Virus record (IMG/VR): IMGVR_UViG_3300008050_000025
Span: 1 to 64,000 of that record
Strand: one strand, 5' to 3'
Source of the DNA: a virus
DNA length: 64,000 nt
Made by a program: the position numbers and the translations under genes
Shown: piece after piece, positions 1 through 64,000 of the stretch
Position numbering within the stretch: the first letter of the stretch is position 1
How the letters are laid out: each line of letters begins with the position of its first letter
Notes under the pieces: generated by a model
What the model was told of the DNA's origin: nothing
Databases searched by the model: none
What the model saw: the letters and a program-made list of their open reading frames with translations, nothing else

Positions 1-39
1 ATTTAAGACAAGATTCTCGTTAATCGTCAATTATGACAC

Positions 40-77
40 AAAAATAAGCTCCTGTAGTGATACAGGAGCTTATTTTT
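40..77. terminator. bidirectional rho-independent terminator
   Basis: Perfect inverted repeat AAAAATAAGCTCCTGTA-gtga-TACAGGAGCTTATTTTT, just downstream of the minus-strand early genes. Confidence 0.85.
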
Positions 78-97
78 ATTTGATAGTTAAGATGTTT

Positions 98-298
98 TCA
101 CACAGCTTGATAACGTGTACGAGACAATGGTGGAGTAGATTTGACTTTTCGCAGAAGCGTATTAGCTGACACACCTTTAGGAAGGTAGAAGAACGCTTGG
201 CAAGCCTCTAGTACATCTTCTGATTTAACAGGATGAGCTAAACTCTTGTGCCATACGTTGTTACGGTCTTTGTGAAAGTAGATTGTAATGCGTTTCAT
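98..298 (-). CDS. hypothetical protein
   Basis: 66 aa ORF ending before the terminator. Confidence 0.5.
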   Translation of the reverse strand: MKRITIYFHKDRNNVWHKSLAHPVKSEDVLEACQAFFYLPKGVSANTLLRKVKSTPPLSRTRYQAV

Positions 299-436
299 TT
301 GTGTGATTAGGTCTTATGGGTTTAATGGTTTCGTTAATTTTGGCATTGAAGAAACTGCTATCAATGTGATATCACATTTAATCTTTCTAATTCCTTCAAC
401 TTTTCCTACCCCCTCACAGGGTATTCTATCATCTTT

Positions 437-718
437 CTATTCTTTGATATCAGTTAGCATTTGCCATTCCATATCATTTTCTTCTACTTCTTTCCTCTTT
501 TGAGTCCAAACCCTCTGGGTATTGTCCTCATATGTTACTGTGACAAACTTAGGACTAAGTGTAACTTGTGATTGTACTGGACAGTGTTTTGTATGTTCTT
601 CTAGCTCTGCTTTACATAACGTGTACTTATTGTTTGATACTAGGAACATGGTGAAGAAGAGTATTGCACCTATTAGGGATAGCACTAATGCTGGTAAGTA
701 TGATGGCTCTCTGCTCAT
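437..718 (-). CDS. hypothetical membrane protein
   Basis: N-terminal hydrophobic helix; ATGA coupling to upstream ORF. Confidence 0.65.
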   Translation of the reverse strand: MSREPSYLPALVLSLIGAILFFTMFLVSNNKYTLCKAELEEHTKHCPVQSQVTLSPKFVTVTYEDNTQRVWTQKRKEVEENDMEWQMLTDIKE

Positions 719-1053
719 TGCTGTACTCCCAAACTATTATTTTGTGGTTCGTAGGTATACAGGCAGTAGACCTTATCTCCACTTAGTTTGATTTCAAATA
801 CGAAGCCGTCAATGCTCTCAATCTCTCTTTCGCCGCTCCTAAACAGTTTCAGAGCTTTGCGCATGATGTCCTTATCTTTTTGGATGTCTGAGTTTGGTTG
901 GGCGTAATAACCACCACATCCGCAGCGGCAACACTTCCCTTTTCCGTAATAAATCTGTTCGATTTCGCTTTCGTCAAACTCTACGTATTTTTTCTCAAGA
1001 GTATTATGCGGGGTATGTTTAAGTGCTAACTTCATTAGTTTTACTTGGCCCAT
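715..1053 (-). CDS. hypothetical protein (CCRCGCGG motif)
   Basis: 112 aa ORF coupled to neighbours. Confidence 0.7.
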   Translation of the reverse strand: MGQVKLMKLALKHTPHNTLEKKYVEFDESEIEQIYYGKGKCCRCGCGGYYAQPNSDIQKDKDIMRKALKLFRSGEREIESIDGFVFEIKLSGDKVYCLYTYEPQNNSLGVQQ

Positions 1054-1289
1054 GGGCCTTTTTCGGTTGGTTTGTGTTGTGCGTTATACTTTTCTACAAG
1101 CTCCAATGCTTCTTCCATGGCTGCATTAAAATGTGCAGTGCGGTATTCTTGTGGAGTATCCTCATCTGCCTGATACATCACTTCCTTTAGTGCAGCGATT
1201 AGTTTATCTTTCTGAGCAGAGATATCGAGTTTCTCCTCAATCCTTGCCAGTGATTGTGATACAGACGTTTCAAATGCTAAGTTTTTCAT
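1041..1289 (-). CDS. hypothetical protein
   Basis: 82 aa ORF preceded by AGGAG. Confidence 0.7.
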   Translation of the reverse strand: MKNLAFETSVSQSLARIEEKLDISAQKDKLIAALKEVMYQADEDTPQEYRTAHFNAAMEEALELVEKYNAQHKPTEKGPWAK

Positions 1290-1301
1290 TAAGTTATCTC
1301 C

Positions 1302-1472
1302 TTAAAACAGGTCTAAGACTTCGTTTTGGGTTTCCAACTGCTTAACATATCCTTCTAGGATATTCCAAGCCTGTTTTCGTGTCCATTGATTGGGGTTATC
1401 TGTTTTGATTGTATGGGGTTGTTGTAGCAGGTACAGAGCATCCTCGTAGTCTTGTTTGGTGAATCTAGCCAT
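1302..1472 (-). CDS. small hypothetical protein (MARFTKQDYEDALYLL...; 56 aa, not in ORF track)
   Basis: Read manually; TAATG coupling to the 1472..1759 ORF; fills the gap. Confidence 0.65.
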   Translation of the reverse strand: MARFTKQDYEDALYLLQQPHTIKTDNPNQWTRKQAWNILEGYVKQLETQNEVLDLF

Positions 1473-1759
1473 TAGTTCTCAATCTCCTTAAACTTCTGTT
1501 TCACGTCATGGATTGTTACATCCATCACAGTATAAAACAAGATATTACATTCGTCTTCCCTGTAATCTTTAGTACAAGCTACCCATTCTTTCTTGGTTAA
1601 ATAATTCTTATCATCCATGTGAAAGCAACTATTCCAACCTTCCCTAGTGGTAACAGATACGATAGATTTAGAACGTGAACAAAGGATTTTCCTAAGATGC
1701 ACTGCATTTGGATGGTCTTTGATTAGCTCAAGGGCTTCATTTATTTGTTGTGGTGTCAC
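1472..1759 (-). CDS. hypothetical protein (MTPQQINE...)
   Basis: GTG start after GAGGAAGG; start region duplicated at 1991-2025. Confidence 0.7.
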   Translation of the reverse strand: MTPQQINEALELIKDHPNAVHLRKILCSRSKSIVSVTTREGWNSCFHMDDKNYLTKKEWVACTKDYREDECNILFYTVMDVTIHDVKQKFKEIEN

Positions 1760-1789
1760 TTTCCTTCCTCATAATCTTGTTTGGTGAAT

Positions 1790-2014
1790 CTAGCCATTGT
1801 ATTTGGCCGTTTTCTCAAAATCAGAAATATATGCAACACCTACTCCTTCAATTTGTTCAAGTTTACTACCGAAACCAAGATTATGTTGTAGGTCTGTACA
1901 GTTTTTCTGGTCTGGGTCATCGGATTCTACTAAGTAGAATACCTTAAAGATGTGAACATATTTCTTCTTATCGGATTCCCCATCGGGTGTTTCATTTGTT
2001 TGTTGTGGTGTCAT
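1790..2014 (-). CDS. hypothetical protein (MTPQQTNE...)
   Basis: ATG after GAGGAAGG. Confidence 0.65.
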   Translation of the reverse strand: MTPQQTNETPDGESDKKKYVHIFKVFYLVESDDPDQKNCTDLQHNLGFGSKLEQIEGVGVAYISDFEKTAKYNG

Positions 2015-2198
2015 TTTCCTTCCTCCAAGTACAAGTATTGATGATAACCTCTTCCATTGTCTCTTCCTCCAGAGTTGAAATGTCCTTTAAGTTTTTGTGG
2101 TTCCTATTACTTTGGCAATAGGAACAGCTACCATGGTTTCTACAGCTTTTATCATATGCTCTAGATTGACGGTACTTTTGTTTACGGGTACGGCTCAT
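1992..2198 (-). CDS. small basic Cys/His phage protein
   Basis: DKSCRNHGSCSYC putative zinc-binding motif. Confidence 0.7.
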   Translation of the reverse strand: MSRTRKQKYRQSRAYDKSCRNHGSCSYCQSNRNHKNLKDISTLEEETMEEVIINTCTWRKENDTTTNK

Positions 2199-2699
2199 TT
2201 AATCAAGGGGGTGGACAGTTTCACATAGGGTACAGAAAGTGCCGCTAGGCATATCATAGCCAGAAATATTGTCTAAACATTCCACCCATTGTTGTAGCTC
2301 CTTATCGGATATGTCCATTTGCTCCGCGATTTCATCGCCAATCATTGCGAGTCCTAACCGCGCCACTTCAAGTAGGTCTGATAGTTGTAAAAGTTTGGGA
2401 GTCTCAGCTATCACTAGTTCAGCTTTGTACTTTGTTAGTAGCTCGCCAAGCTCTTTCTTAAACTCTTCCAGGGGAAGGTTAATCCCTACTAACTTTAAGC
2501 CTTGTTTAATAGCTACGGGGATATGCTCAGAGTACTTATATGCCTCAAAGTTATTATCTTCTGCTACTTTCTTTCCGTCCTTAAAAACTATAAGGATGCA
2601 GATAGAACCGTTAGGATTATCAGGAACTAGCCTAATATCGTAACCATGAGCGTGAAACCCTTTAAGGGAATAGATATCGTGGTCGTACTGTTTCATCAA
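2199..2699 (-). CDS. hypothetical protein
   Basis: 166 aa, coupled to neighbours. Confidence 0.7.
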   Translation of the reverse strand: MMKQYDHDIYSLKGFHAHGYDIRLVPDNPNGSICILIVFKDGKKVAEDNNFEAYKYSEHIPVAIKQGLKLVGINLPLEEFKKELGELLTKYKAELVIAETPKLLQLSDLLEVARLGLAMIGDEIAEQMDISDKELQQWVECLDNISGYDMPSGTFCTLCETVHPLD

Positions 2700-3163
2700 T
2701 CTTCCCTCTCAATTTTAATTTGTGCACCTGCTGGAATATGGGAATACTCTAAGTATTCGCAATCAGAGTGCATAGCCTTATCAATGGCCTCTTCCTCATT
2801 CTCAGCGGTAACGGTGCGGTGAGAATAGTGTAACTCAGGAACTAATACTTTGTACGTGTATTCCTTTACAGGCTCATCCTTTTCACCGCTCATAGCTTTT
2901 GCCAAGTGCTTGAGATTATTGGCAGCTACATTTTCTGCAAACCGCTTCGCATCAAGCAATGCCCTAAACTTTTCTTCGGGAATCAAATTGTAACCTTCCC
3001 TAGAGAAAACTATGTGGCCAACATGGTTATGCACTTGTAGAGTATGCTGATTATTCGCAGCATGATATACCAAATAGGCGCGATAAGGTGGAATAGAGTA
3101 ACCTTCGCTTGTGTAAAGGTCGGCGGCTTCTTGTTTTTTGCTGTTCATTATTTTAAACCTCAA
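2696..3163 (-). CDS. hypothetical protein
   Basis: 155 aa, coupled to neighbours. Confidence 0.7.
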   Translation of the reverse strand: MRFKIMNSKKQEAADLYTSEGYSIPPYRAYLVYHAANNQHTLQVHNHVGHIVFSREGYNLIPEEKFRALLDAKRFAENVAANNLKHLAKAMSGEKDEPVKEYTYKVLVPELHYSHRTVTAENEEEAIDKAMHSDCEYLEYSHIPAGAQIKIERED

Positions 3164-3905
3164 AGTTTTTCTTGATTTTGCTTTTCATCACTACGCCATG
3201 CGCAGGGTACAAAACATTTTCTACCTTACGATTCCAGCAAGCGCGGCATTGACCACACTTACCAGCCCTATTGTAAGAACGACAAACTACAATACCCTTT
3301 TGGGCTTTCACAGTATCAACATTCTCTACAACAAAAGAGTATTGTCCCCAGCCTAAAGTATCAACATCATCAGCACTATCAGCAGTGATAACTTGCCCAG
3401 TAGACCGACGAACAACTACGTTATCCAAATTCTCTAAACTCTCTAGAGCTTCTGCAATCTCAGCAACTTTCCAAGCGAGAGTTGGAATCCAGAATTTAGT
3501 ATCAGGACAACGCTTGCATACTTCCAAGATTTTCTCTGCCAACTCTACACAATAAACATCACCACTATCGAAAAAGCGGAAATACCTTTCGTGCTTAAGA
3601 GTTGCTACCATCTTGGATACCCAATCAGGCTTTTGCCAATCCTGCATATTGTGTTCCCTAACTGCTTTCACATTCTTGTAAAGATAGTTTCCAGTAGTGG
3701 CGTAACATCCTTGGCAGGAAGGGACAAGTTTAGCGTCAGAATCAAAGGCGTTTTGCCAATCTTGCAACTTCCCGCTATAGTTTTCGTAAGACTCGGAAGA
3801 GCCTGGACAAGTAAGCAAAGCGGGAAGCGACCAAGATAAACAAGGCATTTTAGAAGCCTTACTAAACTTAGGACTTGCGTTTTCTAGTTGTGTGGGTGAC
3901 GGCAT
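3153..3905 (-). CDS. Gp88-like phage protein (Cys-rich, probable Fe-S/radical-SAM-like)
   Basis: SKMPCLSWSLPA..CPGS..CQGCYA, FRFFDSGD and C-terminal CGQCRACW motifs; ATG at 3905 lies 6 nt after a -10 box (track start 3911). Confidence 0.75.
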   Translation of the reverse strand: MPSPTQLENASPKFSKASKMPCLSWSLPALLTCPGSSESYENYSGKLQDWQNAFDSDAKLVPSCQGCYATTGNYLYKNVKAVREHNMQDWQKPDWVSKMVATLKHERYFRFFDSGDVYCVELAEKILEVCKRCPDTKFWIPTLAWKVAEIAEALESLENLDNVVVRRSTGQVITADSADDVDTLGWGQYSFVVENVDTVKAQKGIVVCRSYNRAGKCGQCRACWNRKVENVLYPAHGVVMKSKIKKNFEV

Positions 3906-3911
3906 GGACAC

Positions 3912-3939
3912 ATTCTAAACCTTTTCCTAGATAACGCAA
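3912..3939 (-). promoter_or_regulatory. sigma70-type promoter
   Basis: TTGCGT-N16-TAGAAT. Confidence 0.6.
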
Positions 3940-4041
3940 GAAAATTCCAAGAAATCCGAGCGGTTAAAAACTCCCCACGGTGCGCCTCTGAATCACGACA
4001 AATCACTCGTTAATTCCACTATACGATTTTTGGGATTTCTC

Positions 4042-4069
4042 TTGCTTTCCTTTCAGGATATGCTAGAAT
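4042..4069 (+). promoter_or_regulatory. sigma70-type promoter (divergent)
   Basis: TTGCTT-N16-TAGAAT. Confidence 0.55.
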
Positions 4070-4163
4070 ATTATCTGTCCTAGAATCATCTCAGAGATTT
4101 TAGGGCTTTTTTGTGTTTATCCATAAGAAAAAGACCTTAAAGTCTCTATATTATTATGAAAAC

Positions 4164-4367
4164 ATGGTAAAACAGAAAACAAAAGAAGAAACAGTAAAAG
4201 CCGTATTGCGAGTGCTATCTCAACAATATCCTGAACTGTTTAGGGCTGATGCTATCACACAGCATAGTAATGCTTTAGTAGGCTTCCTGTTGGATGCCAT
4301 TGGTACTTGGGAGAAAGAGCAAGAGGAAATGCCAACATTGGGTGGGCCTGAACTGCTGGAAGGCTGA
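4164..4367 (+). CDS. hypothetical protein (probable start MVKQKT)
   Basis: Plus-strand ORF between promoter and terminator; start uncertain (track 4113). Confidence 0.55.
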   Translation: MVKQKTKEETVKAVLRVLSQQYPELFRADAITQHSNALVGFLLDAIGTWEKEQEEMPTLGGPELLEG

Positions 4368-4417
4368 TTTGACTTTTCGCGTATAGGCATCCCAATTTGA
4401 CTCTTGGGATAACGACC

Positions 4418-4464
4418 AAGACCCGTTAGACATCTTAATTGATATCTAACGGGTCTTTTTATTT
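4418..4464 (+). terminator. rho-independent terminator
   Basis: AAGACCCGTTAGACATC-ttaatt-GATATCTAACGGGTCTT followed by T-tract. Confidence 0.85.
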
Positions 4465-4590
4465 GTCTACATGGTATTATCGGATTTGACTTTCTTACGG
4501 TGGCGTTTTTTGTTTGGCCGCTTCAATTTGACTTATAGCATTTAAACAACTGACCAACCCTTAGTAGATTTCCACCTACCAGAAATAACG

Positions 4591-4998
4591 CTACTCGCCG
4601 TAAAACATAAAGCACACCACAATGCCAGTCCCAACCCAAAAAGGCATCCACAAGTACCAAGCTATTAACGCCCCGATAATCAAGGAAAAAGATACAATGA
4701 GACATACGATAGTCCAAAAAGTGTTAAACCCCTTTTCAACATAAAACATCTCCCCCAAGAACGTACCTATAAGCATTGGTACAATGGACATGCATAATCC
4801 TTGTACGAAATGGAAAAAGCCTAGCCATGAAGTAGTTATCGTATACAGGAGAAGCAAACATACCCAAGGTATAAAAACAAAAAATGCCCCTATACATTGT
4901 CCCCTAGAAATCCTATCAATTTCAATTTTATCATTCGACATCAAAACACTTCTGTTTGGTTTCAGCCATTTTTGCCAATATCTTGTACAAAGTTGCAC
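4591..4998 (-). CDS. multi-pass membrane protein
   Basis: About four hydrophobic helices; true start may be MSNDK. Confidence 0.6.
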   Translation of the reverse strand: MQLCTRYWQKWLKPNRSVLMSNDKIEIDRISRGQCIGAFFVFIPWVCLLLLYTITTSWLGFFHFVQGLCMSIVPMLIGTFLGEMFYVEKGFNTFWTIVCLIVSFSLIIGALIAWYLWMPFWVGTGIVVCFMFYGE

Positions 4999-5001
4999 AA
5001 T

Positions 5002-6438
5002 CTAAGACATCCTCCTGTCCCATTCTCGGTGGCTCTCAAGCCTCGCACGGATAGCCCCAAAGGTTTGTGGGGGTTCATAAGTTAGCTCCTTACCGCTGTC
5101 GTAGACAGTTACCAGAACATCCTCTTCGTAATCAGCTAATGTGATAACGTCGGAGTAAGTTCGGTAATTATACATTCCCAAGTCTCGCACCAAGCTCAAC
5201 TTTCCTTTGAGGGAAGCCTTCATGCTTGAAGTGATTGGTTCTTTGTATACACCACGCCATACACCATTGATGCAAGCAGCGTTACATTTAACTGCAAACT
5301 TGTGTGTGTCTCGGTCAAACTTGCGAAGCAAGCCACCACCACTGCCAAAGATAATGTTATCTCCTGACCACCCATCGCTCTTCATGGCTGAGATAATATC
5401 AGACAACATATCGTAGTCAATACCATCACCTTGAAGAATCTTAATTCGGTCATTGAGAACCTTATATCCTTTTCTGTTCTCAGTAGTTCCAAACGCTTCA
5501 CCAAGGATGCGTAGACACTTGATTACAACTTCAACAGGGTCTCCTGAGTCAGGACGAATAACCAACGGGTTCTTAGCAGCCAAGACATCGGCCTTTAGCT
5601 CCTCACCCCACAAGGTTGAACATGCCTTGAAGATATCATATGAGTCACTTACACATGAATATGCAGCAATGCCTTCCATGTCCCCGAACTTATCAATCAT
5701 GTTGCGGAAAGATTCAACCTCGTTCACTCTACCCCAAGAAGTAACAGTACTGTGCTGCGATGCAGGTACAGAGAAACCAGCCATAAACTCATTGTAGAAG
5801 TAATCACCATACTGTAAAGCTTCTGAGTTATCAGTTCCCTTGAAGCTTGTTAGGTGTGCCAATCCAGCGACACCAGCTTCCTCTCGACAAGACACGCCAC
5901 GATATCCAAAGTCATGCAACATGAAGTCAATATTCTCTGGTGAGCCAGTCTTCTCTAGGAACTCTAACAACATATTCTTGCAGTAGTAAGAGTTAGTTGC
6001 TACAGTAGTTCCACACCATTGATGGCTCAAAAGAGTCTCTACCCAATCTACAACCCATGCGTGTGCTGGGTCAGTATTGGTAATAGTCATCAAGACATTT
6101 CGTTTAGGGACAAGTGAGCCTTCACGAACAGCTTTGATTCGAAGTGGAAGATTTCCACCTAAACGGTCTACGATATCTCGGAACCCAGCTTCGTTGAAGA
6201 TTTGGTCAGTGCCAAAGTGCGCAGCCCAATAGGGAATCGCACTATCAATGTCTGCGTGAGTTACCTTGGTATTCAGCAGTTCCATTACTTGAATCTGCAT
6301 AGAAAACCATACGGTGGCAGGGAATCGTCCTCCCCGTGCCACAATATGAGACTCCATATACTCTGTTCCAGGTGGCAGTTGCAGCCATTGAGATACTTTG
6401 TGTGAGTCAGTTGCTTTACACCAATTTAAAGGAATCAT
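5002..6438 (-). CDS. nadV: nicotinamide phosphoribosyltransferase (NAMPT family)
   Basis: TDSHKVSQ, LHDFGYRGVS, FxGTD, SVPASQHS, CVSDSYD, VIRPDSGDP, LQGDG, FGSGGGLL motifs. Confidence 0.93.
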   Translation of the reverse strand: MIPLNWCKATDSHKVSQWLQLPPGTEYMESHIVARGGRFPATVWFSMQIQVMELLNTKVTHADIDSAIPYWAAHFGTDQIFNEAGFRDIVDRLGGNLPLRIKAVREGSLVPKRNVLMTITNTDPAHAWVVDWVETLLSHQWCGTTVATNSYYCKNMLLEFLEKTGSPENIDFMLHDFGYRGVSCREEAGVAGLAHLTSFKGTDNSEALQYGDYFYNEFMAGFSVPASQHSTVTSWGRVNEVESFRNMIDKFGDMEGIAAYSCVSDSYDIFKACSTLWGEELKADVLAAKNPLVIRPDSGDPVEVVIKCLRILGEAFGTTENRKGYKVLNDRIKILQGDGIDYDMLSDIISAMKSDGWSGDNIIFGSGGGLLRKFDRDTHKFAVKCNAACINGVWRGVYKEPITSSMKASLKGKLSLVRDLGMYNYRTYSDVITLADYEEDVLVTVYDSGKELTYEPPQTFGAIRARLESHREWDRRMS

Positions 6439-6477
6439 TAATCTATTACTCCAAAGTGTTCCAAGTATTTCTCAAAA

Positions 6478-6780
6478 TTAGTCAGCGTAATTTGGAGGTA
6501 CAAGAATTCGTACATCTTCCTCTTCATCAAGAAGAGCATCAAGACGCATTTGCATCCAAGCAATTTCGTCACGTAGCCAGTACGGGTTGTTATATTTTGC
6601 AACCATATCACGACCACAGTAAAAGCAGTGGATATCATCTTGGCCTTCCAAGATATGAATCTTGTGAGCCTGTTGCTCCCATCGGTAGTACAGCGCAACC
6701 TTTGCTTCCTCATCATTAGACGGAGAAGAAGAGCATGACGCAAACAGACAGAGAGCGAAAAGTGTTAGAAGGTATTTCAT
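6478..6780 (-). CDS. putative lipoprotein
   Basis: MKYLLTLFALCLFASC lipobox; CxxC. Confidence 0.65.
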   Translation of the reverse strand: MKYLLTLFALCLFASCSSSPSNDEEAKVALYYRWEQQAHKIHILEGQDDIHCFYCGRDMVAKYNNPYWLRDEIAWMQMRLDALLDEEEDVRILVPPNYAD

Positions 6781-7109
6781 TCAGAACTCCCATTAGCAAT
6801 GCGCAGAGCATTGGCAATATCTTTCACAGAGTTTTTGTTATCATTCCAAATCCTTTGAGTAACATCCCCACTAGGAGTCATCAAAGTAAAGAAGTCTGTT
6901 GCAATGTGATACGTTTGCCAACGTTTGTAAGAAGAAGATTCAGAGTTCAACTCAAACAACAGGCGCTGATGCAAAGGGGTTGTCCTTTCTTGCTCGTTCT
7001 CCAAAAAGTCTTTTGCTTCCTGTTTAGCTGCAATCATTCCTTGGAAGTCAGTGGAGTCTGCGAGTCGTTCAAAGAGTTCGCGTGGTACTTTAATGTTCGT
7101 TGATTTCAT
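6777..7109 (-). CDS. hypothetical protein
   Basis: ATGA-coupled on both sides. Confidence 0.7.
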   Translation of the reverse strand: MKSTNIKVPRELFERLADSTDFQGMIAAKQEAKDFLENEQERTTPLHQRLLFELNSESSSYKRWQTYHIATDFFTLMTPSGDVTQRIWNDNKNSVKDIANALRIANGSSE

Positions 7110-8233
7110 CCTTTAATGTTGATGATTGGGTGTACGTGGTGAAGTGTTTTAACAAGGTCTTCTTGCAAGTGCATCACTTCATTAATGTCTTTGTATGCGA
7201 AGGGAGACTCATCTAACGTATCTTTAACGACACGGGCTTGAGTGCCTTGCATAGTAGCTTTAAAGTCCTCCATTGAAAGCTCACGCTTAGCTTGCTTTCT
7301 ACCAAGAACTCTTCCTGCTCCATGAGAGCTAGAATATAGTGATTCAGGATTTCCTTTGCCTTCAACAATGAAAGAGCCGTCACGCATGTTGCCTGGAATT
7401 ACACCTGACATACCTTTCTCTGCGTGAGTTGCACCTTTCCTGTGAACAATAGTTCCACCTGTAATCTCTGCGTGGTTGTGGTTTCGGTTAATCAGATGGT
7501 TCCAATCTCCCTCACCAACAATAATCTTGGCCATCACTTTCTCAACAGCTTTAGCAATTCTAGTACGGTTTAACAAAGCAAACTTCAAAGCCCAAGACAT
7601 GTCTTGGTAATAATCAGAGCCTTCTTTGCTCATAATATTAAAACCAAAGTGGTCTTCACGGGGCTTTCCATCAGGAGAAGCTAAACGCATATACTCAGTT
7701 GCAATACCATGACCTACGCCACGACTACCTGAGTGAACAATAATCCAAGTTCTTTCATCGGTTCCAACACCGATTTCAATGAAGTGGTTGCCACCTCCTA
7801 GAGTTCCTAAATTACGGAACCCTTTCCTCTTATCAAATGCCCCCTGCCCCAATGGGGTTAGGTCACTGGCGAATAAGTTTGGAGAATCCTGGAATTCCTC
7901 ATGCGCGTTGAATCCAACGGGCACTTTGCTATAAATCTCATCGAAGATGGCTTTAGAGTTTTCTCTCACTTCATATGCATCAAAAGAAGTCGGAAGAGCT
8001 AACATGCCACATCCAATATCATAACCTACCCAAGCAGGAATGATTACATCTTTCGTTGCCACAACAGCACCAATAGGTAATGCGTAGCCTGGGTGTGCAT
8101 CGGGCATCATAGCTCCTTGCACTGTAAAATCCATATGCATAGCAGATACGAATTGGTCAATGGCTCCTTGCTCTAAGACCTCTGCGTAAATCTTGTATGG
8201 TTTTCCTAAGTCGTCTAGTTCTTTAACTTTCAT
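7106..8233 (-). CDS. rtcB: RtcB RNA ligase
   Basis: MPDAHPGY, VGYDIGCG, LGTLGGGNHFIE, VHSGSRG, HRKGAT, SSHGAGR, DESPFAYK motifs. Confidence 0.95.
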   Translation of the reverse strand: MKVKELDDLGKPYKIYAEVLEQGAIDQFVSAMHMDFTVQGAMMPDAHPGYALPIGAVVATKDVIIPAWVGYDIGCGMLALPTSFDAYEVRENSKAIFDEIYSKVPVGFNAHEEFQDSPNLFASDLTPLGQGAFDKRKGFRNLGTLGGGNHFIEIGVGTDERTWIIVHSGSRGVGHGIATEYMRLASPDGKPREDHFGFNIMSKEGSDYYQDMSWALKFALLNRTRIAKAVEKVMAKIIVGEGDWNHLINRNHNHAEITGGTIVHRKGATHAEKGMSGVIPGNMRDGSFIVEGKGNPESLYSSSHGAGRVLGRKQAKRELSMEDFKATMQGTQARVVKDTLDESPFAYKDINEVMHLQEDLVKTLHHVHPIINIKG

Positions 8234-8396
8234 TTAATCAACGCCTGGAAAGCTACACATTATTTTTTAGGTTTGTGGGTTTCCTGTAAACATTTTGGGC
8301 ACTGCCAGAGAATCCCATTTGGACCCTCTGACATCACTTTCATATCTGATTTGCACTGCGTACAACGTTTTGTCTTGCATTTTGGAAACATATGTG

Positions 8397-8891
8397 TTAC
8401 AGTGTGAAATCGTCAGGCGTATGCTCGTAGAGCTTCTTCGCCTCAGATGCCCGATAATAACAGAACCCCCATAGTCGGTCAAGGGATTTTCTGCTAAAGG
8501 CCTTATTAATATACTCACGCTTAAAGGACCATTCCTCTAACTGAGAATTAGTAAGTCCCATATTATCAGCAGTATAGGCTCTCATGCGGTCGTCAAGCTT
8601 CCTAAGGAAGATGGCCACTGCACGTTTCTCTCTCAAGGTTAAAGTATCATGAATGCCAAGGCTTTCAAGGTCGTTATGAATAGCAAACCTAATCAGAGAA
8701 CTGTACTTAGCTTTGTACACAGAAGTTCCTGGGATAGTATCATACTCTCTCCCAGATAACCACTCCTTTATGAAGGGGGCTACATTGTGAGCAGGTACAA
8801 AGCCATCGTGCATAGCTTCTCGGTACTTACGTGCAACAGAGAAACATACATGCTTCACTTTGCGTTTACGAATCTTATCTTTATTAAACAT
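8397..8891 (-). CDS. hypothetical protein
   Basis: 164 aa ORF. Confidence 0.65.
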   Translation of the reverse strand: MFNKDKIRKRKVKHVCFSVARKYREAMHDGFVPAHNVAPFIKEWLSGREYDTIPGTSVYKAKYSSLIRFAIHNDLESLGIHDTLTLREKRAVAIFLRKLDDRMRAYTADNMGLTNSQLEEWSFKREYINKAFSRKSLDRLWGFCYYRASEAKKLYEHTPDDFTL

Positions 8892-8931
8892 CTTTGTTAA
8901 TGGTTAGGGTAGTTTTTCATCCAAGGAAGGG

Positions 8932-9507
8932 CTAAATAAGCCTATTAATCTGTGCGTCTCTTGTCCCGACTGCAACCTTAACAAAGGGGTTCAATTTCCT
9001 AAGGACTTTCTTAAATCTATTAAGTAAAGATAGTTTCGCTTTACAGCTTCTGGGAAAGCCCCTTTCTGCGTATTCTACGAACTCCTTCAAGCTGAATACT
9101 TGAACTTTTGTCCCTGCGCACTGTCTCCTAACCCAATCCTTCACTCCTTCCCTAAACCCATTTCCTGATAAAACAATAATAGCTTCGTCCTCTGGAATAG
9201 CGGATAGGAAGCTAAGGACAAGGTATGGACCCTTTTCGTCCACACTTCCTGAGCGTTGTTGACGCTTACATTCAATGCGAATCTTCCTACCATTCAAGCA
9301 GAGGACGAACTCTGAGCGGCAGGTGGCTCCGTAGATTCCTTTGTAAGGTACATTAGTGAGAAGGATATTATCCCTCACGCCTGTCTTACTGTGCAAACTC
9401 TTCCTGAGAATCCTATCCCCAGGCAAGGCATGAGCACGAATAGCTGCTTCTACCAAGCCTTCCAATTCCTTTCCACTTACGTTAGCGTATGTTCCTTGAA
9501 GTGACAT
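8932..9507 (-). CDS. PD-(D/E)XK restriction-endonuclease-like nuclease
   Basis: GxELE..., RSEF, IRIECKRQQRSGSVDEK motif. Confidence 0.75.
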   Translation of the reverse strand: MSLQGTYANVSGKELEGLVEAAIRAHALPGDRILRKSLHSKTGVRDNILLTNVPYKGIYGATCRSEFVLCLNGRKIRIECKRQQRSGSVDEKGPYLVLSFLSAIPEDEAIIVLSGNGFREGVKDWVRRQCAGTKVQVFSLKEFVEYAERGFPRSCKAKLSLLNRFKKVLRKLNPFVKVAVGTRDAQINRLI

Positions 9508-9791
9508 TACTTAGGTGGAAGGTATGTCCAGGTTGCACCTTCCTTTAGTTGAATCCAAAGGTATGATGGAGTTTTAAAAGTATTCTGATTACCTTCATCA
9601 GCTTCTACGATGATGTAATACATTTCATCGTATCCAACAAAGTACGCGCCTTTATAGATAATCTCTCCAGTAAACTCAGCATAAGTCTCTGGCTCTTCGG
9701 GATGCGTAATCGTATACACTAACACCGACATAATCGCTATTATCATAGCACCTAAAAGGAACTGTAATACTTTATCACCAAAATCGCTCAT
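9507..9791 (-). CDS. membrane-anchored hypothetical protein
   Basis: N-terminal TM helix. Confidence 0.65.
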   Translation of the reverse strand: MSDFGDKVLQFLLGAMIIAIMSVLVYTITHPEEPETYAEFTGEIIYKGAYFVGYDEMYYIIVEADEGNQNTFKTPSYLWIQLKEGATWTYLPPK

Positions 9792-10360
9792 TCTTCCATG
9801 TCCATTTGTTGTGCTAGACTCGTCTTCAAACGTTTAATCATTTTCACCACCTTAGAGGTTGGCATGTTTGTGTTTCTAGCAATCTTTGAAATGTTGAACT
9901 TACCGTTCAACTTGAAATAACTGACATCAGATAAAATCTCTGACACCAACTCTGAAATGTCGTCGTCGAACTCAATCTCAAACAACTTACTGTCGAAGTC
10001 ATGGTTAGGGTCTGGAAGGTTATCTTCTACAAACTCTCCGCCTATTGCACTCAAGCTAATCACGTCACCATCGACAGCGCGTTTACGATATGCTTCTTTC
10101 GTTAGGTGGGAACGTTTATACCATAGACAAGCCTTGATGTAAGCATTGAACTTCTTAGTTTCAAAGTACTCATCAAAAGGCCCGTCTTCTTTATTGGTCT
10201 TCTCAAACCCTTCTACAGCCAGTAGCATTACAATCTTTAACTCAGAGAGTTTGTCTGCAATCTCAAGGCTTGTAAATGATGGTGTGCGGTTAGCAGCGAA
10301 CATAGCAAGCTTACCATACTTCTTCCATAGCTTTTCCCACTGAGGGTTGGTTAAACTCAT
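9788..10360 (-). CDS. RNA polymerase sigma-factor-like protein
   Basis: Region-2-like segment (KFNAYIKACLW) and C-terminal HTH (ISKIARNTNMPTSKV). Confidence 0.6.
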   Translation of the reverse strand: MSLTNPQWEKLWKKYGKLAMFAANRTPSFTSLEIADKLSELKIVMLLAVEGFEKTNKEDGPFDEYFETKKFNAYIKACLWYKRSHLTKEAYRKRAVDGDVISLSAIGGEFVEDNLPDPNHDFDSKLFEIEFDDDISELVSEILSDVSYFKLNGKFNISKIARNTNMPTSKVVKMIKRLKTSLAQQMDMEE

Positions 10361-11280
10361 TTAATAAGTTCTCCTTCCTGCGTAAGGATGGTTTTGTGAA
10401 AATCAATCACAGTTCGGTCTTGCACTTCCTTGTTAAGGGTTTGAACATGTCGCATAGCGGATGCACTTGTCTCAAAGTCACCGTAAAAGTGACTACCTTC
10501 TTCCTTTAGATGAAATCTATTCTCGATGGTAAAACTGCGTGGGCGAAAACCATCACACTCATGTTGATACCCATAAGGGTTACAAAGAACTAATACACTA
10601 AAACATGTGTAGTGTTCCATTACTTTATGAGTATGCCCATGAATCCATAGGTCAAACTTCCCAACCAGATGGTCAGAAACTCCTGCTTGGAATGCTGCAT
10701 TCAGCAAACTGTGCTCATACTCTGGGTCAATGGAGTCTTCATTTGGCAAGTGGTGTGTTACGCATATTTTTAGCTTCCCTTCATACCCATGCTGGTCGAA
10801 TGCTTCTAATGCGGCAATAAACGTATCATGCTCATCACACAGGTCACCAGCGTAGAGATAGTTTAGCTCAGGCATGTACATTTTGGCCAAACCCATGTTC
10901 CCTTTATCCCTTCCACCGTAATCTGTCCACATAGTTCCGCCAAAGAACACTGCCTCATCGTTCTCAAACACGTTACCAGGAGTTAGGATATGTACATTAG
11001 AGAAGTCCATATCTTTCATGTGCCTACGTAAAAGCCCATCAGCGCCAACTCCTTCTAAAATGTAGTCATGATTGCCGAGAGCAACAATAACATCTTTGAA
11101 CCAAGCGGAACATTCACTAATGAATAGTTTCTGTTGGGTCATGCGAGGACTGATGTCCCCTGCGATAATTAACGTATTGCTTTCAGGCTCCCACTCTTCA
11201 CTTGTTAGCTCAGGGATAAACTTTTGAATCCTTGCTGAGCGATGGTCAATATGTATGTCTGATAAGTAATAGTACTTCAT
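10357..11280 (-). CDS. calcineurin-like metallophosphoesterase
   Basis: SDIH, AGD, GNHD, THH, HGHTH motifs. Confidence 0.9.
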   Translation of the reverse strand: MKYYYLSDIHIDHRSARIQKFIPELTSEEWEPESNTLIIAGDISPRMTQQKLFISECSAWFKDVIVALGNHDYILEGVGADGLLRRHMKDMDFSNVHILTPGNVFENDEAVFFGGTMWTDYGGRDKGNMGLAKMYMPELNYLYAGDLCDEHDTFIAALEAFDQHGYEGKLKICVTHHLPNEDSIDPEYEHSLLNAAFQAGVSDHLVGKFDLWIHGHTHKVMEHYTCFSVLVLCNPYGYQHECDGFRPRSFTIENRFHLKEEGSHFYGDFETSASAMRHVQTLNKEVQDRTVIDFHKTILTQEGELIK

Positions 11281-11525
11281 CGGTCAATGATGGCCAAAAA
11301 GATAGCTGCAATAACCATAAATGCTAGCACAAAAATGCCAAACCCAAATGCGGCAGCCCACGGAATCCACAGTGGGGAAGTTACCCACCACCAACTCCAA
11401 GTAATAACTCCCACAAGCTTTAAGGTAAGAAATACTAAAAACAGAGCCAACATAAGGCTTATACCTTCTGCATTAGGTTTACTAATCTCATTCGCTTTCT
11501 TCAACTTCATCTTTATCTTCTCCAT
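11277..11525 (-). CDS. small phage membrane protein
   Basis: FLTLKLVGVITWSWWWVTSPLW motif. Confidence 0.75.
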   Translation of the reverse strand: MEKIKMKLKKANEISKPNAEGISLMLALFLVFLTLKLVGVITWSWWWVTSPLWIPWAAAFGFGIFVLAFMVIAAIFLAIIDR

Positions 11526-11691
11526 CTCTTAATTGCATTTTATCCAGAATATGGAATTGGGCAACAAACCCAAGTGTAACTAGAAGCCCTGTCGGAACCC
11601 ATCCTATATGTAAGGCGAGGGAAACAAGGGCAAGTGCAGATAATAACAATGCCGTTGAAACGACAAGACCTGCTAAGAAATTAACTATCAT
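11488..11691 (-). CDS. small membrane protein
   Basis: Two hydrophobic segments. Confidence 0.55.
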   Translation of the reverse strand: MIVNFLAGLVVSTALLLSALALVSLALHIGWVPTGLLVTLGFVAQFHILDKMQLRDGEDKDEVEESE

Positions 11692-11706
11692 TTATGTTAT
11701 TGGTCT

Positions 11707-11779
11707 TGGAAACGAAGGGAAATCGAATCCCACCATTCGCATTGCAAGTGCAAATCGCCTCCTTGGAACATGCGCCCCC
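11707..11779 (-). tRNA. atypical or degenerate tRNA-Ala(UGC)
   Basis: Acceptor GGGGGCG/CGTTTCC (G3:U70), anticodon arm TTGCA-CTTGCAA-TGCGA, T loop TTCGATT; irregular T-stem. Confidence 0.55.
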
Positions 11780-11846
11780 AAGACAGTTCAAATTAATGAG
11801 CACAGAGCTTCAAAGAATACCTGTGCATTATTGTAGAGTGTGAAAA

Positions 11847-12068
11847 TCATCCTTCCCATCCAATATCCTTAGACATGGAAACAGTCATAAGGCTTTCGCT
11901 TCGAACTCTCTCTACGATTCGATTCATAATCTTAGCCTCCTCTTCCATGCAAAGTTCGAACTCTTTCGTACCAATAAAATTCTCCCCAGGAGAGGGAAGA
12001 AACCTATACCAGTAACAAACTTGAAAAGGTGAAGCTTCGTTTACTTGTTCAATTGATGGGTAGTTCAT
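11847..12068 (-). CDS. hypothetical protein
   Basis: 73 aa with GGAG SD. Confidence 0.7.
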   Translation of the reverse strand: MNYPSIEQVNEASPFQVCYWYRFLPSPGENFIGTKEFELCMEEEAKIMNRIVERVRSESLMTVSMSKDIGWEG

Positions 12069-12130
12069 TTTAAAATCTCCAAAGCTTTTGCTACGTCCTC
12101 TAAAAGATTACTTTCATCTGTTTATGTGTT

Positions 12131-12208
12131 TGGAGCCAGCGGTGAGATTCGAACTCACGATTAGCTTGTTTACAAAACAAGTCCTTTAGGCCACTTAGGT
12201 ACGCTGGC
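12131..12208 (-). tRNA. tRNA-Thr(UGU)
   Basis: GCCAGCG/CGCTGGC acceptor, CTTGT-TTTGTAA-ACAAG anticodon arm, GTTCGAATC, encoded CCA. Confidence 0.92.
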
Positions 12209-12214
12209 GTTGAG

Positions 12215-12301
12215 TGGTAGGAGTGGAGAGAATTGAACTCTCATGCGACCGTTACCCTAGTTTAAATTGCACGGCATATAAGACCGCTGGGATACACTCC
12301 C
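12215..12301 (-). tRNA. non-canonical tRNA-Ile(UAU)-like RNA lacking a normal D-arm
   Basis: GGGAGTG/CACTCCT-ACCA acceptor, perfect T arm GAGAG-TTCAATT-CTCTC, anticodon arm GCGGT-CTTATAT-GCCGT, only 7 nt between acceptor and anticodon stems, 28-nt variable region. Confidence 0.7.
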
Positions 12302-12320
12302 ATTTCCACTGCTGACCACT

Positions 12321-12348
12321 ATTATAGGGACTCCTCCGTCAAAGTCAA
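12321..12348 (-). promoter_or_regulatory. sigma70-type promoter for tRNA cluster
   Basis: TTGACT-N16-TATAAT. Confidence 0.75.
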
Positions 12349-12382
12349 GCTTTATTCAGTGGAATCCCTAAAGTTTTTAGAA

Positions 12383-12456
12383 TGGCAAAGCGAAGAAGAA
12401 TCGAACTCCTATCTAAGGATTTGGAATCCCCAATGTTGCCATTACACCCTCGCCCT
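12383..12456 (-). tRNA. tRNA-Trp(CCA)
   Basis: AGGGCGA/TCGCTTT acceptor, GGGGA-TTCCAAA-TCCTT anticodon arm, TTCGATT, encoded CCA. Confidence 0.85.
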
Positions 12457-12460
12457 ACTC

Positions 12461-12859
12461 TTAAATCCCGTTAGGGAAGTTCTCTTCCATAAGGCGGTTC
12501 CAGGTGGCTTCATCCAATACTGGTTCGGATGGTTCGTTCTGAATCCCCACAATAGTCTTGCGAACAAGCTTTAGTCTGTAGATTCGAAACGCCAAAACTC
12601 GTCGGCATTCTTTGCCTTCATGGAATGCTTGTGCCCATCTCCCTGTTGGAGATTGCTCATTTCTGTACTTAGCTTCCACTGCCTCGGCTGCTGCCAAGGA
12701 ACGTTTGTTGGAACTGATGTCCAACGAAACTTGTGAAAGGGCACGATATGTACTGCCATACTCCTTAATCAAATCGGAAGCATGGAATCTTACGTTAATG
12801 TCAAAGAGCCGCTTTTCCCGTGAGGATAGGCGTGTTTCGTAGTAGTGTTTACTATTCAT
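12461..12859 (-). CDS. hypothetical protein
   Basis: TGATG-coupled to vWA gene. Confidence 0.7.
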   Translation of the reverse strand: MNSKHYYETRLSSREKRLFDINVRFHASDLIKEYGSTYRALSQVSLDISSNKRSLAAAEAVEAKYRNEQSPTGRWAQAFHEGKECRRVLAFRIYRLKLVRKTIVGIQNEPSEPVLDEATWNRLMEENFPNGI

Positions 12860-13788
12860 CAGATTGAAGCTGAGATATAGTTAGAGAGGCTATTTAGCAA
12901 TTGGTGAGGAAATTCTGAGAAGTCTACATTTAGTACATCGTCACCGTACATTTTTTGCATTGTCTCGTCGTTTACTCTGTTAAATGATTGGCCTTGCATG
13001 AAGATTGTGATAATGTTCATCCACTTGCCATACTTTTTGTACATGGCAGCATTTGTGCCCACAGAGGCACTCAAGCTGTATTCAGGCCCATGTACCGAGC
13101 CGAGGGGTTGACCGTCCGTAAGGTTGACAACCATGATATTTTTGGACATGATGTTTTCACTAATCCAACGCTGCAACCCAGGAAGAACAATAAGCTCAGG
13201 AGTTGAGCTAGATTGCCCTTGTGCATTTTTAGGTAGAACCTTCAAAATCCCATCAACCCCTGAATGTTTAGCAGATTTAGGGGAAGTAGAACTGTATGTT
13301 CTGGAAAGACTGACTCCCGAACATCCCCTGCCGTCCTTTACTACATCATCAAAATCATTCTTACTCATGATTTCAATCCTAATGTTATCTCCCAACACCT
13401 CGCGCACTGCTTTGGTGAAAGCTGACACAATAATGTTGCAGTAATCAAAACGTCGTAGATGATAACGTGCCCTTTCATCTTGCCCAGGCAAGGGAGGAAC
13501 GCTGATGTACCCCTTCATTGAACTTGAAGCATCCATAAGGAAGATAATTGTTGAATCCCCTTTCTGTGCCTCAATTTTAGTTGTGAAGATATTATCATCA
13601 TGTGTGTGACGATACAGACGAGCCATGTCAAGGCATCCACCTCTAGTATGTTCAATATCTGCATATTTTCGCTCAGTCAGCATAACCATATGCCGCTTAA
13701 ACTTGTTACACATTTGGTCCCTTCGCTCAAGAAACATAGAAGGGATTTCATCTGGTGAAATCAGATTATCTCTGTGGTATTCTCTCAT
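12859..13788 (-). CDS. vWA (MIDAS) domain protein, CobT-C-like
   Basis: IFLMDASSSM (DxSxS), STP, NLTDG; GxLDxxRL motif. Confidence 0.85.
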   Translation of the reverse strand: MREYHRDNLISPDEIPSMFLERRDQMCNKFKRHMVMLTERKYADIEHTRGGCLDMARLYRHTHDDNIFTTKIEAQKGDSTIIFLMDASSSMKGYISVPPLPGQDERARYHLRRFDYCNIIVSAFTKAVREVLGDNIRIEIMSKNDFDDVVKDGRGCSGVSLSRTYSSTSPKSAKHSGVDGILKVLPKNAQGQSSSTPELIVLPGLQRWISENIMSKNIMVVNLTDGQPLGSVHGPEYSLSASVGTNAAMYKKYGKWMNIITIFMQGQSFNRVNDETMQKMYGDDVLNVDFSEFPHQLLNSLSNYISASI

Positions 13789-15293
13789 TACAATACATCC
13801 ACTACGGTTACGTGGTAATCAATAGGGTGAGGTTGTCCCCCAATTGAAATTGAATCATTGCACCAAAAGCGTTTGTACCCTCGGTGAATAGTGTAGGTTT
13901 CAACCTTTGCTTTAAGGTCTTCTGGAATCTCTGCTTTCCCGTGAATACAATCTGGGGAAACCTGGGAAGTTACAGTGTCGCTAAACGAGGCTCCTTCACC
14001 TTTCAGGAAGTTATCGTTGTAGTAAGGGTCAATTCCTGCGTTGAACACCCCGTATGTGTCGGGGTCACTAGACTCGTTAACATAGCTTTTGCCTTTGGAA
14101 ATATAAACACTCCCTAGGTCTTCCCCCCGAAGAGGGTCTTTTGTAGTAGTAATCTTAGCGTTGTCCAGGCGAGTCTTTTTAGTAAAAGCTTCACTCTTTC
14201 GCAAGGTATTTCCTACATCATGTAGAGCACTCTTATCATCATTCCAAACAGAGGAATCAGTTAGGTCTAACTGTAGACAGTTAAGTGCTTTCTCGCTATA
14301 ATCAGTCACTAGGCTGAAAATCTCAGGCATAAAGGACATCGCAGCAAGCTTAGCAAGCTGCCTTTCAGAAGCTTTCTGAATCTTACCCAAAGTTACTCCA
14401 CGCGAAGCCTTAACATTGTCATGCATCCCGTAAAAGTAAAACCTAAACTCCAACAACTTGTAGGCTACGGAGCCATCCTTAAACAAGTCACCTCGGACTT
14501 TTTGGTATGCCTCCCAACCTTTGTTAACTAGCTTTTGGTAGTACTTCTTAATACTAGGGTTTGCCGTAGTGTCCAACTTGATATCTTCAAATGTAGAGAT
14601 AAACTGATGGATATCTTTCACACTTTGGTAGATGAAGTCTGCAACTACGCGACTAGCTCCTTTAAACCCACGATGGTAAGTGCCACTAAAGAACTGCTGA
14701 GCGTTATCCCTATCTCTAAGCATCATGCTCAATCGAGGATTTACTTTGATGGCTTCACTGATTACCCTGAACATACTGACACTCTTACCATTCACATCCA
14801 TCTTGATTGATTTCAGTACAGTAGTGAAAATGTCCCATGAGCTTGAGTAGTAAGTGTTTCCAGGGGAAACGTGTTCATTCTTTCGGAATGCCCTCATGGT
14901 ATAGCCGATGGCAATATCAATATTACCATCGGCAACTACCCCATAAGGAATAATTACGTCAGCCGCTGCAACAACCCGTGGAAGTTGTTCAATGTCAGAC
15001 TCAGAAGAGAATTTAACATTGAATTTTCTGCCAGGAGAGAGGATAGGTCCGTAATACTCCAAAACATTCTTAATAAGGAACAAATTACGAGCGCCTAAGT
15101 CAAGAACTTCATCCTCTTCCGGTAGCCAATTATTCAAATATTCAGCATCAATTTTTGGACCGTTGTAGGGGGGCTTTTCGTAACCAAAGAATACACCATC
15201 ATCACATTCTTCATCGGAACCTTCGTCTTCATCCCAATATTCTGCGGCATCGTCATCGTACTCGTCATCGTAATCGTCGCAATAGTCACTCAT
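13788..15293 (-). CDS. MoxR-associated protein (CobT-N-like)
   Basis: Lies between AAA and vWA genes; FEDIKLD resembles CobT-N EDxR; acidic N-terminus. Confidence 0.55.
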   Translation of the reverse strand: MSDYCDDYDDEYDDDAAEYWDEDEGSDEECDDGVFFGYEKPPYNGPKIDAEYLNNWLPEEDEVLDLGARNLFLIKNVLEYYGPILSPGRKFNVKFSSESDIEQLPRVVAAADVIIPYGVVADGNIDIAIGYTMRAFRKNEHVSPGNTYYSSSWDIFTTVLKSIKMDVNGKSVSMFRVISEAIKVNPRLSMMLRDRDNAQQFFSGTYHRGFKGASRVVADFIYQSVKDIHQFISTFEDIKLDTTANPSIKKYYQKLVNKGWEAYQKVRGDLFKDGSVAYKLLEFRFYFYGMHDNVKASRGVTLGKIQKASERQLAKLAAMSFMPEIFSLVTDYSEKALNCLQLDLTDSSVWNDDKSALHDVGNTLRKSEAFTKKTRLDNAKITTTKDPLRGEDLGSVYISKGKSYVNESSDPDTYGVFNAGIDPYYNDNFLKGEGASFSDTVTSQVSPDCIHGKAEIPEDLKAKVETYTIHRGYKRFWCNDSISIGGQPHPIDYHVTVVDVL

Positions 15294-15308
15294 AATTTGT
15301 TCCTAATT

Positions 15309-16157
15309 TTAGAACGTTTGCTTAATGTCCGAAGTGTTCGGACTTTCGAAAAGGTCTTCCTCATCAGCGTACTGACGAATTCGACGCACATCTTCTCCAG
15401 TAGAGGAGTCCATTTCAAACACAGACAAGACTACAAAGTTAAAGATGTCAGCGGAAGAGAATCCCGCCTCTGCCAAAGGAAGGCAGTTAAGAATGGTTCG
15501 TGGCGACACCGAAGCCAACAGGTTTCCTTCTTTTCGCTGTGCAACGATAAAGTCGAAAGCGTGAAGGATAGGCTCCATCAAAGCTAGGGCTTCTGGAGAA
15601 GTCCCACCATCTGACATGTACTTGCCCAACTCCCCACCAGTAAGGTATTTGAAGTGGAACACAGTGCAACGGTCACGCAAAGCTCGGTCGATTGAACGAG
15701 CAGCAGAATATTCGTTACCTACGTTAGCAGTCAGAATAAAGCGAACACCTTTGGCTACCTTGATTTCACGACCAAGCTCTTCAACGAAAACGCTGCGTCG
15801 ATGGTCAAGAAGTGGCAGCAAGATATTCATCGCTGCACTAGAGGCACGGGACACTTCATCCAATGCAATCAAAGTGTTTGGAATCTGGATTTTAGTAGCC
15901 AGTTCCGCCAGTTGAAAGTTAGTGTTACCATCTTTCAATGCAAAGTGACCCAGAAGGGCCATACGAGCATCAGTGGTAGAGCCACAGTTAATAATGGTAA
16001 GTTCCATTCCTAGCTGATTGGCAACTTCCTGACAATAGGAAGTTTTTCCACTTCCTGTCTCGCCAGTAATTAGTACATTGTTGTCTTCGTCTTTAACCAA
16101 GACCTTGATGACCTCTTTTTGGCGGTCGTCAATTACAAAATCGGATTTCAAACTCAT
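15309..16157 (-). CDS. MoxR/CbbQ/CobS-family AAA+ ATPase
   Basis: Walker A GETGSGKT, Walker B ALDEVSR, TAN sensor, DRALRDR; start taken at MSLKSD. Confidence 0.9.
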   Translation of the reverse strand: MSLKSDFVIDDRQKEVIKVLVKDEDNNVLITGETGSGKTSYCQEVANQLGMELTIINCGSTTDARMALLGHFALKDGNTNFQLAELATKIQIPNTLIALDEVSRASSAAMNILLPLLDHRRSVFVEELGREIKVAKGVRFILTANVGNEYSAARSIDRALRDRCTVFHFKYLTGGELGKYMSDGGTSPEALALMEPILHAFDFIVAQRKEGNLLASVSPRTILNCLPLAEAGFSSADIFNFVVLSVFEMDSSTGEDVRRIRQYADEEDLFESPNTSDIKQTF

Positions 16158-16207
16158 AGTTTTTATCGGGTAGTTGGGGTAGTGCAGCAGTGCTGCGGTA
16201 GAGGCCC

Positions 16208-16235
16208 ATCTTACACGCGCCTCCTGTGGTGTCAA
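16208..16235 (-). promoter_or_regulatory. sigma70-type promoter for MoxR operon
   Basis: TTGACA-N16-TAAGAT. Confidence 0.7.
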
Positions 16236-16314
16236 GAAGTAATTTGGATTAGAGATAAGTTTAAAAACGCCTTTGCCAGCCCAAGAATCCCTAATATGGC
16301 TATATAATTTGATT

Positions 16315-19300
16315 ATGACTGCTCCAATCAGAACCACGACTATCAGAATAAAGCCTGGGGAATTTACAGGTACGGATTATATTGTTTCCTTAGAACAAGA
16401 CCTCGTAGAGGATTACTATGTAGAAATTCTCCACAATGCCACCCAAGGGAACGTTACGGCGCTAAACAATGTAAACCATGCGAGGGTTACTATGGACCCT
16501 TTTGGGAACTACGGGGCATCTTCTAAATCGGCTGAGATTCAAATCTCTAGAGAAGCTTCCAATTCTAACACGGAACACACTATAATCATTCACGAATGCA
16601 CGGACAATACACATAATAGTGGATTTATAACTAGGGGGGTTTTCTCTCTTAGTGCCGCAGACCAAGTTCCTACAGTTTCCGCTACACACTCAGGAGTTGT
16701 CGATTCCGACCAATGCCAAGCTGTACTGGCAGGTATTACCTATGCAGATGCAACCAACTGGAAGCAGAACTCTGGTTACGCTAGGCTAAATCATGATTCT
16801 GTCAACGTAGCTTTGGAGCGAGTTGTGCAGTACGACCATGGGGTAATTGATGCCTCTGTGTACTTGATTGAGTGGGGAAGCAACGTTTCTGTCCAATTAG
16901 TAGAGTTTGACGCGACCTTCGGGGCCACGAGTACTTTGTCTGCTACAGAGGATTGGTCTAATGTTTCCATCTCTTCTGTAACTGCGGCTGAAACTTACCT
17001 ACAAGGAACGTTCACGATGAACAGTACTTCCAATAATGGAATTACTTCGGAGAACATTGCATACGTTCTTGGGGATGGAGTTACCTTTAATGATACGGAA
17101 ACAGAAATCTCTGTAGGACTTATGAACGGAAGCCCAGCCACGAAAGGATGGATTTATGTAATATCCTCTCCTGATTGGTACGTAACTAGAACTAAGTCAG
17201 GTTATGACGAAATTATCCAAGAAGATACTGAAAGTGCTACGTTCTCTATCGCAGGTGCAGCAGGGACAGAAACATACGAAGACAACATAGAGGAAGAAAG
17301 AGTTTATAGTAGCAGGTGTTTGAGGTATACGACCAGTGTAAACTCTAATAAAGTTGGATACACTAGAGATGCTGTAATCATTACAGCGGATACCACAGCT
17401 AGCTACCACAGAAGGACAGTTCCCTCAGGTGGAGGGCAAGCAGAGGGCGCAGCATTTATCTCTGTCACTGATTACGCAGGAAATCCCGTAGGAGACATTA
17501 ATGACATTTCAGCCAGCAACTCCACCGCTTCCATTTCGGTGAGTGCAGGAATTGTTGTAGATGTAGAGAATACAGATGTTGTCGTAAGCGTTAGAGACTC
17601 TGACTCAAGATTGGTAGCGAGTGCAACCGTTACCATTTCAATCGGGGGTATAGAAGTCGCTACAGGAATATCTAACGACCAAGGCGAAGTTACTTTAACT
17701 GTGGCAAACTCTACGTCGGGAACACAAAGCCTTTCAATTGCTATGGGGCCTTCTGAGGTAGTAATGTCCCCCGCGCCAGAGATAGTGTTCGCTACGGCCC
17801 CATTAAATTATGGCAAGCGTGTTGGTATGAACGGTGCAGTCGTGACCGACTGGTCTAATCAAGACCCGTTTATTGACCTAATGCTTGGAGGAAGAGGTCC
17901 TAACATTCGTGATACTAACGACAGTGGTTTCCACGATGATGCATTAATTGATATTGACGCTTCTGGTTGGCAGAAAACATGTGTTTCAGGGCATGAGCTT
18001 AATTACGTAATAGTTAGCACCAAAACATCAAGGCCTGCTGGAAACTACGTACTGACTTACAACGGTGGTGTTGCTGGTTGGACTTCCAGTGAGCTAAGGA
18101 TGACTGGAAACGTTACGGAGACATCCAAGTCAGCAGGAGAAATTGCTTTCTACTACGAAGGTTCAGGAAATATGTTCCTAACATTTGCCCCTGGAGCTAC
18201 GAGTGGCAACATGAACTCGACAAACTATATGAAGGATATTCAAGTTCTTCATGAAGATGATGTAGCCACGTATGACCGAAGTGTTCAGATGTGGAGGCCT
18301 GAGTTCCTAGCATCTCTTGAAGATATTGAAATCTTCCGTGCGATGGACTTTACAGTTACCAATCATTCTCAAATAACTGATTGGGCTGATAGAGTTGTTG
18401 AAGGGGCATCCAACTGCATGATTCGTGTAGAACGTGCAGCTTATCCAGGAGTGTATACGTTCAAAGGGATGGCGTTGGAATGGGTCGCTGATTTGTGCAA
18501 CAAGACCAACATGGATTTGTGGTACAACCTTCCCCACATGGCTACGAATGATTACGTCACTCAAGCAGCCACACTAATAAAAGCGAACTTAAACTCTAAC
18601 CTTAGATGTTTCTTTGAATACACTAACGAAGCGTGGAACTCTCAGTTTGAACAACAAGCTTACCGTGAAACTACTTTGATTCCTTACTATGGACTTACAG
18701 CAACAGGAAATGCTTGGAACCAAGCATATGCAACAAGAGCGTGTGAAATGTTCTCGTTGATTGACGATGTTTATGGAGCAGATTTACATCTTAGAGAAAG
18801 AGTTTTGGCAGGTCAAGGAGGAAATCCCAACATGGCTGCTGACCTTACTGAATCAGATGTATCAATCGCTGTTAGTCCTACACTAACAGGTATTGCTGCT
18901 GACCATGCAGATTATTATGCATTTGGCGCATATATGGGAGACTCAGTAGATGAATCTTCTGCCGCTGCCGCCTTTGACGCTATGGTAGCTGACAGCGAAG
19001 ATAAGATGACCTTGGTTACAGGGGAAATCGCACTCAACGTTGCAGGACTAGCGGGGGAAGGTAAGCTTCTTCCTATATGTTATGAAGGTGGCCAGCACTT
19101 AGTCGAAGGTTCAAACCTTACAGCAGCCTTGATTTCCGACACAAACAGACTTCCTGGAATGAGGGAAGCAATGTACAACCACATTGTAGGGTGGGATGCC
19201 AATACAGCTAGTGGCCCTTTCTGTGCGTACAACCATACGTTGGCTTCTGGGACAGGAGGACAATGGGGCTTTGCTTGGGATTTAGAAGCGTGGGTAGAAG

Positions 19301-19764
19301 ACCCAGGCCCAGAAAACTATAAAGCCTGGGGATTTAAGGATTGGATTGCTACCATGCCGCTAGAGGACTCTTCCTCAGATGCCACTGTACCTAGAAACGA
19401 TGCTTTCACGGGAGGAAAGGCTTGGTCAAACTTACGTGGAATGCCAAGAAACATCTTAGCCCGTGGGGATATGGAAACCTCGTCGGTATCAGTTACAGCC
19501 GTGGATACTGATTTCACAGTTATCGGAGCACCAGGAGAGGGTTTCAGGATTGTAGTATTTGCAGCCGTTCAGGACGGAGCAGATATGGCAGGTAAGCTTT
19601 ACAAGGTCTCATCTTCCGGTGAGGTCGTTGGGCCAATCTTTAACTCTACGTTAGGAGGGATGCCTATTTTCCTAGGGGATAACGAAGCTCTCATCTATCG
19701 TGCTACGGATTTCACGTCTTCTAGAACCATCGGAGTTTACTTCTCTACTGAGCACATAAGGTAG
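16315..19764 (+). CDS. large putative virion protein with beta-rich/Ig-like domains and a GH-A-like TIM barrel
   Basis: FRAMDF..TN, DLWYNLPH, EYTNEAWN, CYEGGQH motifs; CTATATA late-type promoter at 16300-16306; start MTAPIR. Confidence 0.75.
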   Translation: MTAPIRTTTIRIKPGEFTGTDYIVSLEQDLVEDYYVEILHNATQGNVTALNNVNHARVTMDPFGNYGASSKSAEIQISREASNSNTEHTIIIHECTDNTHNSGFITRGVFSLSAADQVPTVSATHSGVVDSDQCQAVLAGITYADATNWKQNSGYARLNHDSVNVALERVVQYDHGVIDASVYLIEWGSNVSVQLVEFDATFGATSTLSATEDWSNVSISSVTAAETYLQGTFTMNSTSNNGITSENIAYVLGDGVTFNDTETEISVGLMNGSPATKGWIYVISSPDWYVTRTKSGYDEIIQEDTESATFSIAGAAGTETYEDNIEEERVYSSRCLRYTTSVNSNKVGYTRDAVIITADTTASYHRRTVPSGGGQAEGAAFISVTDYAGNPVGDINDISASNSTASISVSAGIVVDVENTDVVVSVRDSDSRLVASATVTISIGGIEVATGISNDQGEVTLTVANSTSGTQSLSIAMGPSEVVMSPAPEIVFATAPLNYGKRVGMNGAVVTDWSNQDPFIDLMLGGRGPNIRDTNDSGFHDDALIDIDASGWQKTCVSGHELNYVIVSTKTSRPAGNYVLTYNGGVAGWTSSELRMTGNVTETSKSAGEIAFYYEGSGNMFLTFAPGATSGNMNSTNYMKDIQVLHEDDVATYDRSVQMWRPEFLASLEDIEIFRAMDFTVTNHSQITDWADRVVEGASNCMIRVERAAYPGVYTFKGMALEWVADLCNKTNMDLWYNLPHMATNDYVTQAATLIKANLNSNLRCFFEYTNEAWNSQFEQQAYRETTLIPYYGLTATGNAWNQAYATRACEMFSLIDDVYGADLHLRERVLAGQGGNPNMAADLTESDVSIAVSPTLTGIAADHADYYAFGAYMGDSVDESSAAAAFDAMVADSEDKMTLVTGEIALNVAGLAGEGKLLPICYEGGQHLVEGSNLTAALISDTNRLPGMREAMYNHIVGWDANTASGPFCAYNHTLASGTGGQWGFAWDLEAWVEDPGPENYKAWGFKDWIATMPLEDSSSDATVPRNDAFTGGKAWSNLRGMPRNILARGDMETSSVSVTAVDTDFTVIGAPGEGFRIVVFAAVQDGADMAGKLYKVSSSGEVVGPIFNSTLGGMPIFLGDNEALIYRATDFTSSRTIGVYFSTEHIR

Positions 19765-19778
19765 GGCTATATACCAGT
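19762..19778 (+). promoter_or_regulatory. late-type promoter (17-bp exact copy at 24825-24841)
   Basis: TAGGGCTATATACCAGT immediately before ATG. Confidence 0.65.
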
Positions 19779-20192
19779 ATGACTAGGAACGACGCATTTT
19801 CGCAAAAGCCTATTGGCGCACCTTATAAGAACTCTCCTGAGATGCAAAAAGCATGGGCAGAGGTTAGCGTTATTTCTGTTGAAGTATCGACGGCAGGAGC
19901 CATTGACATTATCGCTGCACCAGGAGAAGGGAAAGAGATTAATGTTTGGGCTTATGGCGCAGACAACAGCCACACAGGAACATATCTTGCGGGTGGCTTC
20001 TTTAAAGGCACTGTAGGCGGGGCTGTCCAGGCAGGATATATTTCCACTGGGGAAGATAGCAATACTTACTTACCTTTCGAACTTCCCATATTAATTGGAG
20101 AGAACACCAAACTTTCATTTGGTGCTCTTCAATCTTCGGGTGTCTCAAGTAAGTCCTACATCACGGTTTATTACACCGTTGTAACTTACTAA
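19779..20192 (+). CDS. putative virion decoration protein, paralogous to the C-terminal domain of the upstream gene
   Basis: RNDAF...IAAPGEG shared with upstream RNDAF...IGAPGEG. Confidence 0.7.
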   Translation: MTRNDAFSQKPIGAPYKNSPEMQKAWAEVSVISVEVSTAGAIDIIAAPGEGKEINVWAYGADNSHTGTYLAGGFFKGTVGGAVQAGYISTGEDSNTYLPFELPILIGENTKLSFGALQSSGVSSKSYITVYYTVVTY

Positions 20193-20277
20193 AACAGTTC
20201 AGGCATAGCTTCCTTAATCCTCATATTTGTAAAGGATTGAAGTCGCTTAAAATCAATAGCTGGGTTTTTGTGTTCTT

Positions 20278-20436
20278 TCACGAATTCCCAGCTTTCTTCT
20301 CTCTCAGATATTGTTTCAATTCTTTGATAGCTTCCACAACTTTAGGGTCGGGCATAAAACCTTCCTTGTTGTTTTTCGGAAGCCTATCATCTAGTTCTCT
20401 AAGTACAATTCTAATTTGCTTTTTCATAGTCGTCAT
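20278..20436 (-). CDS. small hypothetical protein (MTTMKKQIRIVL...; 52 aa)
   Basis: Read manually; GGGGAGAGG SD. Confidence 0.5.
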   Translation of the reverse strand: MTTMKKQIRIVLRELDDRLPKNNKEGFMPDPKVVEAIKELKQYLREKKAGNS

Positions 20437-20461
20437 ACAGCCTCTCCCCACTGCTCACTAT

Positions 20462-21475
20462 TTAACCTACTACACGGGCCAAGAAATCTCTCTCAATTTC
20501 GGCCACTTGCTGAATGATTGCAGGAGTGTTACGCAAACCATGTGCGCCTCCTGGGATAATTTCAAACTGCACATTGGCTCCGAACAAACGAAGACGACGT
20601 ACAAGCTTTCGTACACCTTCTAGAGGTGCTGTCGTATCTGCGTCACCATGGATTACAAGATACTCAGTCTGCGTTGGCATTAGGTCAGTAAACCTAGTTG
20701 CAGTTCGCATATGCAATCGGTTCTGGTCATCAATGCCAAGGTTTTCGAATACAGTCTCATCTGGTGCTTCGAAGTCTGGGATAGCGTAACGTCCTTGTTG
20801 GACAATACCCCAATCATCTAGGTCAACCAAGGCCGACTTAAAGATTGCCGCGTCGGGAGCTTTACCTTTCTTGGCAAGCACTAGAGCCATTTCCATTCCG
20901 CCACGACTCGTACCAATGTAGACTGTTTTGGTTGGGTGTGCGCTTGGGAACTCATGCCGTAGCTCTTCCGCTGCAACGTAATCCTCAAGGTCTGCTACAC
21001 CAAACTCATCTACACCATCACTAAGGCCTCCGCCTGTCCAGGTTTCACCAGGAACCAAAGAGCCTCTCCCTCTACCTTGCGGAGTGATTTGAATATATCC
21101 GTTATTCCAAAGCACTCTGCTAGAATGTCCGTATCCAATATCACCTGTTGGGGGAAGTCCTGTACTGCCTACAAGGTTTCCTTGCACATGCGCATCATTG
21201 AGTTTGGCATCCGCTCCAGACTTACCACCACTATAAAACACGATGACTGGTAATGTGTTTGGTGCTGCGTAAGCTTGCGGGTAAAATGCTAATCCACGTT
21301 GATTTAATCCATCAACTGTGAATCCGAAATCTTTCCCTACTGCTCCTTGAGCGATAACTCCCGCAGGAGGATTATAGTCGTTAATGGTAAAAGTCTGCAC
21401 ACTATAATTAGTGGGACTTGATGAAAGGCAAGCGGTTAAAAATAAAAGATTATTGGTAGGGATACCAAGACTCAA
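20462..21475 (-). CDS. alpha/beta hydrolase (S9 peptidase/esterase-like)
   Basis: GTSRGG nucleophile elbow, IHGDAD, GGAHG; possible LTAC lipobox; start uncertain. Confidence 0.85.
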   Translation of the reverse strand: MSLGIPTNNLLFLTACLSSSPTNYSVQTFTINDYNPPAGVIAQGAVGKDFGFTVDGLNQRGLAFYPQAYAAPNTLPVIVFYSGGKSGADAKLNDAHVQGNLVGSTGLPPTGDIGYGHSSRVLWNNGYIQITPQGRGRGSLVPGETWTGGGLSDGVDEFGVADLEDYVAAEELRHEFPSAHPTKTVYIGTSRGGMEMALVLAKKGKAPDAAIFKSALVDLDDWGIVQQGRYAIPDFEAPDETVFENLGIDDQNRLHMRTATRFTDLMPTQTEYLVIHGDADTTAPLEGVRKLVRRLRLFGANVQFEIIPGGAHGLRNTPAIIQQVAEIERDFLARVVG

Positions 21476-21535
21476 ACTCGGAACTTTTTCTTAGGAGGAA
21501 AAAATGATATTCAGTTTCACCATATCCCCATAGAT

Positions 21536-21612
21536 TGGCACGGGCGGCAGGATTCGAACCCGCATTTATTCTCATTAGAAGTGAGACACATGTCCTGTTA
21601 TGTTACACCCGC
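21536..21612 (-). tRNA. tRNA-Arg(UCU)
   Basis: GCGGGTG/CGCCCGT acceptor, TCTCA-CTTCTAA-TGAGA, GTTCGAATC, CCA. Confidence 0.9.
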
Positions 21613-21625
21613 ATTTAATTTGTTT

Positions 21626-21701
21626 TGGAACCACAGGTGAGAATCGAACTCACGAAATACTAGATTGGAAATCTAGTGCCATACCATTAGGCTACTGTGG
21701 C
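21626..21701 (-). tRNA. tRNA-Gly(UCC)
   Basis: GCCACAG/CTGTGGT acceptor, CTAGA-TTTCCAA-TCTAG, GTTCGATTC, CCA. Confidence 0.92.
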
Positions 21702-21771
21702 TTTGGTTTCTCAACTTCTCCGCGAAGGTCGTAGTAGGCAGAGCCACACACGACTTGTTCTTGTTGGCCCC

Positions 21772-21799
21772 ATTGTAGGGGCGCGTTCTTGTTTGTCAA
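21772..21799 (-). promoter_or_regulatory. sigma70-type promoter for tRNA-Gly/Arg
   Basis: TTGACA-N16-TACAAT. Confidence 0.75.
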
Positions 21800-21804
21800 G
21801 GAAC

Positions 21805-22038
21805 TTATGAGATAAACCCAAAGTTTGTAACAGGAAGTTCTTTCTTCTTAAATCTAACCCCATAGGCATCTTTGCCATCGAAGTAATTTCTACTCATTAG
21901 GACGAGAGGCACACTTCCCCAAAGGCCTCCCGTCCCGTTACCGCGTTGCCGCCATTCAATACACTCAGAATACGTTCCAGTATGGATAACCTTAGCAAAT
22001 GGCGAATTCCGCCCAAACTTAATAGTCTCCCATTCCAT
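21805..22038 (-). CDS. hypothetical protein (MEWETIKF...)
   Basis: Downstream part of the track ORF; the upstream part overlaps tRNA-Pro. Confidence 0.55.
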   Translation of the reverse strand: MEWETIKFGRNSPFAKVIHTGTYSECIEWRQRGNGTGGLWGSVPLVLMSRNYFDGKDAYGVRFKKKELPVTNFGFIS

Positions 22039-22069
22039 ATCGACACCTGCCCTGAAAGCATTTGTGAAG

Positions 22070-22142
22070 TCAGCTGGGCTGGATTTGAACCAGCGTCGCT
22101 CCCTTCCAAGGGGAGAAGATTGCCAAACTTTCCCACCCACTG
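22070..22142 (-). tRNA. tRNA-Pro(UGG)
   Basis: CTCCC-CTTGGAA-GGGAG anticodon arm, GCTGG-TTCAAAT-CCAGC T arm; one acceptor mismatch; no encoded CCA. Confidence 0.82.
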
Positions 22143-22157
22143 ATTTCCGGTCTTTAT

Positions 22158-22185
22158 ATAATAGGGTCGCCGCCAACAAAGTCAA
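22158..22185 (-). promoter_or_regulatory. sigma70-type promoter for tRNA-Pro
   Basis: TTGACT-N16-TATTAT. Confidence 0.7.
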
Positions 22186-22229
22186 CGTTTATTTTGCATA
22201 AAACCTAAGATTCTTGCAAATTATAGTGG

Positions 22230-24734
22230 TCAAGAATTATCATACACAACCACATGCACATGTTCCGGGTTGTCAGTTAATGCCCCAGAACTGCCGTTCC
22301 TAATTCTAAAGGTCAAGCTGCTAGAAGTCTGCGTTCCCACCACAAGAACATATATCCCAGCAGCGGAGTCATGATATCCGAGAGTTACATTATAATCAGT
22401 AACCCCTATTGCGTTTGTAAAGTTAATAGTATAAATCCCTGTTGACACCTGTACAACACTAGACACATTAAAGTTGCCTGCTGACTCTGTTGGTGTTGCC
22501 CCTGGAACAAATGTGCAGATTGCCTTAGGCAACCTTTTCATCAGTTCCCCAATACTAGATGCGGTTAGCGCCCTAGTGCCATCCGTAAGCCCTTCGGCCT
22601 CCGAAGCTGTTGCAAGTTCTACTACCCCTGCCGTCGCTTCCGTAGCTGCAACTTCGTCGCCAGTGTTCGTCCCACTTTGATTGTTTAGGTTCGTGTGGTC
22701 AGCATCGGTAAACACATTGCTATCGGTGGCTGCCTCTACTGCTGTCCTGATTTCTGCATCAGTTTGGTCAGCAGTTGCCCCGTTCTCAACATTAATAAGG
22801 GAGCGCACCTCAGTAGCGGTCAAATCTTTAGGTACACCTGCTGCGGCATCGTTACCTTTAATGGTATCTTGGGCCATGTCAGCAAGCTTAGCATTTGTAA
22901 CATTTTCATCAAGAATATGTACCGTTAAAACTTTATCGTTGCCAATGGTTAGTGCTGTGTCTCCGGTAACATCCCCTGTATGTGTAGCGTTTGTAACCTT
23001 AGCTGTGTTTGAAGCAACCGCCGCTGCCTCAGTGTAGCTGATTTTGGCATTATTGGTAGCAATATCCGACTCCATCGTATCCAAGTCTACAGCTTGGGTA
23101 ACAGTGATGAAGTTTACTTTTGTTGAGTCAGTCCCAGGGTACGAAATCTTTGCGTTGTTGGTGGCAACGTCTGACTCCATTGTATCCAAGTCTACCGCTT
23201 GGGTTACGGTAAGGTAACCAACCTTCGTTAGCTGTGCAGAGGTAGCAAACTTGTGCGACGTAGATGTATCGTCAATGTCATCTGCGTCCAATACAACTGC
23301 GCCCGTCTGGGAGTTAACTGAGCTTACTGCGTATGCTGTTAAGTATCCTTCATCATTTGTAAGAACAGAGATATTGTCCCCTGACACAACGTTGTCGATA
23401 TCATCGGTGAAATCAGACAACGCAGTCTTGGCTGAGTTTGTCGCTATATCACTTTCCATCGTATCCAAGTCAACAGCCTGAGATACGGTAATATAGTTTA
23501 CCTTGTTAAGAAGAGATTGGTTTACAAACTTATGAGATGTCGAGGAATCGTCGATATCGTCTGCATCTAAAACAACTACACCTGTTTTGGAATTAACTGA
23601 GCTTACTAGACTCGCTGTTAAGAATCCCATATCATTAGAAAAGTCGGACAGTGCTGTTGGTTTATTTTGAATATAATCATCAAAGCCACTGTCAACTTGG
23701 TCCCAATCTGCCTGGACGTTTACTTCTGCCGAAGCAGCTATATCATCAAGCTTGTCTAACTGTGCTTGTGTTGCATACTTATTGGTAGAACCAGAGTCAT
23801 CAATATCGTCTGAGGTAACGGTAATGTCCCCGTCTACTCCCGTAATTTCGTTTACGGAAGAGATTCCTCCAGAGGAAATAACCTGTGAATCTACGTATGC
23901 CTTTACGCTTTGCTGTGTAGGTACGTGTACATCAGAATCAGATGTCATGGCATCCTCATCCTTAATCCACTTAAATCCGGAAGTGCCTAAAGTTCCAGAG
24001 GTAACTCCTCCAACAGATTGCAAGTTTGCCTCTGTCACGTATAGGTTGGAAGAACCCTCCGAAATGTCGTCGGTATCTATTGTTATGTCCCCGTCTACTC
24101 CCGTAATTTCGTTTACGGAAGAGATTCCTCCAGAGGAAATAACCTGTGAATCTACATATGCCTTTACGCTTTGCTGTGTTGGAACTTGAGTAGCCGAGTC
24201 AGAGGACATCGTATCCTCATCTAGGACCCAAGCGTGGGACGCAACAGAGGCAGTGCTAGTTGTAGCAGCGCCCACGGCTTTCATAGTAGGCTCCGTTACA
24301 TATAGATTAGAAGAACCTTCCGAAATATCGTCAGTGTCCAAAGTAATGTCCCCATCTACTGCGGGAACAGAGTTTACAGAAGACACACCAGCGGCCACGA
24401 CAACTTGAGAGTCTACATATGCTTTAACACTTCCCTGAGTAGGGACTTGAGTATCGGAGCTTGTCCCTAGGTCTTCCTCATGCAGCACCCACTCATAATT
24501 AGAAACATTTGGAGTGCTACCCAAAACGCCTCCAACATCTTGTACGTTTCCGGAAGTAACATACTTGTTAACAACGCCCTCGTCAACATCATCAGAAGAA
24601 TAGATAATCTCGTCAAGAGAACTGCCATCAAATAGAATCTTTACGACCGCATCAGGAACTACTGGTACGGTAGGTTCTTCTGGCTCAGGGCATTCGTAAT
24701 CCCCAACTCCTGCTATTTTAATCAGGTCTGACAT
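22230..24734 (-). CDS. tail fibre / repetitive virion protein
   Basis: Repeats VPTQQSVKAYVD, VSSVNxxxGxV, VTQAVDLDTMESD; ATEATAGVVELAT fibre repeat; CTATATA at 24741-24747. Confidence 0.8.
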   Translation of the reverse strand: MSDLIKIAGVGDYECPEPEEPTVPVVPDAVVKILFDGSSLDEIIYSSDDVDEGVVNKYVTSGNVQDVGGVLGSTPNVSNYEWVLHEEDLGTSSDTQVPTQGSVKAYVDSQVVVAAGVSSVNSVPAVDGDITLDTDDISEGSSNLYVTEPTMKAVGAATTSTASVASHAWVLDEDTMSSDSATQVPTQQSVKAYVDSQVISSGGISSVNEITGVDGDITIDTDDISEGSSNLYVTEANLQSVGGVTSGTLGTSGFKWIKDEDAMTSDSDVHVPTQQSVKAYVDSQVISSGGISSVNEITGVDGDITVTSDDIDDSGSTNKYATQAQLDKLDDIAASAEVNVQADWDQVDSGFDDYIQNKPTALSDFSNDMGFLTASLVSSVNSKTGVVVLDADDIDDSSTSHKFVNQSLLNKVNYITVSQAVDLDTMESDIATNSAKTALSDFTDDIDNVVSGDNISVLTNDEGYLTAYAVSSVNSQTGAVVLDADDIDDTSTSHKFATSAQLTKVGYLTVTQAVDLDTMESDVATNNAKISYPGTDSTKVNFITVTQAVDLDTMESDIATNNAKISYTEAAAVASNTAKVTNATHTGDVTGDTALTIGNDKVLTVHILDENVTNAKLADMAQDTIKGNDAAAGVPKDLTATEVRSLINVENGATADQTDAEIRTAVEAATDSNVFTDADHTNLNNQSGTNTGDEVAATEATAGVVELATASEAEGLTDGTRALTASSIGELMKRLPKAICTFVPGATPTESAGNFNVSSVVQVSTGIYTINFTNAIGVTDYNVTLGYHDSAAGIYVLVVGTQTSSSLTFRIRNGSSGALTDNPEHVHVVVYDNS
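23824..24179. repeat. 95-bp near-identical direct repeat (23824-23918 / 24085-24179)
   Basis: One mismatch; 261-bp (87 aa) period. Confidence 0.85.
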
Positions 24735-24855
24735 CCCAATTATATAGTCTTAAATATGGTCTGTCGCCTCCTAGCTCCCAGAATTAAAAACTCCTACGTG
24801 TGCGGCGACCCTCCAGACGACACATAGGGCTATATACCAGTGACTATTATTTAAT

Positions 24856-25458
24856 ATGGATACGCATCTTAAATTCTCAGAACAAACTTCGGAGCAACTG
24901 TGGGATAACGCCATGTGGGGGCTTGCGCTATGTAACGCAGACGGAGGGTTTATTAAAGTAAATCCTACCCTGTGTAATCTGTTGGAATATACGGAGTCAG
25001 AACTACTAGCCAGAACCTTCCAAGATATCACACACCCTGACGACTTATATGATGATGTTCATATGTCTGAGGAAGTGCATAGAGGACATGTTCCATATTA
25101 CATTATGACCAAGCGGTACATCACAAAAACCGATGGTGTCCTATGGGCCAAACTAAGAGTTGACAGAGTTCAACAAGAAGATGGCTCTTTTTGCCACTTC
25201 CTGAGTCAGATTAGTCCAGCAGTAAAGCTTAGCAAACAGCAGGTACTAGAGGCACAACTTAATGGAGTTGTAAGTAAAAAGAAAAAGGACACAGGCGTTA
25301 AAGCTTATGTCCTTCGTAATTTGAAATGGATTATCCCTCTTGTACTTACCGGAGTAGGTTCAACTTATAAAGTATACCATGAGTTCCAGTCAATGAAAGA
25401 AGCTATTGCTCAGCAGATTTCGCAGGAAGAGCCTCAAGAGAAAGCTTCCCGTCCGTAA
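24856..25458 (+). CDS. PAS (S-box) domain protein with C-terminal transmembrane helix
   Basis: G..IKVNPTLCNLLEYTESELL..FQDITHPDD..KRYITKTDGVLW PAS/PAC signature; WIIPLVLTGVG helix. Confidence 0.85.
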   Translation: MDTHLKFSEQTSEQLWDNAMWGLALCNADGGFIKVNPTLCNLLEYTESELLARTFQDITHPDDLYDDVHMSEEVHRGHVPYYIMTKRYITKTDGVLWAKLRVDRVQQEDGSFCHFLSQISPAVKLSKQQVLEAQLNGVVSKKKKDTGVKAYVLRNLKWIIPLVLTGVGSTYKVYHEFQSMKEAIAQQISQEEPQEKASRP

Positions 25459-26680
25459 TAATAGGGGTGTACCTCTCTCCCGCCCCATTATCAAGAATCA
25501 TGTCTGCTACCTTCGTGGCTACGTCGTTCTTGATAAAGCGTTTGATGTTTCTGGCTCCATACTCTTCTGAGAAGGAATTATCAACCACGTAGTCAATGAA
25601 TTTCTTGGTGAGCTTTAGGGGAAGATGCCCCATGTGTAGCCTAGCAATCTTTGACGCATCCTTTTTAGACAACGTGTTAAAGTACACTACTTGGTCAATC
25701 CTGTTGATGAACTCAGGCTTAAACTTAGCCTTGAAAGCTTCTTCAATCCCTGCCATAGAGTCTGCATAAGACCTTACGCTTTTACCAAAGCCAATCTCCT
25801 TCTTGCCCATGTTATCCTGGAGACCAATGTTGCTGGTGAACAGGAACAGAGAGTTGCTGAAATCCAACAGTTGGCCTTGGGAATCCATAATGGTTCCATC
25901 GTCTAAGAGAGACAGTAAAAGGTCGAACAACTTGTCAGATGCCTTCTCAATCTCATCGAACAGGAAGACCCACTGACTTGTGGTTGCTGCTTTCTCGGTT
26001 AGCAATCCTGACTTATCATGTCCTACGTATCCTGGAGGGCTTCCGATTAGCTTGGAATACTCATGCTTTGCTGAGTACTCTCCACAGTTAATCTTAATTA
26101 GCTTGTCTCTCCCTAGGAAGGAGTCTGATAGAGTCTTAGCTAGCTCGGTCTTACCCACTCCTGTAGGCCCGATAAAGAAAAGGGTGGCAGAACTTTCAAT
26201 GCCAGCGCCGAGAAGTTTAAGAGGGCTGATAACAGCTTCGATAGCTTCCTCTTGGCCAATGACTTTCCTCGATAGGTCCTTCCTTAGCCTGTTAATCCCT
26301 GCTAAAGTTGTACACCCTTTCTTCTCTTCGTCTAATGAGTCTTCCCGAATCTCCAGGTCACTAAGGTCATTAGCTAAGGAGCTAATGTTGGACATGTCGA
26401 ATACAGGATAGACTTTTAAGATAGATGCGAACAGACATTCAGGGCCAAGCATGTCGCTAACCTTCCCCTCTTTCTGCATCTTTGCAATCGCAGCAAACGT
26501 TTCCTTTGAAACCAGTCTGTCTACTACGAGGTCAACGTAGTCTGTTATTTCTAATTGGCACTTCTTGAATTTTAGTGTAACCTCTTCTACAAATTCAGCA
26601 ATCTCAGCAGAGGCTAGGTGTCGGAGGGTAATAAAGGCTCCGATTTCGGGAACATAGGTAGTATACTTATTGTTTTTCAT
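25403..26680 (-). CDS. ClpA/ClpB-like AAA+ ATPase (NBD2 only)
   Basis: VIGQEEA, GPTGVGKTELAK, LIGSPPGYVG, FDEIEKA, FKPEFINRID, YGARNI. Confidence 0.9.
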   Translation of the reverse strand: MKNNKYTTYVPEIGAFITLRHLASAEIAEFVEEVTLKFKKCQLEITDYVDLVVDRLVSKETFAAIAKMQKEGKVSDMLGPECLFASILKVYPVFDMSNISSLANDLSDLEIREDSLDEEKKGCTTLAGINRLRKDLSRKVIGQEEAIEAVISPLKLLGAGIESSATLFFIGPTGVGKTELAKTLSDSFLGRDKLIKINCGEYSAKHEYSKLIGSPPGYVGHDKSGLLTEKAATTSQWVFLFDEIEKASDKLFDLLLSLLDDGTIMDSQGQLLDFSNSLFLFTSNIGLQDNMGKKEIGFGKSVRSYADSMAGIEEAFKAKFKPEFINRIDQVVYFNTLSKKDASKIARLHMGHLPLKLTKKFIDYVVDNSFSEEYGARNIKRFIKNDVATKVADMILDNGAGERYTPIITDGKLSLEALPAKSAEQ

Positions 26681-27014
26681 TTTCACGCCGCCTTTTGGCA
26701 GCATCTTTCAAGTCGGCAAAGGACGTTGGAGCCTCTTTGTCATCCTCAACAGCAGGAGCAGTCGTAGACTTTTGCATGATAAGCATTGCCTTTAACGTCC
26801 TGTCGGTCGCTGTTTGGCACAACTTGAGAGCATCAATCATGTACTTGGCGTAGTCAGAGGCAAGCAATCCACCGTTATCGTGGAACTCCTTGAACACGTC
26901 ATACGCAGCCAAGGCAGCTTTCCTATCATCGGTCGCTGTCTTAACTACATCTTTTACAAGCTTATCCAGCCTTGCTGCTGACATGTAGGTGTTTTTCGGT
27001 CTGTAATTAGCCAT
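26667..27014 (-). CDS. hypothetical protein
   Basis: 115 aa, in operon with the Clp ATPase. Confidence 0.75.
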   Translation of the reverse strand: MANYRPKNTYMSAARLDKLVKDVVKTATDDRKAALAAYDVFKEFHDNGGLLASDYAKYMIDALKLCQTATDRTLKAMLIMQKSTTAPAVEDDKEAPTSFADLKDAAKRRRENEKQ

Positions 27015-27015
27015 A

Positions 27016-27402
27016 CTACTTTTTCTGTACGAAGTTCTTTACTGTATCCTTCTTGTCTTTAGTTGCAAACCCGTGCTCGGATTTAGACTTCTCCTTCTTA
27101 CCTTTCTCCTTAGACAGATTCTGTGAACCATGCTTAACTTGTGTTCGCTTAGCATAGCCTTGAATCTCTGACATAGGAGTATCAGAAGGGAATCCCTTGG
27201 CAACCTTATCCCCTGACTTGGCTCCCCAAGTACCTTTAGTGGATACGTAAATTCTGTCTGAGCCAGGAGTGGTAAAAACTCCACCATACCCCAGTTTCGA
27301 AAGCCCGTCCCTTAAAGTAGGGAACAAAGGCAGTTTCGCCCTTTTTGGGTCTACCTTCGTGGTAGCATCAAAAGGGGTTGACTCGCAGATTAGACGCTTC
27401 AT
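27016..27402 (-). CDS. basic hypothetical late protein
   Basis: CTACATA late-type motif at 27418-27424. Confidence 0.75.
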   Translation of the reverse strand: MKRLICESTPFDATTKVDPKRAKLPLFPTLRDGLSKLGYGGVFTTPGSDRIYVSTKGTWGAKSGDKVAKGFPSDTPMSEIQGYAKRTQVKHGSQNLSKEKGKKEKSKSEHGFATKDKKDTVKNFVQKK

Positions 27403-27434
27403 AATACTTCTCAGTAGTATGTAGGTTTACCGCG

Positions 27435-27671
27435 TTATAGTGTTTCCAGGAAATCAGCCTCCTCGTCGTATGCTGTGACAGTTTCCTGTGGTTTCTTAGA
27501 CTTTTTGAGTCTTCGCGCCCTACCACGGATGCGAGACTCTTTCGTGTGATGGCCTACCATTTTAGAGATTACGTACAGTACGAGCAATCCCACCCACAGC
27601 GGCCAAAGGGTTACAATCAAAATTGACAGGATGGCAAAAATGCTCACTGTCAACAGACTTACATCTTTCAT
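27435..27671 (-). CDS. small membrane protein
   Basis: Hydrophobic N-half, basic tail, coupled to RecA gene. Confidence 0.65.
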   Translation of the reverse strand: MKDVSLLTVSIFAILSILIVTLWPLWVGLLVLYVISKMVGHHTKESRIRGRARRLKKSKKPQETVTAYDEEADFLETL

Positions 27672-28648
27672 TATTCCAGTTCCCCAGATTCAATCTTCTC
27701 AGCAATCATATCACTGATTACATCTTTTCGGTATTTCTTATCATCTCCAGGGAACGAGTAGTACCCATTTGACGGAGAGATAATAGTTCCGTCTTTCAAC
27801 GCAACTTCGTGAAGGCCATAATTCCTTGTCAGGCCTTTATCATATATCAACTCAAACTCACAGGACTGATACGGGATGGCGTGTTTGTTCTTTGTGTTCC
27901 TGAGCTTTCCCTGAATTCCTACAGGGTTCTTTAGCTCATCAACAAGCCTTCCTTTATTAGGCGAGGATGTTACCATGGAGATTCCACAGTAGTACTCAAG
28001 GGAACGTCCACCACCCGCCTTAGTGTTTGGGTCGCCCATTACAAACCCAACCTTACTTCTAAACTGGTTGATAATGATGAGCGTTGCTCGGTTCTTCTTC
28101 AAGAAGGAGTTAAACCTTCGAAGCGCGATACCTACTGCCTTGGCCCTAAGTGCTCCACCAATCTCAGCGTTATCCCCGTACTTACCTTCCATCTCTTTCT
28201 CAGAAGGAGGAGTTCCAATAGAATCAAATCCTAGCAGGATTGGCTTATCCTTCTCTTTCTTCCTAATGGCAAGCACGACATCTTCTAGGAACTGGAAGCA
28301 CTGCTCTACGGTCGTAGGCTCTCCATAGATTAAGTTGTCTGGGTCTACCCCTAGTACCTCTGCAAACTCCGGCGCGTATGCATGTTCGTTGTCTACCATG
28401 ACAGTAAACCAGCCATCCTTTTGTGCACCTACAAACGCATGAGTGAGGAACACCGTCTTTGCTGACGACGACTCCCCACAAATTTCGTACAAGCCACCCA
28501 AAGGATAGCCACCAGTGTACCTTCCAGACAATACTTTGTTAAGAGCATAACTGCCTGAGTCACAAAACTCTTTCTCTACAAACTCATCACGCAGCAGTAC
28601 CGCGTCGTCAAGCTCCTTGATAATGTCCTTTAGGATATTTCCCATCAC
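27671..28648 (-). CDS. uvsX: RecA/UvsX-like recombinase
   Basis: SGSYALN, GESSSAKT, DNEHA, IINQFRSKVG..GDP...GGRSLEYY. Confidence 0.92.
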   Translation of the reverse strand: MMGNILKDIIKELDDAVLLRDEFVEKEFCDSGSYALNKVLSGRYTGGYPLGGLYEICGESSSAKTVFLTHAFVGAQKDGWFTVMVDNEHAYAPEFAEVLGVDPDNLIYGEPTTVEQCFQFLEDVVLAIRKKEKDKPILLGFDSIGTPPSEKEMEGKYGDNAEIGGALRAKAVGIALRRFNSFLKKNRATLIIINQFRSKVGFVMGDPNTKAGGGRSLEYYCGISMVTSSPNKGRLVDELKNPVGIQGKLRNTKNKHAIPYQSCEFELIYDKGLTRNYGLHEVALKDGTIISPSNGYYSFPGDDKKYRKDVISDMIAEKIESGELE

Positions 28649-28663
28649 CCCTATAATAGAGGA

Positions 28664-28861
28664 TTAGTCGGTCTTTTTAGTGGCTTTCTTCGCCTTAGCC
28701 TTAGTCTTTTTAGGAGGCTTCACAGGCTCTGCAACCTTAGGCTCCTCAACTTCTTCCTCAACAGCATCCACTACCGCATCAGCAGCCAACTCAGGGTTCA
28801 TAGCCAACTCATAAGCTTCAAGGCGAAGCCGTCTGCGCTCTCTCATTGATAAACGTGCCAT
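28664..28861 (-). CDS. small Lys/Ala-rich protein
   Basis: 65 aa, fills the gap; ATATATA upstream. Confidence 0.6.
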   Translation of the reverse strand: MARLSMRERRRLRLEAYELAMNPELAADAVVDAVEEEVEEPKVAEPVKPPKKTKAKAKKATKKTD

Positions 28862-28874
28862 ACCTTATATATGC

Positions 28875-29876
28875 CTATTTGGTGTAACCCATTTCCTTCT
28901 TTATCCATTCGTAAGTAAGGCGCATACCTTGCTCCAATGAATATTTTGGTTGCCACCCTAGTTCAGAGCGAATCAAAGTATTATCAGATACTCTACCGTT
29001 TACCCCAATCGGGCCTTCGATATGTGTAAGAGTAACATCATGGTCTCCGTAGAGCACCATATTAGCTAATCCATCAATTGATATTTTTTCCTCAGAGCCG
29101 ATATTGAGCACCTCTTTACAGTCAGAGTTCATCAATTGCCTAACAGCGTCCAAACAATCCTCAATATACAAGAACGAGCGTGTCTGTTCACCTGTGCCCC
29201 AAATCTCAAAAGGCTCCCCTTCCCAACGCGCAAGCATGGCTTTCCTGCACATAGCTGCTGGAGCTTTCTCCTTACCGCCATCGTAAGTACCATGAGGGCC
29301 ATAAATGTTATGGAACCTAGCAATCCTTACATCAAGGCCATGATTCCTCTCAAACGCCTTATACATCCTTTCAGAGAACAGTTTCTCCCACCCATACTCC
29401 GAGTCTGGGTCTGCTGGGTAGGCTGTGTCTTCTTTACAGATTGGATTTTCAGGGTCTAGCTGGTTTCTCTCTGGATAAATGCAAGCGGAGGACGAGTAAA
29501 AGATTCTTGCCCCTTTCTGGTAAAGGGTAGCTGACCTCAGCACGTTTAAGTTGATGGAGGCCGAGTTACACATAACGTCGGCATCGTTTTCCCCCGTAAA
29601 AATATACCCTGCGCCTCCCATGTCGGCAGCAAGTTGGTAAATCTCATCGAAATCTCCGAAGCGACGAAACACCGCATCGACATTTAACAGATTTGACAGG
29701 TCTACCTGCCCGAAGCTAGTTGCCCGACTATCCCATTGAAACCAGTCATCCTCTTTCTTAATATCAACAGCTACAACTCTGTAGCCTTCTGAAATCAATC
29801 TCTTGACCAAGTGGCCCCCAATGAAACCTCCAGCACCTAAAACCAGTGCTTGCTTCCGTGTGTCTTCCGTAATCAT
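28875..29876 (-). CDS. GDP-mannose 3',5'-epimerase-like extended SDR
   Basis: GAGGFIG, QLAADMGGAG, SSSACIYP, YGWEK, RFHNIYGP, EKAPAA. Confidence 0.9.
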   Translation of the reverse strand: MITEDTRKQALVLGAGGFIGGHLVKRLISEGYRVVAVDIKKEDDWFQWDSRATSFGQVDLSNLLNVDAVFRRFGDFDEIYQLAADMGGAGYIFTGENDADVMCNSASINLNVLRSATLYQKGARIFYSSSACIYPERNQLDPENPICKEDTAYPADPDSEYGWEKLFSERMYKAFERNHGLDVRIARFHNIYGPHGTYDGGKEKAPAAMCRKAMLARWEGEPFEIWGTGEQTRSFLYIEDCLDAVRQLMNSDCKEVLNIGSEEKISIDGLANMVLYGDHDVTLTHIEGPIGVNGRVSDNTLIRSELGWQPKYSLEQGMRLTYEWIKKEMGYTK

Positions 29877-29947
29877 TTTACTTTTGGTGTTAGAATTAAG
29901 TATCCTTGTTTTCTGTAATCTCGTTCAAAGTCTCTTAGCGTACCCAT
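29873..29947 (-). CDS. 24-aa micro-ORF (MGTLRDFERDYRKQGYLILTPKVK)
   Basis: TAATG overlap upstream and ATGA overlap downstream; fills the gap exactly. Confidence 0.5.
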   Translation of the reverse strand: MGTLRDFERDYRKQGYLILTPKVK

Positions 29948-30588
29948 TATCGTTTCCTCGCAATAACTGTTAAAATGTTCTCTCTACTACAAAGAGGGTT
30001 AACACGTATCGCGTCCTCTGGATTTCCTGCGGAAATAACATCGTAGCCTAAAGACTCCAAATGTGATGTGAGGGACTTCTTACTGAAATGCCAAAGATGT
30101 TCCCCGTACCTCCTATGTTTCCATTCTCTAAACCATGATTCAGAAAGGTCTCCATCACAAAAATGACACCATGGTAACGATATGTAAAGATACTTACAGT
30201 CTAAATCTTTTATAAAATCAATACTCTGAAAATGCTCCAAACTATCAAAGAAGCAGACAACATCATATCTCCGTGAGTAATCCCCTTCTCCCACCCAGGA
30301 GGGAAAAGATACGCCCTCACACTCAATTCCTTCGGACCGTATACCATACTCATTAGCTAATTTTAAAAAATCACCAGAGCCAAACCCTACGTCTAAAACA
30401 GAGGAAATATTTTGAACATTCCCAAGAAGGTATCCGAGCCTAAGCCCTGCCATCTTACTCCTGATATCTAACGGGAGGCATGTGTATCGAGCGTCTATGT
30501 AATCATCCCCATACTCCATATCAATATCCATATGTCTCTGCTTAATGCTTCCACATTGAAGTTTCTCGTAGTGCTTATCAAATCTCAT
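29947..30588 (-). CDS. class I SAM-dependent methyltransferase
   Basis: VLDVGFGSG, FFDSLEH, EHLWHF. Confidence 0.88.
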   Translation of the reverse strand: MRFDKHYEKLQCGSIKQRHMDIDMEYGDDYIDARYTCLPLDIRSKMAGLRLGYLLGNVQNISSVLDVGFGSGDFLKLANEYGIRSEGIECEGVSFPSWVGEGDYSRRYDVVCFFDSLEHFQSIDFIKDLDCKYLYISLPWCHFCDGDLSESWFREWKHRRYGEHLWHFSKKSLTSHLESLGYDVISAGNPEDAIRVNPLCSRENILTVIARKR

Positions 30589-31309
30589 TCCAATACCTCA
30601 AATCCCAACCTTTAGAAACTGTATACTTTGGATGCCCTGGTCTGGGTAGCAGTATCGGCTTGCATTTCAATGCATGGAGAATGCCATCTACAAAACAGAA
30701 CACTGAACTCTCCACGCACATAATCTCTTTCGCGCCAAGAATAACAGAATACCAGTCAGTAATATTATAGTTCCCTATCTTAGAAATTTCTATAATTCTG
30801 TACTTACAGTCATCAGGGATGGGGGCTTTATTTCCGTCTGAACTTTCACGATGGACAAGTGTGTAGTCCCCCTCTATTCCAACTACCCTTTCAATAGCTT
30901 CTTCTGCACTAGGGTCTCTGTCGAACTCCAAAGCATTCTTATAAACAAACGGAACATCTGCTAAACGGTATTTCGTTTCCTCAAAAGTCTCTCCAGGAAG
31001 CTGCTTAGGATGACCATCCCTGTCGGATAGGTCTAAGGTTTCAAACTCATACTCCTTTGCAAAGTTTCTCGCCGTGTCGGATGCCCACTTTAACCAATCC
31101 CCCTCTCCAAAGTAATCTCCCATGTGGTAAATCTCTACATAGCTTCCAGCGACAGCTTCCAAGTGGGAGGCATACTTCTTACACACAGGCCAGATAACTC
31201 TGTACCCCCTGTCAACATAAGCCCTCGCAATCGGAGCGCAAATAAGGATGTCTCCAAAAGCTCCAGGTTGAATCATAACAATCGTTTTTCTACTTGAAGT
31301 AGTGTTCAA
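30578..31309 (-). CDS. GT9-like glycosyltransferase
   Basis: IQPGAFGDIL and CVESS motifs; start uncertain (TTG 31309). Confidence 0.7.
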   Translation of the reverse strand: MNTTSSRKTIVMIQPGAFGDILICAPIARAYVDRGYRVIWPVCKKYASHLEAVAGSYVEIYHMGDYFGEGDWLKWASDTARNFAKEYEFETLDLSDRDGHPKQLPGETFEETKYRLADVPFVYKNALEFDRDPSAEEAIERVVGIEGDYTLVHRESSDGNKAPIPDDCKYRIIEISKIGNYNITDWYSVILGAKEIMCVESSVFCFVDGILHALKCKPILLPRPGHPKYTVSKGWDLRYWNEI

Positions 31310-32078
31310 AGATGTAATCCTCAGGTATCTCGTAGTACGCAATCTTTTCGAAGTTCTCCTTTACAGCAGGAAGCTTAGAAAGGTAAAGTTCATAAGACAA
31401 GTCCTCTAGTGAGAAATTGTCATCCAGTACAATGATGCCATCCATGTTAAAGAAGTCACCAATGTTAGGGCATCCCAAGTAAATGGGAATCGTCCCTGTT
31501 GCAAAGCAATCACCAATCTTCTCAGTGAAGTAGTTTGGCTTTTGGCAATTCTCAATTGCTACCGAGAACATATATTCTTCAAGGGCGGTCTCCTTACATT
31601 CAATCTCATTAAAGCCCCTTCCGTATAAGTCAACTCCGTGTCGAAGCTTCTCAACCCAACCCAACCTTTCGTGATGGCCAGCGCACATCGTCTTACGGGA
31701 GGAAACCATTGAGACTAGTTTGGTCTTCATCTGGGGAACTCTTGGGCGCTTAATCCAGTGAGTGCCCACAGGGGCAAATATAAATCTCTCATCCATTGCA
31801 AGAAGTTCTGCACTGTGAGTAAAGATTACCTCAAAGTTATCTAACACTTTCGGAGCGTGTTTATACACCTGGGGAATGATAGCTTCGGATTCCAGTATCC
31901 ACCCGTAACTACACTCCTTTGTATGCATTGAGAGTTGCGGAGAGAAAATTGCATGGTCAACATGAAAGGTTCCAGATTGGGGAGTGCGGGTTCTATCCCA
32001 CTCAATATGCTGGGAAACCTTGCCATGGGTTGCGCACGCATCATTTCCGAAGGTACTTCCTACTAAGTTAAATTTCAC
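31290..32078 (-). CDS. GT10 (alpha-1,3-fucosyltransferase-like) glycosyltransferase
   Basis: YMFSVAIEN...YFTEKIGDCFATGTIPIYLG motif. Confidence 0.88.
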   Translation of the reverse strand: MKFNLVGSTFGNDACATHGKVSQHIEWDRTRTPQSGTFHVDHAIFSPQLSMHTKECSYGWILESEAIIPQVYKHAPKVLDNFEVIFTHSAELLAMDERFIFAPVGTHWIKRPRVPQMKTKLVSMVSSRKTMCAGHHERLGWVEKLRHGVDLYGRGFNEIECKETALEEYMFSVAIENCQKPNYFTEKIGDCFATGTIPIYLGCPNIGDFFNMDGIIVLDDNFSLEDLSYELYLSKLPAVKENFEKIAYYEIPEDYIFEHYFK

Positions 32079-32820
32079 TCTTCACTCTCCTACTTGCTAC
32101 GTCTAATGCACATCGAACTTGGTCACTCAGGTTGACTTTGGCATCACTGATTTGTGTGCCTAAGTTGTACATCATTGATTCCTCTTCAATATATTGAACT
32201 CTATCTTTTCCCGCCATTTCTAGGATGGGAACAAAGATTACAACATCAGCGGCAGACGAATAAAGCTTGCCGTTTGGGTCTAAGAAATCTAAAGGACTGA
32301 GCCTATCCCACATACCCCTATAGAAAGTCCTTATCTGGGAGTAACACCATCCATGCTTAATCTGCTCTCTAAACCCAATAGGGGAGCCGAGAGGTTTACA
32401 CACAGATTTGGTAACTCCATCAGAGCACTTGTAGTTTCCGTATGTTGCAAGACAACCGCTATTCTTGTACGTATCGTAAATCCTTTGAAGGCAATTATCG
32501 TCAATCAACCAATCATCGCCATCTAAGTGAACTATGATATCATGTGGCCTTGCTTCTGATTTCTCTACCGCCAAAATATGACTATGTAAGGTTCCTCTAT
32601 TACGTGGCACTCCACCAAAGATTATCCTAGGGTCTCCGATAGACTTATTTGCAAGAACACTGAGAGTGTCATCTGTTGAGCCGTCATCAATAATTACGTG
32701 CCTGTAATTCCTATACGTTTGAGACTGCACTGACTCCATACACTTCTCAATCCACTTCTCCCCGTTGTACACAGGGCTAACAACAATCAATCTTGTATCT
32801 TCTTGAAACATTTTTCCCAC
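32068..32820 (-). CDS. GT2 glycosyltransferase
   Basis: PVYN, IDDGSTD, LDGDD. Confidence 0.92.
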   Translation of the reverse strand: MGKMFQEDTRLIVVSPVYNGEKWIEKCMESVQSQTYRNYRHVIIDDGSTDDTLSVLANKSIGDPRIIFGGVPRNRGTLHSHILAVEKSEARPHDIIVHLDGDDWLIDDNCLQRIYDTYKNSGCLATYGNYKCSDGVTKSVCKPLGSPIGFREQIKHGWCYSQIRTFYRGMWDRLSPLDFLDPNGKLYSSAADVVIFVPILEMAGKDRVQYIEEESMMYNLGTQISDAKVNLSDQVRCALDVASRRVKSEI

Positions 32821-33596
32821 TCCTCTAAAATATCCCTTCCCGACATATCGTAGTTTGCGTCGCTATTTGACGATGACAACCCCTCATATGGAACGCGCAA
32901 CTTTAAACATTCCGCCTTCACCAAATTAAAGGATTCACTCTTTGAGGAGTGGTAAACTTTATCGACTGAACCATACATCTCCATCCTGTCATCACAAAAC
33001 CCCTTCAAAACTGCCTGACCGCTTTTAACATACTTTTCCACGTAACGCCTGTAATAGTCATAATTTTGAATAACGCCATATAGTAAAATAGTATGGGAAC
33101 CCTGCTCTAAAGCTCTTTCAATGGATACGTGAGTTTGCTTATTAGGCTCGATTCCACCAATAACACCCACCGCATCAGTTTTTGACATAAGGTGATAATC
33201 AGTCCAATCCAAATCAGGAACAACATTCGGAATAATCTTTCCGCACACGCCTTGCCACTCTCGCTGACTTTCGGATACGTATACGATTTCGTCCCAATAC
33301 TTTTTATGGTCTTTTACGCGCCAAGACTCTTTTTCGTGGCACACCAAAATAACCTTATCAAACCACTTTGGTCTTTCAGGCAAATCAGTGAAATGGGTCA
33401 GTAGCACCTCCCCAGGCTTTCCGCCCAACATTGAGCGATGGTGCAGTGAGCCTTTACACCGACCAAGATGCCATTCATGGGGGCCATACAAAGTACACTC
33501 ATGCCCATTCTCGTTAAGAAGGTTGCATAGGTTAATAAACGAAATAGTCGAGCCACCAGGGTTCGACCATCCAGTTACTATTTTTACTCTTGTCAT
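32787..33596 (-). CDS. GT-B (GT4-like) glycosyltransferase
   Basis: GGS, IIPN, HSSKSESFNLVKAE (EX7E). Confidence 0.75.
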   Translation of the reverse strand: MTRVKIVTGWSNPGGSTISFINLCNLLNENGHECTLYGPHEWHLGRCKGSLHHRSMLGGKPGEVLLTHFTDLPERPKWFDKVILVCHEKESWRVKDHKKYWDEIVYVSESQREWQGVCGKIIPNVVPDLDWTDYHLMSKTDAVGVIGGIEPNKQTHVSIERALEQGSHTILLYGVIQNYDYYRRYVEKYVKSGQAVLKGFCDDRMEMYGSVDKVYHSSKSESFNLVKAECLKLRVPYEGLSSSNSDANYDMSGRDILEEWEKCFKKIQD

Positions 33597-33656
33597 AGTT
33601 CTAGGAAGTTGCTTTTCAATTAAACGTTAAGTTTAGGCTCGGCGCGGAGCGGCCAA

Positions 33657-33803
33657 TTACACCTTAAGACCTCTCAGCCTCATCTTCTCCTTGTTGCGGT
33701 ACTTCGCGTCCTTGTACGCATCCCCGCCCTTCGCTTTCCAGCGGTTCCCGATTCCCCGCCTCTTCCTGTACTGTTTCAGTGTTTCGCTTTTCTTTCTCGA
33801 CAT
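33657..33803 (-). CDS. 48-aa highly basic ORF overlapping the GT4 3' end
   Basis: MSRKKSETLKQYRKRRG...RLRGLKV read manually in an alternate frame. Confidence 0.45.
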   Translation of the reverse strand: MSRKKSETLKQYRKRRGIGNRWKAKGGDAYKDAKYRNKEKMRLRGLKV

Positions 33804-34971
33804 TCTTAAGAGCCTCTAGGTATTCTTTCTTTTGTTTGATTAGTTCGTGATAGATTTTCAACCTATCTCCGATGTGAAGATTGCTATTGTATCTTTCGTC
33901 TACAACCTTCTTTAGATTCTGACCCATCTCTCTTCGATGGTCTGGGTCTTTGCACAACTTAGTCAGGCGCTGAATCCACTCCGACTTAGGGTTGTTCTTT
34001 GAGATGAGGTATCCTGTCTTTCCGTTCTCAATCACCTCACTGTACGCACCTACATCAGTGCATACTAACGGCAAGCCATACCTTCCACACTCCATGAGTT
34101 TAATCTCACTCTTGGAATCGTTGAAAGGGTTGTCTAACAGAGGAGCAATGCTAATATCCATCTGACTATAAAATACTCCGTACTTGTCAGAAGGAAGTGC
34201 GTAGCCTACGAACACGTTGCTCTTCTTTGCACCGCTCGTAAGCCATGCTTCGTAGTTCTTCCATACGTCCTGTTGCCAACCCTCTTTATCGTTGTCAGCA
34301 TTTGGTGGTGGCTTACCGTGAAGTCTCCACTCCACATTCTCAGCGCCAACTTTAGCTGCTAGAGAAAGCATAACACCATGGAAAGGTTTAACGTCCTCTT
34401 CATGGTGGATACCTCCGACCCATCCAATCCTGGTGTGTCCTTTCTTAGCCTTAACAGGGGGCATGTTCCAGCAAGGTAGGTCGAAGTCAATTGCGTTTTT
34501 GATTACAGCGAGACATCCACTCTGAACATACTGCGCTACTCTCTCCGCGAACTTCATTTGAGTAACAGATACAAGGTCGGCCATCCCATAAACAGCTTTA
34601 GTAATGTTCTCAAGGTTGTTATCCTTATACGCTTGGTAATGTCTGTGCCCTTCATAAAGCTCAGTCAGCAAGTCGTCTGTGTCGAAGTGATAAAACTTAC
34701 CAAGCTCCTTTGACACCCTTGCTAGGTTTAACGTGTACTCCCCGCCATACTTATGAATATTAGCAGTGAATACTACATCAGCCCATTTAATATTATCAAA
34801 TGTGAAAGAGTGTGGGTCTTCCGTTGACCACCCTAGCGGGTCATCATCAAACCTAATGTCAACATCGTTGGGGAACTTCTCCTCCAACTTTTGCATAGGC
34901 TGAACGACACGGTACTGCCCACACCCTCCATAGTTTGGAGGACAAACAAGAATTTTCAACTTCTTCTCCAT
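33664..34971 (-). CDS. GT4-like glycosyltransferase
   Basis: GCGQYRV, DTDD, RIGWVGG..H, IAPL..NPFNDSKSEIKLME. Confidence 0.88.
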   Translation of the reverse strand: MEKKLKILVCPPNYGGCGQYRVVQPMQKLEEKFPNDVDIRFDDDPLGWSTEDPHSFTFDNIKWADVVFTANIHKYGGEYTLNLARVSKELGKFYHFDTDDLLTELYEGHRHYQAYKDNNLENITKAVYGMADLVSVTQMKFAERVAQYVQSGCLAVIKNAIDFDLPCWNMPPVKAKKGHTRIGWVGGIHHEEDVKPFHGVMLSLAAKVGAENVEWRLHGKPPPNADNDKEGWQQDVWKNYEAWLTSGAKKSNVFVGYALPSDKYGVFYSQMDISIAPLLDNPFNDSKSEIKLMECGRYGLPLVCTDVGAYSEVIENGKTGYLISKNNPKSEWIQRLTKLCKDPDHRREMGQNLKKVVDERYNSNLHIGDRLKIYHELIKQKKEYLEALKNVEKEKRNTETVQEEAGNREPLESEGRGCVQGREVPQQGEDEAERS

Positions 34972-35009
34972 CCCCCTTATTATAGTACCTTTAGGTACTT
35001 AACTCTGAA

Positions 35010-35819
35010 TTACTCCAAGGATTTAATGAAGTCCTCTTCCGAACCAATCCCTTCACCATCAGTAGGCTCCATACCAGCAGTCTCTTGGGGCTGCATAATC
35101 AACCTGTGCTCTGCGCGAATACCCTCGGCAACAAGCTCAAGCTCTTCGTATGGTTTCTCAACAATCAATTCCGAAAGGTCGTGACGTTGTGACATAAGCT
35201 CTTCAACCTCGTCAGGAGTTCCCAACGAAGAAGACTTAGGCCTAAAGGTTGAAGTGTCATAGTTGTTATAACCATCTACTTTCTTCAAGGTAAGCTTGAA
35301 GTCCCAACCGTTCTCTGGGTCAGCAACACTTACTTCACCGTCGCCCCAATCTGGGTCGAACTGGCCGTCCATAATCTTAGCGTATACTTTATAGCCTTGC
35401 GCCATAATCTTAACATTGCCATCCCTGCGGTCAAGGACGTTGTAGTAGTACCTGCTGGTAGACTTAGACTTCTTAGTAAGTTCGTGCAAAGCCTTCTGCA
35501 AAGGAGTAGGACTCTTCACGTCGAACTTAGGCTCTGACTCATTAATGTCTTTCCAGATATCAAAGTATGCTTCACAGATAGGGCACTTGTCCCCGTTCAC
35601 CCGTGGGCAATTAACTTTGGTCTCTTTATCAATGTAGTGCATACCACTCTCAAGGTGGTAATCATTTACATCATCTGCGATAGGCAGAATTCGTAGCTCT
35701 GCGGTCTCATCGTAATCAAGGGATACGTATTTGTCGAGACCTCCACCGCCTTTACCTGCGGATTTAGCTTTCTCTTTCTCGTATTTCTCTCGTAGTGCGT
35801 TTAATTTGTTGTTAGTCAT
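35010..35819 (-). CDS. gp32-like single-stranded DNA-binding protein
   Basis: LRILP, H..C..CPICE zinc motif, DP..G.DF, YDTSTF, acidic tail. Confidence 0.85.
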   Translation of the reverse strand: MTNNKLNALREKYEKEKAKSAGKGGGGLDKYVSLDYDETAELRILPIADDVNDYHLESGMHYIDKETKVNCPRVNGDKCPICEAYFDIWKDINESEPKFDVKSPTPLQKALHELTKKSKSTSRYYYNVLDRRDGNVKIMAQGYKVYAKIMDGQFDPDWGDGEVSVADPENGWDFKLTLKKVDGYNNYDTSTFRPKSSSLGTPDEVEELMSQRHDLSELIVEKPYEELELVAEGIRAEHRLIMQPQETAGMEPTDGEGIGSEEDFIKSLE

Positions 35820-35822
35820 GTA

Positions 35823-36263
35823 TTAATGTGTGTGTAGTTTCATTTCGGAACGACGGTTGCTTGAGATTTGAACAAGCATGTCTTTCTGATGCTCCATGGA
35901 GCTAAGGATGTTTTTAGCAAGGTTGTACTTGTGAGCAAGCCTGATTTGCTGCTTGCGCTTTGCCAAGAGTTCAGGGTCAGACATAGTTGCAGTGTCTACT
36001 GCGTCTTTGGTTGCCCTAATACCTTTGGACACAAGCTCTTTTGATTTGGTATCTCTCAAAGAGAACTCATACTTATCAAGCTCTAGTTCGAACTCATCGC
36101 TAAGAAGCTTTGCGTGTGCAGTTACAGCACCCATAAAAGCAAAGTCAGCCGAATGCCGAATCAGTGCGGCATCAATGTTGTTCTCATCAATTGTAAGGTA
36201 GCGTTTCACGATAATCTCATAGGCTGTGTCAAGGCTATCGTATACTTTAGTAATGTCAGTCAT
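35823..36263 (-). CDS. UvsY-like recombination mediator
   Basis: Helical 146 aa protein between helicase and SSB; start MTDITK. Confidence 0.65.
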   Translation of the reverse strand: MTDITKVYDSLDTAYEIIVKRYLTIDENNIDAALIRHSADFAFMGAVTAHAKLLSDEFELELDKYEFSLRDTKSKELVSKGIRATKDAVDTATMSDPELLAKRKQQIRLAHKYNLAKNILSSMEHQKDMLVQISSNRRSEMKLHTH

Positions 36264-36273
36264 GTTGTAAGTG

Positions 36274-36642
36274 TTATGTACTAATGGTTGGTTGTGTTGT
36301 CTGCTTGAACAAGTCTTCAAACAGATGTGGGTTCAGATTTCTAAGAAGCCACAGACAGTTGCTTATCGCACCTGTTAAGAACTCGTTGTTCAGTTTCTCA
36401 GGAAGACAGTCATCGTCCCCAAGGTTGGCTTGGTCTAATGCTACATGGATTATCTCATGGAATAGGTTCTCTGCATAGAATGCATCATCTACTCCACTGA
36501 ACATATGAATCTCATACTTCTCAGTATCCACGTACCCCCAAGCCTCCCCGTCCATAACGGAGGCTTGGTTCTCATGCAAGATGATAGAGTAGCTTCGCCT
36601 CCCTGTCAAGAGTATTCTGTGGTCTTTAATCATTTTATTCAA
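36274..36642 (-). CDS. small HExxH metallopeptidase-like protein
   Basis: LFHEIIH motif. Confidence 0.7.
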   Translation of the reverse strand: MNKMIKDHRILLTGRRSYSIILHENQASVMDGEAWGYVDTEKYEIHMFSGVDDAFYAENLFHEIIHVALDQANLGDDDCLPEKLNNEFLTGAISNCLWLLRNLNPHLFEDLFKQTTQPTIST

Positions 36643-37909
36643 AAAGTATTAACCTGCCTACGTCATGCCTCACAGGAATAATCATATGAGCAGGGCCATT
36701 CCTACTCTTCATTACGAAGATTCTCATAAGCCCATTGGCTTTCTCTTCCTCCGTCTGGTTCAAGGATATCGCCAAGTCAACAACACGAATCTTACCATAA
36801 CAGTCTGCTAGTTCAGCGTCAGTAATGACGTTAACCTTCTTGGCTTCCCTGTTGGTCTGGGTCGCTGTCCAAATATGAACATCCTTTTCCACGGCCAAGC
36901 CCCTTAGAAGCTCAACAATATCTTGCTGGGCATCATACTTGCTTAGCATGTCGCTACTCATAATATCTAAGTAGTCAACGATAATAACATCAGGCTTGAA
37001 CCCTTCGTAGTTCTCTACCTGGGTAATGAACGCTCTAAGTTGTGCGACTGAGCATCCCCTAGTTGGAAACTGCCTAGACTTAATCTCCCCCATGTCTGGG
37101 TAGCGTTCCTTTACTTTCTTAAGCCTATCCTCAATCTCAGGTACTCTGAACTTTAGCTCGGCCATGGGGATTCGCGTCATAATACTATCGACACGTTTCT
37201 CAACCTTCTTCCTGTCCATTTCTAGTGAGATGAACAAGACATTGTGGCCCTGCTTTGCACTACGCACTGCTTGGTTAGCGAGGTACACAGACTTTCCTAC
37301 ACCAGGAGGAGCTACCACTAAGTAAACCTCTCCAGTGCTTCCCCCTCCACCCAAAGTTTCATCTAAGGTAGGGAATACTGTGCCGAACTCGCAGTCACCT
37401 TCGTCTTCCTCATTGTATCGGGATTGCAACCCTTCGAAGTAGTTAGAGCCAAGGTCAACCTGCCTCCCTACGTTCAGTGCATCTCTTACCCTGTTAACAA
37501 CAATTTCTAGACGACCGTTATTAATGTCCTCTACAGATTCAAGTACTGCCTGGGTCATGCTCTCCTTCTTAGCAAAGTCCTCCACCTTATTGATGTAGTA
37601 CTCAGTATCGGAGAACGACTGTACATCCAATGCGTTGACGAACTTAATCTCAGAACGGAACTCACCAAGAGTCTCCTTCTCAGCCTTAACTGCCTTGAAC
37701 TCTTCTACGAGTTGAGAGTCAGTGATAAGCTCTTTGTATTCGTGCCAATGATTTCTAGTCAGTTCATATATCTTTTGGTGCGCTCCTAGTTCGAAGTACT
37801 CAGGTTTTACCATAGTAACTACTTGTACTAAGAAGTCTTCGGAAGACTTACAGAGGTACAGAATAGCTCTTTGGATATTCTCTTCGAATGTATATGTAAT
37901 CGTCGTCAT
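36635..37909 (-). CDS. replicative DNA helicase (DnaB/gp41-like)
   Basis: APPGVGKS, ISLEM, IIVDYLD, TATQTNR, KSRNG. Confidence 0.93.
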   Translation of the reverse strand: MTTITYTFEENIQRAILYLCKSSEDFLVQVVTMVKPEYFELGAHQKIYELTRNHWHEYKELITDSQLVEEFKAVKAEKETLGEFRSEIKFVNALDVQSFSDTEYYINKVEDFAKKESMTQAVLESVEDINNGRLEIVVNRVRDALNVGRQVDLGSNYFEGLQSRYNEEDEGDCEFGTVFPTLDETLGGGGSTGEVYLVVAPPGVGKSVYLANQAVRSAKQGHNVLFISLEMDRKKVEKRVDSIMTRIPMAELKFRVPEIEDRLKKVKERYPDMGEIKSRQFPTRGCSVAQLRAFITQVENYEGFKPDVIIVDYLDIMSSDMLSKYDAQQDIVELLRGLAVEKDVHIWTATQTNREAKKVNVITDAELADCYGKIRVVDLAISLNQTEEEKANGLMRIFVMKSRNGPAHMIIPVRHDVGRLILFE

Positions 37910-38376
37910 TTACCTGTTGAGCCAAAGCCGCCTGTACCACGCACGTTCTCTGCGTGAACCTCAGAATCGAATTCAGACACCTTGGCCTCATACTCATCAT
38001 AGTCTTCGTGGGTGAAATACGTGACCTCTTTTGGTAACTTGCACAAAATCATTTGCGCCACCCGCGCTCCCTTCTTGAGCTTAAGCCCAGCAATGGAAGT
38101 GTTGAAGAGCCGCAGCTTAATCTCCCCCCGGTAATCAGAATCAATGATTCCAGGAGAGTTCGGGATGAGCATGTTCTTCCCCATAGAGCTGCGGAGTGTA
38201 ATCATAAAGTAGTACCCAGGAGGGCAAGCTACTTTTACACCTGTACCAACTAGTACAGTTGTCTTGGGCATGATTTCTAGGTCTTTGGTAATCCTCAGGT
38301 CAATCCCTGCGGAGCCAGGAGTCTTAGGGAAGAGGTCGTCTTCACCAAACTCACTGTACATTAAAATATTATCCAT
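37906..38376 (-). CDS. dut: trimeric dUTPase
   Basis: AGIDL, RSS, GIIDSDYRGE, AQ, RGTGGFGSTG. Confidence 0.95.
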   Translation of the reverse strand: MDNILMYSEFGEDDLFPKTPGSAGIDLRITKDLEIMPKTTVLVGTGVKVACPPGYYFMITLRSSMGKNMLIPNSPGIIDSDYRGEIKLRLFNTSIAGLKLKKGARVAQMILCKLPKEVTYFTHEDYDEYEAKVSEFDSEVHAENVRGTGGFGSTGK

Positions 38377-38893
38377 TAGGTCTGTGCCCTATCTTGTTTT
38401 GTTTTTCTTCATCAGTAAAGTCATCTGCTACAGAAGCAGCAACTTGATTAGCTCTCTCTTTTCTATCTCTGGCTTCCTTGTCGGAAACCTTCTTAACTCT
38501 GCCTTGGTCTTCCAAGACTTTAAAATCCATCTCAAACTGAGCGTAAGGAGAGATACCTTTCTTAAACTTCAAGGCCTCCTTTGTATTCTCAATCTCTTTC
38601 TCATACCACTCACGGGCGTAACCTTCATCAGTGCATCGGTTATCAGACTCCCTAGTACCACCAATAGTTTTAGTGTACCCTTCACTTACCGTACCTATGA
38701 GTTTCGACTTTGAAGCACAGTGAGGACAGACACCTTCATCTTCTGGATAATCTTTCGGAGGGCTTCCGTTCTCGTCGGAGCAATCCATAATGTAATGCCC
38801 ATCCTTATTAGTCTCGCTGCACCCGTACCTCTTCAAAGGGTCTTCACCAAAGCAATAGAATCTAAACTTCTTGTACTTGTCTACGTTTCTCAT
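38369..38893 (-). CDS. zinc-ribbon hypothetical protein
   Basis: Cys pairs including CPHC. Confidence 0.7.
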   Translation of the reverse strand: MRNVDKYKKFRFYCFGEDPLKRYGCSETNKDGHYIMDCSDENGSPPKDYPEDEGVCPHCASKSKLIGTVSEGYTKTIGGTRESDNRCTDEGYAREWYEKEIENTKEALKFKKGISPYAQFEMDFKVLEDQGRVKKVSDKEARDRKERANQVAASVADDFTDEEKQNKIGHRPNG

Positions 38894-41751
38894 ATCTCAC
38901 AAACCCCTGACTTACATGTGTCAACAGATTCTGTCAGTATCTCCAACTTGTTCTCAGCAATAAGTACATCCAGGTCTAGTGTGGAATGGTCAATGGCTTC
39001 CAGAGGTTCGTTGCCTCTACTACCAGCCTTATAAAACGTGAGGCCCTTCATCTCTCCGATTCCTCCAAGCACCATTTCAGATAGCTCCGCAGAATACTGT
39101 GCTGTGCTAGGAAGATTACAAGTCTTAGAGATTGCAGCATCAATCTTTGACTGAATGGCTACTTGCATCTTGATATGCTCCTCTGGTGTTACATCATATG
39201 CTCCTACGATATGGCTCACATCTCTCCCCTCCAAGAACATTTTCTTGAACAACGGGTCGATAACTAAAGCCTCATTATACACATCCTCAGTTCCTGTCTT
39301 CCACCTTCGCTTATACACAGGGGAGAAGATTGGTTCGATGCCTGTGGAAACTCCCACCACCATTGCCACTGTGCCTGTTGGAGCTACTGTCAACAATGAA
39401 GCATTGCGAAGACCGTTCTTCTTAATGTCTGACCTGATACGTGCAGGAAGAGTTTTCATAAACTGCTCATCCTTTAGCTTTCTCCAATCATATGCTTCGA
39501 AAGAGCCTTTCTCACGGGCAAGATACATGGAAGCCTTGTACGCTTCGTTGCGGAAGGTTTCGAATAGCCTCTCTGTAAACTCAATACATGACTCGGAACC
39601 ATACCTGTACCCTGCTTTGATTAGGAACGTGGCAAAGCCTAGAACTCCTAGACCAATGCGTCGGCTCCTATGACCTACCTCTCTGCACTCTTCGATAGGG
39701 AAGGTGTTTACCTCAAGGATGTCGTCCAGATATCTCACGCCCAACCTAATTGTACGAGCGATTCTTCTCCAATCAATCACACCCTCATCAGATACCATAT
39801 TTGCTAGGTTGACATGTCCCAAGCAACAGTTACCAAATGCTGGTAGAGGTTGCTCTCCACAATTCTTAACGCAAATCCCAGAAGACTTAACGTACTTCCC
39901 GTCACCATGAGAAGTAATAACGTGATAGTTATGGTTATCGTCTACCGTAATGTTGTACACATCCTGAGTTCCAACTTCCTCCACACTCACTACTTTATGG
40001 TTGCCAATCACCAAACTTTTGAACGCCGAGAAGGAAGTGAACCTACATTTCCGATTTACAGAAATAGGGAGACCTTTCTTTATAGCGTATCTCTGCCACA
40101 ACTTCTTAGTGAACTTTCCTTCATTGGCGAACACTTTTCTACCATGACCTACCAGCTCATCGTTAGAGACATCCTTCCAGCGACCATTATCCTCTCCTGT
40201 ATGGGTGGCAAAAGAAACCTTCCATTCGTCCGTCATCTTATGGTAGGGGTTATCCTTGCCTTTCATCTTTTCTGCATGAAGTTGTCTATGCTCACCATGA
40301 GGCATCGCTTGCAAATTATCCATACTGTCGTTCAGACTATTACAATCTATATGATGGATAGCAGTTGTCTTCGGGTCAACGTTTATCCCGTTAAACTCCG
40401 CCATAACCCTGTATTGCCTACGGTTTCTCCGAGCACCTCCGGTCATTTTTGCTCCAACATTAGAAATCTGCCGATAACCATTGCTGTTAAAACTATTCCA
40501 TGGGAAGACACTTTGCCCTTCATGCAAATCAGAAAGATTTACATATTCCAATTCCTTTGTAAGAATCTTATGGTTAGGGGTCGCAATTAGTACAGAGCCA
40601 TCATCTAAAGTTAACTTCCATACCTTACTACCCTGCCCTGTCATACGTGGGTTTCGGCCCATCTTAATCTCTACCTGACCAGTGGTTAGATTAGTAGAAT
40701 ACACGGGAACGTCCTCACCTTTATCAGCAAGCTCTTTAATACTTACACCATTCCGACCATCAGCAACAGCAATAATGCTGTCTCCTGCAACACACGGGTT
40801 AGTGCTATTGAGTGTTTCAAAGTAACTTACATTATTGAACTGGTTTGTGTAGTCTAGGTTAAAGATTCCAGGCTCACCGCACTCCACGGCGTTCCTTAGG
40901 ATTCTGTCCCACAACTCCTTGGCTTTCAGGGGAACCTTCACAGCCTCAGAGAAGGTGTCTGACGGCGTTAGAAGGTGGAAGGCACTTGCCACACCTAATG
41001 CATCCTCTTCGCTCTTAGCGATGACCTTGACGTTATCTACGCCCTGTTCTGACTCTCTTCTCACAGAGTACTGGTCATACCTTACGTGTCTACCCCCAAA
41101 AGTGAAGTACCAATCCTCGTTGTTCTCCACAGCTTCCAAGAATCTATCAGATACTCCCACTGAGATATTAAAGTTCGTAAGCTCATGCCTATCCAGCTTA
41201 GCATCTAAGAACTCCATAAAGTCTGGGTGAGATACGTTAAGGATTGCGATGAGGGCGGTTCTTCTACTCTTCCCTGCCTTTACGTGCGACCCAATCTCAT
41301 TAATCATCTTCATTGTTGAGATAGAGCCGGGAGCAGAGAACGGAATGTTCTGAATGCTATCCCCTTTGGGTCGGATGTTTGAGTAATTAAACCCAATGCC
41401 CCCACCTGAGCAAGCAATCTTGTACATGTCCTGAATCATCTTGCCAATACTGGCTACTGAATCGTCAGGCTCAAGGACATAGCAGTTAAGCATGTTGTAG
41501 TTCGGCCTTCCTGCACCAAACAAAATACGCCCCCCAGGAACTAGGTCGGCACTATTGATTGCATCGTAGAATTTCTTTTCCCACTTCGGCTGCTCTTTAA
41601 TGTCTTCTACAACGGATGCTTGCTTTGCTGCCCTACGGGAAACCTCACTCCAGGTGCTCTCCCCAGGGAAGAAGTACTTGAGCTTAGCTATGTCTTCGTG
41701 AATTGTTCCTTCGGGAATCACGTATCCCGGTACAGCAGGCCTATTCCCCAT
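38890..41751 (-). CDS. nrdJ: ribonucleotide reductase, class II (B12-dependent)-like, intein-containing
   Basis: PGGRIL, NCYV, TNP/CGEQPL, CCLGHVNL, RRIGLG, VAPTGT, GIEP, ISKTCN, C-terminal CKSGVC; no nrdB nearby. Confidence 0.88.
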   Translation of the reverse strand: MGNRPAVPGYVIPEGTIHEDIAKLKYFFPGESTWSEVSRRAAKQASVVEDIKEQPKWEKKFYDAINSADLVPGGRILFGAGRPNYNMLNCYVLEPDDSVASIGKMIQDMYKIACSGGGIGFNYSNIRPKGDSIQNIPFSAPGSISTMKMINEIGSHVKAGKSRRTALIAILNVSHPDFMEFLDAKLDRHELTNFNISVGVSDRFLEAVENNEDWYFTFGGRHVRYDQYSVRRESEQGVDNVKVIAKSEEDALGVASAFHLLTPSDTFSEAVKVPLKAKELWDRILRNAVECGEPGIFNLDYTNQFNNVSYFETLNSTNPCVAGDSIIAVADGRNGVSIKELADKGEDVPVYSTNLTTGQVEIKMGRNPRMTGQGSKVWKLTLDDGSVLIATPNHKILTKELEYVNLSDLHEGQSVFPWNSFNSNGYRQISNVGAKMTGGARRNRRQYRVMAEFNGINVDPKTTAIHHIDCNSLNDSMDNLQAMPHGEHRQLHAEKMKGKDNPYHKMTDEWKVSFATHTGEDNGRWKDVSNDELVGHGRKVFANEGKFTKKLWQRYAIKKGLPISVNRKCRFTSFSAFKSLVIGNHKVVSVEEVGTQDVYNITVDDNHNYHVITSHGDGKYVKSSGICVKNCGEQPLPAFGNCCLGHVNLANMVSDEGVIDWRRIARTIRLGVRYLDDILEVNTFPIEECREVGHRSRRIGLGVLGFATFLIKAGYRYGSESCIEFTERLFETFRNEAYKASMYLAREKGSFEAYDWRKLKDEQFMKTLPARIRSDIKKNGLRNASLLTVAPTGTVAMVVGVSTGIEPIFSPVYKRRWKTGTEDVYNEALVIDPLFKKMFLEGRDVSHIVGAYDVTPEEHIKMQVAIQSKIDAAISKTCNLPSTAQYSAELSEMVLGGIGEMKGLTFYKAGSRGNEPLEAIDHSTLDLDVLIAENKLEILTESVDTCKSGVCEI
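39862..40794 (-). mobile_element. intein (311 aa) with HNH homing endonuclease at the RNR active site
   Basis: NP|CVAGDS...ATPNH...VYNITVDDNHNY...CVKN|CGEQ; internal HHIDCNSLNDSMDNL. Confidence 0.92.
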
Positions 41752-42031
41752 CTCTAATTACAATCTGAATATCCGACTCGTACACAACAACTCTGTCATC
41801 TCCTAGCCCACTAATCTCTTGGGCGGCATGTTGCGCGTAAGCAACCATATCTCCTTCCCGAACTTCGTCAGACACCTTTTGCCCAACACTAATAATCAAA
41901 CCTCTGTTCAACTTCTTTCCTGTTAATGAATCGGGCATAACAATCCCGCTACTTGTCTCAGGGAGTTCATCCCCTACTGTGATGGGTTGGATTAAAACTC
42001 TTTCCCCTACCGCTAGTACTTCTAATGCCAT
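41741..42031 (-). CDS. groES: GroES/Cpn10 co-chaperonin
   Basis: ERVLI, TSSGIVMP, VG..V.EGD.V, ESDI. Confidence 0.85.
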   Translation of the reverse strand: MALEVLAVGERVLIQPITVGDELPETSSGIVMPDSLTGKKLNRGLIISVGQKVSDEVREGDMVAYAQHAAQEISGLGDDRVVVYESDIQIVIRDGE

Positions 42032-42159
42032 GTGTAATATTTACCTTCTATGATGTGTGGGAGGTGTCCGTTTTTGAACAATTTATCAAAATCCTACAAA
42101 CTCCCACACTTATAATAGGTTGCGCCCATCGAAAGTTAGAGCGTAATGTTTGTAAACCT

Positions 42160-43776
42160 TTAGTTTGTAACGTGTAGTGAGGTTACACCGCCTTTCTTTA
42201 CCACTGTGATTTTCTCAGACGTATCTACCAGCAGTGAAGTTAGGTACTCGTTGTGCGTAATGATGAACAACTTTTTATCAGGAGACTGTGCGCGAACCAA
42301 ATCGAACAAGCACTGAACACCTTCGTCATCTAGGGAGTCTGCAATCTCATCAAAGAAGATAATGTTAGACCTTTCCTTTCCAGACAGTGCCAGCAAATCA
42401 TTCAATGCTAGCATGACAGATAAGGATACCCTCTTCTTCTCCCCTCCTGACATCGTACCATAAGAAACCTCACCTCCTTGATTAATAACAGTCTCCTCTA
42501 ACACATCATTAAACTCAAGAGTAATATTTCCATTAGACATTGTATTCAAGTAATAGTTGACACGATTGTTAAAGAACACAAGGATGTTCCTAATGACATA
42601 CTTAATCAAGCCATGCTCCGAGAAGGCATCCTCCCAGAAGCGCATAAGGCTATAATTTCTCTGAGCATTCATCACTGCGTCATTATGAATCTCCGACTGC
42701 TTCACATGAGAATTCATATCCTTTGTGTGCAATTCAATTTCCTTATCAAAGTCCTTAATAGATTGAATGCTTTGAAAGTCATCTGATGAGATTGGTATTG
42801 CAGACAGGTCAAGAGTCTCAACCATCTTGCTAACCTCTTTCCTAACATCAGGAATTGTAAGTTGCAAGAACTTAATCTCCTTCTCAAGTTTAACGTATCT
42901 CTGCTGAACGTATGAAGACCTTTCCCCACAGTTCTCACAAGCTAAACCTTTCAACTCTTCGAATTCCCCTTTGTATTTTTTCAAAGTGGCCACAGCATTC
43001 GAAAGGTTAACTTGCTTCGACCTAATCTCAAGGTCAAGTTCATGATTGTCTTTCTCCATCTGCTGAATGTCAGCGAGGGAATACTTCTCAATGAACTCCT
43101 TCTTCTCCTTAGTTAGAAGCGCATTGGCTTCCGCTTTGCTATCCCTAGCTTCACCTATTTTAAGGCTAGCACTATTAGTAGCTTCATACGAAACATCTGC
43201 TAACGTCTGAGCTACTTTAGTTTCTGCTTGAAACTGGGACTTGAGTGCCTTAATTGTGTGCCTGTTCTTAAAGATAGAAGATGCATTAAGGAAGCTCTGG
43301 AGAATCTGTCTCTTATCTTCTGGTGTGGCAGTCAGGAAACTCATCTCATTCTGTTGACCAAATACCATTGAAGCTAGGAACACCTTCTTATTGATGTTTA
43401 GATGCTTCTCCAACATGGCCTGGGTCTCAGCCATGGAGCCGCCAATGTGGTCAGCGCCATTAACGGAAACGTGCAGCTTGTTAGGGCCTTTAGACCTAGA
43501 GATTACCGTGTCTCCGTTCACCCACAGCTTAACCAAACACTTTCCTTTAGTGCGAGTGTTCTTTAAGGTTTTCTCCGAAGACTTCCGCAAGGTCTTTCCA
43601 AACAGTGCGAAGTAAATAGCCTCAATCAAAGTGCTCTTGCCAGAGCCATTGGACCCTTTCTTTAAAGTGTCCTCATTGATTCCTTTGATGGATGTAATGT
43701 TTCCAAGGGTATCAAAGTTAAGGTAAATCTTACCAGCCGACAGGAAGTTATTAATCTCAATAGAATTTAGAATCAT
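42160..43776 (-). CDS. SbcC/Rad50-like recombination ATPase (gp46)
   Basis: NGSGKS, coiled coil with CENC hook, SGGE, FFDE..LD, ITH. Confidence 0.93.
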   Translation of the reverse strand: MILNSIEINNFLSAGKIYLNFDTLGNITSIKGINEDTLKKGSNGSGKSTLIEAIYFALFGKTLRKSSEKTLKNTRTKGKCLVKLWVNGDTVISRSKGPNKLHVSVNGADHIGGSMAETQAMLEKHLNINKKVFLASMVFGQQNEMSFLTATPEDKRQILQSFLNASSIFKNRHTIKALKSQFQAETKVAQTLADVSYEATNSASLKIGEARDSKAEANALLTKEKKEFIEKYSLADIQQMEKDNHELDLEIRSKQVNLSNAVATLKKYKGEFEELKGLACENCGERSSYVQQRYVKLEKEIKFLQLTIPDVRKEVSKMVETLDLSAIPISSDDFQSIQSIKDFDKEIELHTKDMNSHVKQSEIHNDAVMNAQRNYSLMRFWEDAFSEHGLIKYVIRNILVFFNNRVNYYLNTMSNGNITLEFNDVLEETVINQGGEVSYGTMSGGEKKRVSLSVMLALNDLLALSGKERSNIIFFDEIADSLDDEGVQCLFDLVRAQSPDKKLFIITHNEYLTSLLVDTSEKITVVKKGGVTSLHVTN

Positions 43777-44789
43777 TGACCTTGGATTAGTTTAAGAGCA
43801 TCCATAAGCTCAGTCTTATTGAATATTGTATCAGTGTCAGTAATGTACTGTTCAATCATTGCATCATCAAAAGCCAAGACAGAGCCTTGCATGTTCCTAG
43901 CAACACCTGCCTTTTGAAATACATCTTCAAACACTACGTCCATGTGGGCCAAGTCGTATCGCTTAGTAATGTCTTCCTTTATCTGCTTCTCAGCAAACGT
44001 GTCCAACGTGTCCACCTTAATCCTTAGGATAGTAAAGAAGTCTTTGAACTTGTGCTTCTTGTCAAGCGCAGCAATCTCATCAAGCTTTCCAACAATATGT
44101 TTAATGCCCGTATTGATTTGAGACTTCACAACCTCTACCTTTCCATCAGAGATAAGCAGTTCATGAATGTACTTAGTGGTATTGGCTTCACCAAAACTAG
44201 TGGCGTACTGTGTGCCTAGTACATAAACGTTCTCACCATACTTGTATGGTTTGTGAATGTGCCCCAAGAGCGTAAGCCTGTCTTCAAAATGATTCTTCCT
44301 TACAACAGAGTCATAAGTATAGCCTTTCCTAACAAGGCTTCCATTGAAACCAAAGTGTCCGAAGATTGGAAGTGGTGCTGTCTTTTTGATGTCTTGAATA
44401 ATTCTATCCTCATCATCGTAATGAGGAATGATTGCAAACTCAACCCCACCAATAGCAACTACTTCTGTGTCAGATACAACCTTTACCCTATCTGCTTCAA
44501 ACAGCGACAAAGATGTGTCAGACGCGCCATTACGGACGAGAGTGTCGTGATTACCACGGTTAATAATGATTTGCTTTGCTTTGATTCCATCCAACAACTT
44601 TTGGAACGCAAGAAGCTCTCTCCCTTTCGGGTTTCTACTGTGAAAGATGTCTCCATTGATTACAACAGTGTGAGCTAGTTTCCTATTAGCATAATACAAA
44701 AGGGTTTCCACTTGCTTGTCAAGGTATCCGTAAAGATAGTTTGAACGCAGGTGGAGGTCAGTTAAAACTACTACTCTATGCTGCGACAT
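43773..44789 (-). CDS. SbcD/Mre11-like nuclease (gp47)
   Basis: TDLH, NGDIF, GNHD, GHF, GHIH. Confidence 0.92.
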   Translation of the reverse strand: MSQHRVVVLTDLHLRSNYLYGYLDKQVETLLYYANRKLAHTVVINGDIFHSRNPKGRELLAFQKLLDGIKAKQIIINRGNHDTLVRNGASDTSLSLFEADRVKVVSDTEVVAIGGVEFAIIPHYDDEDRIIQDIKKTAPLPIFGHFGFNGSLVRKGYTYDSVVRKNHFEDRLTLLGHIHKPYKYGENVYVLGTQYATSFGEANTTKYIHELLISDGKVEVVKSQINTGIKHIVGKLDEIAALDKKHKFKDFFTILRIKVDTLDTFAEKQIKEDITKRYDLAHMDVVFEDVFQKAGVARNMQGSVLAFDDAMIEQYITDTDTIFNKTELMDALKLIQGQ

Positions 44790-46407
44790 TTTTGTTATAG
44801 TATTCCATAATCTGTTCTTTATTTAGTACCTTGTAACTGGCATCTTGCTCAACTTCTACGCCACTTCCAAAGGAAACCCCAGCCTCCATGTCTACTTTGA
44901 AGGGTACATCAAATGTCCACCCGTAAAGACCTTTTAGATAACTAAGGTCTGCCATGCAGTAATGCATCAGACTGATTGCCTTATGGTAACTTTCCACAGG
45001 AGCTTGAATCTCTAAGGAGTCATGTACTGTTGCTACTAGGTCCAATTCGATACCGTGCGTTTGCGACAAAGTGTGAACTCTCCAAATTGAATGAAGCATA
45101 AGGTCAGACGCAGAACTCTGAATAACAAAGTTTACACCTTGACGTAAAGCTCTCTCTTGGAAAGCTCTCTTAGGGCTATTAACGTTAGGAAGCCTACGAC
45201 GACGACCGAAGAGACTGGTGGCGTAACCTGTTCTCTTAATCTCTGCTCTTGTAGCTTCAATCCACTTTGGAACTCCTGGGAATGCCTTGAAGTACTTACT
45301 AAAGATTTCTTTGCAGAACGTCACCGACTTCTTAATACTAGCAGCAAGCTTGGTAGGTCCACCGCCGTAAACGATAAGGAACGTCACGCTCTTAGAGATT
45401 TGTCTCTCCTGAGCAGTAATCTTATTGATTGGCTTCTTGAAAATCAGAGAAGCTGTAAACTTGTGCAAGTCTTCCCCAGACTCAAACGCAGCGATTAGGT
45501 TCTTGTCTTGAGAGCAGTGAGCTAGTACCCTAACTTCTGCTGCACTGTAGTCTCCTGAGATGAATACCTTTCCCTTATCAGCACCCATAATACTACGCAA
45601 GTTAACGTGCATAGCTTGTGGGTCTTCATCTTCATCAGGTCTTGGAAGTGTGTGAAAAGATACACCCTTGTTGTACTTCCTGTTAACCATAGAGCCAGCC
45701 TTCTTTCCAGGCTCAAGCTTCTTAACGTTATAAGACGAGTTAGAAAGTCTTCCTGTCTTGGTTACTGAAAAGTTGTATTGGGAATAAATCCTGCCGTCCT
45801 GGTTATACTTAAGAGCCTTAGCCACGCCGTAAACATAATCATTCCTCTGCTTAACCCTCTTCTTCCACTCTAAGTAAGTGTCAATGAACTCAGCACCAAG
45901 AATTTCCTTAGGCGTAGACTTCGCTTTTGAATACACATCGTCCCTAATCCTTTTCAAATTCTCTTGGTTAATCTTAGGAAGCTGTGATGCAGCGTTCCAC
46001 TCTTGAGGGGTTAGCCCAAAACCAGAATTACCTTTGTCGTCCTCTTCATCTGTAAACAGAATCTCAATAACCCCGTGAGGCTTGTACTCAACATTAGGTA
46101 AAGGGTTCTGCCTGTCTAAGATGCCGCGCAACCTATCAATCTCTTTTGTAAGCTGCTCCTCCAGAACCTTAACGTGGTCAGTGTTAGCCTTGATGCCACG
46201 TCGCTCCATATCTCCTACAATAAGGATGACTTCGCTGAGAACTTTATCATATGCCTCAGTAACGCCATCGGCTGTCATACCTAATCTAATCTTCTCCTCT
46301 AGGTGCAACGTGTAGTTGCAATCCATAGCGCAGCCCAAGGCCAGCTTCTCCATCGGGACATTGGCCCAATCAGTTTTGGAGGCATCTTCTCCTTTAATGT
46401 TTAACAT
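44776..46407 (-). CDS. family A DNA polymerase, C-terminal part (ExoIII plus polymerase)
   Basis: TKTGRLS, DYSAAEVRVLA, RQISKSVTFLIVYG, QSSASD, VHDS. Confidence 0.93.
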   Translation of the reverse strand: MLNIKGEDASKTDWANVPMEKLALGCAMDCNYTLHLEEKIRLGMTADGVTEAYDKVLSEVILIVGDMERRGIKANTDHVKVLEEQLTKEIDRLRGILDRQNPLPNVEYKPHGVIEILFTDEEDDKGNSGFGLTPQEWNAASQLPKINQENLKRIRDDVYSKAKSTPKEILGAEFIDTYLEWKKRVKQRNDYVYGVAKALKYNQDGRIYSQYNFSVTKTGRLSNSSYNVKKLEPGKKAGSMVNRKYNKGVSFHTLPRPDEDEDPQAMHVNLRSIMGADKGKVFISGDYSAAEVRVLAHCSQDKNLIAAFESGEDLHKFTASLIFKKPINKITAQERQISKSVTFLIVYGGGPTKLAASIKKSVTFCKEIFSKYFKAFPGVPKWIEATRAEIKRTGYATSLFGRRRRLPNVNSPKRAFQERALRQGVNFVIQSSASDLMLHSIWRVHTLSQTHGIELDLVATVHDSLEIQAPVESYHKAISLMHYCMADLSYLKGLYGWTFDVPFKVDMEAGVSFGSGVEVEQDASYKVLNKEQIMEYYNKNVAA

Positions 46408-46408
46408 A

Positions 46409-47395
46409 TTACCAGTCTTTCAGTTGTTCAGGGAAGTATTCTTTCACTAGGCTCATTAAAGAGTGAGACCTGTTCTCATCTACCAGTGAGTGCATGAATT
46501 GAATGCAGTGTACATTTTGAAAAGGCTTTGACCCACGCTTCCTTAGAAACTTTTGGTCAAACTTAGAATTTGCATATATCTTCATTACATTTGGGTTCGC
46601 ATGTAGTTCAGAGGACAGTTCATAAATCATATCAAGCTCTTCATCTGTGAACTTGGATTCGAAGTGGTGCATGGGTATGATGAACGCGCTGTCCTCTTCG
46701 TATGAACCTCCAATACAAGTAATGACATCCTTATTGAAGTCAAGTCCTGTAGTCTCAAGGTCCATACCAATCTTCTCAGCCAAGTTAGCCTTACGGAACT
46801 CTTCTCGTACAAGTTCCATAGTATCACACAGTACTACACCAGCCTCTTTGAACTTGTCAACCTTGAGGATGTTCCTGCTATAAGAGTTAGTTAAGTCCTC
46901 TACAAAAACATTCCTAACCATAGGCTCTAGGTAAACTGTCTCTGGCGCAAAGGTTGGGAACACTACAATCTGTTTGCCAGTTGTCTCACTCTCAATAATG
47001 AACTCACAGCCACGCCTATTAAGAAGGCCTCTCTGCTTGAGCACTACCTTCAAAGCAATATCCCCCATGAGGATTACCAAGTCTGGTTGGATTTCTTCCA
47101 ACTCTTTCATGATAATCTCTCTGTGGAACTCAAACTCAGCCAACTCCAGGTCATCAAACTCTTTGTTGTAGTCTTTGATTGCTGGAATGAACTGGTAGTT
47201 GCACATAGGACTTTCCGCAATGATACCTTTCACTAAGTACTCAGCGTCTTCTTCCATGTCGGCAACGTGCCCACCGTTTTTAGTGAGGGAGGGGGTCACG
47301 AAGACAATCTTCTCCGTTCCAACATCCTCCTGATAGTTGTTGTAGGTCTTAGGGTCTTTTAACTTCCCCAAAGATTCTTCTAGTTTCTTGGACAT
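46409..47395 (-). CDS. family A DNA polymerase, N-terminal part (degenerate UDG-like domain plus ExoI/II)
   Basis: QPDLVILMGDIA..VFPTFAP (UDG4-like fold); GMDLETTG (ExoI); NSKFD (ExoII). Confidence 0.85.
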   Translation of the reverse strand: MSKKLEESLGKLKDPKTYNNYQEDVGTEKIVFVTPSLTKNGGHVADMEEDAEYLVKGIIAESPMCNYQFIPAIKDYNKEFDDLELAEFEFHREIIMKELEEIQPDLVILMGDIALKVVLKQRGLLNRRGCEFIIESETTGKQIVVFPTFAPETVYLEPMVRNVFVEDLTNSYSRNILKVDKFKEAGVVLCDTMELVREEFRKANLAEKIGMDLETTGLDFNKDVITCIGGSYEEDSAFIIPMHHFESKFTDEELDMIYELSSELHANPNVMKIYANSKFDQKFLRKRGSKPFQNVHCIQFMHSLVDENRSHSLMSLVKEYFPEQLKDW

Positions 47396-47416
47396 TCCTA
47401 ACTATTATGATAATAT

Positions 47417-47794
47417 ATGAGCACTAAAAAGAAAAAGCATTACATTGACAACAAGGAATTTGAAAAGACTATTTTCAATTACATTGAAGACAATGAGACA
47501 TATGAAAAAGAGTTAGTGTCCATGTTGGAGTTGCTTATCAACAACATCCTGATGACGTTCAAATTCAATGTCGATTATGATGATGCTAGGCAAGAGTGCT
47601 TCGTGCTATGCCTAAAAGTCCTCAAGAACTTCACTAAGGAGAAAGGTTCAGCTTTCAACTACTTCACTACTGTAATCGTTAACAACTTAAGATTGATTTA
47701 CACCAAGAACAAGAAGTATAATTTAAAGATTACGAAGTACAGGGAGTTGAAGGGAGATGTTTTCAATACTCCAGGGTCAACACCACAGAGCTAG
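47417..47794 (+). CDS. gp55-like late-transcription sigma factor
   Basis: KHYIDNKEF...QEC...NF..EKGSAFNYFTT. Confidence 0.8.
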   Translation: MSTKKKKHYIDNKEFEKTIFNYIEDNETYEKELVSMLELLINNILMTFKFNVDYDDARQECFVLCLKVLKNFTKEKGSAFNYFTTVIVNNLRLIYTKNKKYNLKITKYRELKGDVFNTPGSTPQS

Positions 47795-48047
47795 CCTCTA
47801 CATCCACTACTATAATAGACCCTTTGCCAATACTTTTGAAGTCTTCTTTGACGGCTTCCTTATGTATTTTCTTAGCGTGTCGGGTGGCCACTTCCAAAGA
47901 GCTAGATGTAACTAACTCAGCGTAGTAAATCCTACCCTTTCCTAAGGATTCCTCATAGTCATTCTTGTCAGCGACAACGAAACCTTTCGTCTTACCGACA
48001 AGAAGAAGTCCCATACCCTTTACGGAACCTTGTTTGTGGGAAACCAT
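47763..48047 (-). CDS. hypothetical protein
   Basis: 94 aa ORF. Confidence 0.55.
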   Translation of the reverse strand: MVSHKQGSVKGMGLLLVGKTKGFVVADKNDYEESLGKGRIYYAELVTSSSLEVATRHAKKIHKEAVKEDFKSIGKGSIIVVDVEASSVVLTLEY

Positions 48048-48117
48048 TATTCTTTTTCAAGCTCGGCAAGTGACTGTACCGCGCAGTTAAACACATCGCG
48101 GGAAGGGGGCGTGTTAC

Positions 48118-48426
48118 TCATTTCGTAAAGTAATTGTAGAGAGAAGGGTACTCAACCACAACCCTCAAACCTTTACCTTCTGTAGTAAGTAGTGCTGGTG
48201 CAGATGTAATGTTAAACGTGCCAAATGCCTCAGGCGTATTCCAACTATCAATCTTGTACATTGGAACCTCTGGGTGATTGGTGGCCCATTGCTCGGCCAA
48301 CTTCTCCATCTTACCACTCCACTTGCACCAAGGGGACACGTACAAAATAGAGAACACGTCATTATGCCTACGCTTCAACACTTCATTAATGTCAGCGTGG
48401 GTCTTTAGGTGTGTAATATTACTCAT
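48118..48426 (-). CDS. thioredoxin-like protein (WCxxS)
   Basis: SPWCKWS, FNITSAP cis-Pro; start MSNITH. Confidence 0.75.
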   Translation of the reverse strand: MSNITHLKTHADINEVLKRRHNDVFSILYVSPWCKWSGKMEKLAEQWATNHPEVPMYKIDSWNTPEAFGTFNITSAPALLTTEGKGLRVVVEYPSLYNYFTK

Positions 48427-48859
48427 CGTCGTCAGACTTATTGACCCTGATAAAAGCTTCTTTCTGTTCTTCCTGGTCAAGGGCTGCTTGCTCAGCTTCT
48501 TTAGCCTCGCGCTCCTTGCCCATCTCTTCCATCTTCTCAAGCTCTTCCAAGCTAGACGCAATCTTTGAGATGTAAGTTGCCACGCCAGCCATCATAATGA
48601 CTGCGGCAATCTCATCATCAGACTGAATGCCAGCACCTTTAAATACAGATGCGACTTTTTCAAATTGCTCGGTCTGTTCCTGAGTAAGTTTAATGTATAG
48701 TTTCATACGTCTATCTTTTTTGATTTTAACTTTAGAACCATGCATAGTGAAGTCGGCATCTTCTAAGGCCTCAAGCATACCCGTCTTCTCCACAATCTGT
48801 TCTTGGACTGGGTTTAGCTCCACCTCTTCCGACTTACTTTCTTCCTGAATATTCTGCAT
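48419..48859 (-). CDS. hypothetical protein
   Basis: 146 aa ORF. Confidence 0.7.
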   Translation of the reverse strand: MQNIQEESKSEEVELNPVQEQIVEKTGMLEALEDADFTMHGSKVKIKKDRRMKLYIKLTQEQTEQFEKVASVFKGAGIQSDDEIAAVIMMAGVATYISKIASSLEELEKMEEMGKEREAKEAEQAALDQEEQKEAFIRVNKSDDDE

Positions 48860-48889
48860 AGTATTTGCCTACGCCCCTATTATAGCATT

Positions 48890-49405
48890 ATGGGCGATAA
48901 TTTAGAAGATATTCTTACCACAGGTGAATTTGGTTTAAAGAAAAAGAAACGCAAGAACAGTAAAGCGAAAGGGAGTAGGTATGAGAACGCAGTAGCTAAG
49001 AAGCTGAACGAAAGGTTTGAGACCACAGACTTCCAACGTACTCCTGGGTCAGGAGCCTTCGCAACCACTCACAACCTGCCAGAACACCTCCAGATTGCAG
49101 GAGACCTCATCACACCTACCAACTTCAAGTTCGTTATCGAGTGCAAGGCTGGGTATGACCTCGACATTTATGACTACTTTCGCGGCTCCTCGACTATAAT
49201 AAGTTTTATAAAACAAGGTGAAGAAGAAGTAAAGAACTCTAAGGATAAGAATTATCTTATTATATACAAGAAGGATTACAAACCTGAGCTAGTAATCACG
49301 GGGCGAAGCTACGGGATTACTCCTGAGCTATCGTTCAACGGAGAATACTTTATCTATACCCTCAAGGATTTTCTCCAACTTGAGAATGATGTCTTTCTTT
49401 CTTGA
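48890..49405 (+). CDS. Holliday junction resolvase (Hjc/PD-(D/E)XK type)
   Basis: SKAKGSRYE, RTPGSGA, GDL, VIECK. Confidence 0.85.
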   Translation: MGDNLEDILTTGEFGLKKKKRKNSKAKGSRYENAVAKKLNERFETTDFQRTPGSGAFATTHNLPEHLQIAGDLITPTNFKFVIECKAGYDLDIYDYFRGSSTIISFIKQGEEEVKNSKDKNYLIIYKKDYKPELVITGRSYGITPELSFNGEYFIYTLKDFLQLENDVFLS

Positions 49406-51928
49406 CTCGGAGATAACTCCTTCATCGGAACCTGATAGAACTTTACCTACCGACTGGAACAACTTGTTGTAAGCTCTCCCATCGAAGATGGCAGCATCAT
49501 CTTGTGGACGAATCAGGGTGGCATACATCGTTCTTGGCCTGCCGTCTTTACCAGTGTATTCCCATTTGATATTCCCACTGTCTAACAGCTTAGGTTCACA
49601 CTTGTTAATCAAGAATGCAACCGCTTGATGCCTACCTGAGAACCCAACCTTACCCGCATGTGATTGGATAAGGGCTTCATCATGTGAGGTAAACATAGTA
49701 GACACAAGGTCGTTTACAGCCATACCTTTAAGCATAGACTTATCACGCCCAATAACTCTTCTGATTGCCCTGATTGCTTTAGCTGTAGTGTTTCCCTTAT
49801 CCAGCTTGGTTGAAGCTGTTGATTTAATACTACTTATAATTTTCTGCGCATCCTCTGTTGAAATTCCAGAGTCAGGGTCGTAGAGCAAGTCTTCCATGTT
49901 CCTAATGATGCCATCAGGAGTGTGTCCTTTGGCAACAGTGTTCTGTGAGAAGATGGATGCTATTCCTGTAGAGAATGTGGACATCACCTTGGCAGCATCG
50001 GAAAGCTCCTTTGTCAGTTTTGACTTTTGACCCTTAGACATATCAACCATTAGTGGTGAATCCTTAACGAAGTCGTTGAACACTTGATGAGTTTCACCTA
50101 TCTCGTCCAGCGTATCACTAGGAGAACTTCCTTTCAAGCTAGACATATAAGACTTAGCTGAAATGTTAACGTTAGTTCTACCAACTGATACCTGCCCATT
50201 GTCATTGAAGTAAGCTTTCAATGAGATTGGAAGAGACTTGTCAACCTGTAGATTGATTCCGTAAGTGTCTTGTAGGTGTGCGTTCAGCTTTGTGTAATCC
50301 TCAGGGCTAGAAAGCTCAACAGTGAAGTCTTCTCGTTTACCCATCTTGGTAACGTCCCTTACTCCGCCAACAGAAACAACCTTCACTCCTGCATCTGCAA
50401 GAACTGTGGAGATGATGTTAGCTTCCATCATTGACTGCCTGATAATCTCCTTGGCAGCTTCTCCGATATCAGTAATGCCAGCCCTCTCAATCATACTCTC
50501 TAAAGCAGATTCGGGTTCCTCACCGTTAACCAAACCTGCTCCAACAGGAACACCATTGGCCATCATGTCTGCGAACTCAGATATCTTTTGAACTGAGTCT
50601 ACGAATTCTCCAATAGAATTAATGTCTTCGCCACCCTCATCAGAGAAAGGAAGACCTACTGCGTTGGAGATAAACCCTGCGATTACCCCTTCCTTGGCAG
50701 TGCTGACCATACGTGAGGCGTGAGACCCCTCTGTGTTCCTCAGTACTGGCCGAACTAGGGGTCGTTCCGTGCCATCAGACTTGCGGAGCATAACGCCTCT
50801 CAAAGCCTTCCCAAGGCCCTCTGTACCTGCCCCTATCGTTAGGCCTAGGTTGGGGTCTGTCCCTGTAGACAAGTGAATACTATCCAACATGTCGTATGTT
50901 TGTGGAAGATTTTTCCTTCCACCTGCCGAATCGTCCCTTCCGACGTATAACTTTCTATTACTCACTGCGAATGAATCCAGAACCTCAAGAGACTTTTTAG
51001 TTACCAAGGATTCATCAATATACCTAACGCCGTCATCTTCACGAATCATGGAAGTGATTTGTATAGCATCTTTGAATGCCGAATATAGTTCTTGCTGAGA
51101 CTCTTCTGATACGGTTGGGTCATACCCTCCACGCATCTCCCTCTTGAATGAGAGCAATTCACCGACTCCGAATCCGGCAGGGTGGTCTGTGATTGTTCTG
51201 AATATACTACGAAGAGTTACACCTTCTACAAGGTCTTGTGTTCTACGTGATTCATCATAAATCTCATCCATATCCTCAGGGACCCAAGGGAACCAAGGGT
51301 TTTCAATGATATCCCCCCTCTCATTCGTCCATGTACCATCCTCATTTCTAGACAGTTTGAACGTTGACTCCCCCGCAAAAGGACTTTGCCCTTTTACATC
51401 TGCTGCCCCACCTGGAACCCCTTCTTCCTCTGCAATGTGGGATGCTAGCCATTCACGGAATGTAATATAGTTTACACCTTGGCCTAATTCTCCATCGACA
51501 GCTAGGCCTGTAGTCATAGGACCCTCTGGTGTCATCCAATGCACCTTGCCTACCTTAAGTTTCCCTGGAGGTGTGGGTGCTGCTGGCTCCCCTGCCTCTC
51601 CTGGTTTGACATCTAGCTGTGGCTGTACAACGTGTGGCACGAAATCTCCTGCCATCTGGTCTATACTGTTCACAACCTTTAGTCCACCAGGATTTGGTGG
51701 AAGGTTATTGTATAGCTGCTTCTTCAAGGCTGGGTCACTTTTCGTACCCTTTAGTACTTTGTTAAAGTTGGAGTTGTGGCCCTCCCCTACTTTTCCCTGC
51801 GCGTGAAGGGCATCAAACTTGCTACTTGCGGCCCTGAAAGCGTCGGCTTTCTGACCTACCTCTACTGGTTTGTGCGCCTCCTCAAGAGCGTATAACTGTA
51901 GGAGTTTCTTGTAATATTTGTTCGCCAT
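49328..51928 (-). CDS. large late protein, possible internal head protein
   Basis: 866 aa after tail tube; CTAACTA upstream; LEE/ISE near termini. Confidence 0.7.
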   Translation of the reverse strand: MANKYYKKLLQLYALEEAHKPVEVGQKADAFRAASSKFDALHAQGKVGEGHNSNFNKVLKGTKSDPALKKQLYNNLPPNPGGLKVVNSIDQMAGDFVPHVVQPQLDVKPGEAGEPAAPTPPGKLKVGKVHWMTPEGPMTTGLAVDGELGQGVNYITFREWLASHIAEEEGVPGGAADVKGQSPFAGESTFKLSRNEDGTWTNERGDIIENPWFPWVPEDMDEIYDESRRTQDLVEGVTLRSIFRTITDHPAGFGVGELLSFKREMRGGYDPTVSEESQQELYSAFKDAIQITSMIREDDGVRYIDESLVTKKSLEVLDSFAVSNRKLYVGRDDSAGGRKNLPQTYDMLDSIHLSTGTDPNLGLTIGAGTEGLGKALRGVMLRKSDGTERPLVRPVLRNTEGSHASRMVSTAKEGVIAGFISNAVGLPFSDEGGEDINSIGEFVDSVQKISEFADMMANGVPVGAGLVNGEEPESALESMIERAGITDIGEAAKEIIRQSMMEANIISTVLADAGVKVVSVGGVRDVTKMGKREDFTVELSSPEDYTKLNAHLQDTYGINLQVDKSLPISLKAYFNDNGQVSVGRTNVNISAKSYMSSLKGSSPSDTLDEIGETHQVFNDFVKDSPLMVDMSKGQKSKLTKELSDAAKVMSTFSTGIASIFSQNTVAKGHTPDGIIRNMEDLLYDPDSGISTEDAQKIISSIKSTASTKLDKGNTTAKAIRAIRRVIGRDKSMLKGMAVNDLVSTMFTSHDEALIQSHAGKVGFSGRHQAVAFLINKCEPKLLDSGNIKWEYTGKDGRPRTMYATLIRPQDDAAIFDGRAYNKLFQSVGKVLSGSDEGVISESRKKDIILKLEKILEGIDKVFSVER

Positions 51929-51930
51929 AG

Positions 51931-51968
51931 GAAAAAGAAGTGCCCTTCTAAGTAGTTAGGCACTTCTT
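51931..51968 (-). terminator. terminator after tail tube gene
   Basis: AAGAAGTGCC-N14-GGCACTTCTT-TTT. Confidence 0.75.
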
Positions 51969-51988
51969 CATGTATTGATAAGCAAGTA

Positions 51989-52639
51989 TTAAGTAATAAC
52001 GTCGAATAACGTATCGAAAACATTATCCTCTACCCTGTACTGAGCGATGAAATCGTACTGTACAGCTACTTCAATAGTGTGGAACTCGTTTGTAGAGTAG
52101 TTATACTCTGCAAGCTTCCAAGATTTCGGCCATGCGCCATAGAGCTTTACTACAAGCTTAGGTTGCCTGTTGTGGTCAAGTTGGACAAGCTCAAGAGTTC
52201 TCTTAAACTGGTCCCCAGGAATCACAGGAGCCGAGTGCGTACCAAAGATTGGGTCATACGTTGTCCTCATCCAAGAGAATAGAAGCTTCGCAGCATCTCC
52301 TCTAATCATGTCGTCAAACGTTAGAATAGTTTCTTCAACGGAAACCTTACCTGGGTAGTAGAACTTATCGTTCACCCTATCCACTGTAATAGCTTCTGAT
52401 GTGTACCCAAGTTGTCCTACAGACTTAACTGCCATGGCCAAGGTGTCAGATGCATCAGTAAGGTTGAAGTAATTATCAACTGTACCAAGGATACCTGCAA
52501 TGCTTGGAATCCTCAAAATCCAACTGTATGCTCTGTACGAGTCATACTGGTGTGTGAGCCTATGGCCATCGGTAATCCCGATGTCTAGTGCCCTTCCTTG
52601 TTGGTTCAGGAATTCGTTTACGGTGTCATTTGTTGCCAA
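51989..52639 (-). CDS. tail tube protein (gp19-like)
   Basis: YYPGK, LTFDD, LYGAWP, IEVAVQYD; follows the sheath gene. Confidence 0.85.
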   Translation of the reverse strand: MATNDTVNEFLNQQGRALDIGITDGHRLTHQYDSYRAYSWILRIPSIAGILGTVDNYFNLTDASDTLAMAVKSVGQLGYTSEAITVDRVNDKFYYPGKVSVEETILTFDDMIRGDAAKLLFSWMRTTYDPIFGTHSAPVIPGDQFKRTLELVQLDHNRQPKLVVKLYGAWPKSWKLAEYNYSTNEFHTIEVAVQYDFIAQYRVEDNVFDTLFDVIT

Positions 52640-52658
52640 GTGTTATCTCCTATATTAT

Positions 52659-54926
52659 TTAGGCAGCGATAGAAATACTACCAGTTTGGTTAGTCACGTC
52701 CAGTTCGAACACAACGATTTCCCCAGCTTTGACTGGAGTGATTTGAACCCTTACCCAAATCTCGCCCCTTTCTTGACGAGCAGTAGTGTTCACTGTTGCA
52801 TCAGAAACAACCGAGAAGGATTTGATTCCTCTGTTATCTTTGATGTCTTGCAGATAAGGCGTAACCGCCCCAACTATTTGACTCCATGTGATAGGGTCAC
52901 TTGGTTCGAATGAGTATTGGCGAGTGCTTGCAAGGATATCTTTCCTGATTTGAATCAGCATATCCATCACGTTCTCTCGGTCCAATGAGGTCTCTTCCCT
53001 CTGCGAAGTGCGCTGCCCCCACATCACGATTCCCTCTTGTGGGAATTTGACAATTGGGTTAATGGCGTTTCCGCCACCGTACATCAAGTCACGTCCACCT
53101 TGTAGAACAACAGCTTCAACTTCTGACCTTCCGGTAAGTTTTCCTCGTACCAATCCAGCAGCAGCATCCCAAGGTTTGTTGGTAGACACTAGAAGTTTAA
53201 TCTTATCAATGGCTGGGTCGAACCAATCATTAGCTCCTGCGAACACATCAAATTGTTGTGTCCAAGGCCATTGAATGGATGTGTACTTATCATTGATTTC
53301 AATAGTTCGACCGTCACCAAGACCGTTGTGCCAGTTAACCGCACGTTGCTCCGAAGGCAACCCTTCTGGAGGGCTGGTAATGTATCGGAACCTTTCTTCA
53401 CCTGCTGCAAGGGCAATCGCAGCATCCTGTACTGATTGTACATGGATACCAAAGAGTCCCAAGAAGGAGATGTTTACTGACTCATCTAGGAAAGACTGCA
53501 TACCTGTTCGGGATGCTTTGCTTCCAATCAATGCTGTAGTAATGTCCGCATCAGTAAGGCTTCCACCCTCATCAGCAACGTCACCATTGACACCGTTTGC
53601 GAATTGCAGTTCAGCGTCAATAAGTTTTTGGAAAATCACAGTTGCTGTTCCCGCTGCAAAAGTACCATCCTCTTCAACATCAACACCAGCAACAGTTCCT
53701 CCATAAGTAGCTGGCGCGTCCTTAGTAACTGCTCCAACGTACCTAGATTCTGCTCCACCAACGTAACCATGCTTTGCAACGTAGAACCGAGAGGTAGGTG
53801 AGTCTGTGCCTTCTTTAATGTTCAGATTGTCTAGAATCCAGTTCGTTGAGTTATCAGCAGTGTTTACAAAGTCAACTAGATAACTTTCTTCAATTGCACC
53901 GTCCATAGCGAAGGAAACAACTGAATCCTTTCCTTGTCGGGAAGCTACGCTTGCTAGCAAGCCGTAAGTCTTGAGACCATTAACGGTGCTGCTTGTAGCG
54001 TAGTTGTACCCAGCGCCAGGGTAAAGAGATTCAAGTGCAATCGCTCCACCTGCTGCGCTAGTCTTAGCCAAAGTATTTCCAAGAGCAGTCACTGCGCTAC
54101 CTTGGTATGCAGTATATGAACCAGAACCAGCAAGCCAAGCCTCAATGCCTGTCATGCTTGTGTAATGGACCCCTGGGGTTGCGAATAGTTTATGAGCGGT
54201 ATTAACTGGCCACGTACCTGCTTCTACTGAGATGGCTGATTGTGCTGGCTGAGAAATAACCCCATCTGGGCCTTCAAGTGGAGCGCCTCCACCACCTGCT
54301 GCTCGACCTGTATCCCCAAGAGCGGAGAAAGAAGCCCCTGCTGTATCCATTAGATATGCAGTTACAGAAAGTGTTGCGCTAGCACCAGCAAAGTTGCCAA
54401 CGAAGTATCCCAGCGACGAAGACTCCATATGGAACGATAGGTCTGCGGTATCAGGCATGTACGCAGCCATTGTATCGTTGATGTCCTGAATGACATCAGT
54501 ACCAGAAGGGACACCTACAACATAGCTTTCCCCATTTGCAGCAACTCCAGCACCATCTACAACATCAATGAAGAACGCATAGCCGTAACCTTGTTCAAGA
54601 CCTGACACAGCTACGTGTGGTTGAGTACCAATTTTAATGTTGCCAACCGATGTCAGCTTAGAAGGTGCAGCGGCTCTTGTGTACCATACACTATTAGTCT
54701 TTGACAGAATATCGTATGCGCCAAGAAGACCTTGACCTCCTGATGAGCGGTTAGGTGCTCCGAATGTTTTTACCAACGATTCTTGGTTTGTAAGCAGCGT
54801 AGGGGTATCAACTGGCCCCATTGAAGCAAACCCCACAACACCTACTGCTGTAGAGTTGAGTGCTGTAATGTAATTACTGAAATCGTTAAGTAGAACGTAG
54901 TTGCCTGGGCTTGAAAAAAGTGCCAT
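52659..54926 (-). CDS. tail sheath protein (gp18-like)
   Basis: SPGNYV..DFS, GFASMGP, INPIV..GIVMWGQRT, FEP. Confidence 0.93.
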   Translation of the reverse strand: MALFSSPGNYVLLNDFSNYITALNSTAVGVVGFASMGPVDTPTLLTNQESLVKTFGAPNRSSGGQGLLGAYDILSKTNSVWYTRAAAPSKLTSVGNIKIGTQPHVAVSGLEQGYGYAFFIDVVDGAGVAANGESYVVGVPSGTDVIQDINDTMAAYMPDTADLSFHMESSSLGYFVGNFAGASATLSVTAYLMDTAGASFSALGDTGRAAGGGGAPLEGPDGVISQPAQSAISVEAGTWPVNTAHKLFATPGVHYTSMTGIEAWLAGSGSYTAYQGSAVTALGNTLAKTSAAGGAIALESLYPGAGYNYATSSTVNGLKTYGLLASVASRQGKDSVVSFAMDGAIEESYLVDFVNTADNSTNWILDNLNIKEGTDSPTSRFYVAKHGYVGGAESRYVGAVTKDAPATYGGTVAGVDVEEDGTFAAGTATVIFQKLIDAELQFANGVNGDVADEGGSLTDADITTALIGSKASRTGMQSFLDESVNISFLGLFGIHVQSVQDAAIALAAGEERFRYITSPPEGLPSEQRAVNWHNGLGDGRTIEINDKYTSIQWPWTQQFDVFAGANDWFDPAIDKIKLLVSTNKPWDAAAGLVRGKLTGRSEVEAVVLQGGRDLMYGGGNAINPIVKFPQEGIVMWGQRTSQREETSLDRENVMDMLIQIRKDILASTRQYSFEPSDPITWSQIVGAVTPYLQDIKDNRGIKSFSVVSDATVNTTARQERGEIWVRVQITPVKAGEIVVFELDVTNQTGSISIAA

Positions 54927-54928
54927 AG

Positions 54929-55162
54929 TTATTTCTGTATCTCTTTGAAGTCGATTAGTTTCCTTCTCTTCATTTCAGCCATGCTGGAAGAGATGGTGTA
55001 CGGTTTTGGGACAGTAGCAACCTCTCGACCTTTTAGCCAAAGATGCTTCCAAGCGCCATTGCTAAAAACAATCACCTGCTTTCCTGTGTAAGTCAGGTTC
55101 GCAATCTCCAATACAGAAGTACGAACCATTCGTTGGGCGGGTTTCTTGTTCCGTTGTGCCAC
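54929..55162 (-). CDS. hypothetical late protein
   Basis: ATAAATA at 55181-55187 upstream. Confidence 0.6.
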   Translation of the reverse strand: MAQRNKKPAQRMVRTSVLEIANLTYTGKQVIVFSNGAWKHLWLKGREVATVPKPYTISSSMAEMKRRKLIDFKEIQK

Positions 55163-55205
55163 GCATGGATTCCTCTGTAGTATTTATCACATATAAATGG
55201 GGCGA

Positions 55206-55943
55206 CTAGGAAATAATCTCATCTGTAACGAGAGACCTAATTTTCCCTGTGCTAGTCATTAAGTACTTCTTGGTAGGCAGATAGGCTTCCATCGCAATGA
55301 TACATGACTTTTGCAGTACTCTATTCTCCTTATCCCCTGCCACAGCGATAGATTGGTCTGCCCAGTCTACGATATATCCCATGGTAGAGTTGCCGTGCTT
55401 GGTTTTAATCGTACCGTGAGGGTGGAACATCAATTCTACCTGCTCCATCATCTGATTAATGTTTTCAATGTACCTATCGTAAATGCTCACCCTGTACTGT
55501 AAGGTGACAGCTTTTGGGGCTAGAGATACGATTCTCTGTGCCCTACGCTTCTCAGGGTCGTACAGTTTTTCAACCACAATATTAAAGTCAGGTCTACGAC
55601 GTGCCATATCCAACTCCATGTCAATCACAGATATTGAAACGATTGGCAACCTCAGGTTACGCTCCTTCTTAAGCTTAGCAATGGCTCTTTCAACAGTTCC
55701 GTGCATCACTTCAATGTCATCGTGAACCTTATCATCTGCCCCCATTACTTCCAAGCCTCTCATCATTTCCATCAAGGCAGATGTGTATTCTCTTTGAAAA
55801 TCAATGGTATCATGATTAGCCTTCTCATGCTTCTCAATAAGGTTCCTCACATACACATTAAGGTAAGCGTTTGCGTGAAGGTTAGGGTCTACCGCATCCA
55901 TAGAGGAAGGGTTGCCCACTGAGTTATTGATGTAGTTTGCCAT
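55206..55943 (-). CDS. tail terminator / sheath stabiliser (gp15-like)
   Basis: LPIVS, P.AV.L.Y, NQMMEQVELMFHP; position in module. Confidence 0.7.
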   Translation of the reverse strand: MANYINNSVGNPSSMDAVDPNLHANAYLNVYVRNLIEKHEKANHDTIDFQREYTSALMEMMRGLEVMGADDKVHDDIEVMHGTVERAIAKLKKERNLRLPIVSISVIDMELDMARRRPDFNIVVEKLYDPEKRRAQRIVSLAPKAVTLQYRVSIYDRYIENINQMMEQVELMFHPHGTIKTKHGNSTMGYIVDWADQSIAVAGDKENRVLQKSCIIAMEAYLPTKKYLMTSTGKIRSLVTDEIIS

Positions 55944-56488
55944 TATTTCTCTATTCTCCAACCATAATGTGACTTTCTTGCGCCCGTTATAACATTTGAT
56001 ATATTCTTACCAAGGCCGTACTTATTCTGCAAGTAATATTGTGTACAGAAATGAACCCTTCCATCCTTGTGAATGAAGTGGTGCATTTTGTCGCTATAGA
56101 AATGGTTGTCAGCACCCGTATTTATACTTACGCCGTACATTGGGTTTTTGCGGCCACTTTGCGCCTTTGACATTTTCTTTTTAGATTCCTCTGAATGTGT
56201 CCTTCCCCGCATTGGGGATGTTGCGTACCTAGAAAGGTTCATACACAGAGGTTCCCCATAATCTTCGTCTAGAAATTCTTGCTCTATTTCTAAAATGTTC
56301 TCACAAGAATACACCACTAAGTCCATAGAAAAATCAAGGTACTTATCATACGCCCTTTGCATGTGAATATTGGGATGCCTTCCGTTTTTAAGTTGCCAAA
56401 AATGTTCTCTTTTCCTTGACTCAAATCTAGAGGAACTCCCCCAATACCACTTAGGTCCAATCTCTATTCGATATATGCCTGAATCCAT
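55943..56488 (-). mobile_element. free-standing GIY-YIG homing endonuclease with NUMOD3
   Basis: SGIYRI..YWGSS..R..H, EQ, HSEESKKKMS..NPMYG. Confidence 0.9.
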
Positions 56489-56501
56489 ATATGTATATCC
56501 C

Positions 56502-57383
56502 TTAAAACAGCGTCCAGGTCGGAGGCTCTTCAATCTCGTTGAGAAGGTCTTCAACCAACATTGTCATCTCGGCAGAAGACTGCGCAATCAATGCATCCCC
56601 ATTAAGCTGTGCTCCACCATCTGGAGAGGGTAGAACTTTATACTTACCTCGTTCTTGCCCTAGAACCCCTTTAGCGATGGCCAGAGAATACTTTTGAAGC
56701 CACGACAGGTAGTAGTGATGTAAAGTCTCAGCGTTGAGACATTTATATTCTACTGCAACCTCTTCTATATCACCCTCTCTAGGGGTTGGTGAAATGTACA
56801 GATACTCTCCGTTCAATACTTGGAACGAGCCGTCACGCCCAAGAATCTTTCTAATCTGCTCCAAGTTCATCTGCATGATTAGGAAGTCACTTGCCTGAAA
56901 GTCATCGAACAGGAAGTTCTGGTTGAAGTAGTTTAGGAAGAAGTCGAACTCAAGCGTACCACTTTGCTGAGCAACAGAGAGCAATGTCTTCTTGTATGCA
57001 GCATATCGGAAGTTGTTCAGAACGAACTTGGGAAGCTTGTACATGCTGATATTGGGTTCCGTGATGAAGGTCATCATCTGGGTAGTCCAATCGGGGGCAT
57101 GATAATCCATTTTGGATATCGCCTCATCCACACATGTTCCCATTTGGAAGTCAGTTAGCTCTACCCTTACGATAGGGTATCCTAACCTTGCTTTGATGAA
57201 ATCAAAGATACTTTGGTAGAAATCATTGAAGGCAGCTTCATCGCCAAACCTTCTCCTGTTAAGGCTGTCGTAGTCAATACCACCACTTACCTCAGTCGCA
57301 CTTGCGAACATCTCAGGGTTAGTTCCTTGGGTGGACCCATGTGTGAATCCAAACGAAGTCTTAGGTACTGTCCAGTTTGCCAT
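56502..57383 (-). CDS. neck protein (gp13-like)
   Basis: RLGYPIVRVEL..Q, WLQKYSLA..K..LG..RGKY..P.GG..LNG. Confidence 0.88.
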   Translation of the reverse strand: MANWTVPKTSFGFTHGSTQGTNPEMFASATEVSGGIDYDSLNRRRFGDEAAFNDFYQSIFDFIKARLGYPIVRVELTDFQMGTCVDEAISKMDYHAPDWTTQMMTFITEPNISMYKLPKFVLNNFRYAAYKKTLLSVAQQSGTLEFDFFLNYFNQNFLFDDFQASDFLIMQMNLEQIRKILGRDGSFQVLNGEYLYISPTPREGDIEEVAVEYKCLNAETLHHYYLSWLQKYSLAIAKGVLGQERGKYKVLPSPDGGAQLNGDALIAQSSAEMTMLVEDLLNEIEEPPTWTLF

Positions 57384-57399
57384 CTCATTGTATATAGCG

Positions 57400-57434
57400 A
57401 AAGACCCATGACACAATTAAGCATCATGGGTCTT
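57400..57434 (-). terminator. hairpin/terminator after major capsid gene
   Basis: AAGACCCATGATGC-ttaatt-GTGTCATGGGTCTTT. Confidence 0.7.
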
Positions 57435-57456
57435 GTTATTTAGCTTACGCTAATCC

Positions 57457-58971
57457 TTAGGCGCGTTCAGCTTTACCGAATGGCTGGATTAGGTAGTTAG
57501 AGTTAGCACCGATGATTCGGATAACCCTGTAGAATCGTGATTCAGGAGACACAGCAACCTTACCGTAACGGGTAATCAAACCTTTCCTTGGTTGGAAGGT
57601 TTCAGGGTCTGTGATTGTAGGCAACATTTGTAGTGGTACATATGGTGCGTAGATAAATCCTGAGTCCATTGCGCTAGAGCCTTTGTATCCCATCAGAATT
57701 TCATCTTCTGGATATAGAGGGTCTACGTATACGTCAAACTGTCCCATCCACTTGCCTTTGTAGGTAATGTTGTTACCTAGCTGGCCAGCAGCTTCCTTAG
57801 GAGCACCACCTTCAAGCTTAGCGGCAGACCACAGCATAGCTGCGATGAATGGAGAAGTAACCATGAAGTTACCTGCACCACGCCATGTAGTCTTGTAGAT
57901 GTCCTGAGAGGCGAATTGAATCACAGCAATCAGGTTAGCGTACACTTCGCCCAAGTGTCGAGGAGCAAGTCCAAGCGCACTAGTTGAGAAGTCTACCAGG
58001 AATACGTTCTCGTCAGTACGGGCAGGGTTTGTACCCAACCTAGTAGCAGACGAATCGTTAGCATCCAATTGGTAGCTGTACGAGCCAGGAACATTTCCAA
58101 ATCCGTCAGATGCGAAGTTGTTAGAGTTACCTAGGTCCATTGCTGCACGGTTAAATCCACCGCTATCGTGACGGTCGTAAGCGATGTTACGGACATCCTC
58201 GATAAGTTCACGGTCGATTTCAAGACGTACTTCGTTACCAAGCAAGCCAGTCAGTTCTTTCTCTAGAGAGATGTTGTGATAAGCCTTAAGGTCTTGAGCA
58301 GCTTCGATTGTCCATAGAGCACGGAACTTTCTTGTTCGTGCCAAGACAGCTTGTTGTTCGATGTGGAAGTTGATTTCCGGGATACCAGTACCTGCCAGGA
58401 TTTCACCAGCAGATGTACTCCAAGGAGCATTGTATCCAGCAGCAGTACCCGAAGGCCATGCAGCAATCGAACCACCAACAGTAGCTGAGCCATCAATGAA
58501 GTCGGAGCCAGAAGCTACGCTTGAAAGAGACTTAGCACCTGCACCAGCAGTATCAGTAGAAACATCCAGTGCTCCAACGTTACCGTTTCCTACGGCAACT
58601 TTGTTAGCGTAGGTCAGGTTGTACTTGCTGTATACGGTTTCAACATCACTACCGTATTGACGGTCGTGACCCAAGTAGAATACTTGAGAAACTGGGGCGC
58701 TCATTGGTTGAACACCGCAAATCTTGTTTGCAATCAGTTCAGGGAAAATCCTGCGAATTAGAGGAAATGCGAATTTCTGGAATGTGCCAAGTTGACCAAC
58801 ATTCGTGCTCTCAGAAAGCATTTGACCTGTCTCCTTCACTTGCTCGTTAACAATCATTGCTGCTTGGTTTTCCAAGAGTACAGCAGTTGTTTCACGAATA
58901 GAAGGGTCATCAATATCTTTCAGGATTTTGCCCCATTTCTCTACTAAAAGGTCGTTAGTTGTTTTAGTCAT
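57457..58971 (-). CDS. major capsid protein (gp23-like)
   Basis: LLENQ, PLIRR, GVQPM, RKFRALWTIEAAQDLKAYH, EIDRE, YAPYVPL, TRYG. Confidence 0.96.
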   Translation of the reverse strand: MTKTTNDLLVEKWGKILKDIDDPSIRETTAVLLENQAAMIVNEQVKETGQMLSESTNVGQLGTFQKFAFPLIRRIFPELIANKICGVQPMSAPVSQVFYLGHDRQYGSDVETVYSKYNLTYANKVAVGNGNVGALDVSTDTAGAGAKSLSSVASGSDFIDGSATVGGSIAAWPSGTAAGYNAPWSTSAGEILAGTGIPEINFHIEQQAVLARTRKFRALWTIEAAQDLKAYHNISLEKELTGLLGNEVRLEIDRELIEDVRNIAYDRHDSGGFNRAAMDLGNSNNFASDGFGNVPGSYSYQLDANDSSATRLGTNPARTDENVFLVDFSTSALGLAPRHLGEVYANLIAVIQFASQDIYKTTWRGAGNFMVTSPFIAAMLWSAAKLEGGAPKEAAGQLGNNITYKGKWMGQFDVYVDPLYPEDEILMGYKGSSAMDSGFIYAPYVPLQMLPTITDPETFQPRKGLITRYGKVAVSPESRFYRVIRIIGANSNYLIQPFGKAERA

Positions 58972-58984
58972 GTTAAATTACTTA

Positions 58985-59593
58985 TTAGCCGTTAAGAGAA
59001 TCACTGAGAGCGATTACTTCCTCGGTTAGGTGTGGATTGAAAGTGTCGTCCAAAGCATCTGCTCCATCCAACTCCCCATCCGAATTCTCGTTGATAATGT
59101 GTGCCTTGTCTGACAGTTCCATATCCCCAAAAGATTCCTCTAGCTCCTCATTCTGTTCCTTGAGGCCAGAGATAATTTCGACAGACTCACTCAGTTGAGT
59201 TTCAAGGTCTGCCTTTTCATTGTAAGAATTATCTAGAAGCTCGTTGCTTTTCGCAACTGACTCTTCAAGTTTTGAAATCTTTTCTTCGAAGTCTTCACGA
59301 AGAGATTTGATTTCTTCGTTGTCCGATACCGTTGCAACAATGTTTTTAATCTTGTTGAATGCATCTGCATCCTTAGCTTCGTTGACCTCTTGCGCAAGTT
59401 CTTCCCGCGCAACTTCTTTAAGGTCAGTCAGTTTGGTAGAAAGGAAAGAAGCTACTTTCGATTCTAACAACCTTTGGTTAGCAGTCACTTCGTCGTTAAT
59501 CACTTCCTCTACAATGCTACAAATCTCCTCGATACCTGTCTGTGACAAGCCTTCGGGAAGGAGTTTGACGATTTGTTCAAGTTGCTTTCTCAT
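58985..59593 (-). CDS. prohead core scaffold (gp22-like)
   Basis: Acidic coiled coil between protease and capsid; ATAAATA at 59608-59614. Confidence 0.8.
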   Translation of the reverse strand: MRKQLEQIVKLLPEGLSQTGIEEICSIVEEVINDEVTANQRLLESKVASFLSTKLTDLKEVAREELAQEVNEAKDADAFNKIKNIVATVSDNEEIKSLREDFEEKISKLEESVAKSNELLDNSYNEKADLETQLSESVEIISGLKEQNEELEESFGDMELSDKAHIINENSDGELDGADALDDTFNPHLTEEVIALSDSLNG

Positions 59594-59636
59594 AAGTCTT
59601 TCTACAATATTTATTAATGTCCCACTAAAGGGCTTT

Positions 59637-60245
59637 CTATTTTTTAATTCCTTCTAGAGCTTCACGTAAGAACTGGATGTACAGCATCTCTTCGTGGTAC
59701 TTGCTGTACTTATTCCCGTACTCTACGCTCTCTAAAATACATGCGCCTTCCATCAATGTAGGGTTGGCTCCGACGCACGAAGGGTCGGCTACGATATCCC
59801 AGCACATGATTGTGAGGTTCTCGCCAACTCTAAACTTCCCTTCTTCAATCGGAATCAACGAACCTGTGGCTCTGGAAGACATTCCGATACGAACACCATC
59901 ACGTACTAAGTCTTGAGCGACCTTTCCAGCAGGAGTGTTTAGCAATTCGACATTGCCCATAACCTTGTTACCTTCCATGTATAACTCTGTAATGAGACAT
60001 GCGGCATTCTTAAGGTTGACTGTAGGTGAGGAGGGATGGTCAAGCTCCCCGACGAACTTTCTCTCTTGGATAAGGTTTTGCAGCCTACCAACTTCTCTCT
60101 CTAGGATATCCTTAGAGTACTTTCGGTTGTTCCTATTGAAGACTTCTGCTTCTGCAAGAAGACCTGTCAACACCATGTTGCCCGACTTAGAAGACTCTTC
60201 CAAGACAGACAAACCGCCAAATGAACATACATCGGTTATTAACAT
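59637..60245 (-). CDS. prohead protease (gp21-like)
   Basis: NRNNRKY, GELDHP, TPAG, GMSSRATG, DIVADPS. Confidence 0.93.
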   Translation of the reverse strand: MLITDVCSFGGLSVLEESSKSGNMVLTGLLAEAEVFNRNNRKYSKDILEREVGRLQNLIQERKFVGELDHPSSPTVNLKNAACLITELYMEGNKVMGNVELLNTPAGKVAQDLVRDGVRIGMSSRATGSLIPIEEGKFRVGENLTIMCWDIVADPSCVGANPTLMEGACILESVEYGNKYSKYHEEMLYIQFLREALEGIKK

Positions 60246-60697
60246 TATCCTACTCTTTTAAGGAACTCCTCAATGCGTCCCTTTGAAATGGCCTTTTTCT
60301 TTTTCTTCTTAGGAGCGGCCTTCTTCTTTTTAGGCTCCATACTTTGTGCTGTACCAACTCCGATAGCACCACATGCAGTCATCTCTTGGAGATTCCTTAA
60401 GGTCTTGAGACCTTCTTCAAGCACCTTGATTGCAGCGTCAATGATTGGAGCAGCGTCAGCGGTATCATCGCTGGCCTTGCTTTCATTAAGCACTACTGGG
60501 TCTGGGGTGAAATGCTCATCACCTGTGGCATGAGCAATAAGCTTGTCACGGTCAGCGGAGGAAATCTCAGGAAGAGCGTCCTCTTGTATCGGCGTAAGGT
60601 TAGAAGTGTTATCCCCGACTGGCGGTATTGCTACCGTAGGCGGGGAGTTTTTCATAATCTCCAGAGCAATGTCGCCTAGAGTTTGTTCTCCTTCCAT
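60245..60697 (-). CDS. hypothetical prohead-associated protein
   Basis: LNE/LQE sites, basic tail, coupled to protease. Confidence 0.65.
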   Translation of the reverse strand: MEGEQTLGDIALEIMKNSPPTVAIPPVGDNTSNLTPIQEDALPEISSADRDKLIAHATGDEHFTPDPVVLNESKASDDTADAAPIIDAAIKVLEEGLKTLRNLQEMTACGAIGVGTAQSMEPKKKKAAPKKKKKKAISKGRIEEFLKRVG

Positions 60698-60700
60698 GGA

Positions 60701-61225
60701 TTACTCCTCCGACAAGTATGCGATAAACTCTGCGTCCTCTTCCGAGTCTACGATTTCGTACCCATCTTCACACTCTACAAGGTATGCGTAGGATGTAGCG
60801 TCTTCTTCGTTCTCTACAATGTTGTACGTGGTCTCGTTAACAGTTAGAGTTAAGTCTTCGTCAGACTCTGCATCCACTTCTTCTGCTTCCTCTTGCAGAA
60901 CAGCCATTACCATTGCCTCACCTTCTACCTCAAAAACATCCTCAGTAACAACGTAAGTATCCTCGTCCAACTTGACCTCTACGATAGGGTCAATGCTGTC
61001 TTGGATGCTTTCAAATACGTTATCCTCAAGGTTGCTAATAGGGATATAGATGTCGCCATCATACTCTACAAACTCCTCAGAGAGTTGGAATACATTGTCG
61101 CCAATAGCGCATACGAGAACATTTGCGTCAGAAGTTTCATCGCTGAAATCAATTCCTGCATGTTCCATTAGCATACGGGCAGTATCTTTAGGAACGCCCC
61201 CTTCTTTTCTATTTAGATAATCCAT
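60701..61225 (-). CDS. acidic hypothetical protein
   Basis: Start MDYLNR. Confidence 0.7.
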   Translation of the reverse strand: MDYLNRKEGGVPKDTARMLMEHAGIDFSDETSDANVLVCAIGDNVFQLSEEFVEYDGDIYIPISNLEDNVFESIQDSIDPIVEVKLDEDTYVVTEDVFEVEGEAMVMAVLQEEAEEVDAESDEDLTLTVNETTYNIVENEEDATSYAYLVECEDGYEIVDSEEDAEFIAYLSEE

Positions 61226-61691
61226 TTTCTTTAGATTTGTTTGAATCCCTATCTTCAAGATGAAGGGCTTCCTCTATCATATTTAGTCGCTCATAGTTTT
61301 CTACTGCCCATTTTTTAGGAGCACTATTTCCTGACAATGAACGAATAAGCTTTCCTGCCTTCTTCCTACCACCTCTAAACAATAGGATAGTGATAATTGT
61401 TGCCACGATAGCACCATAAATCAAAGTCTCCCCTAGCTCTCTCAACTCATAAAGAAGCCTCGCAAGGCCTCCTTCTGGCGGTGGAGCAATTTGCGTATGC
61501 TCTTCTAAGGAATCCATATACGCCTCTGTCGAGAACGCGACTACGGCAGTGGAGGCCCCAATAACAACTGGCGTAAGTCCAAGCCCTGCGCCTAGCATAG
61601 CTGTACCGCCAGCAGCGGCTCCAACAATTAGAGCGGCGCAGCTAGTGAACATGAACATTACAAATGCTATAAACGTGTGCCTAAACTTCAC
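61209..61691 (-). CDS. lipoprotein with additional TM helix (possible spanin)
   Basis: GTG start 4 nt after CTAAATA; FTSC lipobox; C-proximal TM followed by basic residues. Confidence 0.6.
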   Translation of the reverse strand: MKFRHTFIAFVMFMFTSCAALIVGAAAGGTAMLGAGLGLTPVVIGASTAVVAFSTEAYMDSLEEHTQIAPPPEGGLARLLYELRELGETLIYGAIVATIITILLFRGGRKKAGKLIRSLSGNSAPKKWAVENYERLNMIEEALHLEDRDSNKSKENGLSK

Positions 61692-61698
61692 ACAGTAT

Positions 61699-63324
61699 TT
61701 AGACCTTTCGAATATATCCGTACACATCAATACCCCAGCGGCCACCTGCCGAGGAGTTTAGACCTGATGCCACAAACGTCATAGACGTAGGACCTTCACC
61801 TGCCTCTTTGATGTAAGGAATGGTTGTACTGGCTACGTCCACATAATTATTAGGTCTGCCGTCATACAAATCGTTCCTGACTCTGCCAATAGTTAAATAC
61901 ATAGATTGCCCATCATTATCAGTGTATCTCAAAGTTGACTCAGAAGTTTGGTCCCCTCCACCGATACGGTATTTGGCCCTGACTAGAAGAGCCACAATGT
62001 CGTCACCCTCAGGAGCTACCGTGGCAGTTGGAATAACTGTATGTGTGCCGTTGCTTTGGTTAGGCATCAAAGTGACATCTGAATTAAACAAAACAAGTTC
62101 TTGTGTTCCGAGGCTCTCAAGTCTATCCTCTAGAGAGACCAACCTCCCTTCGTGGTTTCCTGGGGAGTCTGAGCCAACACCTTTAACAATGTCATCTCTT
62201 AATGTTCTGTAATCAGGGTCTCTTCTTGTCATAACCCTGTTGGTAAATGATGGTCTGAATGCTGCGACCATCCCCTGTCTTTCGTCTAAAGTAAGCTCTG
62301 CTGTCCTAAAGAAAGGCCTAATATCTACGACGTTACTGCTAGGAATAAAGGAGCCTTCTAAATGCCCAAAAGGTGTAAGGACATAGCATAAAGGCAAGCA
62401 GAAAGTTCCTCGTTCAGTTAACTGTCCATCAGCCCAATCTGACAGTGCATCTGCTGTTGGGATATCCGACCACTGTTCTCCAAACAATGGAGTGCGTACA
62501 CAGTCATCAGGCCTGAACGTAAAGTTCTTTAAGTCTTCTACCAAAGGAGTTGTTGTGTACTTGTGACCTTCAAATCCTCCGTTTGCTCCACCCTTCTTCT
62601 CATCAATAACATTGCCAAGATTAATCTCAGTCGTCTTTTGCAGAGAGGTCCTTCCTTCAAGCTCTGCGTCATCGGCAAACCTACTCCCTTCTTTCCTATT
62701 GAGGTTTACAGTTTCAGGACTTTCCATAAACCAACCGCCCTGCATAACTCCTAGCTTAGGCTTTAAGTTGTCCTGGTCTTCTGCTGGGTACGCTTCAATA
62801 AAAACAATATCCATTCGATATGCTGGAGCCGAGTTGCTTCCCTCTACAACATCTGGATAGTCATCAGTTGTGAATGCTGGGATTACTACACTGGGATTTG
62901 CACCATTAGTTTCAAGCAAGCGAACAAGAGCGGTTCTACCCATGCCCCAACCTTTAACCCCATCAATGCCATACGAGCTATCCTCTGGCTGTGCCTTGAC
63001 AATCTTGTCATTCTCGGCCAGCATCCCAGGTGCTCTCCTTTCCTGCAACCCGTCAGCCCTATCAGGAGCACTGTTCACCCGCGCAATAAAGCTTCCAGGG
63101 TTCGCAAAGATATACCCAGGCGCAGACTCATCTACGTAAGGCTTAAGGTCTCCGAAAGTTGAGCGTCCTGTTAACTGTCCAATCTCAGCACGAAGTTGGT
63201 CAACTTGTACTTGCAAGATTTCATCATTCGAAAGCAAATCTTTCAAAGGAAGGTTATCAACCTCGGACGTGTAAGGGTCATTCGGTTGATAGAATCTGAT
63301 GTTTCTCTTAATAGTGTTAGCCAT
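61699..63324 (-). CDS. putative virion structural (baseplate/tail) protein
   Basis: 541 aa in late module; N-terminal VDNLPLKDLLSND motif. Confidence 0.7.
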   Translation of the reverse strand: MANTIKRNIRFYQPNDPYTSEVDNLPLKDLLSNDEILQVQVDQLRAEIGQLTGRSTFGDLKPYVDESAPGYIFANPGSFIARVNSAPDRADGLQERRAPGMLAENDKIVKAQPEDSSYGIDGVKGWGMGRTALVRLLETNGANPSVVIPAFTTDDYPDVVEGSNSAPAYRMDIVFIEAYPAEDQDNLKPKLGVMQGGWFMESPETVNLNRKEGSRFADDAELEGRTSLQKTTEINLGNVIDEKKGGANGGFEGHKYTTTPLVEDLKNFTFRPDDCVRTPLFGEQWSDIPTADALSDWADGQLTERGTFCLPLCYVLTPFGHLEGSFIPSSNVVDIRPFFRTAELTLDERQGMVAAFRPSFTNRVMTRRDPDYRTLRDDIVKGVGSDSPGNHEGRLVSLEDRLESLGTQELVLFNSDVTLMPNQSNGTHTVIPTATVAPEGDDIVALLVRAKYRIGGGDQTSESTLRYTDNDGQSMYLTIGRVRNDLYDGRPNNYVDVASTTIPYIKEAGEGPTSMTFVASGLNSSAGGRWGIDVYGYIRKV

Positions 63325-63998
63325 TATAGTAATTTATTTAGGTCAAACAAGTTGAGAGAACGAACTCCCACGCCGAAGGTATCTGTATCCGTCGCACCAT
63401 CTCGGCCTTCTCCACCAGCACCATTTGTTGAACGGTAGATTGACACACCATTAACCTTCTTGAAGGATAGGTGTTTGGCATTGTTGAACAAGTTAGAGGC
63501 AGAGTCATCAAGGAAGTTTCTCATATACCCTAATGAATCCATATGCAATGGTGACGGTAAAACAGACGGGGTAGACGACACTAGTACACTACCACTGGTA
63601 GCCATGTCCCTAGTGTATATTGACGTTTGCGATGGAGGGAGAAGAGCGGGTGTTCCAATTCCTGGTGAAGGAATACCCCAACCATGAATGTCTTCGTATC
63701 CACTCAAGGATTTACCTGTAATCTCCAAGCCCCCTTCTAGTCCAATAACTCTTCGTGGGTCTGAGCCTGGGACTGCCGAAGCATCCATAGTAATGTTCAT
63801 AAACCCTTGCGAGTTGATTTGGTCAATAGGATAGCCTCCTGTATCTCTACCGATAGTTACAATGCCCAGACCTGCTTGGTCGGCACTAGCTGCATACATG
63901 GTTTTAAGGTCGCCCCTGTGACCAAACATAAGTCTAAACACTCCATAGTTTCGGAAAGCGTTATCGCCGTTGTAGGTTGTAGCTGCTCCATACTTTCC
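63324..63998 (-). CDS. C-terminal part of putative structural protein (truncated by window edge)
   Basis: Frame is open to the end of the window; TAATG-coupled to next gene. Confidence 0.7.
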   Translation of the reverse strand, partial: GKYGAATTYNGDNAFRNYGVFRLMFGHRGDLKTMYAASADQAGLGIVTIGRDTGGYPIDQINSQGFMNITMDASAVPGSDPRRVIGLEGGLEITGKSLSGYEDIHGWGIPSPGIGTPALLPPSQTSIYTRDMATSGSVLVSSTPSVLPSPLHMDSLGYMRNFLDDSASNLFNNAKHLSFKKVNGVSIYRSTNGAGGEGRDGATDTDTFGVGVRSLNLFDLNKLL

Positions 63999-64000
63999 AA

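What the first reader, a model, noticed from the sequence alone, without database searches (positions are those of the whole stretch)
12215..12301. tRNA-Ile(UAU)-like RNA with the D-arm apparently rewired into the variable region
Seen: GGGAGTG TATCCCA GCGGT-CTTATAT-GCCGT [GCAATTTAAACTAGGGTAACGGTCGCAT] GAGAG-TTCAATT-CTCTC CACTCCT ACCA. The acceptor, anticodon and T arms and the CCA are intact, but only 7 nt replace the D-arm. The 28-nt variable region holds GGGTA, complementary to the connector TATCC (one G:U), followed by a D-loop-like AACGGT. Inference: the D helix and GG/T-loop contact are rebuilt with a permuted topology. It is the first gene after a near-consensus promoter, which argues against decay. 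A UAU anticodon would read AUA without TilS/lysidine, and the altered fold could evade host tRNases or act as a decoy. Standard tRNA finders may miss it.
Basis: partly seen in the sequence, partly recalled or inferred. Interest (0 to 1): 0.8.

Follow-up and report, generated by a model that had tools for sequence, protein, structure and literature searches.

The report
Phage isoleucine tRNA with permuted D-arm
This 87-base phage gene is very probably a working isoleucine tRNA for the AUA codon whose D-arm parts are all present but joined in a different order from the universal cloverleaf, a layout shared by hundreds of phages, missed by a standard tRNA finder and absent from every paper I could search.

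Summary
ARAGORN misses it. Rfam's tRNA model scores it 31.2 bits against a cut-off of 29.

It is not a decayed gene. I found over 150 distinct relatives in phage and metagenome contigs, usually inside tRNA clusters. Cultured phages carry them too, mostly unannotated: 79 Streptomyces phage records and a crAss-like Bacteroides phage.

Covariation shows a 3-bp helix between RNA positions 11-13 and 45-47. It is 99% paired in 96 sequences, with double changes at all three pairs.

The layout is: acceptor, U8 A9, D-stem 3' strand, N26, anticodon arm, spacer, D-stem 5' strand, D-loop (A14, R15, G18 G19), then 46-48 and the T arm.

- The R15:Y48 tertiary pair covaries (A:U 85, G:C 30, one exception).
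- A73 is invariant in 116 UAU members.
- 45 arginine members with the same layout all carry A20, the main ArgRS determinant.

Aminoacylation, decoding and the reason for the rewiring are untested. The scan had already noted this family on other genomes, and my analysis agrees.

The parts
12321..12348 (-). sigma-70-like promoter, TTGACT, 16-nt spacer, TATAAT; the predicted start lies about 13 nt before the tRNA 5' end
   Evidence: 11 of 12 consensus matches; sequence
12215..12301 (-). whole gene: permuted-core tRNA-Ile(UAU), 84 nt plus encoded CCA
   Evidence: Rfam 31.2 bits; R1 72.6 bits; leave-one-out model R2 70.5 bits, E 5e-17
12295..12301 (-). acceptor stem 5' strand (RNA 1-7); pairs with 12219-12225
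   Evidence: family-wide, all 7 pairs show double changes, 97% paired
12293..12294 (-). U8 A9, present in every member found (partly fixed by my search patterns)
12289..12292 (-). UCCC: equivalent of the D-stem 3' strand (canonical 22-25), placed directly after A9; its CCC pairs with GGG at 12255-12257
   Evidence: covariation; RNAalifold predicts the helix unaided
12288..12288 (-). A: equivalent of position 26, between the D-stem strand and the anticodon stem
   Evidence: the 4+1+5 spacing is the same in all members
12271..12287 (-). anticodon arm; loop CUUAUAU with anticodon UAU at 12278-12280; the 17-nt arm is identical to that of canonical phage tRNA-Ile(UAU) genes in L004 and L005
12258..12270 (-). 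13-nt A/U-rich spacer (positions 44-45 plus linker); 5 nt (mostly AGAAA) in most relatives, 8 or 11 nt in subclasses
   Evidence: spacer lengths 5:98, 11:9, 8:8, 13:1
12254..12257 (-). GGGU: equivalent of the D-stem 5' strand (canonical 10-13)
12246..12253 (-). AACGGUCG: D-loop equivalent (A14, A15, C16, G18, G19, U20, C, G21)
   Evidence: A14 116/116, GG then U in 113/116 Ile members. GG then A in 45/45 Arg members
12243..12245 (-). CAU: equivalent of 46-48; its U is the Levitt partner of A15
   Evidence: 15:48 is A:U 85, G:C 30, G:G 1
12226..12242 (-). T arm, 5 bp with loop UUCAAUU
12215..12225 (-). acceptor 3' strand, discriminator A73 (12218) and encoded CCA (12215-12217)
   Evidence: A73 in 116/116 UAU members although unconstrained by the search pattern
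12131..12208 (-). ordinary tRNA-Thr(UGU), 6 nt downstream; probably co-transcribed
   Evidence: 59.8 bits

Best explanation
The gene encodes a functional elongator tRNA for isoleucine (anticodon UAU, codon AUA). It belongs to a large phage family in which the tRNA core is circularly permuted. The block holding the D-stem 5' strand and D-loop (canonical 10-21) and the block holding the D-stem 3' strand, N26, the anticodon arm and 44-45 (canonical 22-45) have swapped order. A short linker joins 45 to 10.

Shown: the D-stem forms as a long-range helix that encloses the anticodon arm. The D-loop equivalent (A14, R15, G18 G19) lies just before 46-48 and the T arm. The 15:48 pair covaries.

Inferred: the usual tertiary contacts are kept (U8:A14, R15:Y48, G18/G19 with the T loop, 26:44), so the molecule folds into the normal L shape. 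The three new chain joints (9 to 22, 45 to 10, 21 to 46) link residues that are neighbours in the canonical fold. The RNA is transcribed from its own promoter together with tRNA-Thr and trimmed by RNase P. It already carries CCA. Host IleRS charges it (A35, U36, A37, A73) and it supplies AUA decoding alongside the phage's other tRNAs for A- and G-ending codons.
For: Cultured phages: 82 records, 79 of them Streptomyces phages, plus Kehishuvirus 'tikkala'. The region is unannotated at the sites I inspected.

Helix 11-13:45-47: 98.6% paired in 23 sequences and 99.3% in 96. Pair types at 12:46 are CG46, GC29, UA17, AU2, UG2. At 13:45 they are CG64, GC27, UA2. At 11:47 they are CG91, AU5. Slid controls pair 38-51%. 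RNAalifold finds the same helix on a MAFFT alignment.

Tertiary pair and identity: Levitt pair A:U 85, G:C 30, one exception, with both types on three helix backgrounds. A73 is 116/116, and A37 and U33 are invariant.

Arg members: 45 distinct members with anticodons ACG, UCG or CCG all have A straight after GG. That is the A20 that the identity review PMC9976931 calls the main ArgRS determinant. Ile members have U there.

Context: members sit in phage tRNA arrays. This window has a near-consensus promoter and an encoded CCA. The leave-one-out model scores 70.5 bits. My own scanner finds 111 in the held loci and 0 in 1.7 Mb of shuffled sequence. AUA makes up 180 codons, 10% of Ile codons, in the phage's long ORFs, and the genome has no other Ile tRNA.
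Against: There is no expression, aminoacylation or structure data for any member.

For this single sequence, nearest-neighbour energies do not favour the model.

The D helix has only three Watson-Crick pairs plus a constant U.U. The E. coli minor Ile determinants (C4-G69, the 12-23 pair) are not kept. The 3D compatibility of the new joints rests on textbook knowledge of tRNA tertiary contacts, not on a model I computed.

Many invariant motifs (GUAUC, GUAAYGGUC, CAUG) were fixed by my search patterns, so their conservation is partly ascertainment.
Confidence: 0.8

Rival explanations
1. It is a tRNA-like decoy or regulator that is not used in translation. For example, it could soak up a host anticodon nuclease, a tRNA-modifying enzyme or a tRNA-sensing defence system. 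The odd core would keep it out of the ribosome or away from some enzyme.
For: The non-cloverleaf core could plausibly impair some step of translation. The phage has RNA-repair-type genes nearby: RtcB at 7106-8233 and a metallophosphoesterase at 10357-11280. Phage tRNAs are known to counter tRNA-targeting defences (papers listed, e.g. PMC10264068, PMC11464382). No functional data exist.
Against: Selection keeps features that matter for charging rather than only for nuclease recognition. These are A73 in all Ile members, A20 in all 45 Arg members with G/A73 in 42 of 45, intact 7/5 acceptor and T helices with heavy covariation, and CCA here. Anticodons stay within single amino-acid boxes. The genes sit among ordinary tRNAs and fill gaps in the sets.
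Confidence: 0.12
2. It is a precursor that RNA cutting and rejoining, for example by the phage RtcB ligase, rearranges into a normal cloverleaf tRNA. This would resemble the circularly permuted tRNA genes of red algae.
For: An RtcB gene lies 4 kb away in this phage. Permuted tRNA genes processed through circular intermediates are known (PMC3978253, listed).
Against: The two ends of the acceptor stem are in normal order, so the algal mechanism does not apply. Restoring the canonical order would need an internal block transposition with two cuts and two ligations, and I saw no bulge-helix-bulge motif. Four complete phage genomes that carry family members have no RtcB. The permuted order itself keeps all the pairings, which covary as they stand.
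Confidence: 0.03
3. It is a decayed or recombinant tRNA pseudogene. The D-arm was lost, junk was inserted in the variable region, and it is a chimera of a Lys-type top half and an Ile anticodon arm.
For: The 5' 9 nt and the 3' 30 nt are identical to a canonical tRNA-Lys(UUU) in an unrelated contig. The single-sequence fold is not better than shuffles. ARAGORN rejects it.
Against: The same architecture recurs in >150 distinct sequences with compensatory changes in every helix and in a tertiary pair. The gene has its own strong promoter and CCA. The leave-one-out model gives E 5e-17.
Confidence: 0.02
4. It is a genuinely D-armless tRNA of the mitochondrial type, with a floppy connector. Either there is no D-like helix or the helix is the reader's TATCC:GGGTA.
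Against: GAU and Arg members with UACC/GGUU cannot form it at all. The D-loop motif, the 15:48 covariation and A20 in Arg members argue for a real D-domain.
Confidence: 0.03

Closest known systems
Canonical bacterial and phage tRNA-Ile(UAU) (Rfam RF00005 cloverleaf), e.g. L004 3599-3675 and L005 7436-7513
   Same: The 17-nt anticodon arm is identical to the window's. It has a 7-bp acceptor stem, a 5-bp T arm, A73 and the same presumed job of reading AUA without lysidine.
   Different: Canonical genes have a D hairpin between position 9 and 26. Here the D-stem 3' strand follows A9 directly, and the 5' strand plus D-loop come after the anticodon arm.
D-armless mitochondrial tRNAs (mammalian mt-tRNA-Ser(AGY), nematode mt-tRNAs; reviewed in PMC7609411)
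   Same: There is no D hairpin in the usual place, and a short connector follows the acceptor stem.
   Different: Those tRNAs have lost the D-domain and are shortened and flexible. This family keeps every D-arm element, is 3-11 nt longer than a normal tRNA and keeps the 15:48 and GG signatures.
Circularly permuted tRNA genes of Cyanidioschyzon merolae (PMC3978253)
   Same: The order of tRNA segments in the gene is changed.
   Different: There the whole gene is permuted (3' half before 5' half) and processing restores a normal tRNA. Here only an internal domain is permuted, the ends are normal, and the mature RNA is predicted to keep the new connectivity.
allo-tRNAs with 8/4 or 9/3 acceptor/T configuration, many with UAU anticodons (Mukai et al., PMC5389517)
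   Same: These are non-canonical tRNAs found by metagenome mining, partly in phages, and UAU is a common anticodon.
   Different: allo-tRNAs change helix lengths within a cloverleaf and have long variable arms. This family is 7/5 with changed strand connectivity.

Membership tests
tRNA, canonical cloverleaf (Rfam RF00005) | 7-bp acceptor stem, 5-bp T stem with a GTTCRA-type loop, and a 5-bp anticodon stem with a 7-nt loop carrying U33 and R37 | tested here: met
tRNA, canonical cloverleaf (Rfam RF00005) | D-arm hairpin between positions 9 and 26 | tested here: not met
   Only 5 nt lie between A9 and the anticodon stem. The Rfam alignment deletes 15 model positions there.
tRNA, canonical cloverleaf (Rfam RF00005) | score at or above the curated gathering score | tested here: met
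   31.2 bits against 29. ARAGORN does not call it.
   CCC:GGG in the window.
   AACGGUCG then CAU in the window. Family 15:48 is A:U 85, G:C 30.
   R2: 70.5 bits, E 5e-17; the next best hit in the window is 24.4 bits
Isoleucine-accepting tRNA | anticodon in the Ile box, A37 and discriminator A73 (the strong determinants per PMC9976931) | tested here: met
   UAU, A37 and A73 in the window. A73 is 116/116 in the family.
Isoleucine-accepting tRNA | charged by IleRS and not by MetRS; reads AUA and not AUG | not testable with these tools
   needs biochemistry
D-armless mitochondrial-type tRNA | loss of the D-stem and of the D-loop/T-loop contact elements | tested here: not met
   Both D-stem strands and the GG loop are present and conserved.
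Circularly permuted tRNA gene (Cyanidioschyzon type) | 3' half encoded upstream of the 5' half, with the acceptor ends joined in the precursor | tested here: not met
   The acceptor 5' and 3' strands are at the two ends of the gene in normal order.
allo-tRNA (8/4 or 9/3) | acceptor stem of 8-9 bp with a T stem of 4-3 bp | tested here: not met
   7/5 here and family-wide

The most novel reading that the evidence does not exclude
The permuted core is an adaptive design rather than a neutral accident. The D-stem/D-loop domain is re-threaded in just those tRNAs (Ile and Arg) whose synthetases read D-loop nucleotides: A20 for ArgRS and G16/D20/D21 for IleRS (PMC9976931). Phages would then make tRNAs that host synthetases and ribosomes still accept, but that some host tRNA-directed enzyme, such as a defence nuclease, toxin or modification enzyme, can no longer recognise. 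That would be a second viable topology for a translating tRNA, kept by an arms race.
Probability: 0.25. Interest if true: 0.95.

Novelty: new variant of a known kind. Interest (0 to 1): 0.85.

Why it matters
The cloverleaf connectivity is treated as universal for cytoplasmic-type tRNAs. Known exceptions lose arms or change helix lengths, but none re-orders the strands. If these RNAs are charged and decode, the L-shaped core tolerates circular permutation.

- Standard annotation under-counts phage tRNA sets. Here it hides the phage's only Ile tRNA, and in Streptomyces phage Mildred21 one member is labelled tRNA-Phe and another tRNA-OTHER.
- The design offers a natural scaffold for orthogonal tRNA engineering.
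- Cultured carriers exist (Streptomyces cluster BE phages and a crAss-like Bacteroides phage), so the question can be tested directly.

Tried and rejected
- **DNA search of the 2-kb neighbourhood and of the element against GenBank phages:** no match. The phage's PolA is at most 27% identical to any cultured phage, so the host is unknown.
- **Neighbour protein (309 aa) in viral contigs:** no relatives.
- **Pattern requiring the window's own acceptor and T arm with a long interior:** 0 hits.
- **Two of my patterns had a spacing error** (9 instead of 8 N between GTATC and the anticodon loop). Their results are void. The 8 genome hits had no model match. Only the first genome-contig scan, with 0 hits, says anything about cellular genomes, and it used a strict motif.
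- **Linked partner protein:** ORFs from 154 loci were clustered. The commonest cluster is in 37 loci, and the top clusters have no tRNA-related Pfam domain.
- **RtcB as a partner:** absent from 4 complete carrier genomes.
- **Single-sequence folding:** does not recover the model.
rejected.
- **Literature:** eight full-text searches and four papers read found no description of this layout. Subscription journals are not covered.

Full report
**What is there.**
- It has a 7-bp acceptor stem and a 7-nt connector in place of the D-arm.
- The anticodon stem has 5 bp and the loop is CUUAUAU (anticodon UAU).
- A 28-nt stretch follows, then a normal T arm, A73 and an encoded CCA.

A TTGACT-16-TATAAT promoter sits at 12348..12321, directly upstream. 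An ordinary tRNA-Thr(UGU) follows 6 nt downstream. ARAGORN finds six tRNAs in the window and in the whole 101,825-bp phage record, but not this one. Rfam's tRNA model matches it at 31.2 bits, just over the 29-bit cut-off, by skipping the D-arm.

**It is a family, not a wreck.** The exact anticodon arm occurs in two canonical phage tRNA-Ile(UAU) genes and in one gene with the same odd layout.
- A motif scan gave 2 viral and 30 metagenome loci with that layout.
- In all I collected 116 distinct UAU sequences.

These genes lie inside phage tRNA clusters, and ARAGORN misses all but one. Cultured phages carry them as well: 79 Streptomyces phage records, the crAss-like Kehishuvirus 'tikkala' of Bacteroides cellulosilyticus, and bajarodcaudo virus 1. 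At the sites I inspected the region carries no annotation. One strict motif scan of 185,579 prokaryote species genomes found none.

**Structure.** On a MAFFT alignment of 23 members, positions 11-13 pair with 45-47 in 98.6% of cells. Pair 12:46 shows CG, GC, AU, UG and UA, and pair 13:45 shows GC and CG. RNAalifold predicts this helix without guidance.

On 96 sequences the helix is 99.3% paired, and all three pairs show changes on both sides. Sliding the partner by one to three columns drops overall pairing to 38-51%. The concept is therefore right and the register is one base off.

In the window's own sequence both registers can form.

**Mapping on the canonical tRNA.** The spacing is the same in all members.
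- After U8 A9 come four nt (UCNN, UCCC here), one nt, then the 5-bp anticodon stem. This is the canonical run 22-25, 26, 27-31.
- After the anticodon arm come a spacer and then NNGU (GGGU here). The spacer is 5 nt in most members and 13 nt here.
- Next comes A-R-(Y)-GG-U-N-(A), which is the D-loop consensus A14 R15 G18 G19 (A21).
- Three nt follow (CAU or CAC), then the T stem.

Blocks 10-21 and 22-45 have therefore swapped places. The domain 10-45 is circularly permuted, and a short linker joins its old ends.

From textbook knowledge of tRNA tertiary structure, the three new joints connect residues that already touch. A9 contacts the 12:23 pair, position 45 contacts the 10:25 pair, and A21 and position 46 stack in the core. 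This part is inference, because I could not build a 3D model.

**Independent support for a real D-domain.** The Levitt pair R15:Y48 covaries: A with U in 85 sequences, G with C in 30, and one G-G. There is no A-C or G-U. These positions were unconstrained by the search pattern. Both types occur on three different D-helix backgrounds.

The same architecture occurs with the GAU anticodon, often next to a UAU copy. It also occurs with arginine anticodons. Mildred21 has UCG, ACG and a UCU-like copy. A scan found 45 distinct ACG, UCG or CCG members. In all 45, the base after GG is A. In 113 of 116 Ile members it is U.

A20 in the D-loop is the main determinant for bacterial ArgRS, together with C35 and A/G73 (PMC9976931). 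Ile members have A73 in 116 of 116. Arg members have G or A in 42 of 45. Selection on synthetase determinants argues that these RNAs are charged.

**Function in this phage.** The phage's tRNA set is Thr UGU, Trp CCA, Arg CCU, Arg UCU, Gly UCC and Pro UGG, which covers A- and G-ending codons. AGA and AGG make up 60% of its Arg codons, and AUA accounts for 180 codons, 10% of Ile. A UAU tRNA fits that set, and it is the genome's only Ile tRNA. I conclude that it is a working AUA decoder. Its transcription, processing, charging and decoding are all inferred.

**Rivals.**
- A non-translating decoy is not excluded, but it is hard to square with the synthetase determinants.
- Re-ordering by RNA ligation is unlikely. 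The ends are in normal order, and four complete carrier genomes lack RtcB, although this phage has RtcB at 7106-8233.
- The comparative data rule out a pseudogene.

**Why the rewiring exists is open.** No partner protein is shared near the genes. One lead: the only two identities found so far, Ile and Arg, are ones for which the identity review lists D-loop determinants.

**Novelty.** I found no paper that describes this layout. I checked eight full-text searches, the 2020 review of non-canonical tRNAs, the allo-tRNA paper and a 2026 survey of 4-bp anticodon stems. Subscription-only literature was not searchable.

The scan's own earlier notes report the same family on at least eight other genomes, including the Ile-plus-Arg range. 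I built the permuted-arm model, before reading those notes. The Arg check in Mildred21 and the scan of 45 Arg members came after them, and the Arg range was already stated there.

**Caveats.** Motifs fixed in my patterns (GUAUC, the GUAAYGGUC loop form, CAUG, the T loop) inflate apparent conservation. The covarying positions, 15:48, position 20 and 73 were free. Searches used a wrong spacing and are void.

Noticed in passing
L002:7093-7166 (minus strand) versus window 12215-12301: A canonical tRNA-Lys(UUU) in an unrelated viral contig shares the window element's first 9 nt and last 30 nt exactly (T arm, acceptor 3' strand, ACCA). Nothing else in the two contigs matches. This could be a swap of the acceptor/T 'top half' between tRNA genes, or convergence.
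   Followed up: partly
Streptomyces phage Mildred21 MF155946.1: 91367-91442, 94857-94933, 86379-86453, 73703-73779: There are four permuted-core tRNAs in one cultured phage. The UCG copy is annotated tRNA-Phe(gaa), the UCU-like copy is annotated tRNA-OTHER, and the ACG and GAU copies are unannotated. The GAU copy lies just after a tRNA nucleotidyltransferase gene.
   Followed up: partly
window 7106-8233 and 10357-11280 (minus strand): An RtcB RNA ligase (Pfam E 1.4e-89) and a calcineurin-like phosphoesterase lie a few kb from the tRNA genes. This looks like an RNA-repair pair of the kind phages use against tRNA-cleaving defences.
   Followed up: no
family-wide; window 12258-12270: Long-spacer subclasses keep A/U-rich, partly palindromic spacers (for example GGAUUAUAAUG or CAUUAACA) across members with unrelated acceptor stems. 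The window has the longest spacer seen, at 13 nt. Its role is unknown.
   Followed up: no
family-wide; window 12271 and 12287: The top pair of the anticodon stem (27:43) is a U.U mismatch in 92 of 116 UAU members (G.U in the window), so the stem is effectively 4 bp. A 2026 paper links 4-bp anticodon stems to relaxed decoding (PMC13092985).
   Followed up: no
L036, L037, L034, L047, L057, L067: Several phages carry both a canonical tRNA-Ile(GAU) and one or two permuted Ile tRNAs in the same cluster, so the permuted form does not simply replace the ordinary one.
   Followed up: partly
window 12383-12456 (minus strand): The tRNA-Trp(CCA) just upstream of the promoter has two G.U pairs in its acceptor stem and scores only 46 bits with Rfam.
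   Followed up: no
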